In this document: piece after piece, positions 1 through 42,763 of the stretch
How the letters are laid out: every line of letters starts with the position of its first letter
Position numbering within the stretch: position 1 is the stretch's first letter
NCBI GenBank assembly: GCA_001724265.1
Contig: MEDY01000505.1
Coordinates: 1-42,763 of the forward strand
DNA: 42,763 bases
Source of the DNA: Rhizaria sp. SCN 62-66
Lineage: Eukaryota
Direction: 5' to 3'
Translations under genes and position numbers: made by a program
The notes under the pieces: generated by a model
The model's database searches: none
Told to the model about the DNA's origin: nothing
What the model saw: only the letters and a program-made list of their open reading frames with translations

Positions 1-695
1 TGCGCTCGAGGTCGTTACGGAGGCAAGTGTCAACGGTGGAGCCGATGAGCTGGAAGGTCTTGCCGGTGTCGCGGTCGCGCTGACGGTTGAGGAACCAGGA
101 GGGGATGTTGAAGTTCTCGGGGGACTCGAGGACGGTCTTGATGGACTCGAGCTCGGCCTCGGTCAGCTCACCAGCGCTGTACAAGGGCGAAACACGGAGA
201 GGAAAGAGGAAGAGAAAGAGGGGCGAAGAGAGAAAAACAAGAGAAAATAGAAGGGGAAGATGTGAGTGTGGAGCGATGTTAGAACACAGATAGATAGAAA
301 ACGAAATGTGGTAAAGAAATATAAGAGAATTTCGCTATTCAAGACGGTGAAAGGGCGTAAACGTACCGCTTCTTGGAGTCAACGTTGGCACGCTTGCAGG
401 CGATGTCGGCGAAGCGGCGGCCGACACCGCGGATCTCGGTGAGGGCATACACAACCTTCTCCTTGCCGTGGATGTTGGTGTTGAGGATACGGAGGATGTG
501 CTTGAAGTCAGCGTCTTCGACGATAAGGGCCTGAGGAGCGAGAGGACAGAAGCATGGCGCAGCAGAGCGGAGGCAAAGCGAGAATGTGAGTGTGAGTCAG
601 TGAGGGCAAAGCTGGTCAAAGGAGAAGCGGCTGTGCGGGCAACGGGAGCGGTGTCTGAGAAAGGGGAAATAAAAATTAGAGAGTTCACGTACCAT
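1..695 (-). CDS. RPS18: 40S ribosomal protein S18 (uS13), 3'-partial
   Basis: Exons 695..693 (ATG only), 530..367, 176..<1, with GTACGT..AG introns. Spliced translation [95 protein letters not shown]...LRNDLER matches eukaryotic uS13 motifs (HILR.LNTN, GVGRR, RAGEL, IP.WFLNRQ.D). Strong C-ending codon bias. Confidence 0.97.
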
Positions 696-1183
696 TTTGA
701 TCTGGGGTTCAAACCGAAGTCTCAAACAACCACCAGGACACGCAGCAAGTCATGAGGGAAAATGGTGCCGCGTCCAAGGGCGAAGTGCGAGGCCGCCGGT
801 CGCCGAAAAATGCCTTCAAACAGTCGGTTCGCAAAAAAGACACTGCAGCCAGCGAGCGAGCGGCAGACGCTTTTGCTCTTGTCGCTGACTTTAGAAGAAC
901 TATATCACGTTCAATCGTGCGTTGAATGCTTTGCAGTATCGTGTAATAGTATTTCCTTGGAGTAATCTACAACGGGGTATTATTGGCAGCTTTGAAAAAT
1001 TGTCTGTGCCTTCCGTGAGCTCTGTTTGTGGTGCCAGTTGGCCTCGTCTTTCCCCCCAATCCCAACCTCACTTCCTGCTCTTGCCCAGACCCAGAGTTCA
1101 CGATTTTGATGTTCTTTTATTAACACTCATATATAACGTTCCGTATACTACTCGCTGTTCCTTTGTTTTTCTCCTCAACGCAG
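696..1183. promoter_or_regulatory. Divergent (possibly bidirectional) promoter region between RPS18 and NDUFS4
   Basis: Head-to-head starts less than 0.5 kb apart. Similar divergent pairs flank 4462..5415, 10154..10922, 17819..18583 and 36219..37405. Confidence 0.45.
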
Positions 1184-2105
1184 ATGTTCAAGGCCGTCAA
1201 GCGTTCCTTCCACGCGACCCCTGTGCGCCACGCCATCACCACGCTCGACACTGAGCTCACCAAGAACTGGGCTAACCTCAAGAAGCAGACCACCAAGGAC
1301 TACCTCTCGGGCACCTTCACTCACCGCACGAGCCAGCACGTTGTGGTGTTCAAGCCCGCCCTCAATGCGATGCAGAACGCCCCCGAGCACGACGGCAAGT
1401 GGCGCCTCTTCTTTGACAACGAGGTACGACGCACAAAACAACGCATCTACACCCCGAAACATCACCTTCACTGCTCCGATACAGCTGTCATGGGTGTATT
1501 GTGCTATGTAGTTTCTGATACTATACTTTTACTTCGATGACACGGTTCCTTTATCTCATCTCGCTACCTTCTCTTTGGTGCAATCTTTCTTTCTTTAGTC
1601 GACGACTGTGAGCCCCCTCAACGGCTGGTCCCTCACCTCTGCCACCCCGATCTCCCCTCTCGTCGGCTTCGCGAGCGCCGAGGACGCCGCCAACTTCGCC
1701 GTCAACCAGGGCTTCTCCTACACCGTTCTCCCCGATCAGGTATGTCATCTCTTCCCTCTCACAGCCACTACTTCCACCCGCCCACGAGAGACTGAATCAG
1801 TGATTTGGCAGCGTTCTTGGAGTCGTAATCACTTATAGGGGAGTATATTGCAGGTTTTGTTGGATGTATCAATTACTGGATCAATTTATCTTGCTCGTGA
1901 GTAATCTTTTTGCGATTCTAAAGTCTTATGTGACTTAATGTCTCGTTCTTAACTCACCATCTTTCTCACGTTTTCTCGCTGTCTCTTCTCGCTACCCCTG
2001 TTTTGCGCTCTATCCCCCCGTCCCCAGGTTGCCACCACCAAGAAGAAGTCTTACTCGGACAACTTCCGCTGGCGCGGCCACCCCAAGCCCGAGGAGAAGT
2101 TCTAA
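1184..2105 (+). CDS. NDUFS4: NADH:ubiquinone oxidoreductase 18-kDa subunit (complex I), mitochondrial precursor
   Basis: Exons 1184..1423, 1599..1739, 2028..2105, ending TAA. Motifs VFKPALNAMQ, KWRLFFD, SPLNGW, FASAEDAANFAVNQGFSY and KKKSYSDNFRW match the NDUFS4 family. N-terminus MFKAVKRSFHATPVR resembles a presequence. Confidence 0.9.
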
Positions 2106-2689
2106 GCACTAAGGTTCGAAGCACTAAGTACCCCTTAAGCGACCCTTCAGCGCCTCCCTGAGACAGGCTAAGTACCGCTGCCTCGTGACGATGAGGACAG
2201 CGGCGCTAGACGCTCGCTAGGACGTGTACATAGATTGTTGGATCTCGATAATAATACGGCGGAGGATAACCTTTTTTATTTTCTTGCGAACTCTGCCTAC
2301 TGTAGGCGCTCGTTTGGCGGCAGTAAGCAGCAGCATTTGTCTCGTCGTATATTTTGTACACGCAATCTCATTCATCACAGCGAAAGAACAACGACAATCG
2401 CACTCACAATGCAACAACATGCCTCAATTTGCCAGTCAGTTTGAGGTGTGACTTTATATAACAACTTTACACCACACGTTTGTTTGCTGGAAGCAACAAA
2501 TGAAGCAACAAGCACAATCTTTCACTAAATATCATATTATAAACATTCACAAATAAACATAACTTACATTATATATCTCTACGCATCTGTATTTGGCTAT
2601 ATTCACAGACGTCGAAACTTTGATCCACAGACTTCGATTTGAGTTACTGACGGTGAGCACCTTGCTGAGCTTCCGCAATGTTCAAGTAC

Positions 2690-4461
2690 TTAAACACGGG
2701 GGCGCTTGACAGTGGGCTCAATCTCAGCCTCATCCTCAGCGGCCGCAGCAACAGCAACGTCATCAGGCGTAGCCGTGACCGTCGCTGCAATGCCGTCACC
2801 GGCATTCGCACTCGCACTGCTGGAGCCATCGCTGGCGTCGATCTCAGCGGGCTCAGGCTTCACAGTGACATCGGCAGCGGCAGCGGCGGCGGCGGCGGCG
2901 ACGGCGGCCTCGGCCTCGACCTTGACGGCCCCAGCCTCAAGCTTCGCCCCGCTGCCGCTGCCGCTGCCACTGCCATCCTCCTCCTTAGCGCCAGCGCTAG
3001 ATTGCGACTGCGGGTGAGCGACGGCGCTGCTGCCCTGGCTGCGCTTGTGGCCGTGGCCCGCAGCCAGCCAGGACGCGGACACCGAGCCCGCCCCCGACCG
3101 CCGCTGTCGCCGCGCGCCCGCGCCCGCGGCCGCCGCGGCCTCGGCGTCGTCCTCGTCCTCCCCCTCGGCCGCGGCCGCAGCGGCGGCGGCGGCCGCAGCG
3201 GCGGCGGCGGCGGCGGCGGCAGAGCGGCCGCCGCGGCTGGAGCCAGCAGCAGCCGCCGCAGCCGCCGCAGCGGCAGCAGCGGTGTTGGCGTTGCCGCCAG
3301 CAGCACCGTTGCCGCCGCTATTGCCGTTGTTCGCGGAGGCGGCGACGGCTGCGGCGGCGAGCGCGGCGGCGACGGGCGTTGGAGCCACGGCCACAGGCGG
3401 CGGCGCCCAGCGGGGCAGGTCGCTCACGGGCGTGTTGAGCACGGCCAGGCGTGCGTCAGCGCGCGCCCAGATGTCGAACTTGGACTGGTGGAAGCGGCGC
3501 GCCTGCCGCTGATAAGACTTCCAGATCTATGAAAAGCAAGAAGCAAAAGCAAGCGAAGACAAAAGAAAGTACGGTTGAGGGTTGGGGGACTTGAATGGGA
3601 GACTTGAAGTAAACTTTGACAGGATATGTAAGCACCAAAGCAAATATTTAGCAAAATACAAGGCAATAGTTTAGGATAAAATACATCGTTGTTCTAAAAT
3701 ATTTCTCTAATGTTCGATTAAACAATTATTATGAGGATAAACAGATTTGGACGTACGGTGTAGTGGGAGGTGCGCTTCCAGATGTAGTAGAGCTCTACGA
3801 CGTCGTTGGTCGACTTTGTGCCGATGAGCTTGTGGATCTCGTGAAAGTCTTTGCCAATGCTCATCATGCCAGCTTCAAACAGCGCGAGCTCGTAGGGCGA
3901 CCACGAGTCGAGCGCGTGGCTCTGCCGCAGCGGTGTCAGCAGCAGGTACAGCGTCGGGTACTGGAACAGGTCGTACTCCTGGGAGGACCACGCGTCGCCG
4001 GCGCCTACCGTGTCCGTGTCCTTGCGCCGGTAGTAGAGCTGCGCCACGGCGTCCAGCACCGCATCGACGCGCTCCTTGCCCGGCAGCGACGCATAGGCCA
4101 CAGCGCCCGCCGCCGTATTGCTCACGTGGCCACTGCTGCTACTGTTCACTGTCGCTCTGCCAGGTGCCGCCGACGCCGCCGTTCCGCTTGCGCTAGAGCC
4201 AGCGCCCAACGCAGAGCCCGCGCTAGTGACGGTGGCGCCGGAACCGCTGGCGGCGGCGCTGCCGTCCTTGTCTTTGCTGACTGCGGCGGTGGCCTCGGAG
4301 TGTGAGAACAACGCCGCGGCCTGCGCCAGGGGGTGGTCCAGGAAGCGGGAAGGCGACATGGGCCGGTAGGAACGCACGGCCTGGATGTGCGCGCGGCGGT
4401 TCAGCATTGTCGGCGCGCGCACGGGCACGGGGGCCGAGACTGGGATCGGCTGCTGCGACAT
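2690..4461 (-). CDS. SANT/Myb-like domain protein (MIER/MTA/RERE-type SANT) with poly-Ala low-complexity tail
   Basis: Exons 4461..3757 and 3526..2690, phase-0 GTACGT..TAG intron, stop TAA. SANT motif WSPYELALFEAGMMSIGKDFHEIHKLIGTKSTNDVVELYYIWKRT. Basic NLS-like end KRPRV. Confidence 0.85.
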
Positions 4462-5415
4462 GGCTGCGGACTGGAAGCGGAGAGACTCTTAAGTTCGGAA
4501 GGGAGGCGTCCGCTTGGGTGGGACTTTGAGGGGGGATAATATAGCGCGGTGAGGTGTGGGTTCTTTGTTGGGAACAGAAAATGCGCGGAAAGATGGTAAT
4601 GTGGTGGATGTGGTGAGCGGGACTGTGTGGCAGTTCAGTGAGAGTGTGGCGCTGACAGAGCGTGGGGAAGCAAGGGCAAGAGATGACGACTGCGAGGGGC
4701 CGAGTCGCGGACACGTTTGTCGGTACAAAGTGGGTTAAGCGAGGGACTCAGGCGATATAATTAAAAGAGCATGAAAAAAGTAGTGCTTCTATCCTGCAGC
4801 ATCGCCTTCATAGAAAGTGGACGTTCGCAAGGTGCTGATTGGCTTGAGGCATAAAGGGCTCAGTGCCTCACTTGGGCGGCGAAGCGCGAAGCGAGAGGAT
4901 GTCAGCGAGCTGTTTGATCTGGCCGTAAAGCGACGCAGAGAATCCGTTGTTGCGATGTTTAGTTAAGATAGACAGCTTTCTCTGGCGCTTGTGCTTTTCT
5001 TTTTAATTATACGCTTCCAGAGTGCTGTCTCACCTTGAAATCTCCACCTGGTGGATGCTAATCTTGCGCCTCATGTTACTGCTCTCAACATACGCCCACC
5101 AACGTCGCCCCTGCTGATCAAAACGACTTTAACGCACTTTGAAGACACTTTCTGACCTTTTTTCCGCCAACATATGTTGTACGTACTCCATTTTCCGTGG
5201 CCACAGCTTTATTGCCAACTACAACACGCACAGCAACGAGTTGCAACCTCTTCTGTGTCACACTCTCTGTTGAGGCCCCTTAAGCAACGCAGCTCCGTGT
5301 GAGTTACTAATATCGCCATAACTGCTGCGCACATCTACTAACAGCGACAGCATACCCGAACAGCAACACTCAACCGCGCAAGCGTCAGTCCACTAAGACT
5401 CACAAGCTACCTACA

Positions 5416-6665
5416 ATGCCGCCGAAGCCCGCTGCCGCCGCCGGCGGCGCTGGCGCCAACAGCAGCAGCGCCGCCGCCGCCGCCGTCGCGTCCCAGGTCG
5501 CCAAACGCACGCGACAGCAGCTGAACCCGCAGGTGCGCGCGCCCCGCGGCGCTGGCGACATCAAGACGCGCCGCGTACGTCGTTTATCAACTGTTGCAAA
5601 ACGCATCAAAACCATGCAACGCGTTGTATGTCTCTCTAATATGACTTGATGTCTTTGAAATGCAATGTCTAACTCTCCATAATGTGTCTTTGCTGGTTTT
5701 CTTTCTTATTAGCTGCTGAAAGCGTCGCGCTTGCACGCACTGGAGCTGGATAACCACAACAACGACCATCACAACCTCGACCTTAACTATGATGGCGAGG
5801 AGGACGAGCAGGGTGCGTAAGGCGGCTTTACACGCGCCTTGAAGATAAAAATGATGCATATCAACCACAAAAATATCTCTAACTACGTAGTGTTACACAT
5901 GTTTCCGTTCTTATCAACTGATTTTGAGACCATGTATCCTGTTAATGCCAGTGTTTGATGAAATGTCTCGCCAAAAAAACTCACTCCATTTTCTCTCATT
6001 TTAATCATGTGGCATTTTGCGTGGTATTATACGCGTGTCTTAGTGACTAACGCGGTCGGCCACAAGCAGATCAAGCGCCGCAAGCGCGCCAAACCAGGCC
6101 CCGCGGCGCCCGCCGCCGCCGCCGCCGCCGCCGCCGCAGCTGCCGCCGCCGCCGCCGCCGCTGCTGCGTCTGGGGCGAGCCCTGCCGCCGCGGCCGCCGC
6201 GTCTGCCGCCGCTGCTGCCGCCTCGGCCGCCACCGCGATGCCGATGACTCGGCTGACTGCTGAGACGGCGGTCGTCGTCCTCGGCCTGCCCTCGCAGCCT
6301 GGTACGGTGTCGTTTATTTTATCCCAAGTCATGATACCTCGCTCATATCGCGCGCCATAAGATCAACACATAACTCCTATATTTCTGAATTTATTTCCCA
6401 TGTAATACTCTGATTTTGAAGCGAAATTCTATCATATACTCTTATTTTTCCTCCTTTGTGTATTTTCTCTCCTTCTGTCCGCCGCTTAGCCCCGACCCTG
6501 CTGACTGCGCGCATGCCCCCCAGCAAGCTGCCGCCGCGCCCGCAGTGCGCTGTGTGCGGCTTCTCTGCTCCGCAGGCCTGCGCCGCTTGTGGCACGCGTG
6601 TGTGCGGCAGCAAGTGCCTCGCCACGCACTCGGAGACACGCTGCCTCAAGTTCGGCGCCAAGTGA
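5416..6665 (+). CDS. ZNHIT1: SWR1/SRCAP complex HIT zinc-finger subunit (Vps71/Swc6)
   Basis: Exons 5416..5574, 5713..5812, 6044..6301, 6490..6665, all phases consistent, stop TGA. RLHALELDN motif and C-terminal PPSKLPPRPQCAVCGF..ACAACGTRVCGSKCLATHSETRCLKF are typical of ZNHIT1/Vps71. Confidence 0.9.
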
Positions 6666-7456
6666 GCCAGCCAATTTAATAGTCACACAGGAATACGGAG
6701 TTGTAAGCGAGAGACACTACGCATGGAGATGTCACGCGCAATGCATGCAGAACAAAAATATAGCTTTATGTTACAGTCCCAGCTTCACCAGCGCACATAT
6801 ATTGAGGGTGAAAACACATTCACAAGGCTACTTCGATGGGCTCATATGAAAGTTGAGACATTACGGTGCTGTTATGCGCTGTATTTCTTATTTCTTCTTA
6901 TATTTCTCAAAGTCATCAAATTGTGTGTTTATGTATAGTATATAGTTATTCTCCAATCAATCTCATCAAAATACACGTCCGAGACGTTCAATCAGAATTG
7001 TTTGGCACGTTTGCTGCCAGTCGATGAGAGCGTTGCGTAGAGTGATTGCTGCGGGCATGATAGACTTTCTAGCGGATAGTTATTAGAATTCAGCTATTCG
7101 TCTATCATTAAATTCAATGACAATTATAACGAGATCGCCAGCCCCCTGAGGTCAGCTGACAATGTCCCAAAATTACGGCCGTTAACGTCTGCTGTTCGTT
7201 TGCTCTTGCGTACAGTTGAAGAGCTACAGATACGTAATAAGAACACCAATGCTCTCCTGTATATGAGATTCCGATTGATGAGTATTACATTAAAATATAT
7301 TACATACATGTATACATGGAAGATTACAACTTAACTACCGACTTTATGTTGTTGCAGTACTGAGTTGCTGCTCCAGAAGACACTGCCACAAGAGAAGCGG
7401 TACAAAGTCTGCTGACAGCAGGGGTGTGATTCCACGTATTTAATCCATTTCCAGAA

Positions 7457-10153
7457 TTAGCCGAAGCTGATCTCAGTAGAAGGAGCGGCGCGGGGCTTAG
7501 TAGCAGAACCCCCAAATGTGAAGGCGCCGCTCTTATACTGGGCTGCAGTGGCCACGAGTCGCTCAACCTGTTTGCGGGCCCTTGAGGACATCGAACCGGC
7601 ACTCGCGGCGGCGACTTGAGCGACGGGCTCGATCTCTTCAGCAATTGTTGTCTTGACGGGGTCCGCGTAAAAGTCGGCGTCAAAAAAGGCGCACAGCGTG
7701 CGGGCGTACAAGGACGAGAGGGAGCGCGGCGGGGTATTTGCCGCAGAGGGCAGCAGAGACAGGACTTCCGCGCGGCCGCGCAGCAGCGCAGGGGCGTCTT
7801 TGTGCTCGGCCACGATGAGCTGCCGCAGCATCCAGTAGAGCGCTGAGCACATGTCGTGCTCGCCGGCGACGGCCACGGCCATGATGTCTTCGACTGTGCG
7901 CGGCAGCAGCTTCTGCAGCAGCGCCACCACCTTGGCCGTGTCCGCAGGCTTTAGAGGGCAGGGCTGCAGCGGCAAGAGGGTGCCCAGGAACGACAGCGCG
8001 CTCAGCAGCGCGCCACCGTCGGCCGCACCCGAGACTACCTGGAGCGACAGCGCCACAGCGTCACTCATGCCCGGCCACGCGCCCATTTCTTCACGCAACT
8101 GCATGTAGGGGTTGCACTTACAGTCAAAGACCTCAAAGTTGAGCTGGCCCAACAACTGCAACAGCACGAATACGTATTCCTTGTGATAGCGCAACGCAAG
8201 GGTTGCACTGAGAGTGCCTTTCGCGGCGGTGGGGACTCGGGCAGCGAGCGCAACAAGTGCGGGCAAGGCAGTCTTAACGCCGTCGGAAAAAAAACAGCAT
8301 GACACCGGGGTCTTGCTGCGCAGCGCGTCACGGTGGACGCTCACACGCAATGCGTTGTAGTGCATCAGCACAGCGGTAGCCACGCGGTGCGGCCATGAGC
8401 GCAGTGCGGCGCCGCTTAAGCCCAGAGTGAGCTCAAGCCAGCGGGGGGCCAGGTCGTCGCTCACGACGGGGCGGCCAAAAACATTCTTTTGTGCATCCAT
8501 GAATGCCGCGGCAAATGCGTCGCAGCTGCGCCACAACAGGTTATTGTCAAAATGCGGGTACTGAGGTGCCGCAGCAACAAAGCCTTTGCCCTTGCCCTTG
8601 CTCTTAGTCTTGCACGCAACGTCGTCCGTAGTCGAAGTCACGAGCGGGCGGTGCGGTTTCAGTGCATAACGTGTCAAGGCGATCATGTTTTCAGGACGCG
8701 AGGCGTGCCTGCGCGGCCGTCCTTGCGTCTGGTAGTTGGAGCCGCCAACGGGAACACCACCACCGAAGCTGAGGGCACCAAAGGGAGGGACTGCTGAAGA
8801 TCCGAAGCCACCGATGGATAGGGCTGCCGAGCTGGCTGAAGATCCGAAACCACTTAAGGCAGGGACTGTCGAGCTGCCTGGAGATCCCAAGTCAATAAAG
8901 CCAAATACACGTGCCGAACCTGTTGAAGGGACACGGGGTTGAAACCTGGGGAAAGCGTATAGCGATCGATAGGCTTGAGCGAAAGTCCCGCTCCCATCAC
9001 CCACGACATCACCCAGGTCGCCGACGCCTGCCATTCCCCGGCGTTCGCCGTCTGCCGCTGCAAAACCAGAGGATGAAGTAGGGGCACCACTCGGGCCGGC
9101 TGTAGCGCCACCAATAGCACCGAAAGAAGGGACGCCGCGCGGTGCGTTAGACGTAGTGGAAGTCTAGTAAAAAGAAGCCGATGGATTATGAGGGGGGTCA
9201 ACGCGGTGAGCACCTAAGGGGTTTGAAGGTGGAGCATTGGCGTACAAGGGCCTCGAAGTGGCAGCAGGCTCGGCCTCTTGGGCGTCTGCGTCTGCGTCAA
9301 CATCTGCGTCCGCGTCAGTGTTAGCAAACGTGTCGAGGTTGCCGCGGCAGCGCGCCGCGGGGGCCGCTGCTGGCGTGACGGCGACCGCGGCGGCGGGCGT
9401 GAGCACGTAGCGCGCGTCGTCGCCGGTCATGAGCGCGTCGGCCAGCTGCGCTAGACGCGCGAACACGAAGCCCGCCGCCGGCCGCGACAGCGTGAATCGC
9501 GGGTCGCTCGGGGCCGCGCGCGGAGGGGACGTGGCGGCGCGGGCGAGCGAGGAGGCGGCAAGAGGCGCGCCGTTACCGCCGCCAAAGACGCTGCCGAAGC
9601 GAGTCGAGGCTCCTTCACCAATGGTGTTCGTGGCGTTGGGCGAGGCGGTCCCAAAGAAGAAGCCGGTGCCAGACTGCGCGTCCCCACCGGCCGCAGGAAC
9701 CGCCTCGGCAGAGATAGAGCGCGTGGGTGAAACCGCGGCGATGGCGGCCGCAGGCTCAAAGAAGGCCTTGAGGTACTCGTCGATTTGCGGGACGCAACGC
9801 ATCAGCTGGCGGTGCGCCGTGAGCACAAGGCGGAAGCGCGCGAGCTGGAAGAGGGCCTCGGCCGCGGTCACGCGCGTCAGGTCGTCGCGGCTGTGGAGAA
9901 GAGGGAACACAAAGCTAGCAACGTCGTGCTTCCCGAACAGGTTGCTGATAGACTCATCGAGCGAAGCAGCAACTGCGGAGACGGTGCCATCGCGATTTGT
10001 GCCGACGTTGGCACGATGCCGACCGAGGGTGCGGAGCGCTTTCGAAAGCAGCCCAAGTTTGGTTGCCACGTTCTCGCCAGTCATGAGAGCAGCCAGCAAC
10101 GCGCGGAGGGCCTAAAGCGCCATCTCAACAGCAGCCGGACTACCTTTGGTCAT
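7457..10153 (-). CDS. Unknown ~898-aa protein with helical (ARM/HEAT-like) segments and FG-containing linkers; two in-frame TAG codons
   Basis: Single frame from ATG 10153 to TAA 7457, interrupted only by TAG at 10112..10114 and 9164..9166. It joins track ORFs 9164..10099 and 7457..9034 through an open 43-codon bridge. Leu/Ala amphipathic helices are present. The exact gene model depends on how TAG is read. Confidence 0.65.
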
Positions 10154-10922
10154 AGGTCTGGAGATAATAATATTGGTTGACAGGGAGACAGACAGTGCGT
10201 ATTATCGACATGATAACAAAACAGTAGGAGATGTAAAAATAGAATCATACAGAAGACAGGCTTAGACACATATACGAACGTGGAATTCCCGCTGTCGATG
10301 TAATTCTTGTTGAAAACTGATCGTAGAAACACACTGCTATCCGAGAGCAGCGACAACTGTATAAGTTGAAAGTCCTCAACAACGTCTGACAATAAATAAT
10401 ACCACTAGTCAACGTGATTACTTAAAAGTATCATATTACCTTGTAATTGATACAATCCGGTTTTGTTTGATGCCCATATGTCATATTTTGAAACAAGCTT
10501 TTATAGAGAATGCTTCATTTGAAATTTTCGGTCGCGGATGGCGCGAAATCTCAGACCCGGCCACTCGGTCACAACCAAGTGCAAGCGTGCGAATCTTGTT
10601 AGAAAAGTAAGCGCCAAGGTTGCCCTGGGCATGCTGGACTGAAGAAACTGGGTTTTATTCGGGCTCATTTAGACGGTATTGTGGTTGTCAATTTGCGTTT
10701 GTTTTAATTGTAATCGCTGCAAGACCTATTTGGTGCTTATTTTTCATTTCTTTTGCTTTACCGCTGCGTGCCTGGTCCGCATATCTCCCGTTCTCGTCCC
10801 GCCCAGAGCCACCCTCCCCGCCCTACCCCAGCCGCCTTCCCGCCGCCGCCCCACTCTTCCCCGTCCCCTTGTCCTCCGCGCCCGTCCCCCGCGCCCGCCG
10901 TGCCCAGCCCCCCCTGCGCGTG

Positions 10923-12243
10923 ATGAGCGACATTCTAGCCCGTTACACGAACCTCGGCAAGCTCGGCGAGGGCACTTATGGCATCGTCCACAAGGGCCGC
11001 GACAAGACTACGGACCGCGTAGTGGCGCTCAAGCAGATCCGCCTCGACTCGGTCGATGAGGGCACGCCCTCCACGGCCATCCGCGAGGTCGCCATCTTGA
11101 AGCAGCTGCAGCACCCCAACATCGTGTCGCTGCTCGAGATTGCACACACCGAGAGCAACCTCACGCTCGTCTTCGAATTCCTCGACCAGGTACGTGTTCT
11201 CGCGTCTAATTGGAAACGACTTTGTTTGCACTCGCTTCATCGTGTTACGCCGATATCGTGATATAACACGCTGGCCGCACTCTTGATATCGCTTCTTGTA
11301 ACTGCCATTTTTCCATATGCATTCATTTGTGTGCTTTGTTCTACGCATTCTTTCCCGTACCCAAAACACTCATCCCGCTCTCAACCCATTTTCATGTTTC
11401 TCTCTCGTGTACCTTCCCGACTTCCTCCTTTACGATATCTTTCTCCCGTCGTTTTCCCCGCTCTATTTTCCTTACTTTCCATGTTTGTTTGCCCGATATT
11501 TCTTTCCCCCTGCCTTTCTAACCCGCTTTTGACCTCGCAATCGCTCCTAGGACCTGCACAACTACTTGGACTCGCTGGGCACGAAGGGCCTGGACGAGTA
11601 CACCGTGTGCTCGTTCCTCTACCAGCTGCTTCAGGGCCTCGCCTACTGCCACCACTACAACATCCTGCACCGCGACCTGAAGCCGCAGAACCTGCTGATC
11701 AACATGGACGGCGAGCTCAAGCTGGCCGACTTCGGTCTCGCGCGCTGCCACGGCGTGCCTGTGCACGCCTACACCCACGAAGTCGTAACGCTGTGGTACC
11801 GTCCGCCTGACGTCATTCTTGGCAACACCAAGTACAACTCCAAGATCGACCTCTGGGGCGTGGGGTGCATCTTCGCTGAGATGGTCAACGGCAAGCCGCT
11901 CTTCGCGGGCGCCAACACGGCCGACCAGCTGCACCGTATCTTCCGCGTCCTGGGTACGCCCAACAGCGGGCTTGACGGCGTGCAGCAGTGGCCCGGCATC
12001 GAACAGTTTTCGCTCTGGCGCGACTTCCAACGCAAGCTCGGCGCCAACCTCTCCAATCACCGCAACTCCCTCGCTCAGTGCGTGCCGGGGTTGTCGCCCG
12101 TGGGCATGGACCTGCTGCAGAAGATGCTCATGTATGACCCCAAGCAGCGCATCGGCGCCGTTGAGGCGCTCTCGCACCCCTACTTCGACATTCTCCACAA
12201 GGCGCAGGCGCAGGCGCAGCAGCAGCAGGGACAGCAGCAGTAA
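10923..12243 (+). CDS. Cyclin-dependent kinase with PSTAIRE helix (CDK1/2 or CDK5/Pho85-like)
   Basis: Exons 10923..11189 and 11551..12243, stop TAA. Motifs [51 protein letters not shown]. The RPPDV variant is CDK5/PCTAIRE-like. Confidence 0.95.
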
Positions 12244-14318
12244 AGTGCTGGAAAGCATCGCAGGTCACTGAACAAAGCAAGACCAACCAAGCGAAACGAC
12301 TGATAATGACATGATGGAATAACTTAGTTGTACAGATTTCATGTCATTTTGTCGCAGCTTTTGTTGTTTTGCTTTTTAAAGTTTTTGTTGTTTAAGTTTG
12401 TTTTTTTTCACAGATTTTCTTTTTTTGATTTAACCTCGCCATTTTCATCACGCAAACACACCCACTCAACACACACCACACGCAAACACGCTCTTCCTCC
12501 ACGCTACAGTTCCACTTTCACGCTAATCTCGCACTGTCTCTCCACTGCTCCCAGTCCCAACACTGCTTGCGCTGTCATCTCCAGCACAACAGCCAGCCGC
12601 AGTGTTCAGTATCATAGGTTCTATTGCATAGACGCCCCTTTTGACGCTTCAGTCTCTGCCAACTCAACTTGTCCCTTTGATCGTTGTTGTTGTCTTGTTT
12701 TGTTGTCTCTTCATCTCCGTCTTCTTTTCTCTCCCTCATTCGTCTGTCTTTGTCTCGTCTCCTATGATCACTGTTGTTTATTCGAGCTCCCTTGCTTGCC
12801 GTTTGCTGTGTGTTGTTGCTGTTGCTTCTGTCAACTTGACACTGCTGCTGTTTGTAGGACTAAGTTTCTACTAAATCATAGCTCATACTAATTTTATTAT
12901 ATGAGTGTATGATGTTGTTACTGTTCTTGTTGTTGTTGTTGTTGTTTGTTTTGTTGCTGTCTTTGTGTATCGTCGCATGCGTCGTGTGTGCAACCAAATA
13001 TTATTACTACATTTTGTTTGTGTTCTCATTTTAGTTTCTGGATCTCACTTGCACGTTAGTCTAATCTCTTTTGTATAGCGTTTGTATCCTATTATATAGC
13101 TGTCTCTTGTTGTCATATCTCTCTTTGGCGACAAATGCAGCTTATAATCACAACTCTTTCTGTTATGCTCTGTGCATTTCTTTGCTCTGTGCCATGTGGT
13201 TGATTTTAGTGCGTGTTTGTTTCTACGTTATGATATGTGTTTTTGTTTTATTCCTCTCTCAAAGTCATGCTCCCTTGTCCCTTGTAGCTTCTATCTACTA
13301 CTACCTAAATCTAAGGTCTGTTGACTTGCACCTACGCACGCATATACTCGCACGTTTGGTGTTTCATATCTGCGTGTTGTAAGCTTATCCTGCAGCCTAG
13401 TTGAGTTTCGTTTTGTTATTGTGTCCTCTCTCTTGTTGGCGCGTTGCTGCTTTTCGCTGTGAACTTGCCCTCCCCAACACCCGGGTCTATCGTTCGCTCA
13501 CACTCGCCGCCAGTCTCAGCCCCTCATACTCCCAGACGCTCGATTCTCAGACCCACCACTCTCGCTCTTTTGCTGTTGACTGACGGCTGGTGGTACAGTC
13601 AGCGTTAACATAGCGCATCTGCGGTGCGGTGATGCCCTTTTCTCTGCTGTCTCATCCTGTTCTTTTTCTAACCACTCCCCCCGTCTCTCTCCGCCCGTGT
13701 CCCCCCTGTCGGCGAGTGAAGGCAGGCTCCGCTCCTGCGGTGCTGTTTTCCGCCAACAACGGTCCTTTATTATTATTATGTACATGTAAGTATCAATTAT
13801 AATCTTAGTAGTATATACGTTTCTTTGTTAGGCTTATGTCGTGTGTCAATCCTTCTCTGTGCCTGCTCTCCCCCCCAAACAATGTGTTGTTGTTCTCAAA
13901 CCATGCTTTAGCGCCGTAGAATGCGGGCCTTTCCTAATCCCACTCACTCCATGAAACCTTCATATGCGTATAAATATCTCCCCTCTCTCAATTTGTACAT
14001 AAGGTCCATACAAACCAAGACAAGTTCATAAAACAATATCCTGCGTCGGAAATCGTACCTGCAAATTTCACGGAATAATAAAAATGTCGTGGCTTCGAAA
14101 ACCTTAGTTTAGTAAAATCTCAAGTTCGGACCGTTGGCCACCAGCAGGTCTCCAAATTGAAGCCAGGGCCAAGTGACCGTGGGTCAAATTTTAAATTAGG
14201 ACGGCTTCGAATTGGTGCTCGCCAACCAACCCTTGGCGGGGCCCGGCCGCAAAGCCTCATGACCGGCTTCGCGACCTTTTCTCGGTTGACAACCTTAAGG
14301 TTTGGGTATTGTAATACA

Positions 14319-15402
14319 ATGTCTAAGGAAATGAAGGGTACGTACATATATAATTCTTGTCCTGTTGCTACTGCGCGCATATGCTGCTCCTCTGGCGTCA
14401 TGAACTGCGTCCGCCCAGTCAGTCTCCCCTGGTGCTCACCGCCCGCTACCGCTCCTTCGCGTCCCCCTTGCCCCTCTTTCGCCCTCTCTGTGCTCATCTA
14501 GGTCGTGGTGGCCAGTGCGGCGGCAAGTTCCGTGTCACTGCCGGTCTCCCCACCGGTGCCATCATCAACTGCGCCGACAACACTGGTGCCAAGTCCCGAC
14601 TACGTCATGGCCTCCGTCAAGCAGGGTGTTGCCGAGCTCCGCAAGAAGGGTATGTCCACGCTCTCACCGCACTCCTGTTCTGCTCCAGTCCCCGATTCCC
14701 TTCCCCGCTATCCTCTTTTTTTTCTTGCTCGTCTTCGCTCGCAGCTAGCTCTGCTCTCTCGCCTTGCGCTCTGCGCGGGCCCCTTCCGACCCGACCGTCC
14801 TCTCACTCGTTGTTCTTCCTCTTTGTTCGCTCTTGTTTCCGCTTTGCGCACTACAGTTACCCCCGCCATCGTCATCCGCCAGCGCAAGGCTTGGCGCCGT
14901 CCCGATGGCTACTTCATCATGTTCGAGGGTACGTCCACGGCCCAGTTCCGCACTCGCGCCCGCGCCGCAAAGCGCTCGCCAGGCTTCTCTCCCGCACGCA
15001 CAGCACACCCAAGTCGCAGAATATGGCCTTATCGCATCTGCTTGAGGCCGCCGCACATGCTATGCTATCGGCAAACGCCACTCTGAACTTCTCTCGGCGT
15101 CAGCCTTTATTCTTGAGAGCTGCGTTGGATAAGCTTGATGATATCGTTTTGTGCGAGAATAACTCCTCTTGTTTCAATCCTTGTTATGTTCCACTCTCTT
15201 GCTTTCTCCTTTTGAACTCTGTATCTCACCCTTCTTTGCAACCTTTCTTTGCTTCTCTCTGTTCTTGTCCTCTTTAGACAATGCTGGTGTCATCTGCAAC
15301 GCCAAGGGTGAGATCAAGGGCTCCGCCATCACCGGCCCCGTCGCCAAGGAGGCCGCTGACCAGTGGCCCAACGTCGCCTCTAAGTGCGGCGCCGTCCTCT
15401 AA
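14319..15402 (+). CDS. RPL23: 60S ribosomal protein L23 (uL14); as assembled it carries a frameshifting ~65-nt deletion in exon 2
   Basis: Exons 14319..14337, 14502..14649, 14857..14928, 15278..15402, stop TAA. Motifs [58 protein letters not shown]. The frame breaks at 14597/14598. Confidence 0.92.
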
Positions 15403-16272
15403 GCAACCCGGCCCCCGGCTGTGCTGCCCAGAGAACAACAACACCCCCCAGTGCGCGCGCAGGCGCCCGTATGGGCGGCTGAGAGTGTACTGAAATAATA
15501 CAACATCCTACCCGAATCAAACAAAAACTCAACTTTCTTCTCTCGAAATCTCGTCATATTAATACGTAATCATCGCTCTGTCTTGTCGTCTAGTCACGCA
15601 CTTGCATTGGCATTGGCATAAGTAAGGCTAGGATAAAATGCCATGTGTGTTTGTATGGACTGTTATAGTGTGTATAATGACGCGGATAGCTATATGCATC
15701 ACGAACCGCGGCCTTATGGTTACGGATCAAGTCCCGCCGCCGCGCTAAAGCTTAAGACGACGAACAAGCAGCTGTGTTAGTCGTCACGTCACAAACATTG
15801 CGACTGCAAGCATTGCCTTGTGGATGTGTGTTCGCGTAATGACATATATCAATACAGTGATGCCAAGTAATTAAGATATCTACAATTAACAAACGCAAAT
15901 GAACAATACAAAACCAAGCAACAACAACAGTGAACGTGACAACTTGTACAGACGTGACATCAACCTAGCTAGCTTACTGAAAAATGCGCAAAACATAAAC
16001 TGCTACACATACACGGGAAGAGAATATTTAGAATGCGATAACACAAAGTTACCACACGTTTTCTCGTTGCTATAGTATCTCATATACACAGCATATCATA
16101 CTATGAATAAAAAAATATACTGATACAAAACTGGGTGACTAAACAAAAATGCAGCGAAGTAAAAATATTCACAGATACAAAGACAGAACGACGAACAGAA
16201 CAGCAATAATATTTTCGAACACGCAAATGTACACTCATCATCATTGACACCCCTGACCGCGCTCACGTCACC

Positions 16273-17818
16273 TCACAACTCAAGCTCGCTGTCCTCGATG
16301 CCGAGCGCGTGTTCCAGCCCCCCTCCACTTACACCGCCGCCGGCGGCACTTAGACCGCCCGCGGCGCCGCCGGCCCACGTGGCGCCGCCGGCCGCGGCCT
16401 GACTTTGACTTCCGACGCCGATCTCGATGTCGATGTCGTCATCGTAGTCGTCGTCAAAGCCCAGAGCGCCGTTTGCGGTGCTGCCGCTGCCGCTGCCGCC
16501 GCTGCCGCTGCCGCTGCCGGTCTTGACGAGGGCGTACTCGGCGCTGCTGGTACCGCCGTCGCCGCTGCCGCTGCCGTCGCCGCTGCCGCTGCCGCCGGCG
16601 GCACCGCTGCTACCGCTGGGCACGGGAGCGGGCGGGCGGGTGGCGTCCTCCTTCATGCGGATGACTGTGTAGAGAAGCGACCCGCCGAGCGTAAAGACGA
16701 TGCCGGCCGCGACGCCGGGCGTGGCCTTGTTGCCGTAGTACATAAAGCCCAGCATGGACTGCACGCACGCCTTGGCCGTGCCGGAGATGTTGTGCGTCAG
16801 AGGGGACGTCGCCTGGGTGAATGCAATAGAGAAAGAGAAGAGAAGGAAAAGGAGGAAGATTAAAAGATGATGTCGTTTCCTTTTCAAGTGAACGTTTGAT
16901 GATAAAGATAAAGTCATATTGGAATATAACAAGTTGATATAGAAATAAAAGAGATTATTTACTATAATACAATCTTGTTTTCCCGAAAAGGGGTACATGC
17001 AATGCGAGATTTAGCTATGTAGACCGACATACCTGGATCTGCCAGACGGTGGCGACGCCGATGAGATAGCCGACGGCGCCCGCAAGCGCCATGAAGCCCC
17101 ACCAAGCAGGGGTTGTGGTCGCGGCGACCCAGTCGGTGCCGCGCGGGGTCAGCAGCGACTCGGCCATCGCGAGGGGGAAAAGCAGCACGACGGCGTTGAC
17201 GTTGTTGTAGAAGATGAGCAGCGACTTGTCGTTGTTGACGTGCTTGAGGGCGCTCGAGGTGAAGACGGAGTTGAGGGCGACGCAGACCGAGGACGCAACG
17301 CCGAAAACGGTGCCCAGCAGGGAGAAGTTGACCTCGCCCGTGGAGCCGATGTAGAAGCCGGCGATGACAACAGCCAGGGAGGCCAGCGCGGGCAGAGACG
17401 TGCGCTGGCCCAGCAGGGCGAAGGAGAAGAGCACGTTAAAGATGGTCGTAAGCGACCGGGCAACGTTGTAGAATGAGACCTCAACGTACTTGAGGCAGAG
17501 CTGGTTGAAACCGATCATGAGAACGAAGATGAGCGACAGAGGGGCGACCTTGAGTCCGCGCGAAGGGTGATAAGATACTTCGGGGGAACCCTGAAAGAAG
17601 GGAATCGAGGTGTGCTTGCCGAGCATGCCGAGCGCCCAGCAGATGCCGATGGTGATGAGGCATTGGAACCAGACGAGGAAGAGCGGCGAACAGATGTTGG
17701 GTGCCATGAGCTCTTTGTTGAGGAACACCATCGCGAGCGAGATTAGGAAATAGAAGGACACCGCGGCGACGATGTTGCGCCATTCGGCAAGCTTCGCCGT
17801 GCTCACAACGGACAGCAT
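16273..17818 (-). CDS. SLC35C1: GDP-fucose transporter (SLC35C1-like nucleotide-sugar transporter)
   Basis: Exons 17818..17033 and 16812..16273, stop TGA. Motifs ISLAMVFLNK, FNQLCLKYVEVSFYNVARSLTTIFNV, QIQATSPLTHNISGTAKACVQ. About ten hydrophobic helices and a Gly/Ser-rich tail. Confidence 0.9.
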
Positions 17819-18583
17819 CGGGACTGGGCGGACACAGGTGGGTGACTAAACGGCTTTCTGTGGCGGTGCGGTGAGCGCGTGGAGGGAAACTGTCACAACA
17901 GGGGGATGCGAGCGAGCCTTGCAAAGGGGTTTATCTCACTGAAGTGTGAGTTCTTGGGAGTGCTGTCGTATTATATATAAGAGCGTGTAGCGTTGATTGT
18001 GTGAGTTGGAAGATTTTTGAAGACAAGGTTGTGGTGATGAGCTAGAGGAGAATGCTGGTGGCTGTCATAGCCAGAAACTGTCAGCGGGAATCAGCTAGCG
18101 GAAAAGAGTGATTGTGTAGCTTAAACCGCATGTAATCAAAATAAATGTTAGATATCATAGTCTAAGCGCTGTGTAGTCTCGCATAAAACCACTTTAGGCG
18201 CTAACGACGTTGAGATACGTGAGATTTAGACTGTTAAATGAGATGATCACGTCGTCGTGCGTGAGGCTCGGCCCGCAAATGTGGTGACTTTCAAAAAAGC
18301 CGTTGGCTTGCCCGCTCGGCTCCACCCTCTCTTTGCATGCCTGCAGCGTCCCCCTCTCATCGTGAATAGCGATTTCTTCAGCAATTCAACACTGTCATAT
18401 CTTTCTTGATATATCCCCCGTAATTATACGCGCTAACCTCACTTTTATTCCTGCCAATTTTCCACTCTCAGCGCCCGCACTTCTCACTCGCCTTGTGTCG
18501 GCAACCAGCACTACAACCACGCAGCCAGCGCGCCCGACAACTCACACCGTGCCAGCGAGCGGCCTCCCCGGCAACGCCCCAGC

Positions 18584-18704
18584 ATGAGCAGCGGCGGCAT
18601 GGGCACTGCTGCCCCCAGCCGCTCTCTCAAACGCCCTCTGTCGTCAAGAATCAACACGGACGCGCATAATAACAGCGACAACTCCAACACGACGAGCTGT
18701 GGCG

Positions 18705-18778
<74 letters not shown>

Positions 18779-21700
18779 AACAATAACAGCAGCGCGTCCG
18801 CCAGTGACTCCGTGTGCGCGATGCTGGACGCCGTGGTGTTTCCGCGCCTCCGCAGCGCCGCCACGGCCAGCCTCCGCGACGGCTGCCTGGCTGCCGAGGT
18901 GGTGCACTCGGCGCTGCGCCCCGCGCTTGCGCTGCCGCTCCCCGCCGCGCTCGCCCAGAGTGACGAAGCGGGGGGCGCCGAGGCCGAGTGCGAAGGGCTG
19001 GAGGACGTCTTCCCCACGGACCCCCAACACTGGGTGCCCCCGCCGCCTGTGTCCATCCTCGCTACAACGCCCTGTCACAACATTCACTCCAGCACTAGCT
19101 CTAAAGCCCCTAACATCTCCAAGACGGGCGTGGCGACACGCGTCGCGGGCGAACTTGCGGCCGCGGCCACGGCGTCCGCGCTGCTGCGGCCGCCGCCAGG
19201 GCTCGAGGCTCAGGCGCAGGCGCTGCACCTCAAGCTCTCTGCGCTGCTACACGAGCGCCTTAACTTCTGCGCGCTGCTGCTGGGGCCGAGCGGCATGGGC
19301 AAGTCGCACCTAGTCCGCACGGTGCTGTCGCAGCTCCGCGCCGCGCGCGCCCGCGAGAGCGACGGGCTGCCATTCGTGCTCGTCACGCTCGACGGGCTCT
19401 TCGCCAGCAACCTCGCCTCTGGCGGCAACGCCAGCAGCAGCGGAGGAAGCAGTAGCGGCGGCGGTAGCAGCAGCGGCATGAGCTGTGACACGGCTGCGGC
19501 GAGGGACGCCTGCCAGCAAGCCTGCTCGCAGCTGGGACTCAGCCTCTCTCTCTTCGGCAACGACAGCTCCAGCGCCGGCGCCGGCGCTGGCAGCGGTGCC
19601 AGTGGCAGCGGCGGCGGCGGCGACAGTGCTGGCGCGGTGGCGGCCGGCGGCGGCGGCGGCGACGGGAATGCGAGTGCCAGCGGTGCGCTGAGCGGCGGCG
19701 GCTTTGCGGACGCGGCCCAGTTCCTCGCGACGCTGGTACTGTACGGAAGTCAAGCCGCCGCCGCCGCAGACGTGGCCGAGACCGCTAAGACCATCGCCGC
19801 CGCCGCCGCCGCTACGACTGCCGCGTCGACTGCGGCGGCAAACGAGACCAGTGCAATGGCTGCGGCAAAGGCGCTGGCGCTGGCGGCTGCTGCTGGTGGT
19901 GGTGACCACAGTGACAGCAAGAGCGATGGTACTTACACAGGGTCCCACTTAGACTGGCATTTAGATAATGCTAACACCAATGCTGTTGCGAATGATACTG
20001 CTGTTGCTGCGATGTCAAAGCACTGCTCCCCACTGACGTCTTCGTTGACGTACCAGAGCTACTTAGACCCCTTCGCTCCTCCGTCCGTCAGCACCTACAC
20101 GCACACCGCTAAGGCTCCCCGCAACAGCAACGCCATGACTGACAAAGACAACGATGACGACAGCAACAGCAACAGCAACAGCAACAGCTCGAGCAGCTCT
20201 CTCGGCATCTCGAGTGCGGACGCTGTCTTAGGCGACGGCGGCAGCGAGCAGCGACGCAGCGTCAGCGGCCTCTTTGCCGCCGCCTCGGCCGCCGCGGCCG
20301 CCGCAGCCGGCAGTCACGGCGACCCCCTGGCCAGCTCTCACCGGGCGGCCGCGGCCGCGGCCGCGGCGGCGGTCTCGGCGGCCGAGGCGGCCGCGGCTGC
20401 GGCGGCGCTGCTGCGGCGGAGCAGCAACGCCAGCAGCAGCGGGCTCAGTGCCTACGTGACCAAGGCTAAGGGCCAGGGCCAGAGCCAGGGTAAGGGGACG
20501 GGGCAGGGCAATCTAAGTGGTTCCTCTGTCACTTCGTCGTCTGCTACTGATCGTGCCCTTGATGGCGCGAACGTAAGTAGCTTCGTCGGTGTAAGTGCCC
20601 ATCACCAGAGTCTCAGCGGCACTGACAGGTTCTCGACTCTCCCGGCCGCTGCTTCTGACACTGCTTCTGGACGACCTAACCTCAAAGTCAAGCCGCGTCC
20701 CAAGCGCGTGCCGTTCATCTTCGTTCTGGAGAACTTTGACGCGTTTGCACTCTCCCGCGCCGGCAGCTCCAGCGGCGGCGGCGGCGGCGGCGGTGGCGCA
20801 AACAGCAACAGCACCAGCAACGCGAGCGCCGTGAAACGCCAGTCATTGCTGTACCTGCTGAGCGACTTCTTGCAGTCAAAGCGCGTGTCGGTGGGCGTTA
20901 TCGCGGTGTCGTCGAGCTGGGACGTGCAGTCGCTGCTGGAGAAGCGCGTGCGAAGCCGCATGCTGCTGCAGACGATCCTCTTCGCCAACACGGCCGCGCC
21001 GCTGCGCGCGGGTCATAGTAGCGGGGCGGGGGGCCGCGGCGAACTGAGCGTGCCGGAAGTGGAGAGGTACTACAACGGTTACTCGGCTCTGCTGACAACC
21101 ACCGAGAGTGATAACAACAACTACACCATCACCACAAACACTCCCGTTAACGCGATTGAGAAAGCTAAGAAGACTCTTCAGAACGATACTAACAATAACG
21201 GTGACCGTGTGAGTAGTTATGTTGTGAGTGACGCTGTGCCTGCTGTCACGATGACTGTGAGCATCACGGGCGCCCCGAGTTATAATCACAACCGCAACAG
21301 CAGTAACAATAAGAACAACGCTCAGAGTAGCACTGCGAAGTCACCAAGCAAGGGCAGGAGCAAGAGCAGTACTAAAGCTGCCGGTGTGTCCGCTGACAAC
21401 ATCGAAGACGACGGCGATGACGACGCAGACAACAACGCCACCACTCTCCACGACGACTATGTCGACGACGACGACGACGAGGACGAGGACGCTGATTGTG
21501 GCAAGGCCTCTGCGAGTGGCAAAGTGACTGTGGGCACCGCCGTGTCTGTCACTCTGTCCCGGCTGTCCTCGGTCGCCTGGTCGCAACACGGGCCTCTCAC
21601 GCACGCTGCTGCTCACGGTCACTTTGCCCACGGTCGCTCCGACGCTGCTGGTCACGGTCACACTCAATCCCAGTCGCAGGCTGCAGCCGTGCATCCTCTG

Positions 21701-24038
21701 GCCACGGTCGAGGCGATCATCGTCAGCGCGATCGGGCTGCCCACGGTCACCGGCGTAAGTCAAGCCGCGTCCCTGCTCGGCGGCACTAATATAAGTCAGG
21801 CCGCGCCTCTCTATTGTGACAGTGGGTATGTAAGCGGCAACGGCAATGTAAGTGTCGTTCCGCGCACAGATGTGCGTGTGAGCGAGGATCTAAGTGCCCG
21901 CTGGCGCTTGTCAGTCGGCACCGCCCTTACACAAAACACCTACGACGCACACGCACTCCTTGTTGATAAGAACAACAACAATAACAACAACAGCAACTGC
22001 CACTCCACTGCGACTGCGACTGCCCCTGCCTACGGCCACCCTCTGCTGGGCCCCCCGTGGGCGCAACGCTACAACGTGTCGCTGCTGGCCTCGCTGCGCG
22101 CGCAGTCGGTCGTGCATGGTGTGCTGGCGCCCGCGGTCCGCGCCGGCCGCTCGCCGCGCTGGTTTTGCACGCTCGCCGCCGCTGCGCTCGCCTCCGCCAT
22201 GCTCTACGGAAACAGCCTAGGCCACAGCAATAACGACAACCAAAGCAAGAGCAAGAGTAGTCGACAGGCGCAGTCTCACTCGCAGTCTCCGCAGTCGTCT
22301 CTGGTGGTGACGCCCGGAGACTGGTGGGCCGCGGCGGCCGTGCTGGCGGGGCTGCCCCACGCGCGGCAACTGCGGCGCTACGCCAACCGCAGGCATGCGT
22401 GGACGCTACTCCGCGACAAGGCCATCCAGAACACCATCACGCGCTCTAGCGGCGGCAACGGCAATCAGAAGGGTGGCAGCAGCAGCACGGACGCGGCGAG
22501 CGAGAGCAAGGAGCAGAGTGAGCTGAAGAAGCTGCTGCAAATCAAGTCTGCCGGGCTGACTGCCGACGAGGCCGAGGCGGCCTACACTGCCGCCAACGCC
22601 ATCAACAGCGCCAGCGCCCACGGCGGGGGCGGCGCCGAGGACGGCTCGACTCAAGGCAATCACGAGCTCTGGGCCGAGGTCATCCCTTCTTCCACTTCCA
22701 GCAATAGCATCGGTACCAGCAGTCACTCAAGCGGCAGCAACGGCAGCAAGGCGATGCGAGTCCCCTTGCCGCCCGAGCCGCAGCCCCCCTACCCTCTACC
22801 GGCCTCCGCCCAGACCCTGAGCCCGTCCACGCTGCACATGTCGCCGCTCGCGCTTCAAGTCCTTGAAGACCTGCGCCCGCTCGAGCTCGCGCTCGTCGTC
22901 GCGATGCTGCAGCTGGAGCAGAAGGGCATGCCCTACAGCTTCCAGATTGTGTTCCGCGAGTACGCAGCCCTGGCCGCCTCGGCCGCTGCCACGGGCGCCG
23001 GGCAGCGCGCCGGCGGCAGTAACAGCTTCGGCAGCGCCGGCGGCAGTCGCGCTGCGACTGCCACGGATGGCACTGGAGCCGCGGTGGGCGCCGGTGGCAA
23101 CAGTTTCAGCGCAGGCGCCAGTGCGGGGGCGACGGCGTTCGCCAGCGCGGCCCACACCCCGCGGGCGCTGCAGCGACTGGCCAACTCGGCCTCGTTCGCC
23201 ACGGCCTCCGCCTCGGCCGCCGCCGCGGCGTCGGCGTCAGCTGTCGCGGCGGCCGCGGTGACGGTGCTGCCCAAGGCCGTCTGCCTCAACGCCTTCCTAG
23301 CCCTCACGGCCGCGGGCGCAGTCGTCTATGTCGCGCGGTACGTCATTTGAAACATCATGCTTATATGCGTTCAATAAGTATTGATTTCTTGATTATAATG
23401 TTAAATATATTTATTGATGTATTAACCCTTCAATTTCCTTGTCATTGATCCACACACTCTCACATCTCACTTGAACACTGTTTCTTGCTATTTGCACGTT
23501 GTTTTGCATCCTCAGCTCTCCCGATGCCCCAGCAGGCAAAGGCGATCTAGGCGCCGTCGCCGCCGCGCGCATTGCTGCCGCAGCCGCTGCTGCCGCCGGT
23601 GGTTCTGGCTCTGGATCGCAGCCGAACTCTGGCCCCAACACTCCTCAGCGCGGCGGCCGCGGTGCTGGCTCTCACAACTCTAACCCGAACAACGCCAGCT
23701 CTAGCACTGGATCTGCTGCAGCGGCTGCAGGGGCGGCGACTGCATTGTTTGTGACCGAGGCCGGCGAGGAGGTCGCCCTTGCAGCGCACATCGAGGAGGC
23801 CTACGACGCGGCGGTGGCTCTGGTCGAAGTGCCAGGTGACGGCGACGACGACGGCGGACACAGCAGCACCGGCGGCGCGGGCACGGGCGCGGGCGCGGGG
23901 GGCAGGGACGTGAGCTACCAGTGGGTGAAGCTGGCGATTCCGCCCGAGGAGTGCATCAAGTACATCGCCACTTCCAATAGCGTCCCCACGTTCCTCAAGT
24001 CCTGGCTCAACACGTCGGCCACCATGCACAAGATGTGA
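18584..24038 (+). CDS. ORC4: Origin recognition complex subunit 4, greatly expanded (~1758 aa)
   Basis: Exons 18584..23337 and 23516..24038, phase-2 GTACGT intron, stop TGA. Walker A GPSGMGKS, Walker B region FIFVLENFDAF, RQSLLYLLSD, ORC4 signature LLEKRVRSR, and winged-helix pieces LRPLELALVVAM..SFQIVFREY and VPTFLKSWL. The frame is open upstream to a CTAAC..CAG acceptor at 18471, so a further small 5' exon (possibly 18243..18256) may exist. Confidence 0.85.
18707..18787 (+). repeat. (AAC)23 microsatellite plus 4 Asn codons encoding a 27-Asn run in ORC4
   Basis: Directly visible trinucleotide repeat, in frame. Confidence 0.97.
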
Positions 24039-24707
24039 TGCGACATGTAGTGACTTGATCGCTTTGGTTTAAGGTTTAACTTAAAAAATATTTGTTACAG
24101 TAGTTTAATTGTACGTTTTGCTATACATATCAAAATTTCGTCCTAGTATATTGAGATTACATACAGATATGCACTTGAAATAATTTGAAACTAGGACGTG
24201 ACTGTTGCAGTTAAGCAGCTGCAACTTGAGACAGTATCGAGACTTACTACGGTGTGTATCCTGAAACGAATTGATCATCAAACTCTCTGTGTGGATACTA
24301 TGGTGATTTATATGTCATTTTAATTGTATTTTTGTAATTATATATCTTGAAATTGTGTTTGTGTCGAGATGTGCGCTGGGAAAGTCGAAGCCCTGCAAAC
24401 GGCTCTCCCTTCAAAATCCTAATCTCTATTTCCTGGAACTGCTCCTTACAATGAACGTCAATCTGAAAAGCGTAACGCCATAGCATACCTTACGTTTATA
24501 TTTTACTGAAATATGTGCTGTATTTTCTTATGCGGCTATTATCCTCTCCGGCCAGTAGATAACGCTCTCTGCACCTCCCAACCAGCACCTTCTGTATCAA
24601 TCAGCTGTCGCTACAACAACAGCGAACAGCGACACGGGGCACGCGCACAGCTGCTTTCTTTGCGAGTTTACTGTGCTGTCAACGCTAGGTGTTGTTTGGC
24701 GGTGACA

Positions 24708-27559
24708 ATGAGTCTCCTGCAGCGACAGAACAAACCTCACACCACCACCAACACGAGCAGCACATACAGCATCGTGAACGCGAGTGTCGGCGTGACGAGC
24801 GGCGCTGTTGCTGCCACCGCGTGGGCGCCCGTGGCCATTGGCTCTGTTGTCACTGCCTACAACGCAAGCACTCTCACAGCCGCCACGAACACCGGCGCTG
24901 GTCGCGGCTCCGTCTCAGGGCCTGGCTCAGTCTCTGGGGCCGGCTTTGGCGCTGTGGGCGGCGACACGAATCGTGCTGGCGCGACTGCCTACGGCGCTAG
25001 CGCTGGCTCTGTTGTGTATGATTTCACTGCTAACGACAACGACGACTACTTTGACTCCGCCACAAACAACAACACGCACAGCCGCAGCCACACGCACAGC
25101 TCGAGCTCGAGTGCTAATGGGAGTGCTCACGCGAATGCGAGTGAAGCTGCTGACTACTACAGTATACCGGCGGGCCCAGCTTGGCCCCCCGTGAAGCCAA
25201 AGCAACCCCGTAATAGCAACAGCTTTAGTACTAGTTCTAGCTCGACCTCTGTATTTGATCGCAACAACGGCAATTGGGATACGAACGCTGCTGCTGTTGC
25301 TGCGAGTGCTGCCATGCGTCGGGGCGGGGGCGGGGCGTGGCTTGCCGCAATCGCTTCAAATGACAGCAGCAGCAACAGCAACTATTACAACAACGACGAT
25401 GATGAATATAATGCAAACACAAAGAGTCAAAGCAATCCTAGTAATAGTACCGTCGACTGCTCTGACGACGATAACGACAGCGGCAGCATTAGCTTCTTGC
25501 TTGCAGGTGTGCGGAACAAAAACAATGGTAATAAGACCAGCAACAACACTGCTAGCAAATCCACCGCTAATGCGAAGAACAACCGGAAAGCAGGTGGGGG
25601 CGGCTTCACTTCCTCCTTCATTCGCCGCGGCGATCCCGACTACAACCCGAGCACGAACACGTACGTCAGCAACTTCCCTGCTCTCGCAACGGCTGACGCT
25701 GCGGGCGCGAGCGCTGGTGCTACCCCTGAGGCGACTGAGGCTGTTTGGCAGCCAGCCCCGCCCCCGCTGGCCGCTCTGCTTTCCCTCGCAATAACACCAA
25801 CTGCACCAGCAGCAACGGCTCTCAACCCCAACAGTGCGAGTGCGAGTACGAGTACTGCCAATGCGATGACAGGCAACTCCGCTCTCGCGCGGGCAGCGGC
25901 ACTGGCTCTATCGCGGCTGCACCCAGCTGTGGCCGACCGGTGGCGGCTTAACTTCGAGACGATGTCGCTCGAGACCAACGACAACAACACGACCAACAGC
26001 AGCAACATCTCTAGCAACTCCAGTGCGAGTCATGGTCATGTTGGCGTCGGCGTAGTTGCGAGTGGCCGGCGGCAGGGGCAACTGACGCTGGCAACAGCAG
26101 CAGTGCCAGACATCACAGCAGCTAATTTCAGCACGAATGCACCTGCAACAGCTGCTGCTGCAACTGCTGCTACAACTGTCGCTGCTGCTCTTGCTTTTGC
26201 GTTTGGCTCGGATACATTAGCGATCACTGGCTCTCGCTCTAGCTCCGGCTCCGGCTCTAAAGATAGCAAGATTGGTGACGGTGACGACGGCGACGACGAC
26301 GACTTTGGCTTCGCAGCCTACCAACAGCAGCAGCAGCTGCAGCAGCAGCTGCAGCAGCGCCAGGCCCTCATCGACAGTCTCACCGCGCCCCGCGCCGCCG
26401 CGGAAACCGGAGGGGGCGCCAAAAGCGGAGATGCTGCTAAAAGTGGAGGTATTTCCGCAGGTGCCGGATGGGGCGGCGGCGTGTCGTTGACGGCGGCGGT
26501 GCCGTGGCTGTTGCCGGAGGCGGCCGCGGCGGAAGTCAAGGGCAGCCTCCTGCGCTCGAACAATGATGACGATGACGATGATGATGACAACAAGAATAGC
26601 CGGAAGAGCAACAGTAAAGCCAAATTAGCCAATCGCTCTTTTGGCGCTGCTGCTAGTGGCGTTGGCCGTGGTGGCAGTGATGGCAAAGAGCAAGAGCTGT
26701 GGGAAGTTGCTGAGCTTGACGTTGACGATGACAACGTTGAGATTGATGTCAACGATAACGCGGAGTCTGACGTTAATAGCACGATAAGTGCGAAGGTTAG
26801 GGCGAAGACTGAAACGAAGAGCGCTCACAAACAATCGCGATCACAGGCGCATGCGCATGCGCAGGCGCAGGTGCAGACGCAGAGGCTGAAGCCGACGCCG
26901 CCAGTCACGGCTAACTGCAGCACAAGCGATGATAGCGTGGGTGTCTCACGCATCAGCAGTCGTGCCAGTGCCAGCGCCAGTGCCAGTGCCAGCGCAAACG
27001 CTGGCGTGGGTGTGGGCGGAAGCGGCAGTGTGAGTGGAAGCGGCAGTGTGACGCCGGTGCCTATCAGTCGTACACAGGCTTTGGCTCAAAAAGCACTGAT
27101 TCTAGCGCAACAGCAACAACAAAAGACTCTTGCCAACGCTGACGTCGAAGACACTGCGCGTGAAAACAAGCACTTAGACTCGTTTAAGGGGCACTTAGAC
27201 TCGGCAGCACACTCAGACGAGCCCTTTGACCAGTCTTGGAAGCCCCCATGGGCTGCGAGCAGCAACAGCATTGACGCCACCACTGCCACAGCTGGCACAG
27301 CTGACAGAGGTAGCACAGGTGGCACAGCCAGCAACAGCAGCAAGACGACTAGTGACGCTACTGGTGCCACTGCGGCGCAGCAAGGAGGGGGTGCGAGTGT
27401 ACCTTTGACTGGTGTTGACACCTCACGGCAGCAGCAACCGCAACAGCAGCAGCACTTGTCCTCCAACACAGTGCAATCCCCCTTCAGCGTGAGCACCCTT
27501 GTCGTGGCCCCTAACGGCCGCACCAGCTACTTACATCCCAACGGTAAGTACGTCTTCTT

Positions 27560-27599
<40 letters not shown>

Positions 27600-28503
27600 G
27601 GCTACGGCAACGGTGACAGTGACGACGCTGATGCTGATGCTGAGGGGGATAAGCTTCGCAGCCGACTTGGCGACGTGTTCGATAACTTAAGCCGCCTCCT
27701 TGCCAGCTCCACGACGAACGCTAGCGCCCACAATACCTCCACGAGCACCGCTAATCTGAGTGAAACTGCGAATGACAGTGCGACGAGTGCGAGCGCTAGC
27801 AGCAAGCAGCAGGCAGCCGCCGCGGCCGCCGCCGCCGCGGTCGCCAACGCGACGGCCAGGCACCCTAGCACTCTCACAAGCAGCAACAGCAACAGCAGCA
27901 GCCTTGCCAACAGCAACAGCAACGGCAACATAGCGACAATCACCCGTGCGACCGCGGCCGAGCGCGCCCGCGCCGCAGCCGCCGCGGCCGCGCTGGCCGG
28001 CAGCAACGGCAACGGCAGTTCGACAGGTGCGATGTCGATCTCAGCCAAGGCGGAGGCTCAGAATGCCTTGCTGGCGACGCTGGCGCAGCAGCGGCAGCGG
28101 CTGGCGGCTTCGCTGCAGCAAAAGGCGGCCGCCGCCGAGGCCGCCGCCGCCGCCGGCCGAAGCCGCCGCGGCGCTGCGGCGCGAGGCCGCCGCGGCGTGG
28201 GCTGCGAAGCAGGAGCTGCGGGACAAGGAGGCCGCCGCCGCCGCCGCTGCCGCCGAAGCCGAGGCTGCGGCGGCCGCGGCGGAGGCCGAGGCCGAGGCGG
28301 CGCGGCGCGCGGAGGCGGCCAGGGCGTTTGCGCAGGCCTCTGAGGCGCGGCGGCTTGAGTTCAAGGCCAGGGAGCGGGAGGAGAGGCGCAAGAAAGAGAA
28401 GGAAAACGCGAAGCTTGATGCGCTAATTGAGGCTGACGACGAGAGGCGGCGGAAAGAAAGGGAACAAAGGGCCGCGGCTGCTGCGGCCAAGGGCAAGAAG
28501 TGA
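24708..28503 (+). CDS. Unknown low-complexity protein (~1260 aa) with C-terminal charged coiled coil; apparent frameshift at ~28155
   Basis: Open frame from ATG 24708 (MSLLQRQNK). It is rich in A/S/N/D/Q. After the GCC run at 28140..28154 the natural continuation (AEAAAALRREAAAAWAAKQELRDKE..RRLEFKAREREERRKKEKE..KGKK, TGA 28501..28503) is in the +1 frame. Confidence 0.7.
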
Positions 28504-28863
28504 TCAGCTCGTTGCTCATAAGGCAAACGTTGCGTGTTGGAGCTTTTGGAGAGCACACGTCACATGTGTTATGCAGATCCAGAACGATCACAACGATACC
28601 TAGCACCAGATATACTATCAAAGAATACACTGAACATGCTTATTGGACGATATTCTCAACTACACATTCAGTACATGATCAAATAGCTCAGAATATATAT
28701 CATATTGTCCAAACAGTGATTGATTTCTAAGTCGAACATTGTATTTATCTAAAATAGACTCACACATATGCACACAAGTCGCTCTAGTGAAGGCACTAGC
28801 ACACCTCGTGTGCGTACATAAAGACAAAGAAGCAACATCTCGGCTCCGACTGGCGGCGCGAGA

Positions 28864-28978
28864 CCGCAGCCGCCGCACATCGCGCGCGCGCTTCGCTGCC
28901 CCTCGGTAGAAGTTACCTCGGGTCAGCTGAGCCGTCCGTGTGCACAGACGGCAGCGCGCGCAACTGCGGCGGCAGCGG
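28864..28978 (-). other. Y-shaped structured RNA element in the eIF5A 3'UTR
   Basis: Folded by hand: two stacked long stems closing a three-way junction with two hairpins. G-U pairs work only on the mRNA (minus) strand. Confidence 0.6.
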
Positions 28979-29053
28979 GACTCAACATAAGAGCAGAGAG
29001 CTATCAATCGCGCCCCAGAAAGGGGGCATGGCGATGTGGTAGCGGCAAGTTAC

Positions 29054-29560
29054 TTACTCGACCTTGGCCTCGTTGAAGGACTCGATGAGCTCCTCGTCCT
29101 TGAACTCGTTCTCGCCGATCTCGACGGGGGCACGGATCACGGAGATGTAGATGCCCTTGTCGTCGTCCTTCTTGGACTCGATGCGGGCCTTGTGGGCCGC
29201 GACGGCCTCAGCACCCTTGCAGTTCTCCTTGTCGGGGAAGTAGCGGAAGGTGAGCGAGTCGTTGTCGGCGGTGAGGACCTCGATGGAGTGGGAGGACTCG
29301 TCGACGTCGGTGACGAGGAACTGCTCCTTGTCGAGGGTGAAGGCGACGAGGTTGGCGGACGCGGGGAAGACGTCGTTGACCTTGTTCTCAGTGAGGACGC
29401 AGGTGCCGGTCATGTTGCACTTGGCGTGGCCGTGCTTGCCGGTCTTGGAGGTCTTGATCTCGATGAGCTTGACGGGGCGGTTCTTCATGATGACGAAAGT
29501 ACCCTTCTTGCAATCACCGGCGGTGATGGGGCGGCGAGCAACCTGGCGGACCTCAGACAT
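29054..29560 (-). CDS. EIF5A: Eukaryotic translation factor 5A
   Basis: Hypusination motif TSKTGKHGHAK, preceded by KKGTFVIMKNRPVK. Strong codon bias, stop TAA. A pyrimidine tract plus CAG just upstream suggests a 5'UTR intron. Confidence 0.95.
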   Translation of the reverse strand: MSEVRQVARRPITAGDCKKGTFVIMKNRPVKLIEIKTSKTGKHGHAKCNMTGTCVLTENKVNDVFPASANLVAFTLDKEQFLVTDVDESSHSIEVLTADNDSLTFRYFPDKENCKGAEAVAAHKARIESKKDDDKGIYISVIRAPVEIGENEFKDEELIESFNEAKVE

Positions 29561-30304
29561 GTCGACTTGACTGCGAAAGAGGAAGAGAAAGGCAGATTGA
29601 GAGGCAATGTGGACGGGAAAAGCGTGAGAAAAAGAGGGAAGAGGGAGGAAAATAGATGAAGAGGACTTGCGCTAGCGGCCACAAGACGAGGATGAGGGAG
29701 GGCCTGGACCGAGCTAGGTCGCAGAGCGCAGCAAAGACGACATAAGTGGACAAATCAGACACTACGTGGAGTAACCACAAGATGTGTTCAGCTTCTCACT
29801 GTCGTGTGAACGCCAATCAAAGCGCCAAGAGTGAGTGAATGAAGCCAAGCAGCGGCGCGCAAGTGCCTTCCTCGTTTTGTGGTGGTCCGCAGCAAAAGCT
29901 CAAGATTAAGGCACATGACACGGCGCGAGCGATATCCAAGCAAACGGAGAAAGCACAACCCCCCATTTTGGACCCAGAACGTGCAATATCTGGCCATTAT
30001 CTCTGCATTGCAATCTTTTCTTGTCTTTCTTCTTCGCGTCATCGCCCGGCCGCGGCTGCCTCTGTCAGTCTGGCTGCCGCCGGTGGGTTTAAATTTAAGC
30101 CGCAGAATTTTTGAGAACCGTACATTCTGCCGCTCGGATTTAGAGCTTCCACAAAGCACTTGAATTCTCTTTAAAAATCAAGCTGGACTGAATAATAAAC
30201 AATGTATTCCACTGTAACCGTTATTTCTTCAAGTATCTATCGTAGTATCACTCCGCAATAAAACCAGGAACCAAATGAAATTGTGAGATTACTTCGAATT
30301 GTGA

Positions 30305-31043
30305 TCACATGATGACGCACTCCGGGTCATCTTTGGCGGCCTCTTTCATCAGACTCATGGGGTCCCCGAGCCCCTCGGTGGGGTCCCGCTCCTCCTCCCG
30401 CTCCTTCGCCGCCCGCGACAGCGCCCCGTCGGCGCCGGCCACGCGCCCCATCAGACTCTTGCTGCCGCTGCCACTGCGAGCGCTGTCCCCTGCTGGGGGC
30501 TTCCCCCCGCCCTCGTCCTCATCCTCGCTCTCGCTCTCCTGCTCCTTCCCTGCTGCCGCCATCTCAGCGGCAGCGCTAGACGGCGCGAGCGCGGAGGCGT
30601 CTTCGCGGACTCGCCAGCAGAGCACCCGCACACCTCCACCCGCAGCCACAGCCGCCGCCCACGCTGCATCAGCCTCAACCTTTGCGGCCTCAGCCTCAGC
30701 CTCGTCCTTTGCGGCCTCAGCGTCGTTCGCAGCGGCGGCGCCCTGACCGCGACTGCGAGCGTGAGCGGGGGCGATGATGGCGGCCAGCGGGGGCAGCCCG
30801 GCCTCGGCCGCGTCGGCGTCTGGGTGGCCGGCGCGCCAGAGAGCGGACAGGGCGTCGCGCCAACCGCCGGGAACGTCATTGTCATCGCAAATACCACTAC
30901 CAGTCTTGCGGATACCGCCCTTCTTGGCGTTGTCGCTGCTGCTCTTGCCCTTGCCCTGCGCGGGGACAGGCAGGAGAGCGGCCCGGGGCCGGACGCGGGC
31001 GGCGGCGGTAAGGCTGTCGGGGTACCAGCTCCAGTGCCAGCTC

Positions 31044-31084
<41 letters not shown>

Positions 31085-31588
31085 CTCCTCTCGTTGCTGC
31101 TGCTGCTCTTGCTCAGGAGCAGCCTTGGCAGAGGCAGCGTCGGCACAGGTGCTCTTGCTGTCGTTAGAGCTAGAGCTAGCGATTGGTAAGCTGACAGCAA
31201 TGGCAAAGCCGACAGTGAAATCGTTATCATCCTCGTTGATAGTACTCTCTCTAGCAGTCTCTGCATGGTTTAAGAATGGCGTTGCTGATGCGAATAAAGA
31301 GCGGGCAGCGTCGGCAACCTCAGCACCAGTGCTGCGGGCGTCCAGAACCGTCTCTGCAGCACCCACACATCGCGCACCAGAACAAGAGATCGAAGCGGAG
31401 CCAGCCGAGTCTGAAGCGGACGCAGAGGCCCAGGCTGAGGCGACAGCCTCGCGCCAGCCCGCAAGCGCTACGGCAGGCGCGGCGGGCGGTGGCGGCGCGG
31501 GCAATGGAGCTGCGAGAGCGATATAGTGCGCTGGCAAAGGTCGCGGCGCAGGCGGGGGAGCGAGCAGGGCTGAAGAGAAGCCCAACAT
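30305..31588 (-). CDS. Unknown Ala-rich protein ending in a CaaX motif (CVIM)
   Basis: 427-aa ORF with GC-rich coding-type composition, stop TGA. The ATG directly follows a pyrimidine tract plus TAG, a likely splice acceptor, so an upstream exon is possible. Confidence 0.7.
31048..31083 (+). repeat. (CAG)12 microsatellite, read as poly-Ala (GCT) on the minus strand
   Basis: Directly visible perfect repeat. Confidence 0.95.
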
Positions 31589-31946
31589 CTACGCAAGAGA
31601 AGATATAGAAGGATATAGTGTGATTGATGAGACATAATAGAGTGGGTATATATAAATACTCTTTTGAAGTTCGTTTTTCGTCTGGCAGTCCTATTAACGG
31701 ACATACGGCCCTTCTACATCACAAACGAAACATCGACATCAATAGTTGGCAAACATAAACCTGGCACCAGAAGCATAAAACAAGACGCACTAGCACCAAA
31801 CGAAGTCGTAGAGGTAAAATACCTTTGTATTCAAAAATATCAGACTCAAAAGAATACCAAATAATAAAAACTAGATAACAAGAACTCTGTGACACTAGAG
31901 CAAAGCACAACAGAGAACAAACAGAAGTGTTCTCTTTCTCGCCCGC

Positions 31947-32858
31947 TTAGTGCTCGGCGACGGCGGCGGGGCTCTCCTTACCCTTGAGCGCGCGCACGGT
32001 GAGCTCGTAGCCGGTAAAGCACACGGCGTTGGCGGGCAGCGCACGGAGCATGCAGGGCGAGAAGCCGCGCATGAGGCGCGGGACGCCGCCTTCTGCGTAG
32101 AGCATCTTGATCGTCTTGCCCAGACTCGGGTAGAGACGGTTCTTGACTAGGTTGTCGGCCTGCATGGCCGACTTAACAACGTCAATGGGGTAGACCAGCG
32201 GCCAGTAAGCGAAGCCGCCGATGCCGCCAGCAACCATGAGCTTCCAGGTGGGGAGCGTGCCGTCATCGTACTCGGTCCCCTCGGACAGGTACTGCTTGGT
32301 CATCTCGTAAAAGCCGAAGTACATCGACACGGCGAAGAAGTTGCGCAGCACGGTCGCGGGCAGGCCTTGGAACACGCCGCGTAGTCCGTGGTTAACGACG
32401 ATGTGCTTGACGCAGCCGGGGAAGGTGGTGAAAGCGGGAGACTGCTTGAACACCTGCGTCTGCAGCTGGGTCTTGAACAGGTCCACGGGCGACTCGAGCA
32501 CGGCCACCGCGGCGCCCGTCAGCGCGCCCGCGGCAAAGTAGCCCTGCGTGGACACGCGGCCGCCGTTGTTCTCGCGCTCAGCAATGAAGGACTTGACGGC
32601 GCCCCAGACGCCAAACTGCCAGGCGTTGAGGAACATCTGCCCGACGAGCGGGGAGGCGACGCCCTTGTAGAAGCCGGCCATGCCCTCGGCCGCGCGCGTC
32701 TTGCGGACACAGTCGCCCAGGCCGGAGTACATGGGGTTCTTCGCGTCCTGGGTCTGGAGACGGACCTTGAGCGTGTCGAAGGGGTGGCCGACGAGGACGA
32801 GGCCGACGCCGCCAACGGTGCCGCCGACGATGTCGATGAGCGCGTCCTTGAGAGACAT
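31947..32858 (-). CDS. Mitochondrial carrier (SLC25), carnitine/basic-amino-acid/YMC-like subgroup
   Basis: 303 aa from MSLKDALID, stop TAA. Three Px[DE]xx[KR] signatures (HPFDTLKVRLQ, SPVDLFKTQLQ, YPIDVVKSAMQ), plus GFYKGVASPLVG and PCMLRALPANA. Confidence 0.95.
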   Translation of the reverse strand: MSLKDALIDIVGGTVGGVGLVLVGHPFDTLKVRLQTQDAKNPMYSGLGDCVRKTRAAEGMAGFYKGVASPLVGQMFLNAWQFGVWGAVKSFIAERENNGGRVSTQGYFAAGALTGAAVAVLESPVDLFKTQLQTQVFKQSPAFTTFPGCVKHIVVNHGLRGVFQGLPATVLRNFFAVSMYFGFYEMTKQYLSEGTEYDDGTLPTWKLMVAGGIGGFAYWPLVYPIDVVKSAMQADNLVKNRLYPSLGKTIKMLYAEGGVPRLMRGFSPCMLRALPANAVCFTGYELTVRALKGKESPAAVAEH

Positions 32859-33769
32859 TGCGACTGCTGCGCGGGACCGGGGCGGGGCGGGGCGGGCAAA
32901 ATAGCAAGCGCGGGAAAGTAGTACAAAAAATAAGCCGGGGTTGTCGGGGTGACAGGGTGCGGGGGCAGGGATAAATGAAATAAAATATGGCGAGAAAAGA
33001 ATGTTCCGAGGGGTGTGGCCTGTTTCGTGCTGAGGGGAGCGGAAGCGGGGGATAGACAGTAAAGACAGCCAGCGGAGCAAGTTTCACAAATAGAAGCACT
33101 ATAACACACTTGAAACGTGTGCGAATTCGAAGACAAAAACGCACTGCACGTTGCGTACACGCCGCACCAAAGCCTCCTATCCTGTGCCGCCACTGCCACA
33201 TCCGACTCCAACCGAGGAGCACCCCTCGACGCCACCACTGACGAGAGCGAGCAATGACCGTGAGCGCGCGAAAGCGGATAACAAAACGAGTGCATATCTA
33301 TGAAACTAAAACAAATCGATTTAAAACTGAAATATCACATCTTTTTATACATTTAAAGTGTACTTTGTAGATGAATCACTTCCTGAAAAAAAGGTATTCG
33401 CGAGACATCTCGTCTTTTCATGAAGGATGTCAGCTCGTCGCAACTTGAAAAAAGATACTAATACCGCGATAAACTCGCTAAAATGATGTGTCAACAAAAA
33501 TAAACACAGTTTCATGATTTTAACGTGTATTCATGCCTCTCACCTCAACTTCAACAAATGAGGCTTTAGTTATACTGAGATTGATTGTTTTTATCTGCCC
33601 GATCTGCATCCAACCCTCCACTCAAATAGCACGTCTATCTCCCTCTGTCACACCTTACCAAGCTCACTTGATCAAATATAACCAAACGCAGATAATTGTT
33701 TATGGGCACTTGAGCTTTAAACCGCTGGCATGGTGTGTTGTACGTGATATCTGCCGCAATTCACCGCTC

Positions 33770-34994
33770 TTAGTTCTTGCCCGAAGTCGCCGCCTTGAGG
33801 GGCGTGTTGGGGGTGACGTAGGCAGCGCAGATGCCGCCGTCAACAAGAAAATCCGTGCCCGTAATGAAACTACTCTCAGGAGACGCCAGAAACACCACCG
33901 CGTTGGCCATCTCGCGAGCTTCGCCGAAACTATAGGGGAAAGCAAAAGCACAAGCAAAGCAAAAGTTTGCAACAAAGTTGGGTTAGAGAGTGTCTTCAAG
34001 TTGCTTCGAATATCTTTGGACGTAAAAAAACAATGTCATACAATTAAACCAAGACATATCCCCAACTTTAAGTAACTTGAACAATAAATTTGCACATGAA
34101 AATTTGCAATACAGAAACAATATTTTTCCTAAAGTATCCAGACAGCTATTAATGTGACCGAGAGTCAGATTGCTGCTCGTCACAAATTCCCCAGACGTAC
34201 CGCCCCATGGGCACGTGCACAAGCCGCCGCTGCTTTTTCTCCTCCGTGTCGAGGAAGTCCATGAGCAGCTTCGTGTTGAGCGGGCCCGGGCAGAGAGCGT
34301 TGACCCGGATGCCCTCGCGCGCGTGGACCACGGCCAACTCCCGCGACAGCGCGGAGACGGCGCCCTTGGAGGCCGTGTAGGCCAGCTGGCACGTTGCGGC
34401 GCCCAGCTTGGCCACGAACGAGCTGGTATTGATGACGCTGCCGCCGCCGGCGCGGCGTAGCGCGGGGATGCCGTGCTTACAGCCGAACCACACGCCCTTG
34501 ACGTTGATCGCAAACGTCTTGTCCCAGACGGCCTCGCTGGTGTTGACGGCGTCGTCGTCGTCGCCCAGCATTACGCCCGCGTTGTTGAACAGCACCGTGA
34601 GTCGGCCGAACTCGCGCTCGGCGCTCGCGACCATATGTTCCGCGTCGGCCGACCGCGACACGTCGCCCGGGACGACCACGGCGCGCGTGCCCGCGGCGAG
34701 CACAAGCTGCAGCGTGGCGTCGAGCGCGGCGGCGTTGTTGTCCGAGAGCACGAGCCCGTCGACGCCCTGGGAAGCCATCTGCAGCGCCGTCTCGCGGCCG
34801 ATGCCCGCGCCGGCGCCGGTGATCAGCGCCACTTGCCCCGCCAGACGCGCGCTAGATGCGCTCTTAGTGGCAGCAGCAGCAGCAGCAGCAGCGGTGGCGC
34901 GTGGTGGTTTTGATGTGGAGAAAGCAACGCAAGGCGCGGAAATGGCGACCGGCGTGGAGGCGAAAAGGGGACGAAGAAGGCGGGATCGGAACAT
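33770..34994 (-). CDS. Classical short-chain dehydrogenase/reductase with probable mitochondrial presequence
   Basis: Exons 34994..34201 and 33929..33770, stop TAA. Motifs TGAGAGIG, NNAG, catalytic YTASK, VNALCPG, FITGTDFLVDGG. N-terminus MFRSRLLRPLF. Confidence 0.93.
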
Positions 34995-35742
34995 CTCACA
35001 AAAAGGGAGGGAAACTGTCGTAGTACGGAGAATATATGCGTATTTGAGCAAAAATAAAAAAGGAATCATAGAAAAAGCAACTTGAAAAGTTATTAATGCT
35101 AAGTTTTACTTTCTTTCACGATCTATTCATAGAGATATCAACTCTGTAAAAGCAGCGCATCAAACACATCAAGTCAGGGGTCAGAGTACTTAGTGATAGG
35201 CAGGAGGCAACGTGTGAGCGATAATAAGGGTTATTTGTGTATATGTAGGTGTTCAAACAACGAGAATGTAAGAGATAAGATAGGAACAAGCTTGCGATAA
35301 TAAATTAAAAGAAAAACAAAGCAAGATGTGAAATTGCTCCTCTAGTCTCTAATGAACACCTGGCAGCAGCCCTTACGCTTCTCTCAGTCACTCTCTGTAA
35401 CAGTGACCGGCAGCGACCGGTGACTGAGATATGATAGAGAGAAGTTGGGGCGCCAGCGGGGACGGCGCGGGAAACGGCTCAAACGGAGCGGCGTCCTCCA
35501 CGCACTCAGCCCCGGCCATTGCTGTCAAGTTAGAAACCACACACGAGCGACCTCAGCAACCCACAGCTCACGAACTTAACGCGGCACGATTACCGCAGCG
35601 GCATGTCGCTGTGAGCGCGTTTACTGGTACTAAGGAGATCGTGCGTGTCAGCAGAAACACGACGCGAGAGTAAAGATTGCATCCTACGTCGCGTTGCTGT
35701 TGCAGGCAATTATTGTGATTGCTTGCTAGGACTGCTGCGCAC

Positions 35743-36218
35743 TTAGTGGGGGTAGTGGCCGTGCTTGGCCTTGTACTCCTCCTTGATAATGTCGCGGTTG
35801 AGGTACTCGGAAGCCTGCTTGGCCTCATCTGCACGCAACAGCAGACACAGGAGCGAAAGAAGAAAGAGCGAAAGAAATAAGACGAGACAACAAAAGTGAG
35901 TTAGAGAGAGAAGTTTGAGGGATATATGCGGGCTAAGATCAGAAGAAACGCGGGGTTACGGCAAAGTAAGTGATACAAATGATTGTTTAGTTGGAAAGTA
36001 ATACAGTGGCAGTTGTGTGCTTGTTTGTTTTGAGCCGTACCGGAAGCGCCGACGGAGAGGGACTTGATGATGACGATGCCGGCCATGGAGCTGAGCATGT
36101 AGGGCCAGACACTGGGGTGGCGGGCGAAGCGGTCGAACTTGGTGAACCAGCCAGCCATGTCGGCGGGCTTGTGCTTGATGATCTTGACGATGTCAAGGGA
36201 GTTCGCAATCGAAGACAT
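35743..36218 (-). CDS. Probable mitochondrial ATP synthase subunit i/j (plant 6-kDa / yeast Atp18-like), 87 aa
   Basis: Exons 36218..36041 and 35828..35743, stop TAA. Strong housekeeping codon bias. Single hydrophobic segment WPYMLSSMAGIVIIKSLSVGASDEAKQASEYL resembles the WP[FY]..TM..acidic..K.S.[FY] pattern of that family (recognised from memory, not by search). Confidence 0.65.
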
Positions 36219-37405
36219 TACGACTGTACAAGCGGAGAGAAAGAGAAGCGGAGAACGGGGCCAAAGAGTGTGGGAAACGGGGTGATTAGCGGGGCTCCAG
36301 GAGGGCGAAACGGAGATATCGGGAAAAAACAAATAAAGAATTAATATAATACAGTATCTACATTGTCCTCATTCAACCACAGTAATAAACAGCGAGTGTG
36401 GAGTTCAGAAATGAACGTTTGCTATAGACGTTTTGGCCTTGCTGCGAGTGAGCGATCGGCGACAACGTGCAGACAAGAGGACCGAAAAAATACGTCCTCA
36501 GTGAACTCGCGCCAGTTTTTCGCTTGAGATGAACATTCACGCACTCTATAAACGCGAATCTTAAAATTTCTATGCTGTGAATATACTTTGATTAATTTAT
36601 TGGGGTATTCGTTGATATTTTTTCGGTGACAACATCCCGGTGGCATGCCAGCCTAGCGCCGCAATCGAGGCAAGACTTGCGCTGCCGCCGAAAACATGCG
36701 CGTGCGAGCGCGCAATTCAGCGGGCGAACACGCTTCATGCATGCGCCCCGGCCGTGCGATACACTATGGCATCTGGCAGCAGCAACAGCAACAATCGAGG
36801 AATGTCTGACCTGGCGGTAGCGGCGGCAACACAACCGAGACGGCATGAGCATGACAATTGTGACGACTTAAGGTGCATGCTCGTGGTTCTTGCATGCGTG
36901 AACCAAAGCCGTAGAGTGCTTCCCGCAAACAGTACTATGTGGGCGTCAACATGCTGGCTGCAGCGGCAGACAGGCAGTCACGCTGGATCACTAGACGCGC
37001 GTAGAACACGGTAGCTGAAGTCGGAAAGGAGACTGCAGCAACGGGCCAACAGTTATCTCAAGGGCGCAGGCGTATGAATACGTCACTAAGAGGAAAACTC
37101 ATTCAAAATTAATAAACAAAATGTGTACTTTTCTAGCATGCTTGAGACATAGTCTTACTGGAGCTTCTTTCACTGCAAAGTGCATGTGCTTCGTTAGCAA
37201 AGCGCGTAAGAGCCGTTGTGCTGTGGGGGGCTGGAAAACAGTCTTAAAACACATCTGGTTCTCTATGAAAAGTCCGCCAAACGAAATGTTGTTGTGATCC
37301 GTGAATTTCCACGATGTAATTTATACTAACCCTTAATTATATCTTCTTATAAGCCTTTTTGGTCCTATACTCCCCCGTAACGGTTCTTCCCTCGCCCCAC
37401 TCAGA

Positions 37406-40400
37406 ATGTCGTCCTCGGCCTCGTCGTCCTTTGCTGCCGCGGCCGCGGCCGTCTCCGGGCTCGGCCCCGCCGCAGCCACCGCCTCCGCGGCGCCGCTGTA
37501 GTACGCGGACGAGACTTGGGACGCCGACGACGCCGAGTTCAACCTGCTGCATCAGCATATTGCGCTCGCGTTTGCCCACGAACAAGAACAGCAACACGAC
37601 AGCAGCCACCACAACCACGGCAACGGCGTTGGCCACGCGAACACGCAAATGGGCATGGGTAACAGCAATGTTAGCGGCATTGTTGGCCACGGCTACAGTG
37701 ACAGGGGCGGCTCTGCTGTGGCTGCTGGAGGCTACAGCGGCTTCAACAGGAGGTCGAGCAAGCACTTGCCTGCGCCGCACAGCTGCAGCCCTGCAAGCCA
37801 CGGCAGTCGCAACAGCCTCAACGGCCCGAACAGCTACGACTTGAGCAGCAGTCACGGCAGACACTAGCCCCATTATCGACATCAACCGCACCCGCGCACG
37901 GAAGCTCGCCAGAGAGGCACCCTCACCGCACATAACAACAACAGCGGCGGCTTCGGTAACAGGAGCAGCGGTCAAGTGAGCGGCGTCTATGACGGCAGCG
38001 GAGATACTCAATATGGACCCCCCGAGTCTCCTTACATGACTGCCGCTGCTTCCCACACTCACAGTCAGAGTCACAGTCGCTCGAGCTCGAGCTCGAGCTC
38101 TAGTTCTAGCCCTAGCTTTAGCTCGAGCTCTCGTCAGAGTTACAGCGCAAGAAACAACCAAAACAACAGCAACAGCAGCAGCAGCTTCAGTAACCGGAAC
38201 AGTCTCAGCAACAACGAGCTGCATTTGAACGGCGCGTATGACGGCACTGCTGCTGCGGCTGCTGTTGTTGGCGGCTTCACGCACAACAGCTCTGCCAGAG
38301 AGCGCAGCTACAACAGTAGTCGCAGCAACTTCAACGACGCGCACGAAGCTGAGTCTGCCGCCGAGGCCGAGGCGGAGACTGAGGCCGAGGCGGCGGCGGT
38401 CATTGCCGAGTACATGACGCGTGTTGGCGCCGACCCCACCGCCGCGCTCTTGCCTCACTGCAACAGCGGCCCTCCCGGCAGCCACGGCGACAACGACGAC
38501 TGCAACAGCAACAGCAGCAGCAGCAACAATAAGACGTCGTACGCCGCGCTCAGCCGCGCCGCTGCGGCCCACGTCAGCCCTCTGTTCGGCAGCAGCGGCG
38601 CCGGCTCTGGTCCGCAGCGTCGCAGCAGGGGCGTGGGCATGTACGGCTTCGATACCGAGAGCTACAAGCACGAAGCCGTGGCCAGCGGACGCTACAAGGC
38701 GGCCACGGACGCGGCAGCAGTCGCGGCGGCCAAGAGGCGCGCTAGCGCGTCCGCAGCAGCAGCGGCAACGGTAGCGGCAGGTAACAACAACGCCAGCAGC
38801 AGCGCAAATAACAATTCGAATCCTGCCAATGCTGCTGTTGCAACTCAAACTGCTTCTGAAACTGCGGCCGCGACAGCGCGGGCCCCCAAATCGGCCGTAG
38901 GCGCGGGCGCGGCGGCGGGCTACCGCGCGGCGGTGGTCTATGGAGTTGCTGCCGCGGCACCGCTTCTGTTCCCGGCCTCGGACGGGCTGCCTGCCAGCGC
39001 CAGCGAAGTGTGTCTGCTGCTCGGGGCCGCGCGGGAGAAGGCGGAGGCCGCCGCCAAGGCCAAGGCCAGGGCCAAGGCGGAGGCCGCCGCTGCGATGAGC
39101 AAGACGAAGACTGCTGACGCGGTGTCTGCGGCCGCAATCAATAACATCAGCAAGAGCAAAACTAACGCGGAAACGGAGAGCGCGACTACGACGGAGACGA
39201 CGATTTCAGCGCCCCAGCAGCGGCTGCAGCGGTCGATCGAGACGGGCCTAGCCTTGTGGCGGCCGCTCGCCTCTGCGCCGCTGCTGGCGCTGGCGCTGCC
39301 TTCAGATGCGGATTATGCCCCCGGTACGTGCGACAAAGCAAAGACATTACTTGTATATGTCATATTAAACAGAATTAATAACACTCCCTAACTTATGCAC
39401 TTTGTTTTAAAATTATTTTAGTGTTCATTTAAGCTATAATTTGAATCATTTCTCACCAACTACGTATATGCCCTCAAATATCTCATTTTGCTGTTGACCC
39501 ATGACTGCAGGCGCGAGCGCCGCCGCGGTGGCCTCGCGCATGCAGGCCGAGGAGGAGGAGCGGCGGATGCAGCTGCGGGTGGCGCAGCGCGTGCGCGAGT
39601 TGCGCGAGAAGCGCGAGCGCGAGGCGCGGGAGCGGCAAGTCGCGGTGCTGCGGACAGTTGTGGCCGAACAGAAGCGGGAGCGGGCGGAGATGAGGGAGAA
39701 GCAGAGGCAGGAGCAGGAATCGGGGCAGGGGCTCAAAACCAACGGCAACGGTGCTGCAAACACGGGCGTTGATACTAGAGCTATCTCGAACTTTCGCTCT
39801 AGCGCAATCGCTCCCGACTATGGCTCCGGCGGCTCGAATGCAGCGCCTGCTTCTGACTCCATGTCCGCCTCCGTCTCTGCCCCGTCGCCAGCGCCGCCGG
39901 CGGTCGTGCCCGCCGTGGCCGCTGTGACCGCGGTGCCGGCAGCGTTGGCGGAGGGCTGGGTGCCGCTGAGCGACACCGGCCGCCGCAGCCTTGCGCTGAC
40001 GCTCGCGGTGCCGCCGCCGCCAGGGCCAGGAGGGCAGGGGCGTGATCACGGCCACAGCCGCGGCCACAGCGTTCACAGTCACCTTGATCACGGCCACAGC
40101 CACGGCGGCCACGGGCACGGGCACAACTGCAACGCGAGCAGTGCCGCTTCTACTGCTACGACTGCGACTGCCACTGTCACTGCCACTGTCACTGCCACCG
40201 CCACTGCCACCGCCTCTGCGACGGCGACTGCTACTGCTGCGACAGCGGCCTGGCCGGCCTCTCTGCACGCCCGCCTGACCGCCGCGGCCGCGGTGGCCGC
40301 CGCCGAGACACAGGGCCACCGCCGGGAGCTGGAGGACCGTGAGCGTGCGGAGGCGAGGCTGGCGGCTAAACTTAAACACGGCGCCGCCGAGGAGGGCGCT

Positions 40401-40933
40401 GCGAGTAAGCAGCAGCAGCAGCAGCAGTTGCAAAAGCAGTCACAGCTCTTTGACTACGACTTAAGTAACAATTATGCTAACAACAAGAGTTATGGCAATG
40501 GCAACAAAACTGATGCCTTTGACTTGAGTGGCTTTGACCAGTTCGACGACACCTATTACGGTGTCCTGAGCAACAACAACAACGGCAGTAGAAACCGCGG
40601 CACGCGTCCCATGAGTGCCCACACAGATGCGACGGCAATCATCAGCAACAGCAACAACACTGCTGCACGTGCTGCAAATACGAATACTGCCGCGAACGCT
40701 CGGCACCGGCCCTCGAGCGCGTTTGCGAACACTCAGACATATAATAACACAAACTCTGTCAATGGCAGGAGCTACAGCAACCGCAACAGCAACGACAGAG
40801 GTGGCTTAAGCAGCACTGCTCCTGTAACTGCGTCTCCCCTAGCTCCAACAGCAGCACAGCAGCAGCAGATGCCCCCGCATTCTCTGCCTCGCACTCAGTC
40901 ACTGAGTTCGAGCGCGCAAATGCAGCAGCTCCT

Positions 40934-40966
<33 letters not shown>

Positions 40967-41909
40967 GTCTCACTCCCCCCGCACTGCATACCCCGTCGCG
41001 ACAACCACCGTCAGCGCACCAACCGCATCAACTGCGCCTGCTACCTCACCTGCGACTGCACTCGCCCCCCGCGGCCCGCCGCCGCGCGTGTTCGGCTACC
41101 AGCCCAGCGACACGCCGCTGCAGGCACTAGGGCTGCCGTCACCGCCGTCGTCCGCGGCGGCCGCGGCGGCCGCGGCGTCCGTGGCCAGTGCGGCGGCCGC
41201 GGCGGAGGCGGCGGCCGCGGCGCTGGGGGCAACTGTGTCGGCGGCCACAGCGGCCGCGGCGGCCACAGGGTCAGGCGCCAGGAGCAACAAGAATAAGAAC
41301 AAAGACAAGGCCACCGGCAGCTTTGATGCTGCTAAAACTGAAGCCAACGATCCTGATGCTGGGGGTGGCACTGGCAACGGCAACGTGAGCGGTAACATTG
41401 TCAAAAGGCCTGCTACAACCTCCGCCAAGCCCGCCGCCAAGCCCAACACGTACGCCAACACCAGCCTGAGCAGCGGCGGCGGCAGCAGCGGCGGCGGCGG
41501 CGGCGGCGGCGGCGGTGGCAGTGTCACAGCGGTCGCGACCAAAGCGCGCGCCCGCGTCGACCCAGCCCTCGCAGCCGCCCTCGCGAGCGCTGGCTCCAGC
41601 AACAGCAACAACAACAACTTTAACTCCAACGCGAGCGCGAGCACGAGCTCTACTAGCAGCAGTGTTGGCGGCAAGCTGACCGTTGGCAGCGCGCAGGCGG
41701 CCAAGCTGGATCACTGGGCCTCTGTCGGGGCCTGGGGCGGCGGGCTGACGGCGCACCCGCTGGAGCGCGAACGGCTGAGCTGGGGCGCCGTCGTCGTCGG
41801 CGTCCGGCGCCAGGAGCATTGGGACCGCGTGACCTACGGCATCAAGGGCGGCGGCAGCACCGGCAGCGGCAGCGGCAGCAGCAGTAGCAAGAGTGCGAAT
41901 GCGGAGTGA
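37406..41909 (+). CDS. Unknown ~1438-aa low-complexity/coiled-coil protein with two in-frame TAG codons near the N-terminus
   Basis: Exons 37406..39323 and 39511..41909, phase-1 GTACGT..CAG intron, stop TGA. The frame from ATG 37406 is continuous with track ORFs 37649..37867 and 37976..39391 except for TAG at 37499..37501 and 37865..37867. Confidence 0.75.
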
Positions 41910-42506
41910 TGGAGTGAGTGGTTTACAAATATGATTTGATGATTATATAGCCGATGATTAGATAGAATACACGTGAATTGTTTAATTTTGACGCGTTTCA
42001 GAGTGTGTTAAGCTGTTAGTTCACAGTTATACTTGGTAGAAAAAGAGAAGGAACGATGAGAAAGTGCCCACGAATGGCGCTGTATTATATTATGATCAGA
42101 GAAATTAGTCAGGGCGGAAGCAAGCGAGCGCACAGAGACACTTCGCAGTGGACCGTGCGCGGCTGCGCCGCCAAAGGACCGGGGAGAATCTCGCATAATA
42201 ACGGAACGCCACCAACCGCAAGGCTAGAAACAGCGACAGCAAACGCAAAACAAGAGGTTCCTTTGCTTGCTGCCGCTCGCGACAAACCTGTTGCGATAGG
42301 CCGCTGTGTAATTAGTGCGACCTCTTAAGAAGACAAGCGCGCGTGTGCGCGAGAAAGCACGCATGCGCGGTGTCGGCGTCATTTTTGTCTTTTGATGCTT
42401 TTATACGACAGATACAGAAACAACATGCAAGCCAACCTACTACACTGAGAGAGTGACTTGCACAAAAGAGAGTAAAAGAGTTTGTTTAGACAACAAAGCG
42501 CTTAAT

Positions 42507-42763
42507 TTACATCTCCTCGGGGGCCTCAGCACCGGCCTCCTCCTCGTCCTCGAACTCCTCGTCGTCGGCGGTGGCGTCCTGGTACTGCTGGTACTCGTGG
42601 ACGAGGTCGTTCATGTTGGACTCAGCCTCGGTGAACTCCATCTCGTCCATACCCTCGGTGGTGTACCAGTGAAGGAAGGCCTTGCGGCGGAACATGAGGG
42701 TGAACTGCTCGGAGACACGCTTGAACATCTCCTGGATGGCAGTGGAGTTGCCGATGAAGGAGG
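42507..42763 (-). CDS. TUBB: Beta-tubulin, 3' part only
   Basis: [63 protein letters not shown] plus an acidic tail, stop TAA. Confidence 0.98.

Follow-up and report, generated by a model that had tools for sequence, protein, structure and literature searches.

UAG is probably read as glutamate in the genome analysed here, by a tRNA-Glu with a CUA anticodon that does not wobble to UAA, with UAA and UGA ending the genes; codons 32 and 154 of the gene described below would both be Glu. In-frame TAG codons are present in conserved genes, a Glu-like tRNA gene with the matching anticodon exists, and TAG is nearly absent from gene-end-like sites. The window (the whole stretch of DNA analysed, 42,763 nucleotides) is contig C505 of a eukaryotic assembly of 34.9 Mb in 714 contigs. 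About 935 kb of sequence (2.7% of the genome) was examined, made up of 400 kb at fixed positions, the window, and the loci found in family searches.

We propose a variant nuclear code in which genes would end in UAA or UGA and UAG would serve, at low frequency, as a sense codon, mainly for Glu. A Glu-type tRNA(CUA), from a single gene and presumably expressed and charged by glutamyl-tRNA synthetase, would compete with eRF1 at UAG. UAA would remain a stop because the CUA anticodon does not wobble-pair with it. The TAGs in the window would then be ordinary uses of the codon, so that exon 1 would be translated through from its ATG, with Glu as the predicted residue at both.

Two in-frame TAG codons in the window gene

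The frame opened by ATG 37406 contains two TAGs within one exon, exactly as the first-pass annotation had claimed. It lacks TAA and TGA before 39389, and joins the open reading frame that the standard code gives at 37868-39391. The features are as follows.

37406..39323, + strand: predicted exon 1, encoding a low-complexity protein rich in Ala, Ser, Asn and His, with two in-frame TAGs
37499..37501, + strand: in-frame TAG, codon 32; not acceptor-like; predicted Glu from the genome-wide evidence
37865..37867, + strand: in-frame TAG, codon 154; not acceptor-like; predicted Glu
39324..39510, + strand: predicted GT-AG intron, phase 1, which would link exon 1 in frame to the open reading frame 39498-41909
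39511..41909, + strand: exon 2, which ends in TGA and contains no TAG

The intron boundaries were read from the sequence, with a donor GTACGT at 39324 and the acceptor at 39510. The two exons together would encode a low-complexity protein of 1438 residues.

Neither TAG has the look of a splice site, in agreement with the first-pass annotation: the 30 nt on the 5' side contain 2 and 4 T respectively, compared with 8-18 in 12 putative acceptors of the same genome that were chosen by eye. The only single GT..TAG intron that could take out both TAGs (37498-37867, 370 nt) was considered and rejected, as it shifts the frame into TGA 37977. The flanks had been described as having coding-type composition. 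This holds for the stretch between the TAGs, which has a coding score of 0.15 and wins the six-frame contest by a margin of 0.16 at 61% GC, but not for the first 31 codons (margin -0.04) or for 37868-37975 (score -0.13), both of which lose the contest. On a related point, the donor of eRF1 intron 1 (L079:5490, - strand) is GTCCGT and not GTR, and hence the donor patterns of this genome are looser than had been assumed.

No Pfam family was identified for the target exons, none of the 281 candidate homologs from a metagenome scan was confirmed, and an Atlas search with the C-terminal 87 residues gave no usable match. Two DNA matches to the gene within its own genome were discarded: L002 consists only of a GCC repeat, and L003 vanished on re-alignment. 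Because the gene has neither a Pfam family nor a relative, the residue was worked out from the rest of the genome.

The window contains a second gene with two in-frame TAGs.

10153..7457, - strand: second window gene, ending in TAA, with no Pfam family
10112..10114, - strand: in-frame TAG, codon 14 of this gene
9164..9166, - strand: second in-frame TAG, with a T-rich upstream sequence, which may instead be a splice acceptor

TAG as a probable sense codon across the genome

In the fixed-position sample, coding carries on in the same frame past 5 of 9 TAGs, compared with 0/22 for TAA and 0/21 for TGA; the sense controls GAA and CAA gave 205/279 and 146/227. A heuristic search over about 2.7% of the genome returned 88 gene-end-like stops, comprising 44 TAA, 42 TGA and 2 TAG, and of these two TAGs the first resembles an internal codon and the second an antisense frame. 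UAA and UGA are thus retained as stops, and UAG is effectively unused at gene ends. The pattern differs from that of the peritrichs and Blastocrithidia, where UAA is also Glu, since TAA is here the commonest gene-end stop, and stops with coding sequence on both flanks number 32 TAG, 2 TAA and 1 TGA. This last count includes about 7 sites retrieved because they contained a TAG, as well as a small number of antisense frames, both of which flatter the p value of about 0.001 that it gives against a nonsense-mutation model. TAG is also the stop most easily reached by mutation, accounting for approximately 68% of single-base nonsense changes. For both reasons the 32:2:1 count is treated as supporting evidence only.

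More weight attaches to the position of TAG inside conserved genes. In-frame TAGs are found in genes for eRF1, Thg1, SUV3, UBE2J1, a CaMK-like kinase and a chromodomain protein, all of which are otherwise intact as read. The TAG in SUV3 recurs in another contig (L160), which is identical over 2001 bases and possibly comes from the same sample. The annotated start of the database protein P0429 is a Met lying 3' of the kinase TAG, an example of how standard gene callers truncate the genes of this organism.

TAG is nevertheless very rare: in the fixed-position sample, with 80,984 coding codons, there are 3,140 Glu codons and no more than 21 candidate TAGs, or less than about 0.7% of Glu codons. 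A search for WD40 repeats found no stops in 149 matches. Several TAGs in other family searches were set aside: those in the kinase matches L069, L070, L074 and L075, and in two of the three helicase matches, are splice acceptors or intron sequence, and those in L076 and L077 lie inside introns.

A tRNA with a CUA anticodon

The genome has a tRNA gene cognate to UAG.

G000:C84:76008-76080 (= L087:1489-1561), - strand: tRNA(CUA) gene, found by pattern and by ARAGORN, and scored at 58 bits by Rfam

One copy was found; a T run follows it, and its neighbours are intron-style GC-rich genes. ARAGORN gives the label Pyl to any tRNA with a CUA anticodon.

On comparison with 45 other tRNA sequences of the same genome, the tRNA is closest to tRNA-Glu(CUC) (51/73 identical), followed by Lys(UUU) (49), Glu(UUC) (47), and Gln(CUG) and Asp (both 44). 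The first five pairs of its acceptor stem are common to both of the genome's own Glu tRNAs. Its 20-nt D-arm was located at no fewer than 130 prokaryotic or viral loci, and among the matches listed it belongs to tRNA-Glu in 124 of the 125 tRNAs called. It has U11-A24, U13-G22 and A46 and lacks base 47, features described as determinants for E. coli GluRS (PMC9976931), which we assume to be relevant to the eukaryotic enzyme. Plain minimum free energy folding did not produce a cloverleaf (z -1.5), and the covariance model returned one. Judged by sequence, the tRNA is of Glu type, and in that case it would be a natural amber-suppressor tRNA-Glu.

The search pattern demanded an anticodon loop ending in AAA, which a Gln-derived tRNA would escape, and 63 of 506 tRNA candidates were scored. 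At these 63 places no second suppressor tRNA was seen (C509 was judged by pattern match), and no tRNA with a UUA anticodon was among those found.

The tRNA combines a D-arm identical to that of many bacterial tRNA-Glu genes with a U1-A72 acceptor like those of the genome's own Glu tRNAs. It reaches 59/73 identity with the bacterial set, a figure biased by the selection of that set through the same D-arm. It may have originated as an old paralog or by transfer.

eRF1

One eRF1 was seen, carrying an in-frame TAG; the other two of the three matches in the eRF1 search look like pelota exons. The substitutions T32S, G57S and L124M are each unlike all 117 of 117 homologs, and T58K is unlike 116. T58K and L126M are shared with the relative P0004, which keeps T32 and G57. 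The protein retains E55, Y125, N129 and a hydroxyl at position 32. T32, the residue in contact with the G of UAG, is replaced by Gly in Iotanema spirale (PMC5304391). In human eRF1, T32S is largely neutral, and L124M occurs together with three other changes in a mutant that recognises only UGA (PMC3632111). The eRF1 of the present genome may therefore still recognise UAG, and competition between it and the tRNA would be in line with how scarce TAG is.

We consider it reasonably likely that the genome represents an early or weak stage of a UAG=Glu code, as suggested by a tRNA with a bacterial-like D-arm, a near-standard eRF1 and very low use of UAG, in an uncultured and probably non-ciliate wastewater protist. 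UAG may still be partly ambiguous, in which case the ambiguous-intermediate model of code change could be tested on an extant eukaryote. With so rare a codon and only mild changes in eRF1, the genome offers a natural test of stop-codon capture.

The residue predicted at UAG

Two conserved sites point to Glu. The TAG in eRF1 falls in the column of human E107, where 120 homologs have E in 109, D in 10, V in one and Q in none; the closest relative, P0004 (84% identity), is the one with Val at the TAG site. In Thg1 the TAG occupies the Glu of an SD[E]YSF motif, which is Glu in 4/4 PDB sequences and Gln in 0/4, and the Pfam score with each residue placed at the TAG is 88.4 bits for E, 85.3 for D, 84.6 for Q and 84.3 for K. 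Two further columns have an Asp majority: UBE2J1 (D74, H16, S12, E7 and Q0 of 117) and SUV3 (D91, A8, E5 and Q3 of 120). Asp-majority columns hold the genome's own Glu residues in just 3 of 30 cases. In the kinase, the 17 CaMK orthologs of at least 50% identity have Q in 6, K in 4 and E in one.

Pfam bits were summed by hand over 8 sites in intact-looking genes, which is about the full number of informative residue sites; three of the 11 scored sites were dropped, being a ubiquitin copy (L132), a likely pseudogene (L072) and its paralog (L073). The sums are E 503.1, D 497.4, K 496.9, Q 496.8, S 492.5 and L 484.3, so that Glu leads Asp, Lys and Gln by 5.7-6.3 bits. Including the dropped sites gives E 748.7, Q 742.2 and D 741.0. 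More than half of the lead comes from Thg1, and the sums without it are E 414.7, K 412.6, Q 412.2 and D 412.1. Taken together, Glu alone would appear to fit the Glu-, Asp- and Gln-type columns.

The sequence contexts of 48 candidate TAGs, a set not purged of acceptors and antisense frames, are intermediate between those of Glu and Gln and fit neither (z -3.8 and -3.1). Several TAGs lie inside poly-Gln runs, and CAG faces TAG in paralogs of the ubiquitin copy and of L074, among the matches listed in a paralog scan dominated by antisense frames. The first-pass annotation had read TAG as Gln on the basis of a local near-repeat, RH-x-PH, in which the other copy has CAA. The near-repeat is indeed present, but it says little in favour of Gln: the third base differs in all four shared codons (4/4), and TAG and CAA differ at two bases. 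Extending the repeat argument to the genome yielded 8 comparable pairs, none of them Gln-Gln, too small a number for a test. Under this codon usage, CAG ranks first or second among the codons from which TAG arises in one step (21-47%), and this can explain both the repeat and the Gln-like contexts in which some TAGs do sit.

Among the dropped loci, L072 (C148) and L073 (C49) belong, with L074 (C9), to a kinase and Sel1-like repeat family in which codon bias is weak and TAG is overrepresented. L072, which in addition to its TAGs contains a TGA in frame and seems to have undergone a frameshift, is likely to be a pseudogene. L132 (G000:C681:3012-3227) is a ubiquitin copy with an in-frame TAG, where five paralog loci have CAG. 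It is possibly part of a mobile element, and to us its fused tail recalls the chaperone domains of phage tail fibres.

Alternative readings

The alternative that fares best, though we regard it as unlikely, is that UAG is ambiguous: mostly Glu through the CUA tRNA, partly Gln (through a near-cognate tRNA-Gln(CUG) or a further Gln-type CUA tRNA) or Asp, and partly stop through eRF1. The intermediate contexts and mixed E, D and Q columns would suit it, but the mutational supply from CAG alone predicts Gln-like contexts. The great rarity of TAG and an eRF1 that keeps E55, Y125, N129 and the hydroxyl at 32 are also in keeping with it, whereas TAG is tolerated at the motif Glu of Thg1 and in eRF1 itself. 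Coverage of 63 of the 506 tRNA candidates leaves room for a Gln-type tRNA, although no second suppressor was among those scored, and an engineered human tRNA-Glu(CUA) is reported to insert about 95% Glu (PMC12204705).

It is very unlikely that the window TAGs go untranslated despite a changed code, through a later start, splicing, a broken allele or an assembly error, or that the code is standard and every TAG is a nonsense mutation or an error. Under the standard code eRF1 would end prematurely at residue 107 and Thg1 within its active-site motif, and the dedicated CUA tRNA, the near lack of TAG at gene ends and the coding-like stretch between the two TAGs all argue against these readings, the support for which comes from the 0/281 confirmed homologs of the window gene, the mutational reachability of TAG and the pseudogene-like L072. 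The genome-wide evidence supports the first-pass statement that TAG is translated.

The accompanying suggestion, that it is most simply translated as Gln, is not supported. A genome-wide UAG=Gln code, as in I. spirale, is highly improbable: Gln is found in 0/120, 0/117 and 3/120 sequences of the deep columns (eRF1, UBE2J1 and SUV3) and in 0/4 for Thg1, where Glu is 4/4; it lies 6.3 bits below Glu in the Pfam sum; and the CUA tRNA found is Glu-type, not Gln-like. Against this stand the local repeat, the TAGs within poly-Gln runs, the CaMK orthologs (6/17) and the ubiquitin paralogs. The loci examined show neither the conserved Gln columns nor the Gln-derived CUA tRNA of the Iotanema type.

Asp is just as improbable, since despite the Asp-majority columns of SUV3 and UBE2J1, the Asp in kinase paralogs of L073 and the G73 of tRNA(CUA), Thg1 and eRF1 favour Glu, the Pfam sum is 5.7 bits under that of Glu, the tRNA is only 44/73 identical to the genome's own tRNA-Asp, its anticodon is two changes from GUC and one from CUC, and G73 is also present in the genome's own tRNA-Glu(UUC).

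Relation to known codes

To our knowledge, UAA and UAG nearly always have the same meaning in nuclear codes.

UAG is Glu in Oligohymenophorea sp. PL0344, in which UAA is Lys and UGA is the stop (PMC10553269). As described there, the CUA tRNAs are also nearest to the organism's own tRNA-Glu (69-93%; 51/73, or 70%, here), and Asp is likewise the second-commonest column. The differences are that PL0344 has recoded UAA and has 10,160 Pfam-aligned UAGs and 10 CUA tRNAs, whereas the present genome has UAA as a stop, few TAGs and, among the tRNAs scored, one CUA gene. In peritrich ciliates and Blastocrithidia (PMC11687900, PMC5304391, PMC12153298, PMC12152300) UAG is again Glu, but UAA is recoded too; in Blastocrithidia UGA is recoded as well, and UAA has a dual meaning.

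Codes in which only UAG has changed are reported for the rhizarian exLh (Leu) and I. spirale (Gln) (PMC5304391), and for phyllopharyngean ciliates (Leu, Gln), Protocruzia tuzeti (Gln) and Scotinosphaera (Ser) (PMC11687900). These share with the present genome a sense UAG with UAA and UGA as stops, and two ciliate MAGs with a UAG-only change have CUA tRNAs, as here. The residues in the systems listed are Leu, Gln and Ser, in contrast to Glu here, and the T32G of the I. spirale eRF1 contrasts with the conservative T32S.

In the mostly open-access literature searched on code variants and CUA suppressor tRNAs, no code was found that makes UAG Glu and keeps both UAA and UGA as stops; in those sources, UAG is Glu only where UAA is recoded as well. 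The code proposed here is thus probably a new variant. If true, reassignment of UAG alone to Glu would call for a further code table and would be one more case in which the two codons were uncoupled independently, apparently outside the ciliates.

The organism and other loci

Words sampled from the genome match 14 sequencing runs, with at least half of the words present in 4, one of which is possibly the source. Leaving that one out, three runs in three studies (bioreactor, wastewater and unlabelled) contain 0.68-0.85 of the sampled words; a polyA run (X5) has a share of 0.30. A quick tree of UBE2J1 gave a long branch without placement. GC-rich exons and introns of 100-400 nt would speak against a typical ciliate. 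A sainouroid affinity is no more than a guess. The genome of Rosculus vilicus is reported as 40.8 Mb with 37.7% GC (PMC10770858), a GC content unlike that of the present genome. Environmental relatives are represented by P0004, P0245, P0247 and P0248, with identities of 84% for eRF1 and 78% for SUV3, and their SUV3 loci gave no convincing in-frame use of TAG.

The ubiquitin genes L133-L135 (C3, C651 and C182) encode divergent monomers, extended by Met-Ser at the N-terminus and by a tail of three residues at the C-terminus. No polyubiquitin repeat was present among 23 ubiquitin matches, and C3 has three ubiquitin genes in tandem. The SSU rDNA (L131, G000:C706:4459-8903) is highly divergent and approximately 4.4 kb long. 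Several of its inserts resemble group I introns by eye, and one of these may contain a homing-endonuclease frame. This AT-rich contig may be foreign to the genome.
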